64,000 bases of DNA. It comes from Oscillospiraceae bacterium. GTDB taxonomy: Bacteria; Bacillota; Clostridia; Oscillospirales; CAG-272. The position numbers and the translations under genes are program-made. Location of the stretch: positions 34,237 to 98,236 of the forward strand of contig SVQT01000001.1 of the NCBI GenBank assembly GCA_015065215.1. Reading direction: 5' to 3'. Of the stretch, positions 1-64,000 are shown in pieces. Each line of letters opens with the position of its first letter. Within the stretch, counting starts at the first letter, position 1. Under the pieces are notes generated by a model, which was not told where the DNA came from, did not search any database, and was given only the letters and a program-made list of their open reading frames with translations.

Positions 1-149
1 GAGAAGGGCAAAATCAGTAATTGCGCAAGCGGGTGAATGCCTGAGCTTGCGGAAAATAAAAAGTAAATATAGATCAAAAGCAGTGTGGCGCCGGTAAAAT
101 ATATGCAGGTGTGAATTGCAATTTTTTTCAAATAATCCTTTGTGTTCAT
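1..149 (-). CDS. Partial CDS: N-terminus of a hydrophobic (membrane) protein, continues beyond window start
   Basis: ATG at 149-147 on the minus strand. AAGGAG RBS (complement of 157-162) lies 6 nt upstream. The frame is open to position 1. Translation is MNTKDYLKKIAIHTCIYFTGATLLLIYIYFLFSASSG... It is absent from the ORF track because fewer than 60 aa lie inside the window. Confidence 0.45.
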   Translation of the reverse strand, partial: MNTKDYLKKIAIHTCIYFTGATLLLIYIYFLFSASSGIHPLAQLLILPF

Positions 150-221
150 GCAAAGCTCCTTTTGGCGTGATGAATGCTTTATTTATTGTAACATAAATAG
201 CCGTAAAAGGCAAGGGATAGA

Positions 222-250
222 TTGACGAAAAACAAAAAAAGTGGTATAAT
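222..250 (+). promoter_or_regulatory. SigA-type promoter upstream of polA
   Basis: TTGACG (222-227), 17-nt spacer, extended -10 TGgTATAAT (242-250). About 40 nt upstream of the polA ATG. Confidence 0.55.
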
Positions 251-291
251 ATTGATAATTGTATGTAAACTTCCACAATCGGAGGGCAGAA

Positions 292-2802
292 ATGAAAAAG
301 ATTTTGGCAGTAGACGGTAACAGTATCGTCAATCGGGCGTTTTACGGCGTCAGACCCCTTTCTAACAAAGAAGGCTTGCCAACCAACGCGCTTTTCGGCA
401 TGGTCAGTATTTTAGAGAAAAATTTGGAAACGGTAAAGCCCGATTTTGCCGCTATCGCTTTTGATCTCAAGGCCCCCACCTTCCGCCATGAAATGTACGC
501 GGCATACAAAGCGGGCCGCCGCCCCACGCCTGAGGATCTTTTAACCCAGCTGCCGCTTGCCAAGGAGCTCGCCACAGCTCTTGGCTTTACCTGCCTTGAA
601 AAAGAAGGGTACGAAGCGGACGATATTCTCGGTACATTGGCAAAAATGGCGGAAAATGAGGCGTATGAGGCCTATATTCTAACCGGTGACCGTGACGCGC
701 TACAGCTGATTTCGGATAAGGTGCATGTATTGCTTGCTACCAATACCGAAACGATTGATATGAGCAAAGAAAGCTTCTTTGAAAAATATGGCGTGCAGTC
801 TACGCAGTTTGTTGATGTCAAGGCGCTGATGGGGGATAGCTCGGATAACATTCCCGGTGTGCCGGGTATCGGCGAAAAAACCGCGCTCAAGCTGATTGCG
901 GAATATGGCGATCTGGACGGTATTTACAGGGAATTGCCCACCGCCAAGCATACGCCGTCTGTGCGTGCCAAGCTGGAGGGCGGCAAGGAGAGCGCCTATC
1001 TTTCTCAAAAATTAGCAACCATCTACCGCGATGTTCCGCTTGACGGCGGTTTAACCGATTACGCTTACAGGGGATTGGATAGCGCCCGCGCACTGGCACT
1101 TTTTCAGAGATTTGAATTTAACGCTTTCATCAAGCGCTTTGGTCTTGCCGAGGCAAAGCCTGACAAAAACGCCGAGACTGTGCCAGTTGTAGAGATTGAC
1201 GCCGCGGAATTAGAGGCGCTTTCCGGCGTGGTGGCAGTAGATATTGTGGGGGATGAGGTTTATCTTTCAAACGGGGAATGGATCAAAAAAACATCTCATA
1301 TAGATGCTTTGCGGGCATTTTTTACCAAAAACACGGCGCAGGTTATTTGCCACGATGCCAAGCGCATCTATAAGAAGCTGGAAACGCTTCATATTCATTG
1401 GCGGAATTGCGCCTTTGATACCATGCTGGGCGCCTATGTTTTAAATGCCGCCGAGGGAAATTTTGACCTGCCGCGGCTGGCACTACACTATCTCGGTGCG
1501 CAAGCTCCCACAGCGCCGGCACACCTCACTGTGCTTCCTGCCCTCTACACAGAAATTTCTAAGCGCATCGTGGAGCTTGAAATGGAAAAGCTGCTCTACG
1601 AAATTGAAATGCCGCTTGCCGCTGTACTCACTGATATGGAGCTGACCGGCTTTTGTGTGAGTAAAGAAGGGCTTGTCGCTTACGGCGAGGAGCTGACAAA
1701 CGTTAGCGCCGCTCTGGCCGAGCGGATTTATTATCTGGCGGGCGGGGAATTTAATATCCAATCGCCAAAGCAGCTGGGCGAGATTTTGTTTGAGCGCTTG
1801 GGGCTCCCCCACGGAAAAAAGACCAAAACAGGCTATTCCACCAATGCGGAGGTGTTGGAAAAGCTCCGCCCCTATCATCCGATTATTGAGGATATTTTGG
1901 AGTACCGCCAGGTCACCAAACTCAACAGCACTTATGCTGAAGGATTGCTCAAGCAAATTGAAGCGGATGGACGCATTCATACTGTTTTCAAGCAAACAGG
2001 TACCGCGACCGGCCGTCTTTCTTCCGCGGAGCCCAATTTGCAAAACATCCCGATTCGCACCGAGCTCGGCAAGGAATTAAGGCGTTATTTTGTTGCAAAA
2101 AAGAACGATTATTTGCTTATTGACGCAGATTACTCACAAATCGAGCTACGCCTGTTAGCGGCGCTTGCTGATGACAACGCAATGTTAGCGGCATTCGCCG
2201 GTGGCGAGGATATTCATACCGCCACCGCCGCCAACGTCTTTGGTGTGCGGGTAGAAAGCGTAACGCCGGAGCTACGCAAGCGCGCAAAGGCGGTCAATTT
2301 CGGTATTTTGTACGGTATGGGCGCCTACAGCCTGTCTGAGGATCTGCACATCTCGCAGGCCAAGGCCAAGGACTATATCGCAAGCTATTTTGCCGCCTAT
2401 CCCCAGATCGACAGCTATTTAAAATCTGTCATTGAAAGCGCTTATAAAGAGGGCTTTGTCACCACCTTGCTCGGCCGCCGACGCTATATTCCTGAACTGA
2501 AAATGCAAAACAAAAACATGCAGCATTTCGGCGAGCGTGTGGCAATGAACAGCCCGATCCAGGGTACAGCCGCCGATATTATCAAAATCGCCATGGTGCG
2601 TGTGGATCAAAAATTAAAGGCATCCGAATTGGACGCGCGGCTGATTTTGCAGGTACACGATGAACTGATTGTAGAAGCAAGCCGCCAGGATGCCGCCGCC
2701 GCGAGAGAAATTTTGGTTTGTGAAATGGAAAACGCGGTAAAATTAAAGGTGGCGCTGAAGGTTGGCGTTGCAAAAGGAGAGAATTGGTATGACTGCCATT
2801 AA
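292..2802 (+). CDS. polA: DNA polymerase I
   Basis: 5'-3' exonuclease domain and H3TH (GDSSDNIPGVPGIGEKTA). Family A polymerase motifs A (DADYSQIELRLLA), B (RKRAKAVNFGILYG) and C (QVHDELIVE). Start placed at ATG 292 behind GGAGGG (281-286) rather than the TTG at 259. Confidence 0.95.
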   Translation: MKKILAVDGNSIVNRAFYGVRPLSNKEGLPTNALFGMVSILEKNLETVKPDFAAIAFDLKAPTFRHEMYAAYKAGRRPTPEDLLTQLPLAKELATALGFTCLEKEGYEADDILGTLAKMAENEAYEAYILTGDRDALQLISDKVHVLLATNTETIDMSKESFFEKYGVQSTQFVDVKALMGDSSDNIPGVPGIGEKTALKLIAEYGDLDGIYRELPTAKHTPSVRAKLEGGKESAYLSQKLATIYRDVPLDGGLTDYAYRGLDSARALALFQRFEFNAFIKRFGLAEAKPDKNAETVPVVEIDAAELEALSGVVAVDIVGDEVYLSNGEWIKKTSHIDALRAFFTKNTAQVICHDAKRIYKKLETLHIHWRNCAFDTMLGAYVLNAAEGNFDLPRLALHYLGAQAPTAPAHLTVLPALYTEISKRIVELEMEKLLYEIEMPLAAVLTDMELTGFCVSKEGLVAYGEELTNVSAALAERIYYLAGGEFNIQSPKQLGEILFERLGLPHGKKTKTGYSTNAEVLEKLRPYHPIIEDILEYRQVTKLNSTYAEGLLKQIEADGRIHTVFKQTGTATGRLSSAEPNLQNIPIRTELGKELRRYFVAKKNDYLLIDADYSQIELRLLAALADDNAMLAAFAGGEDIHTATAANVFGVRVESVTPELRKRAKAVNFGILYGMGAYSLSEDLHISQAKAKDYIASYFAAYPQIDSYLKSVIESAYKEGFVTTLLGRRRYIPELKMQNKNMQHFGERVAMNSPIQGTAADIIKIAMVRVDQKLKASELDARLILQVHDELIVEASRQDAAAAREILVCEMENAVKLKVALKVGVAKGENWYDCH

Positions 2803-4231
2803 CAAACGCTCTGCGGGGGTACTGATGCATGTATCCTCGCTTCACGGTAACTATTCTGTTGGCTCTTTTGGAAAAGAAGCGATAGAATTCATTGATTTTC
2901 TATCTGATGCCGGTTTTACCTATTGGCAAGTACTGCCGTTTTGCATTCCGGATGAGTGCGATTCACCCTACAAATCCGTCTCCGCGTTTTCCGGCAATCC
3001 TTATTTCATTGATCTGCCCACCCTTTACCGGGAGGGGTTATTGACAGAAAACGAGCTGGCAAGCGCGAAGCAAAGCACCCCTTATTTGATCGAGAGCAAG
3101 CGCTTGTCGCTGGAGCGCGAGCTTTTGCTTCGCAAAGCCGCCGCAAGAGTGAGCGATCGGGGCGAAATTCTTGATTTTATAAGCGCGAACCCTTATATTG
3201 ACGAGGCTTGCCGCTTTCTCGCGTTGAATAAAGCCAACCGCTTTTTGCCTTGGCAAAATTGGAAGGCCGATACATATGATGATGAGGATTATTTTTACCA
3301 CGCCTTTACCCAATATCATTTCATTAAGCAATGGAAGGGGATCAAGGCATACGCCAATCAAAAGGGGGTCCGTGTGATCGGGGATCTGCCTATTTATGTG
3401 GGGTTGCACAGTGCCGATGTCTATTTCCATCCTGACCAGTTTCAGCTGGATGCAAAGGGCATGCCCACCGCGGTGGCCGGCTGCCCCCCCGATTATTTTT
3501 CACAGGAGGGACAGTTTTGGGGCAATCCGCTTTACCGCTGGGATGTGATGAAGCGGGATAACTTTGTTTGGTGGCGCGCCCGCATGGCGCACACGCTTGA
3601 GATGTTTGATGGGGTGCGCATTGACCATTTCCGCGGCATTGAGTCCTATTGGAGCATTCCCGCCACAGCGGCGAGCGCTAAGGAGGGCCGATGGGTAAAG
3701 GGCCCCGGCATGGCGTTCGTTCGCGCCATGAAGGAGATGGCAGGGGAGCAGCTGATCATCGCCGAGGATCTCGGAGATATTCCGCCCGCTGTGCAAAAGC
3801 TGCTACAGCAAAGCGGCTTTCCCGGCATGCGCGTGTTCCAATTCGCCTTTCTCGGTGACCCGAAAACGCCGCATCTGCCCCACAATTATCCCAAAAATTG
3901 CATTGCCTATACCGGCACGCACGATAACAACACCTTGCTCGGCTATGTGTGGGAACAGGATGACGCTACACGCCGTCTGATGCTGGATTACTGCGGCTAT
4001 ACCGATGCGGACTGGGATAAGAGCTATGATGCCATTCTGCGCACCATGTTGCGTAGCCATGCTGGATTGGTGCTGTTTCCCGTACAGGATCTGCTGGGCT
4101 TTGGCGCCGATACCCGCATGAACACCCCCGGCCGTGCCGAGGGGAACTGGGGCTATCGCATAACCAAAGAGCAATTAGCGGCGTTGGATAGCGGCAAATT
4201 CAGCCATCTCAATCGGTTATACGGCAGATAA
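2789..4231 (+). CDS. malQ: 4-alpha-glucanotransferase (amylomaltase, GH77)
   Basis: N-terminus RSAGVLMHVSSLHGNYSVGSFG...WQVLPF and internal DHFRG, FWGNPLYRW and GTHDN segments are typical of MalQ. ATG 2789 overlaps the polA end by 14 nt. Confidence 0.9.
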   Translation: MTAINKRSAGVLMHVSSLHGNYSVGSFGKEAIEFIDFLSDAGFTYWQVLPFCIPDECDSPYKSVSAFSGNPYFIDLPTLYREGLLTENELASAKQSTPYLIESKRLSLERELLLRKAAARVSDRGEILDFISANPYIDEACRFLALNKANRFLPWQNWKADTYDDEDYFYHAFTQYHFIKQWKGIKAYANQKGVRVIGDLPIYVGLHSADVYFHPDQFQLDAKGMPTAVAGCPPDYFSQEGQFWGNPLYRWDVMKRDNFVWWRARMAHTLEMFDGVRIDHFRGIESYWSIPATAASAKEGRWVKGPGMAFVRAMKEMAGEQLIIAEDLGDIPPAVQKLLQQSGFPGMRVFQFAFLGDPKTPHLPHNYPKNCIAYTGTHDNNTLLGYVWEQDDATRRLMLDYCGYTDADWDKSYDAILRTMLRSHAGLVLFPVQDLLGFGADTRMNTPGRAEGNWGYRITKEQLAALDSGKFSHLNRLYGR

Positions 4232-4324
4232 ACAGTAATATATTACAACAAAAAAGTGGAAATTTGTAAAGACACCTTTCCGCTTTTTTGATATAATCAA
4301 AGCATCAAGTGAAAGGAGTTGCTT

Positions 4325-5179
4325 ATGGAACTTTCAATCTGTGCAAATTATTTGCAAAAAGCCGAATTGAGTGATAAGAGCGCTTACAATATTTTCAAGC
4401 TGTGTAAGGATGCCGGTTTTACTGTCATTGACTACACCCCCGGCGGCGAAACATGGGAACAGCAGGTGGTTTCACTGTTAAAAGCCTCTGAAGCATTTGA
4501 AATGCCCTTAGAGCAATCTCACGCGCCCTTTAATCGCTATAGAAAGCTTCCCTTAGAGGATTACAAGCTGCTGTTAGACCGTGCCTTCGAGGCGGCCATC
4601 CGTATGGGCAACAAGCAAATCGTCATTCATGGCGACGATTATCGCGTGCCGAAGGACGGTGAGTATGATGCCGAGACGGCCATGAAGGAAATGTACGAGC
4701 TCTGGGCCCCTTATGTGGAAAAGGCTTCCAATAACGGTGTTTGTGTGGCCATTGAGACTGTGTTTGAGGACAACCGCGCCAAGGATGCGCCCCCGAACCG
4801 CTTTACCTCCCGTCTGGAGGAGCTGAAGGGGCTCATCGACCGCTTTGATAACCCCATGGTGACCTGCTGCTGGGATAGCGGCCACGCCCGCCTTGCCTTT
4901 ACACGTGCAGGCATGCCGGATGCCATGCGTGCCCTTGGATCCCGTATTACATCTACACATATCCACGATAATTATTACAACAAGGATCTGCACGTGATCC
5001 CGTTCCAGGGCGACATTGATTGGAGAGAGCAAATGGCGACCCTCAAAGAGATCGGCTATAAGGGCAATCTGACCTATGAGCTGGTCTATGGCAAATGGCC
5101 CGAGAGCATGGTGCCTGAGTTCCTCAAGGTTGCCGCCGATACCGGCAAGGTGCTGATCGATTGGTTTAATAAGACATAA
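4325..5179 (+). CDS. Sugar phosphate isomerase/epimerase (xylose isomerase-like TIM barrel)
   Basis: Pattern of metal and active-site segments (VIHGDD, AIETVFE, CWDSGHA, HIHDN, TYELV) typical of the AP_endonuc_2/TIM-barrel family. ATG 4325 follows AAAGGAG. Confidence 0.8.
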   Translation: MELSICANYLQKAELSDKSAYNIFKLCKDAGFTVIDYTPGGETWEQQVVSLLKASEAFEMPLEQSHAPFNRYRKLPLEDYKLLLDRAFEAAIRMGNKQIVIHGDDYRVPKDGEYDAETAMKEMYELWAPYVEKASNNGVCVAIETVFEDNRAKDAPPNRFTSRLEELKGLIDRFDNPMVTCCWDSGHARLAFTRAGMPDAMRALGSRITSTHIHDNYYNKDLHVIPFQGDIDWREQMATLKEIGYKGNLTYELVYGKWPESMVPEFLKVAADTGKVLIDWFNKT

Positions 5180-5189
5180 AACGCTGAAA

Positions 5190-5221
5190 AAGCCCCGAGT
5201 TAGAGCTCGGGGCTTCTTTTG
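5190..5221. terminator. Bidirectional hairpin terminator between convergent genes
   Basis: AAGCCCCGAG (5190-5199) pairs with CTCGGGGCTT (5206-5215). An A-run lies upstream and CTTTT downstream. The hairpin overlaps the stop codon of the minus-strand AraC gene. Confidence 0.65.
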
Positions 5222-6075
5222 ATATGCAAACTCTTGTATGTGTGGGGCGTCATGCCGGTATATTGCTTGAATATTTTGATAAAATGAGAGCTATCGGAAA
5301 AACCGCATTCATAGCAGGTAAACGCCACCGAATGCCCCTTGGCAAGTAATTGCTTGGCGAGAGCGATCTTTTTGATACGTAAATAGCTGCCGGCGGTCAC
5401 TCCCACGTACTTTTTGAAGAGTGCGGAGAGGTAAGGGGGAGAGATATTAAATTTTTCGGCAATGTCGCCAATAGCGTTGATCTCCCCTGGAGAGAGGCTG
5501 ATATATTGCAAAATTTTTCGCAAAAGTGGCGGTACGCCAGAGGGCTCTTGCAGTGGTGCAGCTAGGGAACGTTTGGTTTGATCGGTGATCAGTCCGATCA
5601 GCTGAAGCACAAGCCCCAGCGCCGACAGGCGCTGCCCCTCGTCGGCTTCCTTATCGCATAGTGCACTAAGCGCATAAAGAATAGCAAGCGCCTTTTCCTT
5701 GTCGGCATCCACAAGGGGCGGCTTTGCGTCGGCATCCGACAAAAAGATCTGTAGCGGATCGGGGATAAAAAAGGAAAAGAAGGAAAGAGGGATCAACAGA
5801 TAAAAACGCTCGTAAACACAAGTTTTTTTCAAAACGGGAACGTGTACCGCATGGGGAGAGATCGTCAGAAGATCCCCTCTGGAAAGCGAAAAATAGCGGT
5901 CCTCAATGATATAATCCGCCTCGCCGTCAACGAAAGCATAAATCTCGATACAATCGTTTAAATGAAGGTTGAAGCCGGCAGGGTTGTCAAAGCTGCGGCG
6001 GTGCACAAAGCGGATCGGTTCCCGGTCGCTATGCAAAAAGAGCTTGGTCTGCTTTTTAAAAAAATGGTCTGACAT
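5200..6075 (-). CDS. AraC family transcriptional regulator
   Basis: C-terminal double HTH of the AraC type (IAEKFNISPPYLSALFKKYVGVTAGSYLRIKKIALAKQLL...GFSDSSHFIKIFKQYTGMTP). N-terminal cupin-like sensor. Divergent from the gene at 6179. Confidence 0.85.
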   Translation of the reverse strand: MSDHFFKKQTKLFLHSDREPIRFVHRRSFDNPAGFNLHLNDCIEIYAFVDGEADYIIEDRYFSLSRGDLLTISPHAVHVPVLKKTCVYERFYLLIPLSFFSFFIPDPLQIFLSDADAKPPLVDADKEKALAILYALSALCDKEADEGQRLSALGLVLQLIGLITDQTKRSLAAPLQEPSGVPPLLRKILQYISLSPGEINAIGDIAEKFNISPPYLSALFKKYVGVTAGSYLRIKKIALAKQLLAKGHSVAFTCYECGFSDSSHFIKIFKQYTGMTPHTYKSLHIKRSPEL

Positions 6076-6178
6076 ATTAAAAACATCCTATTTTTAATCA
6101 AAATAATCCTATAAATATGGAAATATTAATGTTATTATAAATATGTAAACCAAAAAAGTCAAGACAAGGAGAGAAAAA

Positions 6179-8059
6179 ATGTATATTTCCGTATTTACCG
6201 ATGAGCTGAAAAAGGAAGTCACGGAGGTTTTGCCCAAGTACGCCGAATGGGGCCTCAAATACGTGGATTTTCGCGGCTTGATCAACGGCGCGCCCATTGA
6301 AAAGCAGACCACCGAGCAGCTGAAGGCGCTAAAGCGGCAGTTGGATGATCTAGGTCTGAAAACCGGCGTGATTCAATCCTCGCTTTGTAAAAAACATCTG
6401 CCAAACGAGGAGCGCGTGCGGCTGGAAAGAGAAAAGCTGGAGGGGATCATTCGCGCGGCGGATATTCTGGATTGCCGCCTGGTGCGCGCCTTTAACTTCT
6501 GGCAGCACGAACAGAACGACCCCCATTGCGGCGATCTTGCCATGCGACCCGACGAGCTCTCCCGCGTGTTGGAGATGTTTGATCCCTTCGCAAAGCACGC
6601 AAGAGAGGCGGGACTGATCCTCGGCTTTGAAAACTGCGGTCAGACACCGGATGAGGTCATCACCCTTCTGGAGGCGCTAAATGTGCCGGAATGGGGCATG
6701 GCTTGGGATGTTTCCAATATGTTTGAGCTGTTGCCCGAGGCCAAGGGGGACTGCATCGACTATTTCACCAAGGCACTGAAATATGCCAATATGCTGCACG
6801 TAAAGTGCCGTGGCGTGCTACCCGAGGTGGAAGGCAAAAAGGTACCGTGGGACCGTGTGCTGCGCGGCGCGCTTGTGACCGGTAAGAATATGCCCGTATC
6901 GATTGAAACGCATCTTCCTTCATCGGTGACTGCTCTGACCCCTGAGGAGGCTACCCGACGCTGCTATACGTATATTCAAAAGACTTGGCCCGAAAGCGCT
7001 CCTGCAGATATGAAAACGGCTCTTTCGGTGAAGCACTATTTTGATCGCCCCTACAAGGATGACGCCGTCCGCATGGTCGTCGTGGGCCTTGGTATGGGAA
7101 AGAACCGTTGCGCCCAGATCAGCGAAACCTGCGGCATCAAGCTGGTGGGCGTTTGCGATATCAACGAAGAAAAAGCCAAGGCGGTAGGCGAGCAGTACGG
7201 TGTGTCCTACAGCACCGATATCGACGTGTTTTTGAAGGATCCTGCCGTTGAGGTGATGTATGTTGTCACCCCCACGGGCACCCATTGCGATATTGCCGAG
7301 CAATGCCTGAACGCAGGCAAGCACGTGCTCACCACCAAGCCGATGGACGTTACACATGAAAAATGCGCCCGTGTGGCGGCGCTCGCCAGTGAAAATGGAT
7401 TGCTTTTTGCGCCGGACTTTGATCTGCATTTCAGGGGCCCCTTGAAGGAGCTACAGCAGGCGGTAGCGGACTGTTATTTCGGCAAATTGAAATCTGCCAA
7501 TATGATCTTGAACATCCGCCGTAACAAGGCGTATTTTGAGGAAAACGGCGGCTGGCGCGGCACGTGGGCACTGGATGGCGGCGGTGCGATGAGCAACCAG
7601 GGTATTCACGAGATCGATCGTTTTCTGACGGTGTTCGGCATGCCCGATCGGGTCAGATGCACCATAACCAAGCAGACCCATGATATTGAAGCGGAAGACT
7701 ACGGCATCGGTGAGCTTGCCTACGAAAACGGCATGATCGCCCGTTTTTCCGCCACCACCTCCTATCCCGCTTCCGCCTGGTACACCCGTTTGGAGGTCTA
7801 TGGCGATCAAGGCGCATATCTGCTGACCTCCGGCGGCCCCGAAGGGGATCACGTATATTGGTGGAAGGATGGAAAGTGGACTGAGGAAAGCCCTTATCCC
7901 GTGAAAAGGGAGTGGAACCAGGCGGCAGACAACTTTGCCAACGCGCTCAGAACAGGGGAGCCCTTGATCGTAACCGCGGATAACGGCATTCGTTCCCGCT
8001 ACGTACTAGATAAGCTGTATGAGAGCGCCAAGACCACGGAAGGGTGGCTAGAGGTTTGA
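6179..8059 (+). CDS. Fusion protein: xylose isomerase-like TIM barrel (N) + Gfo/Idh/MocA oxidoreductase (C)
   Basis: The first ~280 aa resemble sugar phosphate isomerase/epimerase. From VRMVVVGLGMGKNR onward the sequence is a Rossmann fold plus GFO C-domain (MYVVTPTGTHCDIAEQCLNAGKHVLTTKPM). AAGGAGAG RBS at 6166-6173. Confidence 0.8.
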   Translation: MYISVFTDELKKEVTEVLPKYAEWGLKYVDFRGLINGAPIEKQTTEQLKALKRQLDDLGLKTGVIQSSLCKKHLPNEERVRLEREKLEGIIRAADILDCRLVRAFNFWQHEQNDPHCGDLAMRPDELSRVLEMFDPFAKHAREAGLILGFENCGQTPDEVITLLEALNVPEWGMAWDVSNMFELLPEAKGDCIDYFTKALKYANMLHVKCRGVLPEVEGKKVPWDRVLRGALVTGKNMPVSIETHLPSSVTALTPEEATRRCYTYIQKTWPESAPADMKTALSVKHYFDRPYKDDAVRMVVVGLGMGKNRCAQISETCGIKLVGVCDINEEKAKAVGEQYGVSYSTDIDVFLKDPAVEVMYVVTPTGTHCDIAEQCLNAGKHVLTTKPMDVTHEKCARVAALASENGLLFAPDFDLHFRGPLKELQQAVADCYFGKLKSANMILNIRRNKAYFEENGGWRGTWALDGGGAMSNQGIHEIDRFLTVFGMPDRVRCTITKQTHDIEAEDYGIGELAYENGMIARFSATTSYPASAWYTRLEVYGDQGAYLLTSGGPEGDHVYWWKDGKWTEESPYPVKREWNQAADNFANALRTGEPLIVTADNGIRSRYVLDKLYESAKTTEGWLEV

Positions 8060-8589
8060 ACGATACGCTCTATTGGATTGCTCAAGCCATCGGCGGCATT
8101 GCCGTTGTCACCTCGCTGATCATTTACCAGCGCAAGACGCGCAAGGGAATATTGGCATTCAAGGTTTTGCAGGATGTCTGCTGGCTGACACACTATTTGC
8201 TGATCGCCGCCTTTTCGGCGGCGGCGACCAGCGGACTTTGCATCTGTCGCGGTCTGATCTTCTATCACAGCGATAAAAAAATCGGAAAGAGCGCCATTTG
8301 GCTACCGATCTTCTTGTGCCTGTATGCCGTTTCGGCCATACTGACATGGAAAAACGCCTTCAGTATTTTTCCGGCGATCAGCTCATCGCTATCCACGGTT
8401 GCCTTCTGGATGAAGGATCCCCGCCACACAAAGGCGATTTCCATTGCCGCCTCGCTGTGCACGCTGACCTATAATATCACGCAGGCACATTCGCTGATCG
8501 TGTATGTCGGCGTCAGCTTTACCATTCTTTCGGCAACGGCATCACTGCTCACTCCATTTTTCAAAAGAACCGGAAACGATAATGAATAG
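8044..8589 (+). CDS. YgjV family inner membrane protein (paralog 1)
   Basis: N-terminus LYWIAQAIGGIAVVTSLIIYQRKTRK resembles E. coli YgjV (YWLAQGVGVIAFLIGITTFFNRDERR). Polytopic. Start uncertain: GTG 8044 or TTG 8056, overlapping the upstream stop. Confidence 0.65.
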   Translation: MARGLNDTLYWIAQAIGGIAVVTSLIIYQRKTRKGILAFKVLQDVCWLTHYLLIAAFSAAATSGLCICRGLIFYHSDKKIGKSAIWLPIFLCLYAVSAILTWKNAFSIFPAISSSLSTVAFWMKDPRHTKAISIAASLCTLTYNITQAHSLIVYVGVSFTILSATASLLTPFFKRTGNDNE

Positions 8590-8606
8590 AACTGATATTA
8601 ACAAAA

Positions 8607-8639
8607 AGGACTGTTTGAAGCATTAAACACTCCTTTTTG
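8607..8639 (+). terminator. Rho-independent terminator after the first ygjV-like gene
   Basis: AGGACTGTTT (8607-8616) pairs with AAACACTCCT (8625-8634) with one mismatch, followed by TTTTT. Confidence 0.6.
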
Positions 8640-8773
8640 CTACGACGGCTCGATTGGATTTGGCGGACATGCCCGAGAAAAATCAGAGGAGTGGTGTGCG
8701 GGCAACGGGGTTCATTCCACGTCAGAGGCTTTGAGATCGCGCCCCTGCGCATTTACAAAATCAGTAAAACCTC

Positions 8774-8802
8774 TTGCAAAAGTATCGGCTCTGTGCTATG
8801 AT
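8774..8802 (+). promoter_or_regulatory. SigA-type promoter for the second ygjV-like gene
   Basis: TTGCAA (8774-8779), 17-nt spacer, TGcTATGAT (8794-8802). Confidence 0.5.
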
Positions 8803-8843
8803 ATTCGGGTAATGAACACGATAAGCAGTAAGGAGGGGCGCAT

Positions 8844-9359
8844 GTGACTGTGCCGGAGATCATCGGGCAGGTATTCGGTATTCTTTCTACCGTGATGACC
8901 TGCATTTCCTATCAATGTAATACCAAGCAGCGGATCCTCGCGGTGCAAAGCCTGTCGGTTGTGTTCATCTGTATCAACTATGCATTGCTCGGTGCCACGG
9001 CAGGTCTGGTGCTGAATATTGTGTGCCTTGTACGTAACGTCATCTTTTATTTTCAAAAGGAGGGCTCCCGCTTTCAGCTAATCTCCGGCTGCTTGTTGGC
9101 AATCGCATTGGGTGTTTGCGGCGTTTTCTCCTGGCAGGGGCCGATCTCGCTTTTGATGATCGTAGCCCTGGCGGCGAACACGGTGGTGCTGTCCTTTGGC
9201 AAGCCCCAGCTCCTGCGTATCAGCATTTTCTTTACTTCCACGCTTGTCCTGATCTATAACGTGTATTTCCTGTCTATCGGCGGCATTCTCAACGAGTGTG
9301 TGGCCATCCTCTCCGCCGCCGTGGGGCTGATACGTTTTTACAAGAAAAAAGAGCGCTGA
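8844..9359 (+). CDS. YgjV family inner membrane protein (paralog 2)
   Basis: Same architecture as the 8044 ORF (IIGQVFGILSTVMTCISYQCNTKQR...). GTG 8844 lies 7 nt after AGGAGG (8831-8836). Confidence 0.65.
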   Translation: MTVPEIIGQVFGILSTVMTCISYQCNTKQRILAVQSLSVVFICINYALLGATAGLVLNIVCLVRNVIFYFQKEGSRFQLISGCLLAIALGVCGVFSWQGPISLLMIVALAANTVVLSFGKPQLLRISIFFTSTLVLIYNVYFLSIGGILNECVAILSAAVGLIRFYKKKER

Positions 9360-9375
9360 TTGCGCTCTTTTTTCT
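9345..9375. terminator. Bidirectional terminator between ygjV-like gene and radA
   Basis: AAAGAGCGC (9348-9356) pairs with GCGCTCTTT (9362-9370), flanked by an A-run and a T-run. The stop codon of the plus-strand gene sits in the loop. Confidence 0.7.
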
Positions 9376-9386
9376 ATAGATCGGTA

Positions 9387-10784
9387 TTACCCTTGGAGCT
9401 TTTCGGGGGCGGCAAGATATTTGAGCACCTCAAAAATGCTCTTGATGGGGATCAGCTCAATGTCCGCCTTGATCTGCCGTTTTTCCAGATTGCGATAGGG
9501 GACAATGGCTTTTCCAAAACCAAGTCTTGCGGCCTCTTTCACACGATATTCCAGGCCGGATACCGAACGGCATTCGCCGGAAAGGCCCAGCTCGCCAATA
9601 GCGATCAGCTCGTCGGGCACAGCGCGATCGGTGAGAGAGGAGATCAGCGCCATCGCGACGGCCACGTCCGAGGCTGGCTCATCCAGATGCATACCGCCGA
9701 TGACATTCAGATACACGTCGTTGACCGAAAAACGCAGTCCTAACCGCTTTTCCAACACAGCAAGGATAAGGCAAAGACGGTTGTAATCAATACCGTTCGA
9801 GGTGCGGCGTGGGGCGGGGAACGCAGTGGCGGAAACCAACGCCTGTATCTCGGCAATCAGAGGCCTGGTACCCTCCATGGTGCATACGGCACAGTTACCG
9901 GGGGTGTTTTGCGGTCTGCCCGCCAATAGCATTTCAGAGGGGTTTGCCACCTCGGCAAGACCTTCGTCTGTCATCTCAAAAACACCGATCTCATTGGTCG
10001 AGCCGTAGCGGTTCTTGATGGCGCGGATGATGCGGTAGGTTTGCTGACGCTCGCCTTCAAAATAAAGCACCGCGTCAACCATGTGCTCCAGCACCTTGGG
10101 GCCGGCAATGGTACCCTCCTTGTTGACATGACCCACCAAAATAACAGAAATATTATCGGTTTTTGCTTTATTAATAAAGGCAAGAGCGGTCTCGCGCACT
10201 TGCGTTACAGCACCCGGCGTGGAGGAAATATTGTCGCTATAAATGGTTTGGATCGAATCTACGATGACAACATCCGGAGAGACACGGTCAATCTCACCGA
10301 GAATGCGCTCAATGTTGGTTTCGGTCAGGATCGAAAGGTTGTCTCCCGCCACGCCCAATCGCTCGGCACGGAGCTTGAGCTGTCCGTCGGATTCCTCGCC
10401 CGAAACGTACAGCACCTTGCGGTGGCTGCCCAGAATATCCGAGATCTGCATGAGCAGGGTGGATTTACCAATACCGGGCTCGCCTGCCAGCAACACCACA
10501 GAACCAAGCACCAGGCCACCGCCCAGCACACGGTCCAGCTCACCAAGACCGGTGGCGGTGCGGATATAGGATGGCATTTCCATTTCTTTATACGGGATTG
10601 CTTTGTGCTCACCGGTACGAGCGGTCAAGGCACGGCGCGGAGATTTGGCCGGATCGCTTTTACTTTCCTCTCCGATCACATCCTCCACAAAGCTGTTCCA
10701 GGCACCGCACCCGGGGCATTTTCCCATCCATTTAGGGGAGTGGTTCCCACATTCCGAACAAATATAAACGGTTTTTAACTTCAC
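9387..10784 (-). CDS. radA: DNA repair protein RadA/Sms
   Basis: N-terminal zinc ribbon CSECGNHSPKWMGKCPGCGAWNS, Walker A GEPGIGKST, KNRYG motif (AIKNRYGSTNE), and a Lon-like C-terminal domain. Start moved to GTG 10784 behind GGGAGG. The upstream 60 codons of the track ORF look non-coding. Confidence 0.93.
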   Translation of the reverse strand: MKLKTVYICSECGNHSPKWMGKCPGCGAWNSFVEDVIGEESKSDPAKSPRRALTARTGEHKAIPYKEMEMPSYIRTATGLGELDRVLGGGLVLGSVVLLAGEPGIGKSTLLMQISDILGSHRKVLYVSGEESDGQLKLRAERLGVAGDNLSILTETNIERILGEIDRVSPDVVIVDSIQTIYSDNISSTPGAVTQVRETALAFINKAKTDNISVILVGHVNKEGTIAGPKVLEHMVDAVLYFEGERQQTYRIIRAIKNRYGSTNEIGVFEMTDEGLAEVANPSEMLLAGRPQNTPGNCAVCTMEGTRPLIAEIQALVSATAFPAPRRTSNGIDYNRLCLILAVLEKRLGLRFSVNDVYLNVIGGMHLDEPASDVAVAMALISSLTDRAVPDELIAIGELGLSGECRSVSGLEYRVKEAARLGFGKAIVPYRNLEKRQIKADIELIPIKSIFEVLKYLAAPEKLQG

Positions 10785-10858
10785 TTTAACCTCCCGCGGG
10801 GCATCCGCGCTTTCAGTTCTTTTTTCTATTATAGCACAGGAAAGAGCGGCTTGCAAGA

Positions 10859-11575
10859 TTACAGTGGTGATTTTTCTGTAATGGCGGCTAAAAATACCGC
10901 GATCAATTGTTGGCGATAAAAGGGCTCGCAAAGCTTTTCGCACTCGGCGGGGGTGGAAAGAAAGCCGCATTCAATCAGAATAGCAGGAGTTTTTGCGTGA
11001 CGCAAAAGGTAAATATTGCTGCTGGCAGCTTTTACCTTTCGGTTGTTTTGCGGTTGAAGTATGCTTTTGACCTTGCTTTGTATTGCGTTTGCCCAGTCGA
11101 TCGATTGGGCGTGATTTTGTGAGTACCAGACCTGCACCCCTTCGCAGCTATCGTTTGGAAATGTGTTCATATGAATACTGATAAAAACGCTATCCGGATA
11201 CGATTCGGTAAAGGCCAAACGGTTGCTCAGATCCGATTGCTTTTTGTGTCCCTTGGGGGTGTTTTCGCTATAGAGCAGGCGATCGTCTGTTCTGGTTTCA
11301 ATCACGGTATAGCCTGCCAAACGCAGAAGTGCCGCCAGCTCCTTTGTCAGAGCAAGATTCAAGTCCTTTTCAAGCACGCCGTTCACACCGCTAGCGCCCC
11401 CATCCTCACCCCCGTGTCCGGCATCCAAAATGATCACAGGGGCCAGCTCCGAAGCGCCGCTGACTGCCAGCTCCTGAAGGAGCGCGTGGTCTGCCGCTCG
11501 AAAAAGGGAAGAGAGCAACAGTAGCGTTGAAAGAAATAAAATGCCAAAAGAAATCCATTTACTTTGATGCTTCAT
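10859..11575 (-). CDS. cwlD: N-acetylmuramoyl-L-alanine amidase, germination-specific CwlD-like
   Basis: Signal/anchor followed by an Amidase_3 domain (VIILDAGHGGEDGGA, FISIHMN, AILIECGFLS). Size and layout match CwlD. ATG 11575 lies 6 nt after GAGGTG. Confidence 0.8.
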   Translation of the reverse strand: MKHQSKWISFGILFLSTLLLLSSLFRAADHALLQELAVSGASELAPVIILDAGHGGEDGGASGVNGVLEKDLNLALTKELAALLRLAGYTVIETRTDDRLLYSENTPKGHKKQSDLSNRLAFTESYPDSVFISIHMNTFPNDSCEGVQVWYSQNHAQSIDWANAIQSKVKSILQPQNNRKVKAASSNIYLLRHAKTPAILIECGFLSTPAECEKLCEPFYRQQLIAVFLAAITEKSPL

Positions 11576-11671
11576 TTTTTTCACCTCATCCTACTATAAT
11601 AGGCAAGCGGCCAATTTATGATAAAATCATGACCACCACTTCAAGTGCTGGTTTATCTACCCTAAAGGCTG

Positions 11672-11728
11672 CAAAAAAGGGCGCTTCATGCGTGATACAC
11701 CGTAAAGAGTATCACGCATACAGCGCCC
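11672..11728 (-). terminator. Strong rho-independent terminator after the ACP gene
   Basis: Minus strand: GGGCGCTGTATGCGTGATAC ... GTATCACGCATGAAGCGCCC (stem of ~20 bp with one mismatch), followed by TTTTTT (complement of 11673-11678). Confidence 0.8.
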
Positions 11729-11742
11729 TGATCCTTTATTTT

Positions 11743-11964
11743 TTAGAGGGTTTCGAGGTAGTTGACTACATCGCCCACCGTTATGAATTTGTTGGAATCG
11801 TCCTCGTTGATCTCGATACCGAATTTCTCTTCGCAAAGCATGATAAGATCGGCAAGCTCAATTGAGTTGATATTCAGGTCTTTCGAAAGTTCCGCATCCA
11901 TGGTAATGTCATCGGGATTGATCTGAAGCTCCTCAACCAGCAGTTCTCTTACTTTTTCAAGCAT
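11743..11964 (-). CDS. Acyl carrier protein (stand-alone)
   Basis: 73 aa. The helix II region LNINSIELADLIMLCEEKFGIEI carries the phosphopantetheine-serine context. ATG 11964 follows GGAGG. Confidence 0.75.
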   Translation of the reverse strand: MLEKVRELLVEELQINPDDITMDAELSKDLNINSIELADLIMLCEEKFGIEINEDDSNKFITVGDVVNYLETL

Positions 11965-12014
11965 AATGTTTCCTCCAAAAATTAATAACATATTTGACAT
12001 CATAGGTTTGTCTT

Positions 12015-12043
12015 ATTATAACGAATAAAAAGATTTTTGTCAA
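12015..12043 (-). promoter_or_regulatory. SigA-type promoter for the ACP gene
   Basis: Minus strand: TTGACA (complement of 12038-12043), 17-nt spacer, TATAAT (complement of 12015-12020). Confidence 0.6.
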
Positions 12044-12080
12044 GCATTTTCGCAAATTTTGTGCCGTTTTGAGAGAAAGA

Positions 12081-12110
12081 TTGACAAAATCGCGTTTTTT
12101 GTCGTATAAT
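12081..12110 (+). promoter_or_regulatory. SigA-type promoter for comEC
   Basis: TTGACA (12081-12086), 18-nt spacer, TATAAT (12105-12110). Followed by a GGGAGAG RBS and ATG 12141. Confidence 0.6.
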
Positions 12111-12140
12111 AGACAGGACTTTTGGAAAGGGAGAGAACAA

Positions 12141-14428
12141 ATGGCGATATTCAAGAAAAGACCTTTGGCGGTTTCCGCGGCACTGTTTATTCTTTGCGTC
12201 GCGCTCTCTTTTTTCTTTTCCAACCGGGTGGGGTATTGGATATTGGGGATAACGGCCCTTTTGCTGATCGGCTATTTGCTAATTCTTTGGCGAAAAGGCG
12301 TTCGCACCGCCGCTTGACAGTACTGCTTCTCTTGATCGCCATTTTGCTTGGCGTGGGATGTGTAACAATCGAACGGTATCGGGCCGAGGAACGCTTTGTA
12401 CCTTATTACGATACCTCTCTGACAGCGGAAATGAAGATTTTGGATATTTACACGAATACGGCCTATGGCTCCCGCTTGCTTGTTAGAATTACAAATCTTA
12501 ACGGACAAAACCGTAATGTAAAGGCGCTTTTGGTCATGGAGGGGAACTCACCGCTGTTTTACGGAGACAGCGTCAAGGGGGAATTTATTTGTACAACGCT
12601 GGAAGAGCACAGCTATTTTACCGGACAAGAAAGCGAATATTTAGCGGATGGCGCTTATGTAGCGCTTGTACCGTTTGACACGAAAGCGCTTTGCTTGACC
12701 AAGGACGGCAGTGACAGCTTTTCCGCTCGCTTAGCTGATCTGCAAGGCGCTTTCCATCATCGCTTGACAGGTCTTGCTGACGGTGATGCCGCAGAACTGA
12801 TCAGCGCGATGCTTTTGGGCACCCGTGAAGCGCTGTCAGATCCCATCCAGCGTGATTTTCGCCGCGCGGGACTGTCGCATTTGCTGGCAATCAGCGGTCT
12901 TCATTTGGCCATTATCGTCCTGTTGCTCGACCGTTTTCTTTGTCTTTTGCGAATCAAAAAACCTTTTCGCATCGCGTTTTTGGTCTTGTTTTGCGTAGGA
13001 TACCTATTTTTGACAGGCTGCTCGTATTCGATGCTGCGAGCAGTTTTGATGCTGATCTTTTTGCAGATCGCCTTTTTCTTCAAAGAAGATTACGATGCCT
13101 TCACCGCCTTGTTTGTGGGCGGTGCCTGTATGCTGCTGTTTTCGCCATCGGCGCTTTTTGATCTTTCTTTTCAAATGACCATGCTCGCGACCTTCGGCAT
13201 TTTGGCGTTTGGCGATCTGCAAGCAAGCATGCTCCGGCTGATCCCAGAGAAAAAGGGCATGCTTGGCATGCTGTGCGCCGTCGGCAGAAAAGTTTTGCTC
13301 TCACTGTTTATCACCCTTTGCGCTACCGTTGCCATTTTGCCGGTACAATGGTTGGTATTTGGCGAGATTTCGGTGCTCACACCGCTTTCTAATCTCTTGA
13401 TCCTCCCGCTCTGCCCGCCTTTGTTGATTTTGGGGTTGCTTTCTCTGATTTTTTCTGGCTGGACCTTTCTCGGTCAGCTGTTTATCCTACCCGCTACATG
13501 GATCGCAAAATGGTTTTTATGGATTACCGCAAAACTTTCACCGCTTGGTAGTATGATTTCCTTGCGATATGGTTTTGTTCCGTATATTTTTATTCCATTT
13601 TTGGCATTGACAGTACTGTTTTTAATAATAGAATTGAAAAAGCAGAAGTATCTTGTCTTTTCTCCAGCGGTTGTCGCTGTTCTCGCCTTTGTTCTTTGCA
13701 TGACGGTTTGTTTTGTCAGAGATGCGCGCCAAGTAGAGGCTGTATACCGCACCTCAGGGAAACAGGATGTTGTCTTATTGGTGCAAAATGGCAATGCCAT
13801 GATCTGTGATTTTTCCGGCGGTAGCGTGACACAGCTATACAATGATTATAAATTGTTGCAAGAGCGCTGCGCAACCGACATAGATGTGCTGATGCTGACC
13901 CATTATCACAGGCAACAGATCAACGCCATCACCCGCTTTTCCGGTTCTGTGCTCATACGTGCCCTCTGGGTGCCAGAGCCACTTGACGAGAAGGAAGTCT
14001 CCATTTTCCTGGCGTTATGCGAAAGGGCCGCGCAAGCGAACATTCCGGTGACGGTATATGACTACGAAGAAGCGCTGACTGTTTTTGAAAGCGGTACCGT
14101 AACCCTTTCGGCGCCGCTCTATCAAAAGCGATCGGTAGAACCCGCGCTGCGACTGCAAGTAACCTTTGGCAAGGATACGCTTTGCTATCAAAGCGCCGCT
14201 TACGGTGAGTATGCCGATCAATTGGAGTATGAGGCCCTGCCTGTAGAGGCTCGCTATCTGATTTTGGGTGGACATGGGCCGGTGCCGCACCGTGAGATTG
14301 CCGCGCCCACCGCCACGGTGCCGGAGGAGATCGTGATCTCCAACGCTACCGTCGCGACGCAATATACCTATCCGCTTGATACCCGCTATCGGTTTTTACC
14401 GGGGCATGTTTCGTACCGGTTGCACTGA
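12141..14428 (+). CDS. comEC: ComEC/Rec2 DNA internalization channel protein; N-terminus in a different frame from the body (frame change near 12291-12317)
   Basis: The body is the 12122 track ORF. It has a competence domain (GLSHLLAISGLHLAIIVLLL), many TM helices, and a C-terminal metallo-beta-lactamase-like domain. The N-terminus that makes sense (MAIFKKRPLAVSAALFILCVALSFFF..., two TM helices, with promoter and RBS) is in the 12069 ORF frame, which stops at 12315-12317. Confidence 0.8.
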
Positions 14429-14524
14429 AATTCTGCGAATTTTGTCAAATCCTCATTCTTTGCATAAGATATTAGGGAAGGGTCGTTTTACGGCTCGAAT
14501 TCAATAAGGAGGGCCCTATACCTT

Positions 14525-15391
14525 ATGGGAGAGAACAGATTTTCTTGTTCCGGTAACGCGTCCGTTGCCCGTGATAGCTTTGGCATCGAAGCGTCTCGTA
14601 TTTTGGATGCTTGCCGCGATAGAGATTGTTTTGAGAATGTTCGCGTATTTTTGACCTGCGTCGGTGAGGATCTGATTGCCCGCACCAACAATGTACGTGT
14701 AAAGAAAGCCAAACTGTGCGGTGCCAACATTGTGACCGATCCGATTCAGTTCAATCGCGGTTTTTACGCGGTTACCATCAAATTCTATGTAAGCCTTGTT
14801 TTTGAGGTCTGTGTGCCGATGGGGCAGTCTCAGGAATTTGAAGGAGTCGCGGTCTTGGAAAAGCGTGTGGTACTTTATGGCGGCGAGAGTAATGTCAGTG
14901 TATTCCGCAGTAGCGCAAGCGACGGCTATTGTGCCATCCCTGAGCCTGTTTGCTGCGGCAAGAACCATCCCGAAGCGGTGGTTGAGGTGGTGGAGCCCAT
15001 CGTGCTTGGTGCCCGCATCGTGAACACCTGTTCCGAGTGCCGTTGCTGCTGCGGTTGCTCTGATATTCCCGTGCTGGTCACCGATTCGCTCAATGGCACA
15101 TTGGTTGACGACGGCAACCGAGACGGACGTTTTCTCACCGTCTCGCTGGGACTTTTCTCGGTGGTACGCCTTGTGCGTGAAGGACAACTGCTGGTTCAAG
15201 GGGCAGAATTCTGTCTGCCTGACAAGGAATGCTGCGAGCCAAGCGAAGAGGATCCTTGTGGCACGTTTCGCAAAATGCCGTTTCCCGCGGCGGAATTTTG
15301 TCCGATTACCGCGCCGGTAAACAGTAACGCGCTCGGCAACGGTCATGGCAACGGTAACGGCCGTTCCTCTCGCTGCTGCTCAAATTCCTAA
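14525..15391 (+). CDS. Cysteine-rich hypothetical protein (22 Cys in 288 aa)
   Basis: AAGGAGGG (14506-14513) upstream of ATG 14525. Cys clusters DACRDRDC, VCCGK, CSECRCCCGC, ECCEP, and a terminal GNGHGNGNGRSSRCC. I recognise no family. Confidence 0.6.
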   Translation: MGENRFSCSGNASVARDSFGIEASRILDACRDRDCFENVRVFLTCVGEDLIARTNNVRVKKAKLCGANIVTDPIQFNRGFYAVTIKFYVSLVFEVCVPMGQSQEFEGVAVLEKRVVLYGGESNVSVFRSSASDGYCAIPEPVCCGKNHPEAVVEVVEPIVLGARIVNTCSECRCCCGCSDIPVLVTDSLNGTLVDDGNRDGRFLTVSLGLFSVVRLVREGQLLVQGAEFCLPDKECCEPSEEDPCGTFRKMPFPAAEFCPITAPVNSNALGNGHGNGNGRSSRCCSNS

Positions 15392-15529
15392 AGCTTAAAA
15401 TAACTGTGCGGCGCGGCCGCTTTAGGGGTTGTTACACTTGGCGAGAGCAAAAGAGCCCGTCAATAAAAAAACGCACCTTTGTGCGCCTCACGCCTTGAGC
15501 GGAGCGCTCCCTGCCTAAATCTGACGATC

Positions 15530-15588
15530 CCCAAAGAAAAGAGGTTGTCTCAAATTTGCATTTGAGACAACCTCTATCTTATTTTTTT
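15530..15588. terminator. Bidirectional rho-independent terminator
   Basis: Perfect 15-bp stem: GAGGTTGTCTCAAAT (15541-15555), loop TTGC, ATTTGAGACAACCTC (15560-15574). T-rich tracts follow on both strands. Confidence 0.8.
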
Positions 15589-16580
15589 ACGCCCAGCTCT
15601 TCATTTTCCTGTTGGAACCGCAAATTGCGGCGCCAACGGAAGGGGGAACAGTAGTAGCGTTCCTTGAACTGATTGTGAAAGAAGCTGGTATTTTCATAGC
15701 CGACGGCAATGATAATATCTCCAACCGGCAAATCGGTTTCTTTTAGTAAACGAATTGCCTCTTTAAACCGTTCCTCTTGTAACAGTTGGCTAAAGGTAAA
15801 CCCGCAAAGCTCCCGTACACGCTTGGAGAGATAGGGAACACTAAGCCCCAGCTTGTCTGCCAGCTCGCTGAGCGTTGCGGTACGGAAATCGGTACTGAGA
15901 TAGTCCTCAATACGCGCCTGTAAAAGCTCCGCATCAGAGCGATGGCGGGCAGCGGAGATCATACATTCGGGCAGCTCGCCGAAATAGCGCAGAATTAAGG
16001 CAACGGTGGCTTTTAAGGTATCCATACCGGTCACATCATTGCCCACCAACGCATACGTCAGGTTTTCAAACAGATTTTCCAGTGGCGGCACGCCTTCGGT
16101 AGAAAAAAGCATATATTCCGGTTCTCCGTTAGAGCGGATGTTTTCCGCCATAAAAGAGGAAAGGGGAGAGGCTGGCGGCAAGGCAGATGCCAGGGAGTGG
16201 AAGCATTCGGTGGCAAGCATCACGTTAACGGCAAGATCACGTTCTCCGGTTTTGCGAACACTATGCTGTGTATGACGGTTAAGGAGCAACACATCTCCTG
16301 CATGCATTTTAATTTCACGATGCTTGATCACATGTGTAACAGTTCCGCTTGCCACATAGGTCATTTCCACATAATTGTGACCGTGAGCCGGAAAATCCGC
16401 AAAGCGGGTATGGCGGCGCAGAGCGATTTGCTCCCCCTCCTGCATCAGTCTATGGCTATTGACAATAAATTCTTTGGCAAATGCGGTATACAGACGCTTG
16501 TTCACCTTATGCTCACCGTCTAAAATTCTGCGCTCCTCTTCGTTGATCAGTGCCAGGCGTGACAGTAAATCTTCTCTCAT
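15579..16580 (-). CDS. AraC family transcriptional regulator with cupin sensor domain (RhaR/RhaS-like by context)
   Basis: Cupin segment (FPAHGHNYVEMTYVASGTVTHVI). C-terminal AraC HTH (LSELADKLGLSVPYLSKRVRELCGFTFSQLL...GYENTSFFHNQFKERY). Divergent from rhaA. ATG 16580 follows GGGAGGAG. Confidence 0.85.
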   Translation of the reverse strand: MREDLLSRLALINEEERRILDGEHKVNKRLYTAFAKEFIVNSHRLMQEGEQIALRRHTRFADFPAHGHNYVEMTYVASGTVTHVIKHREIKMHAGDVLLLNRHTQHSVRKTGERDLAVNVMLATECFHSLASALPPASPLSSFMAENIRSNGEPEYMLFSTEGVPPLENLFENLTYALVGNDVTGMDTLKATVALILRYFGELPECMISAARHRSDAELLQARIEDYLSTDFRTATLSELADKLGLSVPYLSKRVRELCGFTFSQLLQEERFKEAIRLLKETDLPVGDIIIAVGYENTSFFHNQFKERYYCSPFRWRRNLRFQQENEELGVKK

Positions 16581-16752
16581 TTTTGGCAACTCCTCCCGGT
16601 GATGATTTGTTTTAGTATAGCATAAAACGACGCAAAAATCAATAGCTTTCCTTAAAAATAGCCCTATTTTTGTAAAATAGCCGTTCTTATTATTTGCAAG
16701 CGTTTGTGATACAATGAAATTGTAAAAAATACTTTCAAGGGGGATTTCCCGT

Positions 16753-18003
16753 ATGGCAACTTGCTACGAATGGGCAAAACAAAAATACGCAACCATCGGC
16801 ATAGATACCGAGGCGGCAATCAACACGCTGAAAAATTATGCAATCTCAATGCATTGCTGGCAAGGCGACGATGTTCGTGGTTTTGATAGCGAAGAGGAGC
16901 TTTCCGGCGGCATTCAGACAACTGGCAATTACCCCGGCCGCGCCACCAGGCCGGAAGAACTGATGGCAGATATGGATAAGGCCCTGTCGCTGATCGGCGG
17001 CAAGCACAAGATCAATCTGCACGCCTGCTACGCCATTTTTGAAAAAGGCGGGTTTGCTGACCGTGATAAGCTGGAGCCAAAACACTTTGAGCGCTGGGTT
17101 GCATACGCCAAGGAGCGGGGAATGGGCATTGACTTTAACCCCACCTTCTTCTCGCATCCCATGGCCGCTTCCGGTCTGACCCTTTCCTCACCTGACGAGG
17201 AAATTCGCCGCTTCTGGATCGAGCACGGTAAGGCTTGCATCCGTATCTCTGAATATTTCGCCAACGAGACCGGTATTCCTTGCGTGATGAATATCTGGAT
17301 CCCCGACGGCTACAAGGATATTCCCGCCGATCGCATCGGCCCGAGAGCCCGCTTTGCCGCATCGCTTGATGAGATTTTGGCCATTCCCTATGACAAGTCC
17401 AAGGTGCTGATTTGTCTGGAATCCAAGGTGTTCGGCATAGGCGTGGAGTCTTATACTGTCGGCTCTGCCGAGTTCACGATGAACTATGTGGCAAAGAACG
17501 GCCTTGTACCCTTGATGGACAACGGTCATTATCATCCCACCGAGGTGGTCTCTGACAAGCTTTCCTCAATGTTCCTGTTCAACAAAAATGTCGCTTTGCA
17601 CGTCACCCGCGGCGTTCGCTGGGATAGCGACCATGTGGTGCGCCTGGACGATGAGACCCGAGAGATTGCCAAAGAACTGGTCGCCTCTGGCCGTATGAAT
17701 GATGTAGCCCTTGCCCTGGACTACTTTGATGCCAGCATCAATCGGATAGCCGCCTGGGTCATTGGTATGCGCAATATGCAGCGCGCGCTGCTGGGCGCTC
17801 TGCTGACCCCTCACGCCGCAATGAAGCAGCTACAGAACGAAGGCAAATTTACCGAGCTGTTTGTCAAGAGTGAGGAATTGAAATCTTATCCCGAAGGTAT
17901 CGTTTGGGAGGAATTTTGCAACCGCTGCGGCGTACCCGCTGACGAGAGCTGGTTCGCGGAAGTTCAACAGTACGAAAAGACTGTACTTGTCAACCGTAAA
18001 TAA
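16753..18003 (+). CDS. rhaA: L-rhamnose isomerase
   Basis: 416 aa. N-terminal AISMHCWQGDDVRGFD and overall length and sequence are typical of RhaA. Confidence 0.9.
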   Translation: MATCYEWAKQKYATIGIDTEAAINTLKNYAISMHCWQGDDVRGFDSEEELSGGIQTTGNYPGRATRPEELMADMDKALSLIGGKHKINLHACYAIFEKGGFADRDKLEPKHFERWVAYAKERGMGIDFNPTFFSHPMAASGLTLSSPDEEIRRFWIEHGKACIRISEYFANETGIPCVMNIWIPDGYKDIPADRIGPRARFAASLDEILAIPYDKSKVLICLESKVFGIGVESYTVGSAEFTMNYVAKNGLVPLMDNGHYHPTEVVSDKLSSMFLFNKNVALHVTRGVRWDSDHVVRLDDETREIAKELVASGRMNDVALALDYFDASINRIAAWVIGMRNMQRALLGALLTPHAAMKQLQNEGKFTELFVKSEELKSYPEGIVWEEFCNRCGVPADESWFAEVQQYEKTVLVNRK

Positions 18004-18040
18004 AGCAAAAGCTTAAAAAATATAAAGGAAGGTGCTTTAC

Positions 18041-19186
18041 ATGAATCGTTTTGTATTGAATGAGACCTCTTATCACGGTGCGGGCGCTATCACCGTTGTG
18101 CCTGACGAGATCAAAAACCGCGGCTTTCAAAAGGCTTTCGTCGCCTCTGACCCCGACCTGATCAAATTTGGTGTTACCGCTAAGGTCACCGATCTGTTGG
18201 ATGCCGCCAAGATCCCTTACACCGTCTACTCCGACATCAAGGCCAACCCCACCATTGAAAATGTGCAAAACGGTGTTGCCGCCTTCAAGGCCTCCGGCGC
18301 GGATTGCATCGTGGCCATCGGCGGTGGCTCCTCGATGGATACCTCCAAGGCCATCGGCATCATCGTCGCCAATCCTGAGTTTGAGGACGTGCGCTCTCTG
18401 GAAGGTGTTGCCCCCACCAAGAACCCCTGTGTACCGATCATTGCCGTGCCCACCACCGCCGGCACTGCCGCGGAGGTAACCATCAACTATGTCATTACCG
18501 ATGTAGAAAAAAAGCGTAAATTCGTTTGCGTTGACGTGCATGACATTCCGGTCGTGGCCGTTGTTGACCCCGATATGATGTCCTCTATGCCCAAGGGTCT
18601 GACCGCCGCAACCGGTATGGACGCGCTGACCCACGCCATCGAGGGCTATATCACCAAGGGCGCCTGGGAGCTTTCTGATATGTTCCACATCAAGGCGATC
18701 GAGATCATTGCAAAGAGCCTGCGCGGCGCTGTTGAGAACACCAAAGAGGGCAGAGAAGGCATGGCGCTTGGTCAGTATGTAGCCGGCATGGGCTTCTCCA
18801 ACGTGGGTCTTGGTGTTGACCACTCGATGGCGCACACGCTCTCGGCATACTACGATATGCCTCACGGCAAGGCTTGCGCCACCCTGCTGCCCGCCGTTAT
18901 GGCTTACAACGCCGAATACACCGGCGAAAAGTACCGCGAGATCGCCCGTGCTATGGGCGTGAAGGGTGTTGACGATATGACCCAGGCAGAGTACCGCAAG
19001 GTAGCCGTGGATGCCGTCCGTCAGCTTGCTGAGGACGTGGGCATTCAGTGTTCTCTCAAGGGCGTGCTGAAGGAGGAGGACATCCCCGCGCTGGCAAAGG
19101 ACGCCTATGCGGACGCTTGCCGCCCCGGCAATCCCCGTGAGACCAGCGAGGAAGAAATCGCCGCTATTTACCGCAGCCTGATGTAA
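18041..19186 (+). CDS. fucO: Lactaldehyde reductase / 1,2-propanediol oxidoreductase (Fe-dependent ADH)
   Basis: Near-colinear similarity to E. coli FucO as I remember it (PTTAGTAAEVTINYVITD..KRKFVCVD, DALTHAIEGYITKGAW, ALGQYVAGMGFSNVGLG). ATG 18041. Confidence 0.9.
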   Translation: MNRFVLNETSYHGAGAITVVPDEIKNRGFQKAFVASDPDLIKFGVTAKVTDLLDAAKIPYTVYSDIKANPTIENVQNGVAAFKASGADCIVAIGGGSSMDTSKAIGIIVANPEFEDVRSLEGVAPTKNPCVPIIAVPTTAGTAAEVTINYVITDVEKKRKFVCVDVHDIPVVAVVDPDMMSSMPKGLTAATGMDALTHAIEGYITKGAWELSDMFHIKAIEIIAKSLRGAVENTKEGREGMALGQYVAGMGFSNVGLGVDHSMAHTLSAYYDMPHGKACATLLPAVMAYNAEYTGEKYREIARAMGVKGVDDMTQAEYRKVAVDAVRQLAEDVGIQCSLKGVLKEEDIPALAKDAYADACRPGNPRETSEEEIAAIYRSLM

Positions 19187-19197
19187 AATAACAACAA

Positions 19198-19231
19198 AAC
19201 GGGAAATGCCGAGGCATTTCCCGTTTTGTTG
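19198..19231 (+). terminator. Rho-independent terminator after fucO
   Basis: AACGGGAAATGCC (19198-19210) pairs with GGCATTTCCCGTT (19213-19225), followed by TTTGTT. Confidence 0.75.
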
Positions 19232-19276
19232 CAAAAGAGCGGCCCCCGCTATCAAATAGCGGGGGCTGCTCTTTTC
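19232..19276 (-). terminator. Rho-independent terminator after the CNNM/CorC-type gene
   Basis: AGAGCGGCCCCCGCTAT (19236-19252) pairs with ATAGCGGGGGCTGCTCT with one mismatch. On the minus strand it is followed by CTTTTGC. Confidence 0.65.
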
Positions 19277-19293
19277 GGCACTGCACCTGTGCG

Positions 19294-20631
19294 TTATTCT
19301 ATCTTTTCTGCGTCGGTCGCTTCAGCGGTATCGGCAGGGGTCAGGATGCGAAGTACGGCACTTTCTACCTGTAAATCCTGTACGCGCTCTACCGCAATAG
19401 AAAGTTGCTCTGTTTGCACAGTAAAGCCTTTGCCGTCTGTGGGGATGGCCCCCAACTTGGCCAGGGCCAGACCGCTGATGGTATCACAATCCTCGTGTGG
19501 GATCTCTATACCCAACTCCTTTTCCAGATCATCCAGCGAAGCGGAACCCAGAACGCGCCAGGAGCCGTCCTCCAAGGGCTGGATCTCAGGCTGGAGCTCC
19601 CTTTGCGCTTCCTCATCGGAAAGATCACCGAGCAGGCATTCGATCAGATCAGTCATGGTCACGATACCCAGCACACCGCCATATTCGTCAATAACAACGG
19701 CAAGTGAGACACGTTCTTTTTTCATATTGCGAAACAAAAGATCGGCTTTGACACCGTCGGGCACGAAGTAAGCGGGGCGAACTGCCTCACGCAGAATTGT
19801 TTCGCGGTCCTTGTCGCAGCCAAGGCGGAAATAGTCCTTGGCGTTGAGGATGCCGACCACGTTATCCACGCTTTCCTCGCAAACGGGATAAAGCGTGTAG
19901 CGGTTAGAAACGATGGTTTTATCCCATTCCTCGTCGCTTTCCTCCATCCACAAAAGCGCCAGATCGGTGCGGTGCGTTGCGATCTCGCCTGCGGTCAGAT
20001 CATCAAACTCGAAAATATTTTGTATCAGCTCTTTTTCTTCTTGCTCAATGGCGCCCTGCTTGGTACCGGCATCTACCATCAGCTTGATGTCCTCCTCGCT
20101 CACGTCCTCGTCGGTGGCGTTGGGGTCTACACGGAAAAGGCGCAGGATCAGATTGGTGGTAACCGTTAAAAGAAATACGACAGGGGCAAAGAGCTTGGCA
20201 ATAACATAAATAGGAGCTGAGAGACCCAGCGCCAAGGATTCCGCCTTTCGTTGCGCCAACCGCTTGGGAACCAGCTCGCCAAAGATCAGGGTAAAAACGG
20301 AAAGGATCACGGTGATCAAGATGACGATAACCGCTTCGGGAACCATAACCTTTACGCTATGTAACCACTCCACCAAGGGATCAGCAAAGTTATCTGCCGC
20401 AAATGCGGAGCCGAGAAAGCCGGAAAGGGTAATGGCTACCTGAATGGTGGCCAAAAACTTTGCGGGCTGGTCGGTTAGTGTCAGTAAGCGCTTGGCCCGC
20501 TTATCCCCCTTATCGGCAAGCTGCTCCAGCTTGACGGTATTGGTACTGATGACCGCGATCTCGGCACAGGCAAAAACCGCATTCAAAGCGATCAAAAAGA
20601 TCTGCAAAAGTATCATCCAAACCATATTCAT
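19294..20631 (-). CDS. Hemolysin family / CNNM (DUF21)-CBS pair-CorC_HlyC domain membrane protein (putative divalent cation transporter)
   Basis: N-terminal DUF21 TM region (LLQIFLIALNAVFACAEIAVIS), tandem CBS region, and C-terminal CorC/HlyC-type domain. Confidence 0.85.
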   Translation of the reverse strand: MNMVWMILLQIFLIALNAVFACAEIAVISTNTVKLEQLADKGDKRAKRLLTLTDQPAKFLATIQVAITLSGFLGSAFAADNFADPLVEWLHSVKVMVPEAVIVILITVILSVFTLIFGELVPKRLAQRKAESLALGLSAPIYVIAKLFAPVVFLLTVTTNLILRLFRVDPNATDEDVSEEDIKLMVDAGTKQGAIEQEEKELIQNIFEFDDLTAGEIATHRTDLALLWMEESDEEWDKTIVSNRYTLYPVCEESVDNVVGILNAKDYFRLGCDKDRETILREAVRPAYFVPDGVKADLLFRNMKKERVSLAVVIDEYGGVLGIVTMTDLIECLLGDLSDEEAQRELQPEIQPLEDGSWRVLGSASLDDLEKELGIEIPHEDCDTISGLALAKLGAIPTDGKGFTVQTEQLSIAVERVQDLQVESAVLRILTPADTAEATDAEKIE

Positions 20632-20668
20632 TATATAATTATCTCCTTTGAATTTTCAAAAATAGCGC

Positions 20669-20720
20669 AAAAAAGGGCATAACCGAGACAGGCTCATTCC
20701 AAAAGCCAATGGTTATGTCC
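20669..20720 (-). terminator. Intrinsic terminator inside the 5' leader of the CNNM/CorC-type gene (candidate attenuator or riboswitch expression platform)
   Basis: Minus strand: GGACATAACC (complement of 20711-20720) ... GGTTATGCCC (complement of 20675-20684), 9 of 10 bp paired. A nested GGCT/AGCC stem sits in the loop. TTTTTT follows, 37 nt before the ATG. Confidence 0.55.
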
Positions 20721-20827
20721 GCACATGATATTTTGAAAAGATAAAGGGGGCTCCTCTATACTGTGGCTACAGCTGCCTGCGTCCATTGCTTTCTACAGAT
20801 CTCCTTTCCATTTGAAGTTGTATATAT

Positions 20828-20856
20828 ATTATACCGTAAAAACGCGATTCGGTCAA
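20828..20856 (-). promoter_or_regulatory. SigA-type promoter for the CNNM/CorC-type gene
   Basis: Minus strand: TTGACC (complement of 20851-20856), 17-nt spacer, TATAAT (complement of 20828-20833). Predicts a ~190-nt leader. Confidence 0.55.
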
Positions 20857-20982
20857 ATCTGTTTTGAGGTAGTGACAATTGAATTCGAACCGAAAATGCG
20901 CAAAATAGTCAAATAATAAGCGACTATCTCATCCAATCGCAGTTTTTTATGTCAAAATCGCACTTTTTCTTAAAATAATGAC

Positions 20983-21012
20983 TTGACGGCGCTGTTTGAA
21001 AAGGGTTATAAT
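20983..21012 (+). promoter_or_regulatory. SigA-type promoter for the SGNH hydrolase gene
   Basis: TTGACG (20983-20988), 18-nt spacer, TATAAT (21007-21012). Confidence 0.55.
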
Positions 21013-21041
21013 GAAGAAAACTGCTGCGCGAGGTATGTCTG

Positions 21042-21767
21042 ATGCATATTACAGATAAGATCAACATGGAGCGTGCCGACCTGGAAAAGCATGGCCCCAT
21101 CACCATTGTCGTCTTTGGTGACAGCGTCACTCATGGGGCACTGACCGGTGGCGAGATCAATTACGAGACGGTTTATTGGAATTTGCTAAAGCAAAAAATC
21201 AACGCGGTGCGCAATTATGTACCGGTCAATGTAATCAATGCCGGCATCGGCGGAACCACCGCCGCAAAGTCGGTTGCCCGCCTGGATAGCCAGGTGCTCA
21301 AGCATGAGCCGGATCTGGTGATCGTTTGCTTTGGGCTCAATGACGTGAACGGTGAGCTGGAGCCTTTTTTAAACGCCTTGCGCGAGATTTTTTCACATAT
21401 CAAGGCAAGCGGTGCTGACATCATCTATCTTTCGCCCAATATGCTGAACACCTACGTGGCAGAGGATACCGAGGAGAGATGGCTGGAATACGCCGCCAAA
21501 ACCGCCAAAATGCAAAACGAGGGCAAAATGGATCTGTATATCGAAAGTGCCTGCCGCTTGGCAAGAGAAATGGGCGTTGTCGTTTGCGATTGCTATGCAC
21601 AGTGGAAGGAATTGAGCAAAACCGAAGACACCACCAAAATGCTTTGCAACCGCATCAATCATCCCACCAAGGAAATGCATCGGTTGTTTGCGGATATGTT
21701 GTTTGACGCTGTCTTTGGCAAGGAACTGAGCACCCCCAAAAAGAGCGACAGTACGATGTATAAATAA
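21042..21767 (+). CDS. SGNH/GDSL family hydrolase
   Basis: Block I VVFGDSVTHG, block III GLND, and C-terminal DxxH-like NHPT context. GAGGT RBS 7 nt upstream. Confidence 0.75.
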   Translation: MHITDKINMERADLEKHGPITIVVFGDSVTHGALTGGEINYETVYWNLLKQKINAVRNYVPVNVINAGIGGTTAAKSVARLDSQVLKHEPDLVIVCFGLNDVNGELEPFLNALREIFSHIKASGADIIYLSPNMLNTYVAEDTEERWLEYAAKTAKMQNEGKMDLYIESACRLAREMGVVVCDCYAQWKELSKTEDTTKMLCNRINHPTKEMHRLFADMLFDAVFGKELSTPKKSDSTMYK

Positions 21768-21778
21768 AGGAGAAAAAA

Positions 21779-22924
21779 ATGAATTTCAAATATTTAACCG
21801 AGTATATTGATAACCTCTATGAGCTGGAGGGCATCCCCTCCCGAGATATAATCGTATATCAAAAGGGCAAGGAGATCTACCGCCACAGCGCCGGCTATCA
21901 GGATCTTGCCACCGGCGAGCCGATCCGCCGCGACGCCCTTTACTATATGTATTCCGCCTCCAAGCTCTTGACGATGGTGGCCACCATGCAGCTACTGGAA
22001 CGGGGCAAGATCCTCTTGCAGGAGCCTGTTTCCAAATATCTGCCCGAGTACAGCGCTCCCCGCGTAAAGGTGATGGACGCGCGCGGTACGGCCTCTACCG
22101 TGCCTGCCAAGCATACCCTGCGCATCTGGCATCTGCTGACCATGACCTCCGGCATTGCCTACAACACCAAGGCGCCCGAGATCCTTGCCTGTATGGAGGA
22201 GCATAACGGCGCCCCCTCTACCGCTGACATCATCAAGGCCTTTGCCGCGAGACCGCTTCATTTCCATCCCGGCGAGCATTGGATGTACGGCTTTTCTCAC
22301 GATGTCATGGCCCGCGTGATCGAGGTGGTAGCCGGCGAGCCGTTCGGTGATTTTGTGCAGAAAAATATCTTTGACCCCATCGGCATGAAGAACTCCTATT
22401 ATCATCTGACTGATGATCTGCGCCCCCGTATGGCCATGCAGTACAAATTTGATGCGGAGCAGGGGAAAGCGGTGGAGTACGGCCTGCGCAACGAGCATAT
22501 CTTTGGCCCCAATTTTGAGAGCGGCGGCGCGGGGTGCATTTCCTGCGTGGATGATTATATTCTGTTCGCCGAAACGCTGACCCACAAAGGTGTGGCCCCG
22601 AACGGTAACCGAATCCTCTCTGAGCGCGCCATCGACCTGATGCGCTCCGACTGTCTGGATGAAAAAACACGCCCCGACTTCAACTGGGATGCCTTCCGCG
22701 GCTATGGCTACGGCTTTGGCGTGCGCACCTTCATCAGCCCTGCCAAGGGCGGCTCGCTGACCACCCTCGGTGACTTCGGCTGGGGCGGCGCCGCGGGCGC
22801 TTATGTGCACGCCGATCCCGAACGTGAAATCTCGATCGTGTATCTTCAGCATATGCTCAACAGTAAAGAGCCCGTGGTTCATCCGCGCCTGCGAAACCTC
22901 GTTTACGCGGCGTTGGAATATTGA
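21779..22924 (+). CDS. Serine hydrolase, beta-lactamase (class C / PBP4*-like) family
   Basis: SxxK motif (YSASKLLT), YxN-like region, and overall length ~380 aa. AAAGGAG RBS. Follows the SGNH gene by 11 nt. Confidence 0.75.
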   Translation: MNFKYLTEYIDNLYELEGIPSRDIIVYQKGKEIYRHSAGYQDLATGEPIRRDALYYMYSASKLLTMVATMQLLERGKILLQEPVSKYLPEYSAPRVKVMDARGTASTVPAKHTLRIWHLLTMTSGIAYNTKAPEILACMEEHNGAPSTADIIKAFAARPLHFHPGEHWMYGFSHDVMARVIEVVAGEPFGDFVQKNIFDPIGMKNSYYHLTDDLRPRMAMQYKFDAEQGKAVEYGLRNEHIFGPNFESGGAGCISCVDDYILFAETLTHKGVAPNGNRILSERAIDLMRSDCLDEKTRPDFNWDAFRGYGYGFGVRTFISPAKGGSLTTLGDFGWGGAAGAYVHADPEREISIVYLQHMLNSKEPVVHPRLRNLVYAALEY

Positions 22925-23076
22925 TTTTTTTGCAGAGCCGGTTTTGCGTTAGCAGAGCCGGCTCTGTTATAAAGTCGTTTTTATCCACATTTTTGTCGCT
23001 TTTGTGCTATATGATTTTTTCACGATTATGATACCATAAAATCAGAAAAATTTCATAGCACGAAAGGGGAAAAGCA

Positions 23077-24063
23077 ATGAAAAAATTAGTCAGCAAGGCA
23101 CCAATGCAGACCGAATGGATCGAGGTACCCGAAAAAGAGATCACCGCCGCCAATCAAGTCAAGATCAAGCTAACCTACTGTGGCGTTTGTATGTCCGAGC
23201 ATTACGATTGGATGACCTCCGAAAAGGAGCGATCCTTCGGTCACGAGCCGGTGGGCGTTGTGACAGAGGTCGGTGCCGATGTGAAAACAGTCAAGGTGGG
23301 GGACCGTGTCAGCGGTCTGTTTTCCGGTAGCGCTGAATATGCCGTTGCCGTTGAGGAAAAAGTATTCAAGCTGCCGGACAGCATCTCGGATACCGAGGGC
23401 GTATTGGAGCCACTCGCCTGTCTGATGAGCGCCGTGAGTAAGGTACGGATCGGCATGATCGGCGAGCGCGTCGCCGTTGTCGGCTGTGGCTATATGGGCT
23501 GTGGCGCTATCGGATTGCTCAAGCTGCGCGGCGCTTATGTGGTGGCGGTTGACATCAACCCTGAGTCAGTCAGGAACGCTCTGCAATATGGCGCTGATGA
23601 GGCATATTTGGTTGAGGATCTGCCGGCAAATTATCGTTATGTTCCCGGCGGTGGACTCAATTTTGACGGCGAGCCGGGCGGATTTTCGCTGGTTATGGAA
23701 TGGGGCGAGACCAACGAATCGCTTGATCTTGCCATTCAGATGACGCGCCAGTGCGGTCAGCTTGCCATCGGTGCCTATCACACCGGCGAAAAGCGCTTGG
23801 TGGATGTGCAGCAGCTGAATGTGAAAGCGATTGATTGCCTCAGCACGCATCCGCGCGAAGGGGAGCTCAGCATTGCGGGCTGCAAGAATGCGATCAAACT
23901 GATGGAAAGCGGCGCTTGGAACTATAAGCACGTGCCGACCAAGGTCTATCCGCGCTCGATGTTTGACGCGGCGCAAGCGGATCTGCCGAACAAATTCGGC
24001 AAATATCTCAAGGCCGTGATCGATATGAGCGGCAAGGAATTTGAACCTTATATTATTGAGTGA
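23077..24063 (+). CDS. Zinc-dependent alcohol/polyol dehydrogenase (MDR family)
   Basis: Catalytic zinc region CGVCMSEHYDW...GHEPVGVV, GroES-like fold, then Rossmann VAVVGCGYMGCGAIGL. Confidence 0.8.
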   Translation: MKKLVSKAPMQTEWIEVPEKEITAANQVKIKLTYCGVCMSEHYDWMTSEKERSFGHEPVGVVTEVGADVKTVKVGDRVSGLFSGSAEYAVAVEEKVFKLPDSISDTEGVLEPLACLMSAVSKVRIGMIGERVAVVGCGYMGCGAIGLLKLRGAYVVAVDINPESVRNALQYGADEAYLVEDLPANYRYVPGGGLNFDGEPGGFSLVMEWGETNESLDLAIQMTRQCGQLAIGAYHTGEKRLVDVQQLNVKAIDCLSTHPREGELSIAGCKNAIKLMESGAWNYKHVPTKVYPRSMFDAAQADLPNKFGKYLKAVIDMSGKEFEPYIIE

Positions 24064-24074
24064 AGGAAACGGAA

Positions 24075-24521
24075 ATGAAGATTGCGATCGGTAATGACCA
24101 CATTGCGGTGGACATGAAAAAGCATATCGTAGAATATCTGGAAAAGAAGGGCTATACCCTTGTGAATTTTGGCACCGACACTACCGAGCGGGTGGATTAT
24201 CCGCTTTACGGCAAGGCGGTTGCCGAGGCGGTGGCAAGCGGGGAATGCGAGCTTGGCATCCTGATCTGCGGCACCGGTATTGGCATTTCTCTTGCCGCCA
24301 ATAAGGTCAAGGGCATCCGCGCGGCTGTCTGCTCGGAATCCTATTCCGCGGCACTGACCAGACAGCACAACAACGCGAATATCATCGCTTTTGGCTCCAG
24401 AGTAGTCGGCACCGCCACCGCGGAAGCCATCGTTGATGCCTTTTTAGAGGCGAAGTTCGAGGGCGGCCGCCACGCCCCTCGCGTGGATATGATCACCGCC
24501 ATCGAGGAGGGTAGGCTTTGA
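24075..24521 (+). CDS. rpiB: Ribose-5-phosphate isomerase B / RpiB-LacA-LacB family sugar-phosphate isomerase
   Basis: MKIAIGNDHIAVDMKKHIVEYL, ICGTGIGISLAANKVKGIRAA and FEGGRHAPRV are typical RpiB segments. Confidence 0.88.
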   Translation: MKIAIGNDHIAVDMKKHIVEYLEKKGYTLVNFGTDTTERVDYPLYGKAVAEAVASGECELGILICGTGIGISLAANKVKGIRAAVCSESYSAALTRQHNNANIIAFGSRVVGTATAEAIVDAFLEAKFEGGRHAPRVDMITAIEEGRL

Positions 24522-25411
24522 GCTATCGGTTGGGTATTGACATCGGTGGTACCAAGATCTGTATTGGCTTGGTGTCGGTAGCGCAGGAGGTCACTCTGCT
24601 TGGCTATCGAAAATTGGAAGTCTCGCATATAAGCGACATCGTAGCCGAGATCAAGAACGCGGTAGAGGCTTTGTGCGAAGAATTGCGCTGTTCAAGCCGT
24701 GACATCGCATTTTGCGGCGTGGGTATCCCGGGAACGGTCAGCGAGGACGGCAGACGGATTTTAAAGGCACCGAATATTTCTGTTCTTTCGGCCGCTTTCG
24801 CCGAACGCCTGGCACAGGCACTTGGCATGCCGGTGACACTGCTGCAAGACTCCCGCGCGGCGGCTTGGGGGGAGTATTGCTGTGGTGCCGGCAGGGGAGC
24901 ACAGACCCTGATCTGTATCACGCTGGGTACCGGCATTGGCACCGGCATCGTGATCGACGGTCAGCTTTTTCACGGTGCCCTGGGCACGGCCGGTGAATTG
25001 GGCCATGTTCCGGCAGTGCCGAACGGGCGCTCCTGCGGCTGCGGCAAGCGCGGATGCGTGGAAAAATACTGCGCCGGCGGCGGTCTGGATATAACCGCGC
25101 GGGAGCTGCTTGGCGCGGGAAAAACCGCAAAAGATCTGTTTTGTGCCGCAAAGGAAGGGCATCAACAGGCGCAACATGCCATCCATGAGGCGATCTGTCT
25201 GTTGGGAAATACCGTTGTTGCGGCGATCAATCTGCTATCGCCGAACGCGGTACTGTTCAGCGGCGGCATGAGCAATGAGGCCGCACTGATAGAGCCCCTC
25301 ATCTCCTATATCAAAGAGCATTGCTATACGATAGGTACGCTGCCAATCTTAAAAAAGGCATCGCTTGGGGAATTTGCTCCTCTCATCGGCGCGGCAATGG
25401 CAAGCAAATAA
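24518..25411 (+). CDS. ROK family sugar kinase
   Basis: LGIDIGGTKICIGLV ATP-binding N-terminus and ROK zinc motif (GHVPAVPNGRSCGCGKRGCVEKYC). The TTG start overlaps the rpiB stop (TTGA). Confidence 0.85.
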   Translation: MSYRLGIDIGGTKICIGLVSVAQEVTLLGYRKLEVSHISDIVAEIKNAVEALCEELRCSSRDIAFCGVGIPGTVSEDGRRILKAPNISVLSAAFAERLAQALGMPVTLLQDSRAAAWGEYCCGAGRGAQTLICITLGTGIGTGIVIDGQLFHGALGTAGELGHVPAVPNGRSCGCGKRGCVEKYCAGGGLDITARELLGAGKTAKDLFCAAKEGHQQAQHAIHEAICLLGNTVVAAINLLSPNAVLFSGGMSNEAALIEPLISYIKEHCYTIGTLPILKKASLGEFAPLIGAAMASK

Positions 25412-25413
25412 GC

Positions 25414-25450
25414 AACAGGCGCGGATATTTTCCGCGCCTGTTCTCTTTTT
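25414..25450 (+). terminator. Rho-independent terminator after the ROK kinase gene
   Basis: ACAGGCGCGG (25414-25423) pairs with CCGCGCCTGT (25431-25440), followed by TCTCTTTTTT. Confidence 0.8.
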
Positions 25451-25540
25451 TACAATTTTACGGATTTTTTCTGTTATTCAAAAAAATTTTTTACATCTTT
25501 TACAAAATTGAGCAAAGCGGTATTTTTTTGCGGAAATATC

Positions 25541-25569
25541 TTTACAAATCGACTTTTTTTTGGTATACT
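25541..25569 (+). promoter_or_regulatory. SigA-type promoter for the CofE-like gene
   Basis: TTTACA (25541-25546), 17-nt spacer, TGgTATACT (25561-25569). Confidence 0.5.
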
Positions 25570-25638
25570 AATCGATGTGGTAAAATCATCTTACCCCTGT
25601 TTGCCAGCTAAACAGTCAAAAAAAGGAGTGGTCTTTTT

Positions 25639-26823
25639 ATGAGCCGTATGATCGGTACTGTATCCCGTGGCGTTCGCGCCCCTATTATTCGCGGTGGAGA
25701 CGATCTGGTTGAGATTGTAACCAACTGCATTCTTGATGCCGCAAAGGATGGCGGTTACGAGGTTCGCAACCGTGACATCGTCGCAATGACCGAGTCGATC
25801 GTTGCCCGCGCACAGGAAAACTATGTGACCATTGATAATATCGCTGAGGATGTTCGCAATAAGCTTGGCGGCGAAACCGTCGGTATTGTTTTCCCAATCC
25901 TCTCCCGCAACCGCTTTTCTGTTTGCCTGACCGGTATCGCCAGAGGTGCCAAAAAGGTGGTTATTATGCTGTCCTACCCCTCCGACGAGGTAGGGAACCA
26001 TCTGGTCAGCTTGGATGCCATTGACGCCGCCGGCATTAACCCCTATAGCGATGTGCTGGATGTCAAGCGTTACCGTGAGTGCTTTGGCTATGAAAAACAC
26101 ACCTTTACCGGCGTTGACTATGTTGAATACTACGAGCAGTTGGTTCGCGCGGAAGGCGCTGAATGTGAGATCATCTTCGCTAACGATCCCCGCGCCATTC
26201 TCAAATACACTGACAAGGTACTGTGCTGTGATATTCACACCCGCGCGCGCTCCAAGAGACTCCTCAAGGCCGCAGGCGCCAAAATTGTGTACGGCATGGA
26301 CGATATTATGTCCGCTCCCATTGACGGCAGCGGCTATAACGAAAAGTACGGTCTGCTTGGCTCCAACAAGGCAACCGACGATAAGGTCAAGCTGTTCCCC
26401 CGCGATTGCCAGAGTCTGGTAGAAGCCATTCAGGATCGCATCTTAAAAGAAACCGGTAAGCTGGTCGAGGTTATGGTCTATGGCGACGGTGCCTTTAAGG
26501 ATCCGGTCGGCAAGATCTGGGAACTGGCCGATCCGGTGGTTTCTCCTGCCTACACCAAGGGCTTGGAGGGAACTCCCAACGAGCTGAAGCTCAAATATTT
26601 GGCTGACAACGACTTCGCCAATCTTTCCGGCGAGGAGCTGCGCGCCGCCATCGAGGATAAGATCTCTCACAAGGACACCAAGCAGGAGGGACAGATGGGC
26701 ACCACCCCCAGACGCCTCACCGATCTGATTGGTTCTCTGTGCGACCTGACCTCCGGCTCGGGTGATAAGGGCACACCTATCATCTATATCCAGGGCTATT
26801 TCGATAACTACACCACTGAATAA
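25639..26823 (+). CDS. F420-0:gamma-glutamyl ligase (CofE)-like family protein, long form
   Basis: The N-terminus (PIIRGGDDLVEIV...DIVAMTESIVARAQ) and C-terminus (ADEI-like ...LCDLTSGSGDKGTPIIYIQG) parallel the CofE fold segments as I remember them. AAGGAG RBS. Confidence 0.6.
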   Translation: MSRMIGTVSRGVRAPIIRGGDDLVEIVTNCILDAAKDGGYEVRNRDIVAMTESIVARAQENYVTIDNIAEDVRNKLGGETVGIVFPILSRNRFSVCLTGIARGAKKVVIMLSYPSDEVGNHLVSLDAIDAAGINPYSDVLDVKRYRECFGYEKHTFTGVDYVEYYEQLVRAEGAECEIIFANDPRAILKYTDKVLCCDIHTRARSKRLLKAAGAKIVYGMDDIMSAPIDGSGYNEKYGLLGSNKATDDKVKLFPRDCQSLVEAIQDRILKETGKLVEVMVYGDGAFKDPVGKIWELADPVVSPAYTKGLEGTPNELKLKYLADNDFANLSGEELRAAIEDKISHKDTKQEGQMGTTPRRLTDLIGSLCDLTSGSGDKGTPIIYIQGYFDNYTTE

Positions 26824-26866
26824 ACAAAAAACAGTCGGCTACCTGTCAGGTAGCCGACTGTTTTTA
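26824..26866. terminator. Bidirectional terminator between convergent genes
   Basis: ACAGTCGGCTACC (26831-26843) pairs with GGTAGCCGACTGT (26849-26861). A-run upstream, TTTTT downstream. Confidence 0.85.
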
Positions 26867-28189
26867 TCATTTCCAATCACCCAAATAGTCTTTATTGGCC
26901 TCAAACAGCTCGTTACACATGTTTTCGATCTCCTCCAAAGAAAGCACGGCGGAGCTGAGCGGATCCATCATCACAGCGCGGATCAGCTTTTGCTTGTTTT
27001 TCTCCATAATGGCATCCACGGCTAGATTTTCCATCATGGCCGTCTGGTTGACCAGAATGGCGATCTCGTCGGGCAGCTTGCCCACATAGCACTTGCGCAA
27101 GCCGTGCTTGGAAGCGTAAACGGGGATCTCCACGCAGGCGTCGGCAGGGAGATTGGGGATGCAGCCGTCATTGATCACGTTGCCGTTGAACTCAATAGGC
27201 TTGCCGTCACCAAGGAGGGCATTGAAGATCTCGGCAGCGTACTCATTGCTGCGAGGCGCGTTTTTGTCCAGGGGCGTATCGATCCATTCCTGCATGGTCC
27301 TCACAAAGTTTTTCGCCTTATCGGCATAAAGGCCGATGGAATAAAGCTCTTCACCGGGGTTCCAATGGCTGCCCTCGTGATCCGAGCAGTATTTTTTCAG
27401 CAGGTCGGGGCGTTTGCGGAACCAGGCGTTGTACTCAGAATTATGCCCGGAGGACTCGGTCACGTAATAACCAAGGCGCAGGAACATTTCGTTGCGCACC
27501 CGCTCCTTATCGTAATAGTGCGGGTCGGAGAGTTTCTCGCGCAAAGCAGGGTAAAGATCCTTTCCATTGTGCGAAAGCTCGGTATAAAACGCCTGATGAT
27601 TGACCCCCGCGCAGGTGTATTTAACCTCGTTATAGGGCACACCAAGCCATCTTGCCAGCATAGCGGCAGTGCCTTGTACCGAGTGACAAAGGCCGGTCAC
27701 GTTGACCTTAGTATGTAGCTGCATGGCGCGGCAAAGCATGGTCATGGGGTTGGTGTAGTTCAGAAATACGGCATTGGGGCAAAGCTCCTCGATCTCGCGG
27801 CAGATCTCTATGAAAAGCGGAATATGACGCGCGGCGCGAAAGATACCCGAAACGCTTCTGGTATCACCGATATTCATGCTGACGCCGTATTTTTGAGGAA
27901 TCTCCAGATCCCGGCGCCAGACCTCAAGACCACCGTTGAATATAGTGCAGACCACGCCGTCCGCACCTTGTAGCGCCTCACAGCGATCCATGGTGGTCGT
28001 GACGGTGGCAGAAACCTCAAACTCACGGATGATCTTTTCGCAGGCACGCTTGGCGTATTCCAGACGGGTGGGATCAATATCCATCAGCGCCAGATGCGCA
28101 TCCTCAAAGGCCGGAAAGGTCAGCAGATCGCGAACCACATTACGGGTGAAAACGATGCTACCGGCACCGATAAAAGCAAATTTTTTCAT
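26867..28189 (-). CDS. GH4 family alpha-galactosidase/alpha-glucosidase (NAD+/Mn2+-dependent)
   Basis: MKKFAFIGAGSIVFTRN Rossmann start, GLCHSVQGT motif, ~440 aa. ATG 28189 follows GGAGGTG. Confidence 0.85.
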   Translation of the reverse strand: MKKFAFIGAGSIVFTRNVVRDLLTFPAFEDAHLALMDIDPTRLEYAKRACEKIIREFEVSATVTTTMDRCEALQGADGVVCTIFNGGLEVWRRDLEIPQKYGVSMNIGDTRSVSGIFRAARHIPLFIEICREIEELCPNAVFLNYTNPMTMLCRAMQLHTKVNVTGLCHSVQGTAAMLARWLGVPYNEVKYTCAGVNHQAFYTELSHNGKDLYPALREKLSDPHYYDKERVRNEMFLRLGYYVTESSGHNSEYNAWFRKRPDLLKKYCSDHEGSHWNPGEELYSIGLYADKAKNFVRTMQEWIDTPLDKNAPRSNEYAAEIFNALLGDGKPIEFNGNVINDGCIPNLPADACVEIPVYASKHGLRKCYVGKLPDEIAILVNQTAMMENLAVDAIMEKNKQKLIRAVMMDPLSSAVLSLEEIENMCNELFEANKDYLGDWK

Positions 28190-28337
28190 GATTGCACCTC
28201 CGTATATTGGTGATTTTATGATAGCATCGGTAGAGGTAAAAGTCAATGTCTTATCTTGATATGTTTATGGACAAAATTGCTATTGACTTCTCTTTCGGCA
28301 GGTATTATAATGAAAGCTGAAAGAAGAGGGCAAAAAG

Positions 28338-29201
28338 ATGGAAAAGCGAATTTATAACGGTGATCTGTATGACGTGCGCTGCGCACCATCCTATAAATTT
28401 TTGGCGGTCGCCTCCTGCGGCATCCACAAGGACAGCCGCTGTATTACGGTGCGTGAAAAGGGGCGCGAGGATTGGCATTTGCTTTATGTGGAAAGCGGCA
28501 TCATGTATGTGGATTGGCATGGATGCACGGTTACGCTGGAGGCAGGGGATTTTATCATCTATCCGCCGCATGTGCCTCATCGCTATGAACAGAACAACGG
28601 CGTTTGCTACTGGACTCACTTTTCGGGTGAGGCTTTGTCGGAGATCATCACAGATGCGGGATTAAGGCGTTTGGGTGTGCAACAGGGCTGCGGCGTAAGG
28701 GACGGTGTGATCCGCATATTTGACCGTATGATCTATCACTACACCGTACAGCACAAGCTTCGCGAGCTATCACTGGCTGCCGATCTTGTTGCGTTACTGA
28801 CCGAGCTCGGAAAATGCGTGATCGGCACTGCAAACAGCGCTGATCGACGCTTACGCAGCGTGATCGTTGATATGCAAAAACGATGCCCACAGGAGCTTGA
28901 CACCTCAGAATATGCCGCAATGCTGGGAATCAGCGAGGGAAGATTTTTGCATGTATTCAAGGAGGCTGTCGGCGTTTCGCCGGGGATGTATATCATGCAG
29001 CTTCGATTGTCGCGCGCCGCCGAGGAGCTGCTGACCTCTGATCGTTCCGTGTCCGACATCGCTTACGAGGTCGGCTTTCGGGATCCGCTGTATTTCAGCA
29101 GAAGATTTAAAAAGCAATACGAGGTTTCACCCGAGCATTTTCGCAAAAAGCAGGGAACACTCTCCCTCAAAAAAAGGTTCCCCGGCACCGGTTGCGATTA
29201 A
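28338..29201 (+). CDS. AraC family transcriptional regulator
   Basis: Cupin-like N-domain (GDFIIYPPHVPHRY). C-terminal AraC HTH (YAAMLGISEGRFLHVFKEAVGVSPGMYIMQLRL...GFRDPLYFSRRFKKQY). Divergent from the GH4 gene. Confidence 0.85.
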   Translation: MEKRIYNGDLYDVRCAPSYKFLAVASCGIHKDSRCITVREKGREDWHLLYVESGIMYVDWHGCTVTLEAGDFIIYPPHVPHRYEQNNGVCYWTHFSGEALSEIITDAGLRRLGVQQGCGVRDGVIRIFDRMIYHYTVQHKLRELSLAADLVALLTELGKCVIGTANSADRRLRSVIVDMQKRCPQELDTSEYAAMLGISEGRFLHVFKEAVGVSPGMYIMQLRLSRAAEELLTSDRSVSDIAYEVGFRDPLYFSRRFKKQYEVSPEHFRKKQGTLSLKKRFPGTGCD

Positions 29202-29202
29202 G

Positions 29203-29234
29203 AAAAGCGTCTATCTTTTGATAGACGCTTTTGC
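29203..29234. terminator. Bidirectional terminator
   Basis: AAAAGCGTCTATC (29203-29215), loop TTTT, GATAGACGCTTTT (29220-29232). Confidence 0.8.
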
Positions 29235-29237
29235 TAT

Positions 29238-30008
29238 TCAGGAGTTCTGCCGCAGGATCTCAAATGCCAACACTGTGGCGGCAGAGGCGGCGGAAAGCGA
29301 GCCACGGAACACACGACCGTAGTCGATGCGCACGATCTGGTCAGCTCTCTCCAGCATCTCAGCCGAGATGCCGCGCTTTTCGCCGCCGACAACCAGTAAC
29401 AGCGGCTTTTTGAGATCCGCCTCGTAAAGGCCGACAGAATCCCGGATGCCAGCGCACACAACGCGATAGCCCAATCCTTTCAAGGTTTCAACCGCGGCGT
29501 CTGTATCTCCCGCCCAAAGCGGCATGCTTTCCGAAGCGCCGGCAGAGGCCCTTGCCACCACGCCGGCGGCACTCATCCAGTTGCGCTGGCCAAGCAGAAT
29601 GCCGTCACAGCCGGCAGCGTAAAGGGAACGCAGGGCATAGCCAAAGTTGTAAGGATCCTCAATGCCCTCCAAAAGGCACAAAAAACCGCTTTTCGGCAGA
29701 TTTTCCGCAGAAGGCGAGGGCAGGGTACGGTCACCGCATAAAGCGATAATACCGCCGTGGGTATTGCCGATACAGATTTCCCGTAACGCGGTGGCGTCGG
29801 TGAAGGATAAGGGAATGGACAGCTCTCGACATTTTCGTGTTAAAAAGGCGAGCTCACGCGCCTTTTTTTCTTTCTTTGCTCTGTCAAATTTGATCTCCAG
29901 AATCGGGCGATTGTTCACCCCCGTCTCTTTTGCGGCAAGCAGAGCGGAAACCGAAGTCATGCCCTCCATAATATTAGAAGCGACCTGTCGATTTTCTTCT
30001 TTTATCAT
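29238..30008 (-). CDS. TrmH/SpoU family RNA 2'-O-methyltransferase (RlmB-like)
   Basis: N-terminal substrate-binding domain plus SpoU methylase motifs (LEGIEDPYNFGYALRSLYAAG, LVVGGEKRGIS, IRIDYGRVFRGSLSAASA). Confidence 0.8.
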   Translation of the reverse strand: MIKEENRQVASNIMEGMTSVSALLAAKETGVNNRPILEIKFDRAKKEKKARELAFLTRKCRELSIPLSFTDATALREICIGNTHGGIIALCGDRTLPSPSAENLPKSGFLCLLEGIEDPYNFGYALRSLYAAGCDGILLGQRNWMSAAGVVARASAGASESMPLWAGDTDAAVETLKGLGYRVVCAGIRDSVGLYEADLKKPLLLVVGGEKRGISAEMLERADQIVRIDYGRVFRGSLSAASAATVLAFEILRQNS

Positions 30009-30126
30009 ATGTTGTCTACCTTTGTTCTTTTATTGGTGATGGCGGCATAGCATAATAGAGAACAGAAATTCTTCTGTGTCTATTATAACAGATATGTTGA
30101 AAAATTTCAACAGAAAAGAGAGAATC

Positions 30127-30423
30127 ATGGTTTATTTCAGTCAACCCAAGCGATGTGAGCTGCTGGGCAACTATATTGTAGAGCAGGGAGCCACGGTGCG
30201 AGAAACCGCTCGCTATTTCGGCGTAAGCAAGAGTACAGTACATAAGGACGTGACACAGGAGCTTCAATGGGTCAATCGCAGACTGTATGAGCAGGTCTGT
30301 ATAGTACTGCAAAAAAATAAGGACGAGCGCCATCTGCGCGGCGGCGAGGCAACACGTAGAAAGTATCATAGTCAAAAAGAGCAAAGCGGGGAAAACCATT
30401 TCCTATTCACCAAAAACACCTAA
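30127..30423 (+). CDS. spoIIID: Sporulation transcriptional regulator SpoIIID
   Basis: ELLGNYIVEQGATVRETARYFGVSKSTVHKDVT and HLRGGEATRRKY match the SpoIIID HTH and basic region. Start uncertain: ATG 30127 preferred on length, 30094 and 30076 are alternatives. Confidence 0.85.
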   Translation: MVYFSQPKRCELLGNYIVEQGATVRETARYFGVSKSTVHKDVTQELQWVNRRLYEQVCIVLQKNKDERHLRGGEATRRKYHSQKEQSGENHFLFTKNT

Positions 30424-30962
30424 AAATGCCCTCAACGACAACCAATCGCAACAGCAATACCTATCATGATCCATAGACAAGATTATACAAAATACAAGTT
30501 TTGTATAGAAAAGGGGAGGAAAATAGGCTGTTTTTGCTGTTTTTTGAGGTTTGATCCAATACCTTTGGTGCTTTGTCATTTTTTCTGCGTCACTGGCCGT
30601 TTTTGATGGCGAGATCATCATAAAATCCTTTGGCATAACACAATGCGGTTACTTGCTCCACATTTTCCGTTTGTCACTTGCGCAAAGCAAAGCCGATTCA
30701 ACGAGGCCTCCTCAATTGAAAAATGCCGTGGATGATCTTGAACCATCCCATTGCCATTCAAAATTTTATTTCTGACGTACTATGTATCTCCTATCATCCT
30801 ATCGTCGTCGGACATAAAAATTTTAAGCGTCACAAAGAATTCGATTCCGATAAAGTTGACAGGTCAACAAAAAAAGCAAAAAACGGAATAAAGCATTTTG
30901 TATAAAAACCAAGCAAAAAACTGTTCATTCCTACAAAAATGTTTGATTTAACAAAAAAGGAT

Positions 30963-30992
30963 TTGCTTTAGGATACCTTGTTGTGTTATACT
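30963..30992 (+). promoter_or_regulatory. SigA-type promoter upstream of the 31087 gene
   Basis: TTGCTT (30963-30968), 18-nt spacer, TGtTATACT (30984-30992). Leaves a ~95-nt leader. Confidence 0.5.
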
Positions 30993-31086
30993 ATATGAGA
31001 ATGACCCAGTGGTGCTTGGCTGAATCCTTTAAATGGGCCTGTCATCATTTTGTTTGGGGTCAAATTGAATTTTGGAGGTTTTTTAA

Positions 31087-31509
31087 ATGGCAATCAAAAT
31101 GCGTGTTTTGCATAAAGGTAAAGGTAAGATCCCTGCTTTGGCAACCGCCATTCATCAGGATTTTCAACTGAATGTGAACGCTATCGACACCATTCTGCCC
31201 GCTTATCCCTTGAACAACGAGCGTTTGACCATCCTTCTCCTTTCCACCAAAGGTGAGTTTGAAGAAAAAATCACGCGCTTCTTCCGCGAATTTGACAAAG
31301 CGCACACCCAAAATGTGGCTTTGGTTATTGACGGTGGCGAAGCCGCCGCGGAAAAGGTCAAAAATCTGTTGACCGCTGCCGGCACCAATGTGATTGACGA
31401 CGTTCTGTACGTAAAAAACAGCTTCCTTCCCTTCCTGAATGCGCTCAAGGATGAGGAAAAGGCCGCCGCGCTGGCGTGGGCACACCGTATTGTTGACGGT
31501 TTGCAGTAA
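31087..31509 (+). CDS. Hypothetical protein (140 aa, possibly flavodoxin-like fold without an FMN loop)
   Basis: GGAGG RBS 8 nt upstream. Alternating beta/alpha-like pattern (LTILLLSTKGE..., VALVIDGG...). No motif I can assign. Confidence 0.55.
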   Translation: MAIKMRVLHKGKGKIPALATAIHQDFQLNVNAIDTILPAYPLNNERLTILLLSTKGEFEEKITRFFREFDKAHTQNVALVIDGGEAAAEKVKNLLTAAGTNVIDDVLYVKNSFLPFLNALKDEEKAAALAWAHRIVDGLQ

Positions 31510-31520
31510 ATTTTGATCAA

Positions 31521-31560
31521 AAAGACCGATTTGATGTTATCAAATCGGTCTTTTCTTGTT
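31521..31560 (+). terminator. Rho-independent terminator
   Basis: AAGACCGATTTGAT (31522-31535) pairs with ATCAAATCGGTCTT (31539-31552), followed by TTCTTGTTTT. Confidence 0.85.
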
Positions 31561-31596
31561 TTATAGGTAAAATTTTTATAAAATTGTGCTCCCCTG

Positions 31597-31625
31597 TTGC
31601 TCTTTTCGATATTTTATGTTATACT
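31597..31625 (+). promoter_or_regulatory. SigA-type promoter for the apgM-family gene
   Basis: TTGCTC (31597-31602), 17-nt spacer, TGtTATACT (31617-31625). Confidence 0.55.
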
Positions 31626-31664
31626 AAACTATGAATTTATATTTATTATACTGCGAGGTTGCAT

Positions 31665-32876
31665 ATGAAATATTTTGTTTTAATTCCGGACGGCATGGCT
31701 GACGAGCCGATCGAAGCATTGGGTGGCGTTACCCCCATGCAAAAAGCAAATAAACCCTGTATAGACGCGCTTGCCAAGGATGCTATTGTTGGTACTGTTT
31801 CCAATGTTCCCCAAGGGATGGTGCCGGAAAGCGACACCGCAAATCTTGCCATTCTTTCCTACGACCCGAAAGAATTTTCCAAAGGTCGCTCCCCATTGGA
31901 GGCGGTCAGCATCGGCATTGAAATGAAGCCGGATGAAACCGCTTACCGCTGCAATGTGGTGACCTTAACCGACAACGGTGAGGATTATGACGATAAGGTG
32001 ATTTTGGATCACAGCGCGGATGAGATCTCGACCGAGGAGGCAGATGAGCTGATCAAAGCCCTGCAAGCCGAACTGGGCGATGAGATCAAAACATTTTATA
32101 CCGGCATCAGTTACCGTCATTGCCTGATTTGGAAAAACGGTAACGATCAGTATAATTTCAACCGTCCCCATGACATTCTGGGGCAGCGGATTGGCGCATA
32201 CCTCCCCAAAAAAGAAGACGGCGGCGCCGAATTTTATGATTTGATGCGCCGCAGCTTTGACATTTTAAATCACCATCCGATCAACGAGGCACGCCGCGCC
32301 CGCGGTCTGAAGCCGGCCAACTCCGCTTGGCTTTGGAGCCCCGGCAAAAAGCCGCAGCTTCCCTCTTTTACTGAAAAATGGGGACTGAAGGGTGCCGTGA
32401 TCTCCGCCGTTGACCTGATCAAGGGTATTGGCCTTTGCGCGGGCATGCACTCGATTGATGTGGAGGGCGCCACCGGCAACTGTCACACCAATTACAAGGG
32501 AAAAGCGGATGCCGCCATTGGGGCATTTAAAGACGGTTACGAATATGTTTATGTACATGTAGAAGGTCCTGACGAGTGCGGTCACCGTGCCGAGCTGGAA
32601 AATAAGGTCATGGCGGTGGAAAAGATTGATCAATTGATCCTTGCCCCTGTTCTGAACTATCTGCGCGAGAGCGGCGAGGACTTTAAAATTATGATCCTGC
32701 CTGACCATCCCACCCCAATCCGATTGCGCACACATACCATTTTGCCGGTTCCTTTTCTGATCTATTCCTCTTTGGAGAAGCATGACGGTGTGAATGAATT
32801 TTCTGAGCAAAGCGCCGTTGCCAAAGAAAATTATATAGAAAACGGTTACCGCTTAATGGAACTGCTTACAAAATAA
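31665..32876 (+). CDS. Cofactor-independent phosphoglycerate mutase family protein (archaeal ApgM type)
   Basis: MKYFVLIPDGMADEP...KANKPCIDALA N-terminus and C-terminal metalloenzyme segment (YVHVEGPDECGHRAE, ILPDHPTP) are typical of this family. Confidence 0.8.
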   Translation: MKYFVLIPDGMADEPIEALGGVTPMQKANKPCIDALAKDAIVGTVSNVPQGMVPESDTANLAILSYDPKEFSKGRSPLEAVSIGIEMKPDETAYRCNVVTLTDNGEDYDDKVILDHSADEISTEEADELIKALQAELGDEIKTFYTGISYRHCLIWKNGNDQYNFNRPHDILGQRIGAYLPKKEDGGAEFYDLMRRSFDILNHHPINEARRARGLKPANSAWLWSPGKKPQLPSFTEKWGLKGAVISAVDLIKGIGLCAGMHSIDVEGATGNCHTNYKGKADAAIGAFKDGYEYVYVHVEGPDECGHRAELENKVMAVEKIDQLILAPVLNYLRESGEDFKIMILPDHPTPIRLRTHTILPVPFLIYSSLEKHDGVNEFSEQSAVAKENYIENGYRLMELLTK

Positions 32877-32892
32877 TCGCAAGGAGGCTCCC

Positions 32893-33513
32893 ATGACAGA
32901 TAACAAGGAGCACAACAAGCCTGCAACGCAGGGCGAAAATTCTGTAGCCGCCGCACTGTTAAAATATGTCGAAATGTTCGTATTCGCCGCGGTTGCCGTG
33001 ATACTGCTTATGACCTTTGCCTTTCGGCTTTGCGTGGTCAGCGGTCCATCCATGCAAAACACCCTGCAAAACGGCGAGCGTTTGATCGTTTCTGACCTGT
33101 TCTATACGCCAAAGCAAGGCGACATCATCGTTTTTCACCAGACCAGCGAGACCAACGACCGCTTTAACGAGCCGATCGTGAAGCGTGTGATTGCCACTGG
33201 CGGACAGCATGTGCGGATTGATTTTATCAACGAAAAGCTTTATGTTTCGGATGATAACGTGTTCAGCGCGGACGAAGTGATTGATGAGAGCCACTATGCC
33301 TATTTCAGTAACGGAATCTGGAAGGAAAAAGGCATGGGGCAGACCAGCTATCAGGTACAGGTGCCAGAAGGACATCTGTTCGTTCTGGGCGACAATCGAA
33401 ATGTTTCAGCAGACAGCCGTTCTGCCGACGTGGGCATGGTGGATGAGCGCCGTGTGCTTGGAAAAGTACTGTTGCGTGTAACGCCCTTTTCCAAATTCGG
33501 AAAGGTAGAATGA
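32893..33513 (+). CDS. lepB: Signal peptidase I
   Basis: TM anchor, catalytic Ser box SGPSMQNTL, Lys box KRVIATGG, and GDNRNVSADSR box. Confidence 0.9.
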   Translation: MTDNKEHNKPATQGENSVAAALLKYVEMFVFAAVAVILLMTFAFRLCVVSGPSMQNTLQNGERLIVSDLFYTPKQGDIIVFHQTSETNDRFNEPIVKRVIATGGQHVRIDFINEKLYVSDDNVFSADEVIDESHYAYFSNGIWKEKGMGQTSYQVQVPEGHLFVLGDNRNVSADSRSADVGMVDERRVLGKVLLRVTPFSKFGKVE

Positions 33514-33521
33514 GGTAAACG

Positions 33522-34394
33522 ATGCCGACTGATATTATTCAATGGTTTCCCGGTCACATGGCGAAAACACGCCGCTTGATGAAGGAAAACCTAAAAAATG
33601 TGGATGTTGTCATTGAGCTTTTGGATGCCCGTATTCCTCAAAGCTCGCGCAATCCGGAAATTGAAAAGCTGACAGAAGGCAAACCCTTGGTTACACTGCT
33701 CAATAAAACGATGCTGGCGGATCCGGAAGCTACCGAGCGCTGGATCGCCTATTATAAGAAAAAAGGCAATCTTTGCCTTGCCGTTGACTGTGTTAGCGGC
33801 AAAGGGATGGACAAGCTCATGCCCGCAATTCGCGCTCTGCTTGCGGATAAGCTCGAGCGTTACAGCCAGAAAGGCATGACCGGCCGAAAACTTCGCGCGA
33901 TGGTGGTTGGCATCCCGAACGTGGGCAAATCCTCACTCATCAACCGTCTTTGCGGCAATAAGAAGGCCAAGGTAGAAAACCGCCCCGGTGTCACATTGGC
34001 CCCCCAATGGGTCTCTACCCCGATGGGTCTTGATCTCATGGATATGCCAGGTGTGCTTTGGCCCCGCTTTGATGACCGCGAGACCGGCGAAAATCTGGCC
34101 ATAACCGGCGCCATCAAGGACGATGTGGTAGAAATCGAAGCACTGGCCATTGCCCTTTGTAAAAAACTGCGCTTTCGCTACCCTGCCCTGCTTGCCGCCC
34201 GCTATAAGTTTGAACCGGAACAGATCACGGATGTAACCGATGCCGAGTTGTTTGCTTTTATCGGCAAAAAACGCGGCTTTTTGATCAGCGGCGGAGAGAT
34301 TGACGAGGAGCGCACCGCCAATACCTTACTTGATGAGTTCCGTGCCGCCAAAATCGGGCGTATCACACTGGATGCGCTTCCAAAGGAGGACTGA
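33522..34394 (+). CDS. rbgA: Ribosome biogenesis GTPase A (YlqF/RbgA)
   Basis: IQWFPGHMAKTRR start and circularly permuted GTPase motifs (LLNKTMLAD, GIPNVGKSSLINRL). Confidence 0.92.
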   Translation: MPTDIIQWFPGHMAKTRRLMKENLKNVDVVIELLDARIPQSSRNPEIEKLTEGKPLVTLLNKTMLADPEATERWIAYYKKKGNLCLAVDCVSGKGMDKLMPAIRALLADKLERYSQKGMTGRKLRAMVVGIPNVGKSSLINRLCGNKKAKVENRPGVTLAPQWVSTPMGLDLMDMPGVLWPRFDDRETGENLAITGAIKDDVVEIEALAIALCKKLRFRYPALLAARYKFEPEQITDVTDAELFAFIGKKRGFLISGGEIDEERTANTLLDEFRAAKIGRITLDALPKED

Positions 34395-34396
34395 CA

Positions 34397-34996
34397 ATGC
34401 TGACCTATGAATTGGAAGAAGCGTTGACGCAGCAAGGCTATTCGCTTGTTTGTGGCGTAGATGAGGCAGGCCGCGGTCCTTTGTGCGGTCCTGTTGCCGC
34501 CGCCGCTTGTATTCTGCCCACCGGCCTTGTGCTGGAAGGGCTCAATGACTCGAAGAAGTTGAGCGAGAAAAAGCGTGAGCTTCTGTATGACCAGATCTGT
34601 GAAAACGCCATTGCCTATGCAATCGTGCTGGGCAGCGTGGAGGAGATCAATCAAACCGACATCCTTTCCACTACCCTGCACGCCATGCGCCGTGCCATTG
34701 ATCAACTGGATCCCAAGCCTGATTTTGCCTTGATTGACGGCAACATCAAAAGAGGCTTCACCATCCCGGCAAGGGCGGTGGTGCACGGCGACGCCACTTC
34801 CCCCAGCATCGCCGCGGCCTCGATTTTGGCAAAGGTCACCCGTGACCGCCTTTGCGTCGAATTGGATGCCCAATACCCGCAATACGGTATTGCCAAGCAC
34901 AAGGGATACGGCACCAAGGCGCATATGGATGCCCTGCGAAAATACGGCCCCTGTGAGATTTATCGCACCAAATTTATCCGTTTTTTAGAAAAATGA
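34397..34996 (+). CDS. rnhB: Ribonuclease HII
   Basis: GVDEAGRGPLCGPV, LNDSKKLSEKKRE and KGYGT motifs. Confidence 0.92.
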   Translation: MLTYELEEALTQQGYSLVCGVDEAGRGPLCGPVAAAACILPTGLVLEGLNDSKKLSEKKRELLYDQICENAIAYAIVLGSVEEINQTDILSTTLHAMRRAIDQLDPKPDFALIDGNIKRGFTIPARAVVHGDATSPSIAAASILAKVTRDRLCVELDAQYPQYGIAKHKGYGTKAHMDALRKYGPCEIYRTKFIRFLEK

Positions 34997-35394
34997 AGCC
35001 GCTTTTAAAAAAAGACATTGGCAGTTTGGGCGAAAAGCTGGCCGCCAAGCATTTGCGCCGGCAGCGATGCAAAATCCTTGCAAGAAATTGCCAATGCGGT
35101 AAAAATGAGCTGGATTTGGTCGTGAAAGACGGCGATTATATCGCCTTTGTAGAGGTCAAAACCCTCACCTTTGAGCATGCAAAAGAAAACACGGACCGTC
35201 GCCCTTCTATGGCGATAGATATAGGAAAACGCCGCCGCACGGCAGAAGCGATGCGCCATTATTTGCGTGAGCATCCCACAAAGCTATTACCCCGCCTTGA
35301 CGCGGTTGAGGTCTATTTGGACCGAGAAACGCTAAAGCCCTTTAAGATCCATCATATTCCGGATGCGTTCGGCACCGATGGCTCGATACATTAA
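34993..35394 (+). CDS. yraN: YraN family (UPF0102) endonuclease-like protein
   Basis: GEKLAAKHLRRQRCKILARNCQCGKNELDLVVKDGDYIAFVEVKT. Overlaps the rnhB stop by 4 nt. Conserved lepB-rbgA-rnhB-yraN order. Confidence 0.85.
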   Translation: MKPLLKKDIGSLGEKLAAKHLRRQRCKILARNCQCGKNELDLVVKDGDYIAFVEVKTLTFEHAKENTDRRPSMAIDIGKRRRTAEAMRHYLREHPTKLLPRLDAVEVYLDRETLKPFKIHHIPDAFGTDGSIH

Positions 35395-35427
35395 AAAAGA
35401 ATAGTTGACAAGAAGGAGTCTAACAAT

Positions 35428-36909
35428 ATGAAATTTCAAAGCACCCGCGATCTTGACGGCGAAAAGCTTTCCGCCGCGCAGATCATCAAACAAGGTCTTG
35501 CCGCTGATGGCGGTCTCTTTGTTCCCGAAAGCATTCCCACACTGACCAGTGAGGAAATTGAAGCGCTCCGCAAGGTGGATTACCCCACCAGGGCCGCCAA
35601 AATTTTGGGCAAATTCCTGACCGATTACACCGAAGAGGAGTTGCTGGCAGATTGCCGTGCCGCTTATGCAAAGACCTCTTTTGTGGGCGGTGCCGCCCCC
35701 CTGGTGGCCCTGGACGAAACCTTGCACAGCCTGGAGCTGTGGCACGGTCCCACCGCCGCTTTTAAGGATATGGCACTGCAAATCATGCCCCGTCTGCTCT
35801 CCCGCGCGTTGGTGAAAACCGGCGAGGAGCGCACCGCGCTGATTTTGGTAGCCACCTCCGGCGATACCGGTAAAGCGGCTCTGGAGGGCTATAAAGATAT
35901 TGACCGTATCAAGATCGCCGTATTCTATCCTGTTGATGGCGTGAGCCGTGTGCAAAAGCTGCAAATGCAGACCCAGACCGGCGATAATGTATATGTCTGC
36001 GCGATCAACGGTAACTTTGACGACGCGCAAACCGGTGTCAAGCGCATTTTCTCTGACAAAGGCGCCGCAGATCTGCTCAACGAAAAAGGGTATTTCTTCT
36101 CCTCCGCCAACTCGATCAACTGGGGCCGTCTGGCACCCCAGATCGTCTATTATGTATCGGCATACTGCGATCTGTTGAACAAAGGCACGCTCAAAATGGG
36201 CGAAAAGATGAATGTAACCGTACCTACCGGCAACTTTGGCAATATTTTTGCCGCTTATCTTGCCAAGCTCATGGGTCTGCCCATCGACCGTTTGGTCTGC
36301 GCCTCCAATAAAAACAATATCCTCACCGATTTCCTCAACACCGGCACATACGACCGCAACCGTCAGTTCCATCTCACCATGTCCCCCTCGATGGATATTC
36401 TGATCTCCAGCAATCTGGAGCGTCTGATCTATTTCACCGCGGGTGCCGAGCGAACCGCTCAGTATATGAAGTCGCTCAGCGAAACCGGCGCTTATACCGT
36501 GGATCCTGATGTGAAGCAAGCGATTGACGCCTCTTTTTGCGGCTTCTTCGCGGACGAAGAGACTACCGCCAAAACCATTCGCGCGTTTATGGAGCGCTAC
36601 CATTATTTGGCTGATACCCATACCGCCGTGGCACTTTCCGCCGCTGAGCAGTATATAGAAAAAACCGGTGACCGCAAGCCAATGGTGGTTGCGTCTACCG
36701 CCAGTCCCTATAAATTCGCCAGCGACGTTTACACCTCGCTTTATGACAAGGCGCCCGCCGATCCTCTGGCCGCTTTGGATGCGCTTTCTGCCAAAACCGC
36801 TACCGAAATCCCCTATCCGCTCCGTGGCATTGGTGAGCGAAAGGTACGCTTTACCGATGTGGTTCCCGCTGCCGATATGTGGGAAGCGGTCAAGAAATAT
36901 TTGGGCTAA
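35428..36909 (+). CDS. thrC: Threonine synthase (long form)
   Basis: MKFQSTRD... start, PLP lysine context (PTAAFKDMALQ), ATSGDTGKAA and TGNFGNI segments. Confidence 0.92.
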   Translation: MKFQSTRDLDGEKLSAAQIIKQGLAADGGLFVPESIPTLTSEEIEALRKVDYPTRAAKILGKFLTDYTEEELLADCRAAYAKTSFVGGAAPLVALDETLHSLELWHGPTAAFKDMALQIMPRLLSRALVKTGEERTALILVATSGDTGKAALEGYKDIDRIKIAVFYPVDGVSRVQKLQMQTQTGDNVYVCAINGNFDDAQTGVKRIFSDKGAADLLNEKGYFFSSANSINWGRLAPQIVYYVSAYCDLLNKGTLKMGEKMNVTVPTGNFGNIFAAYLAKLMGLPIDRLVCASNKNNILTDFLNTGTYDRNRQFHLTMSPSMDILISSNLERLIYFTAGAERTAQYMKSLSETGAYTVDPDVKQAIDASFCGFFADEETTAKTIRAFMERYHYLADTHTAVALSAAEQYIEKTGDRKPMVVASTASPYKFASDVYTSLYDKAPADPLAALDALSAKTATEIPYPLRGIGERKVRFTDVVPAADMWEAVKKYLG

Positions 36910-36947
36910 CAAAAAAGCAATGCGGGGCAAAAAACGCCCCGCATTGC
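36910..36947 (-). terminator. Hairpin terminator (T-tract on the minus strand, after the DUF1540 gene); also lies just 3' of thrC
   Basis: GCAATGCGGGGC (36917-36928) pairs with GCCCCGCATTGC (36936-36947). AAAAAA at 36911-36916 gives a U-tract only for the minus-strand transcript. Confidence 0.7.
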
Positions 36948-36961
36948 AAGAAAAGACAAAA

Positions 36962-37144
36962 TCAGTCCTTTTTTGGCTTAAAAGTGGCACATACTGTGTC
37001 AGTGCTCGAAGTGGCAAAGCTGGGGCCGACCGCGATCTTATCCGCGGTACAATAGCAATCGCCCTGATGATACTGGCAGTTCTTGACATCACAGGTGATG
37101 CCGCCGTTTACATTTTCACAGCAATCATTTTTCTTGTATTCCAT
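36962..37144 (-). CDS. DUF1540 domain-containing small cysteine-rich protein
   Basis: 60 aa. Two copies of the C-x-V-x2-C-x-Y / C-x-A-x2-I-x-V pattern (ITCDVKNCQYHQGDCYCTADKIAVG...TVCATF). AAAGGAG RBS. Confidence 0.75.
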   Translation of the reverse strand: MEYKKNDCCENVNGGITCDVKNCQYHQGDCYCTADKIAVGPSFATSSTDTVCATFKPKKD

Positions 37145-37224
37145 TACGATTTCATCTCCTTTCCCGGGATGTTATCAGTATGCCCTGCCCGGGGCTTTTT
37201 CATACCATGAAGAAAGGAGTCGAA

Positions 37225-37947
37225 ATGTCACTTTTTGTTATTGCCGATCCGCATCTTTCCTGCGGCACAGATCACCCCATGGACATATTCGGTTCCAGAT
37301 GGCAAGGCTATACAGAAAAGCTGTGTAAACATTGGCGCGCCATCGTACAGCCGCAAGATACCGTCATCCTGCCGGGTGATATTTCCTGGGCGATGCATTT
37401 GGAGCAGGCCAGAGAAGATTTTTCTCTTTTAGAGGCTTTGCCCGGCATCAAATATCTTGGCAAGGGCAATCATGATTTTTGGTGGGAAACCGCCGCCAAA
37501 ATGCGGCGTTTTTTTGAAGCGAACAGCTTCTCCTCATTACGGTTGCTCTACAATAACGCCTATGTAGTCGAAAATTATATTATTTGCGGCACCAGAGGCT
37601 GGTTTGTGGAGGAAGGACAGCAACTGACGGTTGGCGATGTCGATTACGCGAAAATCGTAAATCGTGAGGTGCAACGGTTAAAAATCAGTCTGGATGCCGC
37701 CGTGGGACTGCGCGAGGGGGATCACAAGGACAAGGAAATTCTGGTCTTTCTCCATTTTCCTCCTATCTGGAACGGCTTTGAATGCAAGGAAATTCTGGAG
37801 CTGCTGGAGGCATATGGCATTCGGCGCTGCTATCACGGTCACATACACGGCGTTTATCATACGCCAGCCGTGCGTTACGTGGGCGATCTCGCGTTGACGA
37901 TGATCTCGTCTGATTTCCTGGATTTTGTTCCCTTGCGTATTATTTAG
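37225..37947 (+). CDS. Metallophosphoesterase family protein
   Basis: LFVIADPHLS, LPGDISW, GNHDFWW, LHFPP and GHIHG motifs. ATG 37225 follows AAAGGAG. Confidence 0.8.
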   Translation: MSLFVIADPHLSCGTDHPMDIFGSRWQGYTEKLCKHWRAIVQPQDTVILPGDISWAMHLEQAREDFSLLEALPGIKYLGKGNHDFWWETAAKMRRFFEANSFSSLRLLYNNAYVVENYIICGTRGWFVEEGQQLTVGDVDYAKIVNREVQRLKISLDAAVGLREGDHKDKEILVFLHFPPIWNGFECKEILELLEAYGIRRCYHGHIHGVYHTPAVRYVGDLALTMISSDFLDFVPLRII

Positions 37948-37979
37948 TCATTTATAATCATTTATTTTGTAGAAAACAC

Positions 37980-38008
37980 TTGACAAATCATGGTAAAACA
38001 AGTAAAAT
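37980..38008 (+). promoter_or_regulatory. SigA-type promoter for tig
   Basis: TTGACA (37980-37985), 17-nt spacer, TAAAAT (38003-38008). Confidence 0.6.
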
Positions 38009-38048
38009 ATACGATGTATGAAATTTTCAATCTTTGGAGGATGAAAAA

Positions 38049-39530
38049 ATGAAATTGGTCAAAGCTGAAAAAATCGAGGCAAGCAAATACGAGCTGCACA
38101 TCTCGGTTGACACGGCGACTTTTGAAGCTGCTGTAAATAAGGCGTTTCAAAAGGAAGGTAAGAAAATGAGCATTCCCGGCTTCCGTAAGGGTAAGGCTCC
38201 CCGCAGCATTATCGAAAAGATGTACGGTAAGGGTGTGTTCTATGAAACCGCCATCAACGACCTCATCCCCGATGCTTACTCTATGGCGCTGGAGGAATCT
38301 AAGATCAACCCTGTCGCTCAACCTGAGTTTGACATCGTTTCTCTCGATGACAACGGTCTTGTTCTCTCCGCTAAGGTCTTTGTAAAGCCTGACGTTGAAA
38401 TCACCGATTATCTGGGTCTGAACGTAACCCGTACCGTTACTCCCGTTACCGATGAGGAGGTCGACCGCGAGATCGAGACGGTTCGCGAGCGCAATTCCCG
38501 TGAAACCGAGGTTCTTGGCCGTGGCGCGGAGATGGGTGACACCGCGGTGATCGACTATGAGGGCTTCTGTGACGGTAAGGCTTTTGACGGCGGAAAGGGT
38601 GAGGATTACGCCCTGAAGCTTGGTTCTAACACCTTTATCCCCGGCTTTGAGGAGCAGGTTGTTGGCAAAAAGATCGACGAGGCATTTGACGTAAACGTCA
38701 CCTTCCCCACCGAGTATCATGCCAAAGAGCTTGCCGGCAAGCCCGCCGTATTCAAATGCAAGCTGCATGCGCTCACCCGTACCGAGCTCCCTGAGCTGGA
38801 TGATGAATTCGCAAAGGATGTTTCGGAATTTGACACCTTTGCTGAATACAAGGCCGATATGAAGGCAAAGATTGAGAAGAGACATACCGACAGCGCCAAT
38901 AGCGCCGCTGACGAGAAGCTGGTTGACGCTCTGATCGAGAAGCTGAACGCGGAGATCCCTGCCCCCATGTTTGACACCGAGGCAGAAAACTTCCTGCGCG
39001 ACTATGATATGAGACTCCGTCAGTCCGGTCTGGATCTGAACACCTATATCAAGTATACTGGCATGACCCTTGACGGTCTGCGTGAGCAGTTCCGTCCTCA
39101 AGCAGAGCGCCAGGTCAAGGCTCGCCTTGCTTTGGAAAAGATTGCAGAGCTCGAGAAGCTGGAGGCCAGCGAAGAGGATATCAACGCTGAATACCAGCGC
39201 ATTGCCGACGCCTACAATATGCCCGTTGATCAGGTTAAGGAAAGTCTGCCTACCGACGCCATTTCTGACGACATGCGTGTAAAGAAGGCTATGGATCTGG
39301 TACGTGAGAAGGCTGTTATTACCGACGAGGCACCCGCTACCGAAAAAAAGCCTGCCGCAAAGAAAACCACCACTAAAAAGACCACCACCAAGCAGACAAC
39401 CGCGGAAGGCGAGACCGTGAAGAAGACTCCCGCAAAGAAGACGACTTCCACTACCGCGAAGAAGACCACCTCTACCGCCAAGAAAACAACCGCTACCAAA
39501 AAGGCAGCAGAAACCGATAAGGCTGAATAA
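38049..39530 (+). CDS. tig: Trigger factor with a C-terminal Lys/Thr/Ala-rich extension
   Basis: Ribosome-binding signature (IPGFRKGKAPRSIIEKMYG), FKBP-type PPIase domain (VIDYEGFCDGKAFDGG), and C-terminal arm domain. ATG 38049 lies 8 nt after GGAGG. Confidence 0.93.
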   Translation: MKLVKAEKIEASKYELHISVDTATFEAAVNKAFQKEGKKMSIPGFRKGKAPRSIIEKMYGKGVFYETAINDLIPDAYSMALEESKINPVAQPEFDIVSLDDNGLVLSAKVFVKPDVEITDYLGLNVTRTVTPVTDEEVDREIETVRERNSRETEVLGRGAEMGDTAVIDYEGFCDGKAFDGGKGEDYALKLGSNTFIPGFEEQVVGKKIDEAFDVNVTFPTEYHAKELAGKPAVFKCKLHALTRTELPELDDEFAKDVSEFDTFAEYKADMKAKIEKRHTDSANSAADEKLVDALIEKLNAEIPAPMFDTEAENFLRDYDMRLRQSGLDLNTYIKYTGMTLDGLREQFRPQAERQVKARLALEKIAELEKLEASEEDINAEYQRIADAYNMPVDQVKESLPTDAISDDMRVKKAMDLVREKAVITDEAPATEKKPAAKKTTTKKTTTKQTTAEGETVKKTPAKKTTSTTAKKTTSTAKKTTATKKAAETDKAE

Positions 39531-39543
39531 TTGTATGCTTTGA

Positions 39544-39570
39544 GTAGCCGCGGCATTTTGTCGCGGCTAC
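39544..39570 (+). terminator. Possible terminator after tig (weak T-tract)
   Basis: GTAGCCGCG (39544-39552) pairs with CGCGGCTAC (39562-39570). The downstream sequence is only moderately T-rich. Confidence 0.4.
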
Positions 39571-39624
39571 TATCATCCTATTTTATATCAAAAATCATCG
39601 AATCACGGAGGTTTGAAAAAAATT

Positions 39625-40230
39625 ATGATGGATTTTTACCGTAACAACGCATTGGTCCCTATGGTCGTGGAGCAAACCGGTCACGGCGAACGTTCCTTTG
39701 ACATTTTTTCCCGTCTGCTCAATGACCGCATCGTATTTCTTTCGGATGAAGTGAACGACACCACTGCCTCGCTTGTTGTGGCGCAGATGCTGTTCCTGGA
39801 AGCGCAGGATCCCGACAAAGATATTTCCTTTTATATCAACAGCCCCGGCGGTTCTGTAACCGCGGGCATGGCCATCTACGATACCATGAACTACATCAAG
39901 TGCGATGTTTCTACCATTTGTATCGGCATGGCCGCTTCTATGGGCGCTTTCCTGCTCTCTTCCGGCACCAAGGGCAAGCGTCTGGCGCTCCCCAACAGTG
40001 AAATTATGATCCACCAGCCTCTCGGCGGCGCAAGAGGCCAGGCATCGGATATTAAAATCCAGGCAGATCTGATTTTGCGCACCCGCGACACCTTGAACCG
40101 CATTCTTTCGGAAAATACCGGCAAAAGCATTGAAGAGATTGCCCGTGACACCGACAGAGACAACTTTATGACCGCCGAACAGGCTTTGGCTTACGGTCTG
40201 GTCGATAAGGTACTTGCAAAACGCAACTAA
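39625..40230 (+). CDS. clpP: ATP-dependent Clp protease proteolytic subunit
   Basis: [18 protein letters not shown], catalytic Ser context ([11 protein letters not shown]), and MIHQPLGG (His). Start at ATG 39625 or 39628. Confidence 0.93.
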
Positions 40231-40244
40231 TCAAAGAGGTTATT

Positions 40245-41579
40245 ATGTCGAATAACACCACCAATAAGGGCGGTCGCACCTCCCGCTACTGTTCCTTTTG
40301 CGGCAGAAATGAAAATCAAGCCAATTTTCTCATTCCCTCACCCACCGGCATTTATATTTGCGATTACTGCGTAGATGCCTGTGCCGAGCTGATCAGCGAA
40401 ACCGAAGAACAAATGCCAACGCAAGGCGGCTTCACCCTGGATACGCTTCCCCGCCCGATGCAAATCAAGGCGTCGCTGGATGAATATGTAATCGGCCAGG
40501 ACGATGCAAAGATCGCCCTTTCGGTAGCGGTTTACAATCACTATAAGCGTGTTCTTTACGCAGAGCAGCATACCGTAAAAAGCAAGCACGGCAAAAAAGC
40601 CGTAAGCAGCGATGATGACGGGATCGAACTGCAAAAAAGCAATGTGCTTTTCCTGGGGCCCACCGGTGTTGGAAAAACCTATTTGGCGCAAACACTTGCC
40701 AAAACCCTGCGTGTTCCTTTTGCCATCGCAGACGCGACTACGCTCACAGAAGCGGGCTATGTAGGCGAAGATGTAGAGAATATTCTGTTACGCCTTATTC
40801 AAGCGGCGGATTTTGATATTACCCTTGCGGAACGGGGGATCATTTATATCGATGAAATCGACAAGATCGCCCGCAAGAGTGAAAATCGCTCTATCACCCG
40901 TGATGTTTCCGGTGAGGGTGTACAGCAGGCGCTTTTAAAAATTTTGGAGGGTACCGTTGCCAACGTACCCCCGCAAGGCGGCCGCAAGCACCCCAATCAA
41001 GAGTTCATTCAGATCAATACGAAGAACATTCTTTTCATCTGCGGCGGCGCCTTCGAGGGCTTGGATAAGGTCATCGAAAAGCGCAAGGGCAATAACGCTG
41101 TTGGCTTTGGCAGTGAAATCATGAAAAAGGCGGAAAAGAAGGAGATCGGCATCTACAAGGACGTTCTTCCTCACGATATAGTCAAATACGGCCTGATTCC
41201 CGAGCTGGTAGGACGTATTCCGGTGATCGTTTCGCTGAGTGATTTGGATAAGGAAGCATTGGTACGCATCATCCGCGAACCCAAAAATTCTCTTGTCCGC
41301 CAGTATCAAAAGCTCTTTGAAATGGATGGCGTTCGTCTGACCTTTGGTGAAGGCTCTATGGAGGCCATTGCGGAGTTGGCTCTGGAGCGTAGCACCGGTG
41401 CGAGAGGCCTGCGCGCCATCATGGAAAATCTCATGCAGGAAACCATGTATGAGATCCCCACCCGCAAGGATGTGGCAGAGGTCGTTATTACCGCCGCTTC
41501 TGTCAAGGGGCAGGAAAAACCCAACTATGTTTTGTTGCGTGATACCGCTCCGGTAGCACAGATCAAGCAGGAGGCTTAA
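40245..41579 (+). CDS. clpX: ATP-dependent Clp protease ATP-binding subunit ClpX
   Basis: N-terminal zinc finger (CSFCGR...CDYCVDAC), Walker [17 protein letters not shown] Walker B, GARGLR sensor. Confidence 0.95.
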
Positions 41580-41631
41580 AGGGGCCGAGTCATTAGCGCC
41601 GAACAGAAAACACACGAAAAAGCATATCATG

Positions 41632-41674
41632 AAGCCGCTTTGCCATCAAAAAAGTGATGGCAAAGCGGCTTTTC
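41632..41674 (+). terminator. Rho-independent terminator after clpX
   Basis: AAGCCGCTTTGCCATC (41632-41647) pairs with GATGGCAAAGCGGCTT (41656-41671), followed by TTC. Confidence 0.75.
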
Positions 41675-41860
41675 AGTAGAAATTCTATCGAATTTGATTT
41701 TTATATGTGTTTTTTGTTGCGCTCTCGGCACTCGACGTACCGTTGTACGCCTGTGGTGCCGAGATCACAACTTCCGCGTCGAAGGTCTCAGCCCCTTTTG
41801 TATCCAAGCCAGGCACATAAGGTTAATTTTGTGGTTGCCGAAACTTTTGAGCATATCTTA

Positions 41861-41889
41861 TTGCTTTTCCTTCTTCTTTATGATATAAT
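41861..41889 (+). promoter_or_regulatory. SigA-type promoter for the 41947 membrane-protein operon
   Basis: TTGCTT (41861-41866), 17-nt spacer, TGaTATAAT (41881-41889). Confidence 0.6.
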
Positions 41890-41946
41890 ATTTAGGTACA
41901 TATTTTCCTCTCAAGCACGCATATAGTGAAAACGGGAGGTGAAAAT

Positions 41947-42492
41947 ATGAAAGACAAACGAGAGCCCACAAATAGCGAAAATGTGACTTCTCGCCTATTC
42001 CTGCGATTTTTTCTTGCCTATATCGCGGCATGTCCGATTGCTTGGCTGTTAGCGGCCAAAGGGATCACCGATGTGTCAACCGAAACGGTGGGACAGGTTG
42101 AATTTTTCTTTATACCACTCGCCTTGCTTGGCGCCATTTTGATACTGTCTAAGCCCTATTTACTCCTGCTCTCTTTTTTCAAGGGTTTTTTTGACGCGGT
42201 GCTTTTATTTCGTGTAACACAATGGACAAAAGCGGGGTTGGTTGGCCTTTTATCCTGGAACGCCTGCTTTTGCCTGATCGTCTTTTCCCTGTTGCTTTTT
42301 GCCCTGGCATCGGCAAGAGCGCAGTTTTTCTCGTTTGCCAATCAGGAACGGGACTTGAAATTACTGCGTTCCGGCGGCTTTTGGCTCTATCTTTTTGAGG
42401 CGCTCTTTTTTCTGGCGTTAGCCTTTTCGCTGTATGAGCTATGGCCCCGACTGTTTGGCAATATCGGCATTCTTCCTACGCCATTCCAATAA
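41947..42492 (+). CDS. Hypothetical polytopic membrane protein
   Basis: ATG 41947 follows GGGAGGTG. Four to five predicted hydrophobic helices. No family recognised. Confidence 0.6.
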   Translation: MKDKREPTNSENVTSRLFLRFFLAYIAACPIAWLLAAKGITDVSTETVGQVEFFFIPLALLGAILILSKPYLLLLSFFKGFFDAVLLFRVTQWTKAGLVGLLSWNACFCLIVFSLLLFALASARAQFFSFANQERDLKLLRSGGFWLYLFEALFFLALAFSLYELWPRLFGNIGILPTPFQ

Positions 42493-42509
42493 CCCCGAAA
42501 GGAAAAAAT

Positions 42510-43541
42510 ATGGAAAACGAAAAAAAACGGAAGTTATTCTCTTTTAGCAAAACCGAAAAACCGGATCTTGGACCGGAGGATACCACACCAACGCTAAAAT
42601 TTTTCTTCAAGCTGTTGTGGCGAAAAATCGGCAAGCTGATGACGCTGAATATTATGATGATGCCGCAGTATCTCTTACTGATCATTGCCGCGTTGATCTT
42701 CTTTTTGGGTAATAACAAAGTCGCAACCACAGAATATGCCCTGTACGCGCCTTTGCTTGGCATCAGCATTGCGGGTGGCTCGCCTACAGCCAATTTGCTG
42801 CTGGGCATTTTTTCCCGTCAATTGGATATGCCCTTTCTCACCCCCGGCCGTACCGTGGTGATCGTTATATTGATTGCGCTCACCGTTGTGACATGGGGAT
42901 GGCAAAATGTCGGCGCCGCGTATAACCTGCGCAGCTTGATCCGCGGAGATTCCTGTTTTTTGCTGTCGGATTATTTTTATGCTATCCGCCGCAATTTAAA
43001 ACAAGGCTTTTTCTTTGGCTTGCTGGATGCCATTGTTCTGATCGTGTTGGGCGTTGATTTGTTCTATTTCAACGCGCTTTCCGGCCAAGGATTCTTTTTG
43101 GGCTTCATGTTTATCATGATCATTGCCATCGCGTTGATCTATATGGTCATGCGCTTCTACATTTATTACATGATGATCACCTTTGAGCTGTCCATCAAAA
43201 AGCTGCTCAAGAACGCGCTGATCTTTGTCACCTTGGGCATCAAACGCAATCTGATGGCGCTTTTGGGCATTGCTTTGGTGGTCGGATTGAATATTGTTTT
43301 TGTGATACTGGGCCTGCAAGTGGGCTTCACCCTGCCGCTCATCCTCCCCGTTTTCTATCTCCCCGCGCTGTCGGCCTTTATGGCAGGCTACGCGGCCTGG
43401 CCTATCATCCAACGGTATATGATCGACCCCTATGTGGATCACACCCAGTCGGACACGTTTGAAACAGAGCCGGAAGCGGTCAGTGACCTTGAGCAAACCG
43501 CAGAGGAGGAAGCTACGCTCCCTCCCCCAACAGCTGACTAA
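42510..43541 (+). CDS. Hypothetical polytopic membrane protein (possibly YesL/DUF624-like)
   Basis: ATG 42510 follows GAAAGGAAAA. The N-terminal FFFKLLWRKIGKLMTLNIMMM pattern is reminiscent of DUF624. Acidic C-tail. Confidence 0.55.
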   Translation: MENEKKRKLFSFSKTEKPDLGPEDTTPTLKFFFKLLWRKIGKLMTLNIMMMPQYLLLIIAALIFFLGNNKVATTEYALYAPLLGISIAGGSPTANLLLGIFSRQLDMPFLTPGRTVVIVILIALTVVTWGWQNVGAAYNLRSLIRGDSCFLLSDYFYAIRRNLKQGFFFGLLDAIVLIVLGVDLFYFNALSGQGFFLGFMFIMIIAIALIYMVMRFYIYYMMITFELSIKKLLKNALIFVTLGIKRNLMALLGIALVVGLNIVFVILGLQVGFTLPLILPVFYLPALSAFMAGYAAWPIIQRYMIDPYVDHTQSDTFETEPEAVSDLEQTAEEEATLPPPTAD

Positions 43542-44199
43542 CCGTTACAAATTCAAAGCCCAACTCACGAAGCATTGGTATGATCTGCCGCAACGCTTCG
43601 GGGGTTGGGCTATTTTTACCAATAAAATCGTGCATGAGAATAATCGACCCGTTTTGGGTGTTCTGTTTGACGTTGCGGCAGATTTCCTCAATCGGTGTGT
43701 GCGCCCAATCACGTGTATCTACGCTCCACATCACAATTTTCATATTTAAATCTCCGCAAATCTCTTTGACATCACAGTTACAAACGCCTTCCGGTGGGCG
43801 AAAATAGCGGGGACACACACCCGAGATGCGCTGGATGGTATCGTTACATGTTCGAATATCCTTCTCTAACGCGTCGGCGCTCATTTTTCCCACATGGTTA
43901 TGGTTAAAGGTATGATTGTTCAACTCATGCCCTTCTTCCACAATCTGTTTGATCAAAGCGGGATACGCCTCTACATTGGTACCAACGGCAAAAAAAGTAG
44001 CCGCTACATTGTTTTCTTTTAGAATCTTTAAAATTTGCGGCGTGTATTTGGGATGTGGACCGTCATCAAAGGTCAACGCCACCCGTAGCTGTTCGGTTTT
44101 GGCGGCGGAACGGTAAATAACCTCCGCTTCTGCGCCCACTGGCATGCCAGCCCCCCAAAGCACCGCCAAGACCAGACCGAAAAGAATCAGCCGCCGCAT
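43513..44199 (-). CDS. Polysaccharide deacetylase (NodB homology domain), secreted
   Basis: Signal peptide. Motifs TFDDGPHP, NHTFNH, RPPEG, LMHD. Confidence 0.85.
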   Translation of the reverse strand: MRRLILFGLVLAVLWGAGMPVGAEAEVIYRSAAKTEQLRVALTFDDGPHPKYTPQILKILKENNVAATFFAVGTNVEAYPALIKQIVEEGHELNNHTFNHNHVGKMSADALEKDIRTCNDTIQRISGVCPRYFRPPEGVCNCDVKEICGDLNMKIVMWSVDTRDWAHTPIEEICRNVKQNTQNGSIILMHDFIGKNSPTPEALRQIIPMLRELGFEFVTVSQLLGEGA

Positions 44200-44963
44200 A
44201 ATGCATCAAGTGTACCAAAGCGGTACCCTTCCGCTTTCAATGTCGAAATCACTTGCGGTAAAATAGCGGCATTGGTGGCAGAGGTGGGGTGCAACAGTAA
44301 GACTGCCCCGTTGTGGATATTGTCGAGTATAAGACGGATGGCGGTATCCGGCGCCATCTGACGCCCGTTGTCCCAATCGGCATAGGCGAAGCTCCAAAAG
44401 ACGGTTTTGTAACCAATTTCTTGCACATGCTCTAACATCTCCCTTGAAAAGCTGCCCTCCGGCGGTCTGAAATAGGGGGCGGTAACGATCCCGTTTTCCT
44501 GACAGACCTTTTCCAGCTCGGTTAGCTCCGCTTTGATTTTTTCAGCGCTCGCAAAAGCCAGATTGGGATGGTTCGCGGTATGGTTGCAAACCAAGTGTCC
44601 CTCGGCATTCATACGCCGCAAAAGATCGGTATTGGCAGTAACAACATGCTTTAATACAAAGAAGGCGCCGGGTGTTTGCGTTTCTTTTAGCGTGCCTAAA
44701 ATTTTTTCCACATTGCCATTCTCATATCCCACGTCAAAGGTAAGATAAACCACCTTATCTTCATTTCCCTCGTGATGCGTGTGGTCGATATAATATCCAC
44801 CACAGTCCTCTACAAACCTAAGTTCCGGGGCGGCGATCGCCTGTCGATGGGCTTTTTGCCGTACACAATACCAGTGCAATTCCTTGCTCTGCGCCCGGAC
44901 AGTCAGCGGTAAAACAAGCAAAACCAGCAGCGTCAAAAAAGCGCTTTTACAAAATCGTTTCAA
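44187..44963 (-). CDS. pdaA: Delta-lactam-biosynthetic de-N-acetylase PdaA-like polysaccharide deacetylase
   Basis: YLTFDVGYENGN, GHLVCNHTANHP, RPPEGSFS, VFWSFAYADW and LLLHP parallel B. subtilis PdaA. Start moved to TTG 44963, 9 nt after AAAGGAG. Confidence 0.75.
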   Translation of the reverse strand: MKRFCKSAFLTLLVLLVLPLTVRAQSKELHWYCVRQKAHRQAIAAPELRFVEDCGGYYIDHTHHEGNEDKVVYLTFDVGYENGNVEKILGTLKETQTPGAFFVLKHVVTANTDLLRRMNAEGHLVCNHTANHPNLAFASAEKIKAELTELEKVCQENGIVTAPYFRPPEGSFSREMLEHVQEIGYKTVFWSFAYADWDNGRQMAPDTAIRLILDNIHNGAVLLLHPTSATNAAILPQVISTLKAEGYRFGTLDALCGG

Positions 44964-45030
44964 CGCGATCAACTCCTTTCAAAATTAGTTTTTCGACCTC
45001 ACGGCATTTCAAACAAGGCAATTTTTATAT

Positions 45031-45079
45031 AAAAAAATCACGGTTGGCTTTCTGCCCCTACGGGCAAAAGCCAACCGTG
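45031..45079 (-). terminator. Rho-independent terminator after the DMT-type transporter gene
   Basis: CACGGTTGGCTTT (45040-45052) pairs with AAAGCCAACCGTG (45067-45079), with a nested TGCCC/GGGCA stem. The minus-strand transcript ends in ATTTTTTT. Confidence 0.8.
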
Positions 45080-45100
45080 AGTCTTTTTCGTTTTATCGTT

Positions 45101-46009
45101 TTAAGCGCCACCCAACGCGACAACACCAATCAAACCTGCTGCCATACCGGCACAACCGATCCAATTCAGCACAGACAGCTTTTCCTTGAGAAAAATAAAG
45201 GAGCACAGCACGCTGAAAAGCAACACACCCGCGTTATCAATGGTAAACAGAACCGTTGTGTTCATACCGCTGTTGATCAACAGGGTCAAAACAATAATGG
45301 CAGAAGCGGTTGCCAAGGAACACAGCAAAAGGAACAGCCCGGATTTTTTTGATTGCTTAAAGTCTGCAATAAACTGTTTTTTGCGTTGTACCAAGCCCAA
45401 CACAAGGTTTAGCAACGCAGAAGTGGCAAAGGTGCAAATGATCATTTCGTTTTTGGAATTTACAGTAACCGCATAAGCCGCCTGATGTGCCAGCAAGGCC
45501 CCGTAAAGACCGTTGCAGACGAACAGCAGCAGGCAGAATACCCAAAACTGCCTATTGCCGGAAAACATGCTTTCCCCTTCCTTTTTGCTGACCAAAAAGA
45601 TAGAAAGAATAATCAGCGCCACAAAAGGCCAGCCCCAAGGCATCAATCCTTTGCCGTAAGCGTAAGAAATGAAAGCAGGCAACAAAATACCGCCGGAAAG
45701 CATCATTGACATTTGAACCGAATACGGCCCTTTGCGAGATGCCTGAATCATCGAAAAATTATAAGTAGCCAAGATGATACCGTTGACTGTACCCATAACA
45801 ATGATCTGCCAGTTCCAATGAAACGGCAGGGTAAAAAGCGCGAAGGCCAACGCGGCCAGCGCAGTCACCAATCCGCTGACCACCGAAAAAACCGGAGATG
45901 CGGCATCGGGATCACCCGGATAATGCGCTGTATAGACCTTGCAGAAAAAAGATTGACCGGTATAAATCAGGATCAGAACCGCAATCATCACACATTCAAA
46001 AATACCCAT
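45101..46009 (-). CDS. DMT superfamily (EamA-like) transporter
   Basis: Ten hydrophobic segments. The C-terminal FLKEKLSVLNWIGCAGMAAGLIGV is typical of EamA repeats. Start at ATG 46009 (GAAGGGGA RBS) or ATG 46048 (no RBS). Confidence 0.65.
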   Translation of the reverse strand: MGIFECVMIAVLILIYTGQSFFCKVYTAHYPGDPDAASPVFSVVSGLVTALAALAFALFTLPFHWNWQIIVMGTVNGIILATYNFSMIQASRKGPYSVQMSMMLSGGILLPAFISYAYGKGLMPWGWPFVALIILSIFLVSKKEGESMFSGNRQFWVFCLLLFVCNGLYGALLAHQAAYAVTVNSKNEMIICTFATSALLNLVLGLVQRKKQFIADFKQSKKSGLFLLLCSLATASAIIVLTLLINSGMNTTVLFTIDNAGVLLFSVLCSFIFLKEKLSVLNWIGCAGMAAGLIGVVALGGA

Positions 46010-46074
46010 CACAAAAAATTCCCCTTCATATGTACAGTACTGTAGCATGAGATCAAATAAAACATAAAAGTGCT

Positions 46075-46749
46075 TTATTCTTCTGAACCGAATTCCTCCA
46101 TATGCGCGATGACATATGCGGTCATTTGTTCCTCAAAATAGCGGCGATTTTTGCGGAAGAATACAGGGATACGCGCGGATCCCTTTGGCGCGCTCCGCTT
46201 CAATTCGTAAAAGAAATCGGCAAATGCGTCAGCGTTTGCCTCACACAAGGCGCCACAAAGATACCCCATCGCCTTTTCGCTTGTATCATTAAATTGGGTC
46301 AGGATCTCGCTATCTTCTTTTTGTGAAAGCTCCCAAAGAAGGCGAAAGGCAACCAACGGACGAAAAACCTTTTCCTGCTCCAGCTTAACGCGCAATTCCC
46401 ACGGCACTTCCAAAAACAGATCAGGGAGTTTAGTGATGTAATCACCCAAATAACTGTCAATGCCCTCCAGCACATCTTCAAAAGACATTTTCTCTTCTTG
46501 CGCTTCATCGTTTTTATCTTGCTGCCGCGCAAGAGCGGGGGCGACATCCTCATATTCCATTTTTTCTTTGTGACCCAAATACAGGATCACACCGCCCCCG
46601 GCCAGCAGAAGGGCGGAAAGAATATACAGGATCACCCCCAATGCCACCGATTTGCTGGCAGCAGCCGGAATGATCAAGATGATTGCCACAATCGCACAGG
46701 CGGTTGCCAAATGCATGGCGTGATCAACAAAGAACTTGTTTTGCTTCAA
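46075..46749 (-). CDS. Hypothetical protein: two N-terminal TM helices plus an acidic cytoplasmic domain
   Basis: TTG 46749 lies 7 nt after GGAGG, which overlaps the pcrA stop region. No family recognised. Confidence 0.55.
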   Translation of the reverse strand: MKQNKFFVDHAMHLATACAIVAIILIIPAAASKSVALGVILYILSALLLAGGGVILYLGHKEKMEYEDVAPALARQQDKNDEAQEEKMSFEDVLEGIDSYLGDYITKLPDLFLEVPWELRVKLEQEKVFRPLVAFRLLWELSQKEDSEILTQFNDTSEKAMGYLCGALCEANADAFADFFYELKRSAPKGSARIPVFFRKNRRYFEEQMTAYVIAHMEEFGSEE

Positions 46750-46763
46750 AATGCGACCTCCGT

Positions 46764-49160
46764 TTATATTTTCTTTAGTTTTGCATAGGTTGCCATTAAC
46801 TTTTTTGTCCCCTTGGTATCAAAAGCAATCTCGTAAAGTGTATCGGCGGCAACCTTTGTCACCGTCAGGACCGTACCGTCGCCAAAGGTCATATGCCGCA
46901 CTCTGGCACCTGGCTCAAAACGCTCAACAGGCGCTTTGGGTGCCACCGTTCGCCCTACGGTAATCTGATCTCTGGCCGCAATTTGTCTGGCGCTTTCCGG
47001 ACGATGATAAGCAGTACTGCCATAGGCAACATGAGGATTTTGCTCTTTTGGCTGTTCAACCAACCCTTCCGGAATTTCAGAAAGAAAACGGGAAGCAGGA
47101 TTATAACCGGTACGGCCGTAAAGCAACCGGGATTTCGCATGCAAAATGTACAACTCGTCTTTGGCGCGGGTGATGGCAACATAGGCAAGACGGCGCTCCT
47201 CTTCGATCTCCTCGGGACCTGCCATGATGGTTTGCAGCCCGGGGAAAATCCCCTCCTCAAAGCCGGGGAGAAAAACGCGCGAGAACTCCAACCCTTTGGC
47301 ACTGTGAATGGTCATCAAAACCACCGCGTCAGCCGTGTCATCGTACCGATCCACATCGGCCACCAACGCGGTTTCCTGTAAAAACTCAGTCAAGGATGGC
47401 GTTTCTACGCTCTCCATATATTCCTTCACATTGGAAATAAATTCTTCCAAGTTATCCAAACGGTCCGCTTCCTCTTCCCCCATATCACGGATCATCTGAC
47501 GGTATCCGGTGCGATCCATCACCTGATCCACAAAGACATCCAACGGCATGGTGGGCGCCAGCTCGGTGAGTTCGTTGATCAGTCCGGCAAATTGCATCAG
47601 GGTTGCGGCAGCGCGGGAAAGCGCTAAGTATTGGTCAGCCTTTTCCATGATCTCAAACATCGAAACGCCTTCGCTTGCGGCAATTTCCTCTACCGCGGCA
47701 AGTGTGCGATCGCCCAACTTGCGTTTGGGCTCATTGACAATACGCAGCAAGCGCTCTTTATCGCTATGATTTTCAATCAATTGTAAATAAGCGACAACAT
47801 CCTTGATTTCTTTGCGATCCGCAAATCGAATACCACCCAGCATACGGTACGGCATCGCGCTACGGGCAAAAACGCTTTCCAAAGCGTTGGATTGGGCATT
47901 GGCACGAAACAAAACGGCAAAATCCCTGTATTGGGCTTTTCCTGCCGCCACACTCCGCTGAATGATGTCCACAATCTCTCTCGCTTCCGCATTCTGATGC
48001 TCCGGGTTCAGTACCCGAATTTTGCTTCCCTCCCCACGGTTGGTAAACAAGGTCTTGCGCATCGCGTCGTCTTTGGTATTGTGTGAGATCACTGCGTTGG
48101 CGGCATCCAAAATCCGTTGCGTGGAACGATAATTCTGCTCCAAACGGATCAGGGTTGCCGGATGGAACACTTTGGTAAACTCCAAAATATTTTCAATGGT
48201 AGCACCACGGAATTTATAAATACTTTGGTCGTCATCACCCACCACCATCAAATTGCGATGGCCGCCTGAAAGCAGCTCGGTCAAGCGGAATTGGGCATGG
48301 TTGGTATCCTGGTACTCGTCAACCGATACATAACGAAATTGATTTTGATAGGAACGGCAAATTTCCTCGTTGTCACGCAGAAGATCTACAGTGCGCACAA
48401 TAATGTCGTCAAAATCCAGCGCATTGGAGTCTGCCAAACGCTTTTGATAGCCAAAATAGACCTTCTCGACCAATTTGAGCTTGTATTCGTTCCCCATTTC
48501 CAGCAGAAAGCTTTCCGGTTTGATCAATCGGTCTTTCGCGCGGCTGATATAGCTCAGGGCGGTTTTGACCGGTAACACCTTCTCGTCAATATTTAAAGAG
48601 GAAAGCACCGCCTTCATCGCCTTTTTTGAGTCGTCGGTATCATAAACGGTAAATCCGGGGGCAAGCCCAGCCTCGGCGGCATAACGACGCAAAATACGCA
48701 TGCAAATCGAATGAAAGGTACCTGCCCAGATGGTACTTGGCAGATCAGGATCCTCCGGGAAGGCGGCGGCAAGGCGTGACTTGATCTCGTTTGCCGCCTT
48801 GTTGGTGAAGGTAATGGCCAACACCTGCCAAGGGTGCGCAGGGCGGTTGGAAAAACCGCACAGCAGGCGCTCCAGCTCCTCCTGTTTCATGGGGGTACGC
48901 AGGGCAAGCTCTAAAGAATTCACCAAATCCTCGCTAACGAAATCCGGCAAAAAATCACTATGATAAGCGTTGCCAAATCGGATGATATAGGCGATACGGC
49001 GAACCAGCACCGTTGTCTTGCCACTGCCGGCACCCGCCAGAATCAGCAAGGGATCTTGAACATGATAAACCGCCTGACGCTGTTGATCGTTGAGCGCACC
49101 GTAGTAGCGATCAAACAATGCCCGTTTGGCGGCAAGATAACGTTTTTTTAAATCCTGCAT
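46764..49160 (-). CDS. pcrA: ATP-dependent DNA helicase PcrA/UvrD (SF1)
   Basis: Motifs AGAGSGKTT (Walker A), VDEYQDTN, TIHSAKGLEF and VAITRAK, plus a C-terminal Tudor-like domain. ATG 49160. Confidence 0.93.
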   Translation of the reverse strand: MQDLKKRYLAAKRALFDRYYGALNDQQRQAVYHVQDPLLILAGAGSGKTTVLVRRIAYIIRFGNAYHSDFLPDFVSEDLVNSLELALRTPMKQEELERLLCGFSNRPAHPWQVLAITFTNKAANEIKSRLAAAFPEDPDLPSTIWAGTFHSICMRILRRYAAEAGLAPGFTVYDTDDSKKAMKAVLSSLNIDEKVLPVKTALSYISRAKDRLIKPESFLLEMGNEYKLKLVEKVYFGYQKRLADSNALDFDDIIVRTVDLLRDNEEICRSYQNQFRYVSVDEYQDTNHAQFRLTELLSGGHRNLMVVGDDDQSIYKFRGATIENILEFTKVFHPATLIRLEQNYRSTQRILDAANAVISHNTKDDAMRKTLFTNRGEGSKIRVLNPEHQNAEAREIVDIIQRSVAAGKAQYRDFAVLFRANAQSNALESVFARSAMPYRMLGGIRFADRKEIKDVVAYLQLIENHSDKERLLRIVNEPKRKLGDRTLAAVEEIAASEGVSMFEIMEKADQYLALSRAAATLMQFAGLINELTELAPTMPLDVFVDQVMDRTGYRQMIRDMGEEEADRLDNLEEFISNVKEYMESVETPSLTEFLQETALVADVDRYDDTADAVVLMTIHSAKGLEFSRVFLPGFEEGIFPGLQTIMAGPEEIEEERRLAYVAITRAKDELYILHAKSRLLYGRTGYNPASRFLSEIPEGLVEQPKEQNPHVAYGSTAYHRPESARQIAARDQITVGRTVAPKAPVERFEPGARVRHMTFGDGTVLTVTKVAADTLYEIAFDTKGTKKLMATYAKLKKI

Positions 49161-49188
49161 AATCAACCTCACATTTTCTTTCACTACC

Positions 49189-49217
49189 ATTATACTATAA
49201 TTCGCCATAAAAATCAA
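49189..49217 (-). promoter_or_regulatory. SigA-type promoter for pcrA
   Basis: Minus strand: TTGATT (complement of 49212-49217), 17-nt spacer, TATAAT (complement of 49189-49194). Confidence 0.55.
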
Positions 49218-49223
49218 CGGGCA

Positions 49224-49258
49224 GAAAAGAAAAAGGAGACGGAAAAAATCCGTCTCCC
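49224..49258 (-). terminator. Rho-independent terminator after the Asn/Gln-rich small ORF
   Basis: GGAGACGG (49235-49242) pairs with CCGTCTCC (49250-49257). The minus-strand transcript continues TTTTTCTTTTC. Confidence 0.7.
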
Positions 49259-49272
49259 TCAAAGTCAAAAAA

Positions 49273-49464
49273 TCAGTACTGCTTGTTCTCGCTGCGGTTC
49301 TGATTTTGTTGATTTTGGCTCTTGTTTTGATTTTGGTTCTGGCTCTGATTCTGATTCTGGCTCTGATTCTGATTCTGGTTCTGGTTCTTGTTCTGGCTCT
49401 GGTTCTGATTCTGGTTTTGGCTTTGATACTGGTTCTGGTTTTGGTTTTGGTTACGATTATCCAT
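49273..49464 (-). CDS. Small Asn/Gln-rich repeat protein (63 aa, 22 N + 25 Q)
   Basis: ATG 49464 lies 8 nt after AAGGAG. It has its own terminator directly downstream. Same strand as all neighbouring genes. Sequence: MDNRNQNQNQNQYQSQNQNQNQSQNKNQNQNQNQSQNQNQSQNQNQNKSQNQQNQNRSENKQY. Confidence 0.55.
   Translation of the reverse strand: MDNRNQNQNQNQYQSQNQNQNQSQNKNQNQNQNQSQNQNQSQNQNQNKSQNQQNQNRSENKQY
49296..49452. repeat. Tandem hexanucleotide repeat, ~26 units of YTGRYT (fwd) = (AAC/AAT/AGC)(CAG/CAA) on the minus strand
   Basis: Read directly: ...ctggct ctgatt ctgatt ctggct ctgatt ctgatt ctggtt ctggtt cttgtt ctggct ctggtt ctgatt ctggtt... Confidence 0.9.
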
Positions 49465-49529
49465 CTTTCCGCACTCCTTGATTTTTTGTAGCCTCGCTAC
49501 GCCATTAGTATGGAGCAAGAAAAGAAAAA

Positions 49530-51029
49530 CTATGCATCAAAGCGAAATCTGTTTTGGATCTCACGGTAAATGCCGAGCAGTAAAGAACCAAACAAAACAG
49601 CAAATATCACAGCGGCGCAAAAATCAAAAACCCAGGTAAATTCCAGCAAATGATAGATGCCCTTGCCCGGCATTGTCTTTATATAATCAAACAAAAAGGA
49701 AAATAACGCGCTAACAAAACCAAAAACAAAGCATCTGATCAGCTTTCCGTCAAATTCCGCGCGCAAGCGTCGCAGATGGCGGGTTTCAAAATGCGCTTGG
49801 TGTTGTTCATCAGGAGCCATGTGATCGACAGGCAAACGGTCTTCTTCTGTTAAGTATCTTCGCTTTTCTGGCATCTCGAGCGCCTCATCCTCGGTCAAGG
49901 TTTCGGCATGATGAGAGCGATACCCCGCCCATTCCCAAATAACAGCGCGCAGCAAGAAAAGAAGCAGCGTTAGTAAAACAGTAAACACAAGGAATTCCCC
50001 AAGAGAGGTGATCCACATCAAAGAATAGGCTTGATTTGCCGTTTCGCTTCTGGAAATAGCGTCAGCGCTGTATTGACTGACAAATTGATAGGCAAAATGG
50101 CTGGAAATGCCTGAGATCGCCCCATAAATCACCGCTGCAATGGCAGCGGCGATTTTTATTTTTTTGTCGGTTGCGGGAATGAGAATGCCCACCAGCAACA
50201 GTAGCCCCGCCAATATGTCTGGAAATACATTGCGAAAATCCAAATAAAAATCCACCAATAAAATAGCGCCCGTGAGTAAAAACAGAAATGCTACGGCATG
50301 TCTGCGCTCAACCGCGAATCCGGGATGCGCCTGTCGATACGCCAAATAACGTTCTCCAAGCTCTTGGTGCATCGCCTTTGCCCCACGGAAATGTAAATAA
50401 TACCAAAGCAAAAAGCCGCCTGCCACAATCAGGCTTGCTATGCCCACCAGCAAAAAGGAAACCGAACGCAAAAGCGTGATATATTCATACATACGGTTCC
50501 AACCGGTGTTGTTAAACGAATTGGTCGAGGTGGCAAGTGCCGCAAACTCGGGTAAAAGACCAAGAATTTCCCGCAGGAACAAAAAAGCGATCATCACTTT
50601 TTTCAACGTATCGGTCCTTGAGGCGCCGCCAAGCTCACTGCTGTAAAGCTCGGTACAGTCACAAGCGCTTGCCAGCGCATAAAAGGATTCAAAAAGCAAA
50701 CGAATGGCAGGAATGGCAAAGCACAGTTCCAAGATGGTTGCCGCAAACGTCACGATCAACAAAACCGTGGGCTGATCAGCGGCGCTCCCCATGCCAAATA
50801 CCAATAGCAAAGCAAGATTTTTACAAGCATCCACTACCGCCAGCTTTGAAAACGCGATTTTCGACTCTCGGATGCCGGGATGCACCAAGGCGGCCCGGGA
50901 AAGCCCCAGACAAATCAAAAGGCAACCGATAAAATCCGGCAATATATCCACAGCCGCAAATGACGGATTGCAAAAGAAAGCAAGGCCCAGAAAAACAGTA
51001 CCGAATGTGATGGGACGTGCTTTGGTCAT
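49530..51029 (-). CDS. Hypothetical polytopic membrane protein (499 aa)
   Basis: About 12 hydrophobic segments. The start overlaps the stop of the upstream gene (ATGA at 51026-51029). No family recognised. Confidence 0.65.
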   Translation of the reverse strand: MTKARPITFGTVFLGLAFFCNPSFAAVDILPDFIGCLLICLGLSRAALVHPGIRESKIAFSKLAVVDACKNLALLLVFGMGSAADQPTVLLIVTFAATILELCFAIPAIRLLFESFYALASACDCTELYSSELGGASRTDTLKKVMIAFLFLREILGLLPEFAALATSTNSFNNTGWNRMYEYITLLRSVSFLLVGIASLIVAGGFLLWYYLHFRGAKAMHQELGERYLAYRQAHPGFAVERRHAVAFLFLLTGAILLVDFYLDFRNVFPDILAGLLLLVGILIPATDKKIKIAAAIAAVIYGAISGISSHFAYQFVSQYSADAISRSETANQAYSLMWITSLGEFLVFTVLLTLLLFLLRAVIWEWAGYRSHHAETLTEDEALEMPEKRRYLTEEDRLPVDHMAPDEQHQAHFETRHLRRLRAEFDGKLIRCFVFGFVSALFSFLFDYIKTMPGKGIYHLLEFTWVFDFCAAVIFAVLFGSLLLGIYREIQNRFRFDA

Positions 51030-51640
51030 GATGCATCATCCCCTTTCTTTCTTTTTTTCAACGCGGGGTCCGGTGTTCTGACATCTTCATCCTCAGGGGC
51101 AATCTTGCGATAGCATTGGAAAAATAGCCACATATTCAGGAAAAGGAATAAAATCTTTAGCAACAAAACGGGGATAGCGAAATAAGCCGGATTGGCGGCA
51201 ATCTGCGGAATTGGCAGCCGAGAAATGGCGTCGATCACAGCATAAAGCGCCATCATAATCAGGTTGCGCCAGGCACCGCTTTGTAAAACAAGAAAACGAA
51301 GCTCCCCGGCAAGTCCCGCAACGCTGTAGAGCAAAAAGAAGTGGAAACACAGCGAAAACAGGAAATATCCCAATTCAAAAATACCATACGTTACACCTTC
51401 AAAGAGTGCCCACTGTACGCCGCACCATTGCATGATGGCAAAAACGGTAAAATACACCGCAAACGGCAAGGCGCCAAAAGAGATATAAAAGCTATGGCGA
51501 AAACGGGTATGATAGGGGGCCAGGCGCCATAGCGCATAGATCATGATCGGATAGCCGACAAGCATGGAAAAGGAAAGCGTAGAATACAGCGACATAATAT
51601 TGGCAAAAAAATAGCCAATCAATAGCAATCCAAAGCCCAT
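51026..51640 (-). CDS. Hypothetical polytopic membrane protein (204 aa)
   Basis: ATG 51640 follows AAAGGAAAGGAGAG. Six hydrophobic segments and a basic/acidic C-tail. The track ORF start at 51748 would overlap secA and encodes a non-hydrophobic basic run, so I rejected it. Confidence 0.6.
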   Translation of the reverse strand: MGFGLLLIGYFFANIMSLYSTLSFSMLVGYPIMIYALWRLAPYHTRFRHSFYISFGALPFAVYFTVFAIMQWCGVQWALFEGVTYGIFELGYFLFSLCFHFFLLYSVAGLAGELRFLVLQSGAWRNLIMMALYAVIDAISRLPIPQIAANPAYFAIPVLLLKILFLFLNMWLFFQCYRKIAPEDEDVRTPDPALKKRKKGDDAS

Positions 51641-51678
51641 ATGCTCTCTCCTTTCCTTTTCATCAAAATCACTTTCTT

Positions 51679-54441
51679 TTAGTTGCTTCCGCCATTTGCG
51701 GGGGCACCGCAGCATTTTTTGTATTTTTTGCCGCTGCCACAGGGGCACAGATCGTTTCTGCCCACCTTTTCCGCTTTTCGAACAATAATCGTGGTCTTTT
51801 TCTGCTGACCGGCTTCACCGGCAAGACCCTCTTTTAAGGGCTTGGCCACCTGCACACGCTGAGCGGTTTGGGTGCGGGGGACGGCGGAAAGCAAAACACG
51901 CACCGTCTCAGAGCGAATCTCGGCTACCATTTCCTCAAATATTTCAGAGCCCTGCAAGCGGTATTCATTCACAGGATCACGTTGCGCGTATGCCTGAAGA
52001 CCAATACTGCCCTTCAGATCATCCATAATGTCAATATGCTCCATCCAATGACGGTCAACCGTCTGTAACAGAATAGAACGCTCCACCTCACGGAAGACAT
52101 CCGCGCCAAACAATTCTTCTTTGCTATCATAAATGGCAAGTGCCTTGTCAAAGATGAAGGCCACAAGATCCTTGCTCTTCCACTTTTCCTCGGCAATTTG
52201 TTCAGGATCCAGATCGCCACTGTGCAGTAGATAGCCACTGTAGTATTTTTCCAAGCCCTCTAAATTCCAAAGATGAAAATCCTCGTCTGCGGCAAAGGAT
52301 GCAACAGTTTCCTCAATAGAGGCACGCATCATGCCACGAACGGTCTCAGAAATATCTTCGCCATTCAACACCTCCAAGCGCTGCGTGTAGATCAAATTCC
52401 GCTGTTGGTTCATCACATCGTCATAAGTCAACACATATTTTCTGCGCTTGAAGTGATTTTCTTCAATCTGCCGTTGCGCACGCTCAATCGAACCAGAAAG
52501 AATACCGGCACTGATCGGTTGATCTTCCGGCAAGCCGAGCCTGGTAACAAGATTTTTGAGTCGCTCGGTATTATGGCCGAAAATGCGCATCAGATCATCA
52601 TCCAGCGACAGGAAAAAGCGGGACTCACCGGGGTCACCCTGTCTGCCGGAACGACCGCGCAGCTGGTTGTCAATACGGCGGCTCTCATGGCGCTCGGTAC
52701 CCAGAATAAAGAGACCGCCCGCCTCGCGGACACGCTCTGCCTCGGGGGCAATCAATGCTTTGAAATGTTGATTGAGCTCCTGGAATTTCAGTCTGGCGGC
52801 ACGAATTTCCTCGTCCTCGATGTCAGCCGTGCCGGTTGCCATGGCGATGATTTCTTCAGGATAATCCATTTTGCGCATTTCATTTTTTGCCATATGCTCC
52901 GGATTGCCGCCAAGCATAATATCAGTACCGCGTCCCGCCATATTGGTAGAAATGGTCACAGCACCGTATTTACCGGCCTGCGCCACAATCTCCGCCTCGC
53001 GTTCATGATGCTTGGCGTTCAGTACATTGTGCGGAATACCGTGCTTTTTCAACCGCGCCGACAGTTCTTCTGATTTATCTACACTGACAGTACCAACCAG
53101 CACCGGCTGCCCCTTACGATAACAGGCTTCAATCTGGGCGACAATGGCATCATATTTGCCCTTCATATCACGGTAAACCACATCGTTTTGGTCAATGCGG
53201 ATCATCGGCTTATTGGTGGGGACCTCCACCACATCCAACGCATAGATCTCACGGAATTCGGTTTCCTCTGTCAGTGCCGTACCGGTCATACCGGAAAGCT
53301 TTTGATACATGCGGAAGTAGTTTTGGAAGGTAATGGTAGCAAGCGTGCGGTTTTCTTTTTGGATCTGTACCCCTTCTTTGGCCTCAATTGCCTGATGCAA
53401 GCCGTTGGAATACCGGCGGCCGGGCATAATGCGACCGGTAAAGGAGTCGACGATCATCACGCCGTTCTCGTTTACCACATAGTCCACGTCACGCTTCATG
53501 ACGCCGTGCGCGTGAATGGCCTGCTTTACATGGTGGGCAAATGTAGAATTTTCCGGATCGTTGAGATTGTCAATCCCGAAAAATTCTTCTGCCTTTTTCG
53601 CGCCTTGAGGGGTCAGAATGGCGTTTCTATCCTTTTCATCGACCAGATAGTCCACTTCCACTCCGTCGGTTTCCTCTTTGTTATCCACCTCTTTGCGCAC
53701 CAGCTTGGTCATACGGCGGACCAGCTCATTGGTGCGGTCATAAAGATCGGTCGATTTCTGCCCTGCACCGGAAATAATCAGCGGGGTACGGGCTTCATCA
53801 ATCAAAATCGAGTCTACCTCGTCTACAATGGCGAAAACATGCTTTCTTTGCACCATATCCTTTTTATAGACCACCATGTTGTCACGCAGATAGTCAAAGC
53901 CAAACTCATTATTGGTGCCATAGGTAATATCCGCGGCATAGGCAGCCTGCTTTTCGGCAGGGGTCAAGCCGTGAACGATCAAGCCGGTAGAAAGGCCCAT
54001 AAAAGCATAAACACGCCCCATCTCCTCGCTATCACGGCGAGCCAGGTAATCGTTCACGGTAACCACGTGTACCCCTTCACCGGTCAATGCGTTCAGATAG
54101 GCCGGCATCGTTGCCACCAACGTTTTACCTTCACCGGTCTTCATTTCAGCAATACGTCCCTGATGCAAAATGATACCGCCAAGAAGTTGAACATAGAACG
54201 GTCGTTTGCCAAGCACGCGGTCATCCGCCTCCCGAACAGCGGCAAACGCGTCACACAAGATGTCGTCAAGCGTCTCTCCGTTTTGCAATCTGTTCTTTAA
54301 CACAATGGTCACGCCTGCCAATTCCTCGTTGCTCATAGCAGCGTATTTCGGCGCCAACGCTTCAATGGCATCGGCTACTTTTTTCAACTTTTTTATTTGA
54401 CGGTCACTATAGGAACCGAAGATTTTACGAAAAATTCCCAC
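51679..54441 (-). CDS. secA: Preprotein translocase ATPase SecA
   Basis: Walker A (MKTGEGKT), DEVDSILIDEARTPLIISG, preprotein cross-linking and helical scaffold domains, and C-terminal zinc motif CPCGSGKKYKKCCG. GTG start follows GGAGG. Confidence 0.96.
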   Translation of the reverse strand: MGIFRKIFGSYSDRQIKKLKKVADAIEALAPKYAAMSNEELAGVTIVLKNRLQNGETLDDILCDAFAAVREADDRVLGKRPFYVQLLGGIILHQGRIAEMKTGEGKTLVATMPAYLNALTGEGVHVVTVNDYLARRDSEEMGRVYAFMGLSTGLIVHGLTPAEKQAAYAADITYGTNNEFGFDYLRDNMVVYKKDMVQRKHVFAIVDEVDSILIDEARTPLIISGAGQKSTDLYDRTNELVRRMTKLVRKEVDNKEETDGVEVDYLVDEKDRNAILTPQGAKKAEEFFGIDNLNDPENSTFAHHVKQAIHAHGVMKRDVDYVVNENGVMIVDSFTGRIMPGRRYSNGLHQAIEAKEGVQIQKENRTLATITFQNYFRMYQKLSGMTGTALTEETEFREIYALDVVEVPTNKPMIRIDQNDVVYRDMKGKYDAIVAQIEACYRKGQPVLVGTVSVDKSEELSARLKKHGIPHNVLNAKHHEREAEIVAQAGKYGAVTISTNMAGRGTDIMLGGNPEHMAKNEMRKMDYPEEIIAMATGTADIEDEEIRAARLKFQELNQHFKALIAPEAERVREAGGLFILGTERHESRRIDNQLRGRSGRQGDPGESRFFLSLDDDLMRIFGHNTERLKNLVTRLGLPEDQPISAGILSGSIERAQRQIEENHFKRRKYVLTYDDVMNQQRNLIYTQRLEVLNGEDISETVRGMMRASIEETVASFAADEDFHLWNLEGLEKYYSGYLLHSGDLDPEQIAEEKWKSKDLVAFIFDKALAIYDSKEELFGADVFREVERSILLQTVDRHWMEHIDIMDDLKGSIGLQAYAQRDPVNEYRLQGSEIFEEMVAEIRSETVRVLLSAVPRTQTAQRVQVAKPLKEGLAGEAGQQKKTTIIVRKAEKVGRNDLCPCGSGKKYKKCCGAPANGGSN

Positions 54442-54540
54442 GAAAGGCCTCCAAAAACATAATAATAAATTTATTATACTACATTATAAGAAAAAATGCT
54501 ATACCTAAAGAAAAAAATTTGCAAATTGTTTTGCAATCCC

Positions 54541-54569
54541 TTGCGCAAACCGAAAAAATCGGCTATAAT
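54541..54569 (+). promoter_or_regulatory. SigA-type promoter for trmL-mnmA
   Basis: TTGCGC (54541-54546), 17-nt spacer, TATAAT (54564-54569). Confidence 0.55.
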
Positions 54570-54597
54570 GAAAAAAGAACACGCGCAAGGAGACGTT

Positions 54598-55098
54598 ATG
54601 CCGCACATTCATATTGTATTGCATGAGCCCGAAATTCCACAAAACACCGGCAATATTGCCCGTACGTGTGCCGCCACCGGCGCCTCTTTACATCTCATTC
54701 GCCCCATGGGCTTTACCGTAGATGACAAAAAGCTGAAACGCGCCGGGCTGGATTATTGGGATAAATTGGATATTACCTATTACGACGGTCTGGATGACTT
54801 TTACAGCAAGCATCCCGACGTTAACATCTACTACTTCACCACCAAGGGCAAACGGATTTACACCGAGGTGGCTTACCCCGACGAAGTTTTTATCATGTTC
54901 GGTAAGGAAAGCGCTGGCTTACCCGAGGAACTGCTCTATCAACACCCAGAAGAAGCTGTGCGCATCCCGATGCGTGCGCATTTACGTAGCTTAAATCTTT
55001 CCAACTCGGTGGCGATCGCCGTTTTTGAGATCCTGCGACAGCACAATTTCGCAGGACTTTGCGGCGAAGGGCACCTCACCAAATACAATTGGGAATAA
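54598..55098 (+). CDS. trmL: tRNA (cytidine/uridine(34)-2'-O)-methyltransferase TrmL
   Basis: IVLHEPEIPQNTGNIARTCAATG, FGKESAGLP and LNLSNSVAIAVFE SpoU motifs. ~166 aa from ATG 54598 (AAGGAG RBS). Confidence 0.85.
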   Translation: MPHIHIVLHEPEIPQNTGNIARTCAATGASLHLIRPMGFTVDDKKLKRAGLDYWDKLDITYYDGLDDFYSKHPDVNIYYFTTKGKRIYTEVAYPDEVFIMFGKESAGLPEELLYQHPEEAVRIPMRAHLRSLNLSNSVAIAVFEILRQHNFAGLCGEGHLTKYNWE

Positions 55099-55102
55099 AC
55101 CG

Positions 55103-56155
55103 ATGAAGCCAAACAGTATTATGATTGCCATGAGCGGCGGTGTCGATAGCGCGGTGGCGGCCTATCTTGCCTCAACAGAGTGTAACGCCGCCGGTGTGAC
55201 CATGCGCTTGCTCACAGATAACATCGGCAGCAAAGAAAGCGCTGACGCGGATGAACAGGGCGCCGCTAAGGTCTGCCGCTTATTGGGAATCCCCCATTTT
55301 GTGGCCGATCTCGGCCACGCTTTTCGTCAAGCGGTGGTCGACCCGTTTATCGCCGCTTACGAGAGAGGCGATACGCCAAACCCTTGCATTTTCTGCAATA
55401 AAGCGATCAAATTCGGCGCTTTATTGGATTTTGCAATCAAATGCGGCTATGACAAGATTGCCACCGGACACTATATTCGTTTGGAACGAACGGCGGACCG
55501 CACACTGCTTCGTCGCGCGGCGGATGACAGCAAGGATCAAACCTATATGCTCTGGTCGCTTACGCAGGATGTACTTTCCAAATGTGAATTTCCGCTTGGC
55601 CAGCTGACCAAAACCGAGGTGAGAACCATTGCCGCCACGCAAAATTTCCCCATGGCCGCGCGCAAGGACAGCCAAGACATCTGCTTTGTGCCGGACGGTG
55701 ACTATGCGGCCTTTATTGCGCGCGTCACTGGCAAAACGCCGGTCCCCGGCTATTATATCGATCGCGACGGCAGAATTCTCGGTCAACACGCGGGGCAATT
55801 GCATTATACCGTTGGCCAGCGCAAGGGACTTGGCATCGCATTGGGCAAGCCTGCCTTTGTTACCGCTAAATCCGCCAAGGATAATACCGTAACACTTGGC
55901 GAGCATGAAGAACTTTTCACCACGCGCTTGGTAGCCAAAAACATTAATTTGATCCCCTTTGACCGTTTGGAGCGCCCCCGCAAAATGCTTGCAAAAGCCC
56001 GTTACCGCCAAACGGCGGCACCGGCAACCGTTACACAGCTTGACGAAAACACACTTGTGGTAGAATTTGAAACCGCGCAACGCGCCATCTGCCCCGGACA
56101 ATCGCTTGTTCTTTATGAAGACGATTATCTGGTTGGGGGTGGCTTCATCGTGTAA
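55103..56155 (+). CDS. mnmA: tRNA 2-thiouridine(34) synthase MnmA
   Basis: PP-loop AMSGGVDSAVAA, CNKAIKF, ATGHY and KDQTYML motifs. Confidence 0.92.
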   Translation: MKPNSIMIAMSGGVDSAVAAYLASTECNAAGVTMRLLTDNIGSKESADADEQGAAKVCRLLGIPHFVADLGHAFRQAVVDPFIAAYERGDTPNPCIFCNKAIKFGALLDFAIKCGYDKIATGHYIRLERTADRTLLRRAADDSKDQTYMLWSLTQDVLSKCEFPLGQLTKTEVRTIAATQNFPMAARKDSQDICFVPDGDYAAFIARVTGKTPVPGYYIDRDGRILGQHAGQLHYTVGQRKGLGIALGKPAFVTAKSAKDNTVTLGEHEELFTTRLVAKNINLIPFDRLERPRKMLAKARYRQTAAPATVTQLDENTLVVEFETAQRAICPGQSLVLYEDDYLVGGGFIV

Positions 56156-56176
56156 AATGTTGAAAAGGAGAAAAAC

Positions 56177-56410
56177 ATGAAATTTCTGATTGCACTCAAA
56201 ACCATCTTTATCACCGGCACCCTTGCCATGCTGGCAGGTGGCGTTTTTGTCGTCATCAACCAGCTGGTCTCCCCAATCTTCCATCCGGCCCTTCTCACCG
56301 CGCTGATTGTATTTGGCAGCATTGGCATTTTCTGCGGCATAGGCTGGTATAATCTGAAAGAGAAAAAGAAAGCCGCTAAGATCGAAGAAGAAACCATTGA
56401 AAAACAATAA
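56177..56410 (+). CDS. Small membrane protein (77 aa, two TM helices, Lys/Glu tail)
   Basis: AAAGGAG RBS 7 nt upstream of the ATG. Followed directly by a terminator. Confidence 0.5.
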   Translation: MKFLIALKTIFITGTLAMLAGGVFVVINQLVSPIFHPALLTALIVFGSIGIFCGIGWYNLKEKKKAAKIEEETIEKQ

Positions 56411-56416
56411 GAAAGC

Positions 56417-56460
56417 GGGGCTGTCGCGTTGAGAAGCGACAGCCCCTATTTTGTCTTTTT
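56417..56460 (+). terminator. Rho-independent terminator
   Basis: GGGGCTGTCGC (56417-56427) pairs with GCGACAGCCCC (56436-56446), followed by TATTTTGTCTTTTT. Confidence 0.85.
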
Positions 56461-56466
56461 ACAAGG

Positions 56467-58848
56467 TCAGGCAAGCAAAGCGCGCCGCCGCCAAAAAGCG
56501 TCCGAGGCCATATGCGCGGGACAGATGCGGTTATAGGGCGTTACATCCATACCAATACCAAAATTTTGCTTGGATTGATAGTTTTTGGCATAATAAGGCT
56601 CATTACTGCTTAAATATTGTTCGCTTTCACCTACACTACCGCCGTAGGTGTACGGGGCGTCCAATACTTTAATCTGCCGTGGGAAACGCCGGACAACACG
56701 TAAAAGCGCCGTGGTATAACACGTTTCCTCCGGACAAAACACTCCGGCAACACCGCCGTGCCCGCAATAGCGGACCTCCACATGACAGTTGCAGGTATCG
56801 GTTGGTTCGGTTCCCTTTTTGAAATAGCCGATTTCACAGCGATCACCTCTGGGATCACGGTAACAGGCCTCCCCCATCAGCTTACCGGAATCCTTACAAT
56901 AGCGTACCGTTACCAGTTCCCCATCGGTATCGAAATGCTGCTTTTTCACCGGTCGGATAGAGAGCGCCCTTGTCATCAGCTCATCAAAAATACGCAAGGC
57001 AGGATTTCCTCTGACATCCGCCAAGCTTTCCGGATACTCATATCCATACCACACCCCCGCAAGCAATTCAGGGGTATAGCCGATAAACCACTTGTCGCAA
57101 TTATTGCTTGAGGTACCGGTTTTCCCCGCCACATTCACCTTTTCGGTCACCGTGAGTGTTTTGGCGGTTCCGTTTACTGTGACCTGCCGCAGCAGCATGG
57201 TCATGATCGCGGCATTGTCCGCATCCAACACCCGCCGCTCAGGCGCTTCTTTCTCCAATAACACCTCGTCCTTATTATCCAGGACCTTATAAAAGCTTCG
57301 CACACCTTGATAAACACCGCCGTTGGCAAGAACCGTATAGGCGCCAAGCAGCTCTGATAGCGTCACACCTTCGCTTTGCTGCCCCAATGCCAGTGCCGCT
57401 ATTCCGGTATCCTTAGCGGGATCCAACGATCGCATACCCATTTTTTGGGTCAAAAACGCATAGGAGGCCGCAGTGCCGAGCTTTTCTAACACCGCTACAC
57501 TGACGGTATTGACCGAATGTGTTATCGCGGCATTGACATTGGTTAGCCCGCGATAAACATTCGGTGAATTTTTCGGCCAAGGCGCTCCGTCTGTTTTGAA
57601 TTGCCGGGGCACATCATCAAATACCGTCGCATAGGTGATCATCCCCTTTTCCAAAGCGGGCGCATAAACCGAAAGTGGTTTAATGACCGACCCCGACGGA
57701 CGCTTTGTGTCGGTAGCGAAATTTTGAATGCGGTTTCCGCTTTTTTCGCCAACCGCGCCTGCCACCGCCAGAATGCCTCCTGTATGCGGATCTAAAATCA
57801 TCATAGCGCTCTGCGCCTTCCGATCACCCTCATGGGTGGGAAAATGCTGGGGATCGGCATAGAATTCCTCGATTGCTTGCTGCAAAGCGGGATCAACCGT
57901 CGTATAGATCTTCAATCCGCCGCAATACACAAGTCTGCTTGCCGCCGCTTCGCTCATACCCTTTTCTTTTACCAACGCTTTGATCACATCACCAACCACA
58001 AGATCGGCAAACCAAGAGTTCACCCGACCGGACAGGGACTCTTTGTTGACGCATAAGACGGGTTCTGTGGCGATTGCTGCCTCATATCTTGCCTGATCGA
58101 TCATTCCTTGTAAATACATTTCTGTCAATATCACATCACGCCTTGCCCGATTTGCTTCCGGGTGGCGAATGGGATTATAGCGGGAGGGATTTTGCGTGAT
58201 AGCCGCGATGGTAGCCGCTTCTTCCAATGTCAAATCCTTCGGCTCTTTGGAAAAATAAGCGTTTGCCGCTGTTTTGACGCCGTAACAGTTTTCGGAAAGA
58301 TTGACCACATTCAAATATTGCTCTAAAATTTCCGCTTTGCTCATCCGTTTTTCCAATTTGGCGGCTCGGATCAATTCCGCCAGCTTTCGCTTTGCGCTGC
58401 GCTCGTTATCGCCGGTCAGATTTTTGATCAGCTGTTGGGTAATGGTGGAACCACCGAAATGGCCGCCATTTCCTTTCAAATAATCACCAATCGCTGAGCA
58501 AGTGCGCAACCAGTCAATACCGCCGTGATCGTAAAAGCGCTTATCCTCGATGGCAATAAAGGCATTTTTCAGATCCTCCGACATTTCCTCCAGCGGGCAA
58601 AACAACGCGTTTTCATAGCCGCTGACCCGGTCATTGGCAACCTCTTCAAACACGCCCGCTTCCTTTTGGTAATATAGCCTTGTGGTTCTGTCACCGGTGG
58701 CAAAAAACAAATCTTCACGAAGCATCGTATCCAACCCCGTCATCGCAAAGATGCCACCTGCCACTACCACCACCGATGAAAGGATCAATAACGACAGTGA
58801 GAAAGAAAGCAAAAACTGTAAAAAGCTCCTCGTCCTTTTTTTACACAT
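56467..58848 (-). CDS. Class A penicillin-binding protein (glycosyltransferase GT51 + transpeptidase) with a Cys-rich C-terminal extension
   Basis: GT51 motifs (AFIAIEDKRFYDHGGID, GGSTITQQL, RKLAE). Transpeptidase SxxK (PSGSVIKP), SxN and KTGT (AGKTGTS). Start at ATG 58848 or GTG 58857. Confidence 0.9.
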   Translation of the reverse strand: MCKKRTRSFLQFLLSFSLSLLILSSVVVVAGGIFAMTGLDTMLREDLFFATGDRTTRLYYQKEAGVFEEVANDRVSGYENALFCPLEEMSEDLKNAFIAIEDKRFYDHGGIDWLRTCSAIGDYLKGNGGHFGGSTITQQLIKNLTGDNERSAKRKLAELIRAAKLEKRMSKAEILEQYLNVVNLSENCYGVKTAANAYFSKEPKDLTLEEAATIAAITQNPSRYNPIRHPEANRARRDVILTEMYLQGMIDQARYEAAIATEPVLCVNKESLSGRVNSWFADLVVGDVIKALVKEKGMSEAAASRLVYCGGLKIYTTVDPALQQAIEEFYADPQHFPTHEGDRKAQSAMMILDPHTGGILAVAGAVGEKSGNRIQNFATDTKRPSGSVIKPLSVYAPALEKGMITYATVFDDVPRQFKTDGAPWPKNSPNVYRGLTNVNAAITHSVNTVSVAVLEKLGTAASYAFLTQKMGMRSLDPAKDTGIAALALGQQSEGVTLSELLGAYTVLANGGVYQGVRSFYKVLDNKDEVLLEKEAPERRVLDADNAAIMTMLLRQVTVNGTAKTLTVTEKVNVAGKTGTSSNNCDKWFIGYTPELLAGVWYGYEYPESLADVRGNPALRIFDELMTRALSIRPVKKQHFDTDGELVTVRYCKDSGKLMGEACYRDPRGDRCEIGYFKKGTEPTDTCNCHVEVRYCGHGGVAGVFCPEETCYTTALLRVVRRFPRQIKVLDAPYTYGGSVGESEQYLSSNEPYYAKNYQSKQNFGIGMDVTPYNRICPAHMASDAFWRRRALLA

Positions 58849-58896
58849 AAAAAACACCCCCGCTCAAATGCTATTCTGCATCAAAACGGGGGTGTT
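58846..58896 (-). terminator. Probable terminator after dnaE, overlapping the PBP translation start
   Basis: Minus strand: AACACCCCCG (complement of 58887-58896), 24-nt loop, CGGGGGTGTT (complement of 58853-58862), then TTTTTT. Confidence 0.5.
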
Positions 58897-58926
58897 ATGT
58901 CTGTTGCATCATGGGAAAAACGGCGG

Positions 58927-61900
58927 TTATTTCAAAACTACATTTTCTTTTCCCAGAATGGAAATCAGTTCTTGTAAGGTATAAGGAGACAGATCAAAGC
59001 CTGTTTCCATTTTGTGATAGGCGGATTGAGAAGCGTCATAGACCGATACCGGCAAAACACCTTCGAAAATATCCAAAATTGCCTTTGCTTTTCTCCATTT
59101 TGGATCATTTTCCGTCATTGTAGGCACACGCAAATAAAGAATTTTGGGATTTGGCGGTACGGTAACGCGGAGATGCTCCGCGGAAGCTACCGATTGCGTC
59201 GGCGACTGCCGCCGCGCTTCCGCTTCCGGCATAACACGGGGCGGCGCGTGATCATCCAAAAGCGGCTCCAGCACGCTGACCAAGACCTTGGGTCGTTCCT
59301 CTTCACGCACCGAAAGCTCACCGCTGACACGGATCACAGAGTCCACACGCAATGCATGGGCGTATTTGGTGTAAATTTTAGGGAAAGCCAAGCATTCGAT
59401 CTCGCCGTAACGGTCCTCCAGCGTAAAGAAGGCCATTTGCTCATCTTTTTTGGTGGTTTTACGCGTCAGATCGGTAATGATACCGGCAATGACTACCTTA
59501 CTGCGGTCAGAACGCAGAAACTCTCCGGCATCATCAGTCTTTGTCAGATCCTTGATACTCATAATGGCCGGATCTGACAGGGCCTTGGAAAACCCGTCTA
59601 ACATATGGCCGGAAAAATACATTCCTGCCGCTTCCTTTTCCTGCGCCAGCAAATCGGCCAGCTTGAATTCACGCAAGCTGGGATATTCTATCCGTGGGCG
59701 CTCTACCTGCCCTGCCGAGAACATATCCAGCTGTCCTGTCAGGTTGGAGCGGTTTTTGTTTTGCAACTGGTCAATCATCGGCTCATAAACCGCCATTAAT
59801 TGACTGCGGTAATGCCCCAGATTATCAAAAGCACCCGCCTTGATCATTGACTCGATCTGCCGTTTGTTGAGATCGTTGGAAGAAAGGCGCTCCAGAAAAT
59901 CGTCAAAAGAGCGATAAAGGCCAAAGCGTTGCCGCTCGCTTACCAGCGCTTCCAAAAAGCTTTTACCCACATTCTTCAGCGCAAGCAAACCAAATCGAAT
60001 ATGATCGCCACTGACATGAAACACCGCGTTGGATTCATTTACATCAGGGGGCAAAACACGAATGCCCCGTTTGCCGACCTCGGCAATATACTCGGCAATC
60101 TTGGGCATGTTGCCAAGCTCAGAGGTCAGTAGCGCGGCAAAATACGCTTTGGGATAATGGGCTTTGAGATATGCGGTGCGATAAGAGATGACCGCATAAG
60201 CGGCGGCATGGCTTTTATTGAAGGCATAGTGCGCAAAATCAGCCATATCATCAAAAATTGCCTCAGCCACTGACCGATCAATGCCGTTTTGGGCACAACC
60301 CGTGAGAAACGCGTCTTTTTCCGCCTCCATCACGCCTGCCTTCTTTTTAGACATGGCACGGCGCACCACATCAGCATGGCCAAAAGAATAGCCCGCCAAA
60401 ACACGAAAGATCTGCATGACCTGTTCCTGATAAACAACGCAACCGTAGGTGGAACGCAAAATCGGCTCGATCAGCGGTGTGCGATACATGATTTTATCTG
60501 GGTTTTTGCGATTTTCAATGAACCGCGGGATCGAATCCATCGGTCCCGGTCTATACAGAGCGATGGCGGCAACAATATCATCAAAGCGGGTGGGAGACAA
60601 ATTCATCAGCATCTGTCTCATGCCGCCCGACTCTAACTGAAAAATACCCGAAGTGTTCCCCTTGGCGATCAATTTATAGGTAGCGTCATCGTCAAGAGGG
60701 ATTTTTTCAATATCAAACCGCGGCTCACTTTCTCTGATCTGCAATACCGCATCGTTGATAATGGTCAGATAGCGAAGCCCCAAAAAATCAAATTTAAGCA
60801 GTCCGAGATCGGCAATCGTATCCATATCGTATTGCGTGACCACAACACCGTTGCTGGCACAAAGCGGCACATAGTCAGAAAGCGGCTTTTCGGTGATCAC
60901 GACGCCCGCGGCGTGAATCGAAATGTTGCGAGGCATTCCTTCCAACGCCATAGCGTGATCTACCAGCTTTTTGATCTCGGGGCGCTCATAAAGCGCTTTT
61001 AAATCCGGCAGCTTTAAGGCATCGGCAATCGTAATCCCCAACTCTCTCGGGATCGCCTTCGCCACCACATCCACATCGCTATACGACATCCCCAACGCTC
61101 TGCCCACATCACGAATAGCGGCTCTGGCGGCCAAGGTGCCGAAGGTAGCGATTTGCGAAACATGCTCCTTTCCATACCGTTCGGTCACATATTGGATGAC
61201 CTCTTCACGGCGGTTATAGCAAAAATCCACGTCAATATCCGGCATGCTCACACGCTCGGGGTTGAGAAAGCGCTCAAAAAGCAGATCAAAGCGAAGCGAA
61301 TCCACATCGGTAATGCCCAGGAAATACGCCACAATGCTGCCCGCGCCCGAACCACGGCCAGGACCAACCGGAATCTTTTTTGACTTAGCGAAATTCACAT
61401 AATCCTGCACGATCAAAAAATAATCCGCGTATCCCATGGTGTCGATCACAGACAGCTCATAGCGCATTCTGTTCTGATATTCTTCTCTTGTGTGATTCGA
61501 AAAATCAACAAGTCCCGCTTCAATTTTTGCCGCGAACCCCTCCTTTGCCAGTTGTGTCAGGTAGCCAAAGGAAGTCATCCCCGCGGGACAGGGGAATTTG
61601 GGCAAAAAGGTGCTTGTAAAATCAAAATCAAAACAGCAGCGCTCGGCAATTTGAACCGTGTTCTCAATAGCGCCCCTGTACCGGCCAAACAGCATCCGCA
61701 TTTCGGCGCTGTCTTTATAGTAAAACTCGTCTGTCTCAAAGCCGATAGGGCGGCCGTCCGCCAGCTGATTGTTGGTTTGGATACATAAAAGCACCGCTTG
61801 GGTCTGGGCGTCATTTCGCCGCAGATAGTGACAATCATTGGTGGCCACCATCGGCAGATCACACGCCTCGGCAAGTTTTTGCAACAAGGGCAAAATCTGT

Positions 61901-62448
61901 TTTTGCTCAGGCAAGCCATGGTCCTGTAGCTCAATATAGAAACGGTCTTTCCCAAAAACATCGGCCAGCTCTCTTGCCGCACGGCAAGCTTCAGCAAAAT
62001 CTCCGCGCACCAAAAGCTGTGGGATTTTGCCCGCAAGACAAGCGGAAAGGGCGATCAGACCCTGTGAATGTGTCCGTAGCAGCTCCATATCCACACGGGG
62101 CTTGGCGTAAAATCCCTCGGTAAAAGAAAGGGAGACCATTTCAATGAGATTGCGATAGCCGGTCTCGTTCTCACAAAGCAGCACCAAATGATGGGGGTGC
62201 GCGTCCGCGCCGGTCTTATCAAAACGGGTACGGGGCGCCACATACACCTCACAGCCAATGATCGGTTTGATCCCTTCTTTTTGGCAGGCACGATAAAAGG
62301 AAACAGCGCCGTACATTACGCCATGATCGGTCAGCGCCACCGCGGTATGTCCGCATTCTTTGGCGCGTTTGGGGATTTCACTGATCCGACAGGCGCCGTC
62401 AAGCAAGCTGTATTCACTATGCAGATGCAAATGCACAAAATCAGACAT
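58927..62448 (-). CDS. dnaE: DNA polymerase III alpha subunit (DnaE type)
   Basis: N-terminal PHP domain (FVHLHLHSEYSLLDGA), palm/fingers (PDIDVDF, GLLKFDFLGL), and OB fold. 1173 aa. AAGGAGG RBS. Confidence 0.96.
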   Translation of the reverse strand: MSDFVHLHLHSEYSLLDGACRISEIPKRAKECGHTAVALTDHGVMYGAVSFYRACQKEGIKPIIGCEVYVAPRTRFDKTGADAHPHHLVLLCENETGYRNLIEMVSLSFTEGFYAKPRVDMELLRTHSQGLIALSACLAGKIPQLLVRGDFAEACRAARELADVFGKDRFYIELQDHGLPEQKQILPLLQKLAEACDLPMVATNDCHYLRRNDAQTQAVLLCIQTNNQLADGRPIGFETDEFYYKDSAEMRMLFGRYRGAIENTVQIAERCCFDFDFTSTFLPKFPCPAGMTSFGYLTQLAKEGFAAKIEAGLVDFSNHTREEYQNRMRYELSVIDTMGYADYFLIVQDYVNFAKSKKIPVGPGRGSGAGSIVAYFLGITDVDSLRFDLLFERFLNPERVSMPDIDVDFCYNRREEVIQYVTERYGKEHVSQIATFGTLAARAAIRDVGRALGMSYSDVDVVAKAIPRELGITIADALKLPDLKALYERPEIKKLVDHAMALEGMPRNISIHAAGVVITEKPLSDYVPLCASNGVVVTQYDMDTIADLGLLKFDFLGLRYLTIINDAVLQIRESEPRFDIEKIPLDDDATYKLIAKGNTSGIFQLESGGMRQMLMNLSPTRFDDIVAAIALYRPGPMDSIPRFIENRKNPDKIMYRTPLIEPILRSTYGCVVYQEQVMQIFRVLAGYSFGHADVVRRAMSKKKAGVMEAEKDAFLTGCAQNGIDRSVAEAIFDDMADFAHYAFNKSHAAAYAVISYRTAYLKAHYPKAYFAALLTSELGNMPKIAEYIAEVGKRGIRVLPPDVNESNAVFHVSGDHIRFGLLALKNVGKSFLEALVSERQRFGLYRSFDDFLERLSSNDLNKRQIESMIKAGAFDNLGHYRSQLMAVYEPMIDQLQNKNRSNLTGQLDMFSAGQVERPRIEYPSLREFKLADLLAQEKEAAGMYFSGHMLDGFSKALSDPAIMSIKDLTKTDDAGEFLRSDRSKVVIAGIITDLTRKTTKKDEQMAFFTLEDRYGEIECLAFPKIYTKYAHALRVDSVIRVSGELSVREEERPKVLVSVLEPLLDDHAPPRVMPEAEARRQSPTQSVASAEHLRVTVPPNPKILYLRVPTMTENDPKWRKAKAILDIFEGVLPVSVYDASQSAYHKMETGFDLSPYTLQELISILGKENVVLK

Positions 62449-62463
62449 GCACTGTTTCCTCCT

Positions 62464-63306
62464 TTATTTTTCTGAAAGTGCCTGCGCGAAGGCAATGATA
62501 CGTTGCAGCCGGTGATTGAGGCCGGATTTGGTAATGGGTGGATTATGTAATTGCGCTAACTCGGCAAGATTGGCATCTTGATATTTCAGCCGCAGCTCCG
62601 CCGTTTCTCTGAGCTCTGGGATCAATCCCTCAAAGCGTGAGGCGGCCTTGATCTTTTCAATGGCAACGCAACACCGTCTAGAGGCCTCTACCGCTTTGCC
62701 GATGTTCCGTGTCACGCAATTGGTAGCACGGTTTTCCTCATTGCGGATTTCCCTCGCGATCTTCGCGTTGATCAGCGAAAACAAAGCGTTATTGGCGCCA
62801 ACTGTACTGAAAATCTCTTCAATTACCGCGTTTTGCTTAAAATAAAGCGCGACACCGCCCTCGATATTGCGGCAATTGGGCACCCACCCCATTTCCTCAA
62901 AAAAACCTGCCAACAAAGGAACCTTTTCGGGGTTGGCCAAACGGAATTCCACGCGATAGGCCTTTTGGGGGTCTGTTGCCGATCCGCAAGCGATCATAAC
63001 ACCCTTTAAAAAACTGATACGGCAATGGGGACAAACAAACGTCGGCGGCTCTCGATAGGCCTTATATAGCTTTTCAGAGGCGAAAAGCATGACCGAGCCG
63101 TTCAGCAAAGCCTCGCGTCTATATTGCTCACGATACATTTTAGCGCACTCTCTGCGCGCCGCCGCTGAGGTGATCACCAAAACAAGGCAATTTTCCCGCA
63201 TTTCCCGCAGATCCAACAGCAGTCCGGCGGTGTACGCGCGTTTGCAGCAAGCATTGTGGGGGGCGTTTTCGATCAGTTCATTTTTGAGTAAAAGCGAATA
63301 GTTCAT
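62464..63306 (-). CDS. whiA: DNA-binding protein WhiA
   Basis: N-terminal KNELIENAPHNACCKRAYTAGLL, degenerate LAGLIDADG-like domains, and C-terminal HTH (LAELAQLHNPPITKSGLNHRL). ATG 63306 overlaps the murB stop (ATGA). Confidence 0.85.
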   Translation of the reverse strand: MNYSLLLKNELIENAPHNACCKRAYTAGLLLDLREMRENCLVLVITSAAARRECAKMYREQYRREALLNGSVMLFASEKLYKAYREPPTFVCPHCRISFLKGVMIACGSATDPQKAYRVEFRLANPEKVPLLAGFFEEMGWVPNCRNIEGGVALYFKQNAVIEEIFSTVGANNALFSLINAKIAREIRNEENRATNCVTRNIGKAVEASRRCCVAIEKIKAASRFEGLIPELRETAELRLKYQDANLAELAQLHNPPITKSGLNHRLQRIIAFAQALSEK

Positions 63307-64000
63307 ATTTCCTCTGGCAAAAAACAAATTTCGGGGTTTGGTTTCATGCCATACTCTCTTTCCAAAATTTTTTGTGTTCGTTTGATCAATTCTTTTACAT
63401 CCGCCGCCGTGGCGCCGCCTGTATTAACAATAAATCCGGTGTGCTTTTCCGATATTTTTGCGCCGCCGATCCGCAGCCCCCCAAGGCCCTGCTCGTCGAT
63501 CATTTTGGCAACGGCGATCTCGGGGGACGGGCGCCGAAATACGCTGCCCGCATTGGGAAATTCCAACGGTTGCTTTTGGCGGCGCAACCGATTGAGCGCA
63601 CGCATTCGCGCGAAAACCTCTCTGGGCTCAGCTTCTTTTTGCAGACGCAGTACTGCACTTAAAATGATGTGTTTATTTGTTTGAAAAACGCTTTTTCGAT
63701 AAGAATAGCTCAATTTTTTGTTAAAAAGTGTCTCTATTTTGTCACTTGACGGATCGTAGATTTCCACGCTTTCCACCACATCGCTCATCTCACATCCATA
63801 GGCTCCCGCATTCATATAGAGGGCACCGCCAAGGCTACCCGGGATGCCGCACGCAAAAGCAAGATCGGAAAATCCCGCCCTTGCAATCACGGCGGATAAT
63901 TTTATCATCGGCGTACCGCAAAGTGCCCAAAAACGATCTTTTGATAATGGCTTGCAGGCATGCAGCTGCACTGTAGCAATTACGGCAAAGCGCATCTGTC
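63303..64000 (-). CDS. murB: UDP-N-acetylenolpyruvoylglucosamine reductase, partial (N-terminus lies beyond window end)
   Basis: GIPGSLGGALYMNAGAYG, NAGSVFRRP and GGAKISEKHTGFIVN motifs. The N-terminal ~80-100 aa of the FAD-binding domain is missing, so the gene runs off the window. Confidence 0.88.
   Translation of the reverse strand, partial: QMRFAVIATVQLHACKPLSKDRFWALCGTPMIKLSAVIARAGFSDLAFACGIPGSLGGALYMNAGAYGCEMSDVVESVEIYDPSSDKIETLFNKKLSYSYRKSVFQTNKHIILSAVLRLQKEAEPREVFARMRALNRLRRQKQPLEFPNAGSVFRRPSPEIAVAKMIDEQGLGGLRIGGAKISEKHTGFIVNTGGATAADVKELIKRTQKILEREYGMKPNPEICFLPEEI

Follow-up and report, generated by a model that had tools for sequence, protein, structure and literature searches.

A putative forespore-expressed family of asparagine- and glutamine-rich mini-proteins in uncultured Oscillospirales

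The closest described systems to the protein reported here are the SASPs, which are less than 100 aa long and sigma-G-driven. SspE, the gamma-type SASP of the Bacillales, is small, repetitive, unstructured and very variable between species, and its composition is enriched in glutamine and asparagine. It is sigma-G-expressed and presumed to store amino acids for outgrowth. The gamma type, for which a role as an amino-acid reservoir was proposed, is absent from every clostridial genome examined. Clostridia have been reported to carry only the SspF/Ssp4 alpha/beta-type SASPs, some species also having SspH, SspI or Tlp-like proteins. Bacillus has in addition a set of minor SASPs (SspG, SspJ-SspP, Tlp and CsgA), which are short (~35-80 aa), hydrophilic and basic; their genes are monocistronic, dispensable and narrowly distributed, each with its own promoter (sigma-G) and terminator. 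Beyond the SASPs, the spore-associated protein GerG of C. difficile, which acts on Csp protease incorporation, carries disordered, Asn-rich low-complexity repeats that vary in number and gel in vitro but are dispensable for its function. The eukaryotic prion-like domains of Sup35 and Rnq1 provide a further comparison, as they combine extreme Q/N bias with predicted disorder.

We analysed a stretch of 64,000 nucleotides from an Oscillospiraceae bacterium (the window) that contains a gene for a 63-aa protein built almost entirely of asparagine and glutamine (the N/Q protein). The coding sequence, defined from the ORF list, its translation and orthologous ORFs, occupies 49273..49464 of the minus strand with its TGA stop included, and the translation of 49464-49273 reads in full MDNRNQNQNQNQYQSQNQNQNQSQNKNQNQNQNQSQNQNQSQNQNQNKSQNQQNQNRSENKQY. 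This reproduced the 22 N and 25 Q among 63 residues counted in an earlier note on this DNA. N+Q thus makes up 75% of the protein; the figure for the window's ordinary genes is 6.6%, and no second ORF in the 64-kb window exceeds 40% N+Q over 25 residues. The protein has a mass of 7.65 kDa, a pI of 9.8, a net charge of +3 and a GRAVY of -3.1. Met1 is its sole hydrophobic residue and it has neither a signal peptide nor a hydrophobic segment. AlphaFold2 returned a pLDDT of 57 and a pTM of 0.16 with no secondary structure, and the protein is predicted to be intrinsically disordered.

The surroundings of the gene are those of an independent transcription unit. A Shine-Dalgarno site, AAGGAG (49474..49479, minus strand), lies 9 nt before the ATG, one more than the 8 nt given previously, and the family members examined have such a site too, with a GGAG core. 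The terminator that the earlier note had placed just 3' of the gene is real: folding identified an intrinsic terminator at 49222..49260 of the minus strand, with a 12-bp stem (49260-49232) that starts 12 nt past the stop codon, a 5-nt loop and a T-run. Its folding energy is -20 kcal/mol (z = -4.3) and none of 200 shuffles folded as well. All genes from 43513 to 54441 lie on the minus strand, in agreement with the shared orientation described before. Gene callers called the N/Q gene on 24 metagenome contigs, and it is very probably a real, translated gene.

Comparison with the known systems shows both likenesses and differences. The nearest putative functional analogue of the N/Q protein is SspE, which it resembles in being small, repetitive, Q/N-enriched, unstructured and very variable between species, and its 75% N+Q, period of 6 and pLDDT of 57 fit the gamma-type trait of Q/N-rich repeats with no stable fold. 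They have no sequence similarity (Pfam, NCBIfam and phmmer were all empty), the composition of the N/Q protein is far more extreme, with hardly any other residue types, and it comes from Oscillospirales, within the Clostridia, which lack SspE. It also lacks a GPR motif; the canonical GPR cleavage motif E-(I/F)-A was found in none of 17 N/Q family sequences. Pfam and NCBIfam gave no homology to the alpha/beta-type SASPs (SspA/SspF). With its own promoter and terminator, monocistronic arrangement, hydrophilic character and length of under 100 residues, the gene fits the SASPs in size and organisation, and like the minor Bacillus SASPs the protein is short and basic and its gene narrowly distributed and dispensable. 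The sequences of these proteins are however unrelated to it and none is an N/Q repeat. GerG shares Asn-rich low-complexity repeats, disorder and variable repeat number, but is larger, is C. difficile-specific, has conserved non-repeat ends and GMPNNMSNNMNSNM repeats, and shows no homology. In Sup35 and Rnq1 the Q/N-rich regions are domains within larger proteins with Gly/Tyr/Ser spacers, whereas here the whole 63 aa are the tract, with regular Lys/Arg and a putative place in a sporulation regulon.

Database searches found no trace of the family. A word-indexed search of 5.8 billion proteins gave no homologue of the 63-aa protein, an exhaustive phmmer search against 1.84 billion representatives gave 0 matches, and nothing in the PDB matched. 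Pfam and NCBIfam likewise yielded nothing, either for the window protein (E<=0.1) or for eight relatives (E<=10), and a search of Rfam over 44-56 kb of the window returned a single chance mir-135 match. The statement in the earlier note that no described family exists for this protein thus held in Pfam, NCBIfam, PDB and phmmer searches. An exact look-up of ten family members in a collection of 15 billion proteins found none of the ten, although gene callers had picked them up on contigs; it seems that clustered databases systematically lose low-complexity mini-proteins. The N/Q family is real and is un-catalogued in the libraries and papers searched. Such genes are a blind spot of homology-based annotation, to which they are invisible, and promoter, composition and synteny are needed to find them.

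As direct homology searches with the N/Q protein fail, we sought relatives through the 499-aa membrane protein encoded upstream, used as an anchor. The anchor gene (49530-51029) and a gene at 51026-51640, both on the minus strand, overlap, follow directly after secA and encode polytopic membrane proteins of 499 and 204 aa; neither belongs to a Pfam or NCBIfam family. The anchor family is small, at 64 clusters, and consists entirely of sequences from MAGs of uncultured Ruminococcaceae, Oscillospiraceae or Clostridia; the order secA, membrane pair, pcrA was kept at every locus where both flanks could be read. The syntenic set, retrieved only through the anchor, consists of 12 species-level loci including the window, in which the anchor proteins are 37-65% identical to that of the window.

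An N/Q-rich ORF of 36-71 aa lies between the anchor gene and pcrA at 10 of the 12 loci (63 aa in the window and 39, 45, 36, 71, 48, 48, 68, 42 and 56 aa at L009, L010, L012, L013, L014, L015, L017, L018 and L019, respectively). A small Q/N ORF downstream of homologues of the gene at 49530, as the earlier note had suggested looking for, is thus present, and the outcomes that would have counted against a protein (stop codons in the repeat, other reading frames, or the tract missing from all relatives) were not what was seen: the ORF is intact and in frame at these ten loci. At L011 and L016 it is absent and the gap to pcrA is 82 nt and 18 nt, so the gene is dispensable. All ten ORF-bearing loci have a sigma-G-type promoter (spacer N17/18), a Shine-Dalgarno site and an ATG, and in nine an obvious terminator hairpin follows shortly 3' of the stop. 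The exception is L012, where there is ~1 kb extra between the N/Q gene and pcrA (4680-5540), an insert that encodes a small zinc-ribbon and transmembrane protein (MFCSKCGKEIDNEAVICVHCGCP...).

The proteins are conserved in a restricted set of features. Six of the ten syntenic members begin M-E/D-N-R-N-Q-N-Q and L012 is one residue off (MEKRNQNQ); the nucleotide changes beneath this shared N-terminus are nearly all in third codon positions. All 14 members scored, which are 29-71 aa long, have a net charge of +2 to +4, a pI of 9.5-12 and at most three hydrophobic residues, and N+Q is 62-86% in every family member but one. The retention of N-terminus, charge and mixed codons suggests that the repeat is under selection at the protein level.

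The DNA beneath the repeat is less regular than had been thought. Tandem Repeats Finder reported a period of 6, 22.8 copies and 77% matches at 49316-49452, but the synonymous codons are intermixed (AAC/AAT 13/9, CAG/CAA 16/9) and the longest run of identical hexamers is two, which does not agree with the description of the tract as a nearly pure hexamer array. The mixture of codons means that the repeat has been kept as an amino-acid pattern and is not a young microsatellite. With identical runs of no more than two units, the change of length by slippage suggested in the earlier note is not a current property of the gene, and we rejected a slippage-prone contingency repeat: there is no long run of identical units and a 410-nt region is identical in all 14 loci compared. 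These loci look single-strain wherever checked, making this a weak test of repeat number within a species; two of them match the window at 100% across 11.4 kb and another at 99.96%, and L004 deviates only in secA. Among species the ORF ranges from 29 to 87 aa, so the tract does grow and shrink over evolutionary time. In the deviating part of L004 (1-2454, about 52500-54250 of the window) each 250 nt contains 30-157 positions that differ or are gapped, with the rest of the contig equal to the window, which suggests either a patch of strain-level recombination or a chimeric assembly.

The gene also has a promoter, which was not part of the earlier description. Pattern match and alignment identified GCATA-N18-CATACTA (49535-49506) immediately 5' of the gene, with a -35 element, GCATA (49531..49535, minus strand), that overlaps the TAG (49532-49530) ending the 499-aa gene before it, and a -10 element, CATACTA (49506..49512, minus strand), 18 nt past it. 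Scanning both strands of the window (128 kb) for G[ACT]AT[AG]-N17/18-CAT[AT][AC]TA gave one match, at the N/Q gene, where dinucleotide shuffles gave an expectation of 0.24 (0.02 for the strict form). In most syntenic relatives the -35 reads TGAATA in place of the window's GCATA, while the -10 is exactly CATACTA at seven of the ten loci and has one or two mismatches at the remaining three. The invariant columns in the alignment of these ten loci are mostly those of the -35, the -10, a G in the Shine-Dalgarno region, the ATG and fixed sites in the earliest codons; conservation is lacking in the promoter spacer and over most of the leader. The motif resembles the mapped sigma-F/sigma-G promoters of C. 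difficile, with a -35 of TG[AT]ATA and a -10 of ..A[AT]A[AC]TA; the specificities of sigma-F and sigma-G overlap in Clostridia. It also matches the sigma-G consensus of B. subtilis, which is reportedly GHATR-N17/18-CATXHTA. From these likenesses we infer that the gene is probably sigma-G-dependent.

Folding also placed a small hairpin, GTAGC-GAG-GCTAC (49488..49500, minus strand), near the predicted 5' end of the transcript. Of 16 family members, 11 have a hairpin ~5 nt past the -10 (the window, L009, L010, L012, L017-L019, L043, L048, L049 and L054), with stems that differ in sequence (GTAGC/GCTAC, GTGTA/TACAC, GCGG/CCGC, GGG/CCC). It may serve as a 5'-terminal stabiliser of the mRNA.

The same design was found away from the anchor gene. 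We scanned metagenomes for CATACTA-N30-60-(AAYCAR)3AAY, a pattern with the -10 built in but not the -35. It matched 42 loci, most of them chance matches or inner parts of large proteins. GNATA occurred 17-18 nt upstream in exactly seven of the 42, and these seven were the ones in which a complete ATG-started N/Q ORF (29-87 aa) was paired with a Shine-Dalgarno site. At four of these seven non-syntenic loci (L043, L048, L049 and L054) the N/Q gene lies directly 3' of spoVAD-spoVAE, identified by PF07451 and PF03862 with E down to 1e-138, and its promoter overlaps the spoVAE 3' end. The product of the spoVA operon is the dipicolinate channel of the forespore; in C. difficile this operon and all SASP genes are sigma-G-dependent. 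At L031, from a human gut metagenome, and L039 the N/Q gene has a methyltransferase-like gene on one side and a convergent yitT on the other, in an uncultured Bacillota near Caproiciproducens (nearest named genus at ~55% for L031). The occurrence of promoter, mini-ORF and terminator together in several contexts indicates a modular unit that has repeatedly been tied to the forespore regulon.

Two of the proteins found by the scan are longer. L049 encodes an 87-aa Asn/Ser/Tyr-rich protein after spoVAE (751-1014, locus reverse-complemented) and L057 an 86-aa protein of ~15 NSNQ repeats (3384-3644), both with the same promoter type, and so the class extends beyond strict N-Q alternation. A short motif, [S/P/F/N]-E-N-[K/R], recurs near the C-termini of the proteins of the window, L013, L014, L015, L031 (twice), L048 and L054, in sequence otherwise devoid of features. 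It differs from the canonical GPR motif; one might speculate that [S/P/F]-E-N-[K/R] is a candidate site for processing or recognition by a protease.

Taken with the promoter, the spoVA-linked sister genes support the spore-associated role that the earlier note had proposed, but its position beside secA, from which that role had been argued, is not the pointer to function since the gene has a promoter of its own. We think that the gene is probably specific to sporulation and the forespore. Our favoured reading, to which we give a probability of about 0.5, is that the N/Q protein is a small spore protein, basic and disordered, that is expressed in the forespore and has a reserve role, and we infer a location in the spore core. 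It would represent a class of SASP that is new and specific to its lineage. Late in sporulation, RNA polymerase carrying sigma-G, or the overlapping sigma-F, would transcribe the gene in the forespore from a promoter, with its -35 on the preceding stop codon and its -10 of CATACTA, active only in the developing spore. The short transcript would have an unstructured A/C-rich coding region between the 5' hairpin and the strong terminator and would be translated from the good Shine-Dalgarno site. On germination the protein would be degraded, and the asparagine and glutamine released could supply amide nitrogen and Asp/Glu skeletons for outgrowth, so doing the job of the gamma-type SASP of Bacillales. 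A polymer that is 75% Asn/Gln holds ~2 nitrogen atoms per residue and is an efficient ribosomally made nitrogen store, which is why a reserve role is favoured; that an amino-acid or nitrogen reserve is its main role is nevertheless a tentative proposal, and may well prove wrong.

A physical role for a forespore-expressed N/Q protein is the alternative closest to this, with the protein acting as a gel, a glass, an amyloid-like matrix or a nucleoid coat, or as a prion- or LEA-like protectant. The Q/N content and predicted disorder would suit such a role, the constant small positive charge would suit contact with nucleic acid, and the Asn-rich repeats of GerG do gel in vitro. However, the GerG repeats can be removed without loss of function, and absence of the gene from two of the 12 loci, together with the wide variation in length, speaks against a precise structural part. 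Typical prion-like domains also differ from the N/Q protein, in which charges are few and aromatics nearly absent. Extreme Q/N content could suit a physical role just as well as a reserve, which makes this a serious rival, though we regard it as unlikely. It is quite improbable that the ORF is young, weakly selected or functionless, a biased tract that is merely transcribed and translated. Its fast turnover in length (29-87 aa), its loss from two relatives and the lack of a homologue in the databases searched could be read in that way, but promoter, Shine-Dalgarno site, ATG, N-terminal motif and charge were all kept while the anchor fell to 37-65% identity, the same design is found independently at other loci, and the mixture of synonymous codons indicates long maintenance at the protein level. 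Mother-cell expression during sporulation, driven by sigma-E or sigma-K and with the peptide in the coat or cortex, is highly improbable. The sigma-E consensus, ATA ... CATACA-T, does resemble the motif of the N/Q gene, and the sigma-E/sigma-K promoters of C. difficile have similar -10 sequences. As sigma-G and sigma-E motifs are alike (ATA ... CATAC), the assignment depends on two features, the conserved -35 G and the CTA within the -10. That G is invariant in the family alignment, and 16 of 17 members have TA, the sigma-G form, at positions 6-7 of the -10, and not CA-T. Four members adjoin the forespore spoVA operon, and a protein with no signal peptide or hydrophobic segment also fits poorly with a mother-cell product.

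Two further readings dispense with a spore protein altogether. The 47 Asn/Gln codons, with a terminator 12 nt later and a gene downstream on the same strand, have the appearance of a leader peptide that senses the charging of Asn- and Gln-tRNA and regulates terminator read-through into pcrA. We rejected such an attenuator, and give it next to no chance: the fold of the whole transcript contains no antiterminator, leaving the coding region unpaired and the terminator intact; pcrA has its own promoter (TTGATT-17-TATAAT) after the terminator and lies outside the Asn/Gln pathway; and the next gene is convergent at L031, L043 and L054. The tract could otherwise be a non-coding repeat, or its product the antisense Leu/Val/Ile-rich peptide encoded at 49306-49491 of the plus strand, whose frame is open in every relative. 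That openness follows automatically from the codon set, because the complement of AAY-CAR reads YTG-RTT. The antisense ORFs start with TTG or GTG at unconserved positions, whereas it is the sense strand that carries the promoter, the Shine-Dalgarno site, the ATG, the conserved N-terminus and the terminator; this reading, very improbable, was also rejected.

Returning to the putative reserve protein of the spore core, a wider proposal would be that Oscillospirales, and perhaps other Clostridia, have an unrecognised and widespread class of sigma-G-driven N/Q proteins that stands in for the missing gamma-type SASP as the chief store of nitrogen and amino acids in the spore. We think this doubtful as a whole. 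By their polar-zipper chemistry the N/Q proteins would also contribute to the gel- or glass-like condition of the dehydrated core, and such spore proteins would have escaped notice because low-complexity filters strip them from protein databases. The family would be a candidate for the missing gamma-type function in gut Oscillospirales, whose members spread between hosts as spores, and the gene provides a testable hypothesis on nitrogen storage in spores and on the behaviour of a pure Q/N polypeptide in a nearly dry cytoplasm.

That the host is a spore-former was an assumption of the earlier note. The window itself holds only three matches that bear on it, to CwlD (10859-11575, minus strand; NCBIfam 184.8 bits, cut-off 221.6, next-best amidase family 50.9), PdaA (44187-44972, minus strand; 242.5 bits, cut-off 298) and PdaB (43513-44199, minus strand; 182.6 bits, cut-off 237). 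Each is the best NCBIfam match for its gene and all are under the curated cut-offs. CwlD and PdaA jointly make the muramic delta-lactam that is specific to the spore cortex. No further sporulation genes were found by Pfam or NCBIfam among 25 window ORFs or in 10-kb extensions on each side, and sigG, gpr, an alpha/beta SASP gene and the core spo genes were not seen in the 64 kb plus ~18 kb of flanks. The conserved sigma-G-type promoter, as indirect evidence, points to a spore-forming host. The sequence GGTCGAAAAACTAA upstream of the PdaA-like gene is similar to the -10 elements of forespore promoters mapped in C. difficile.
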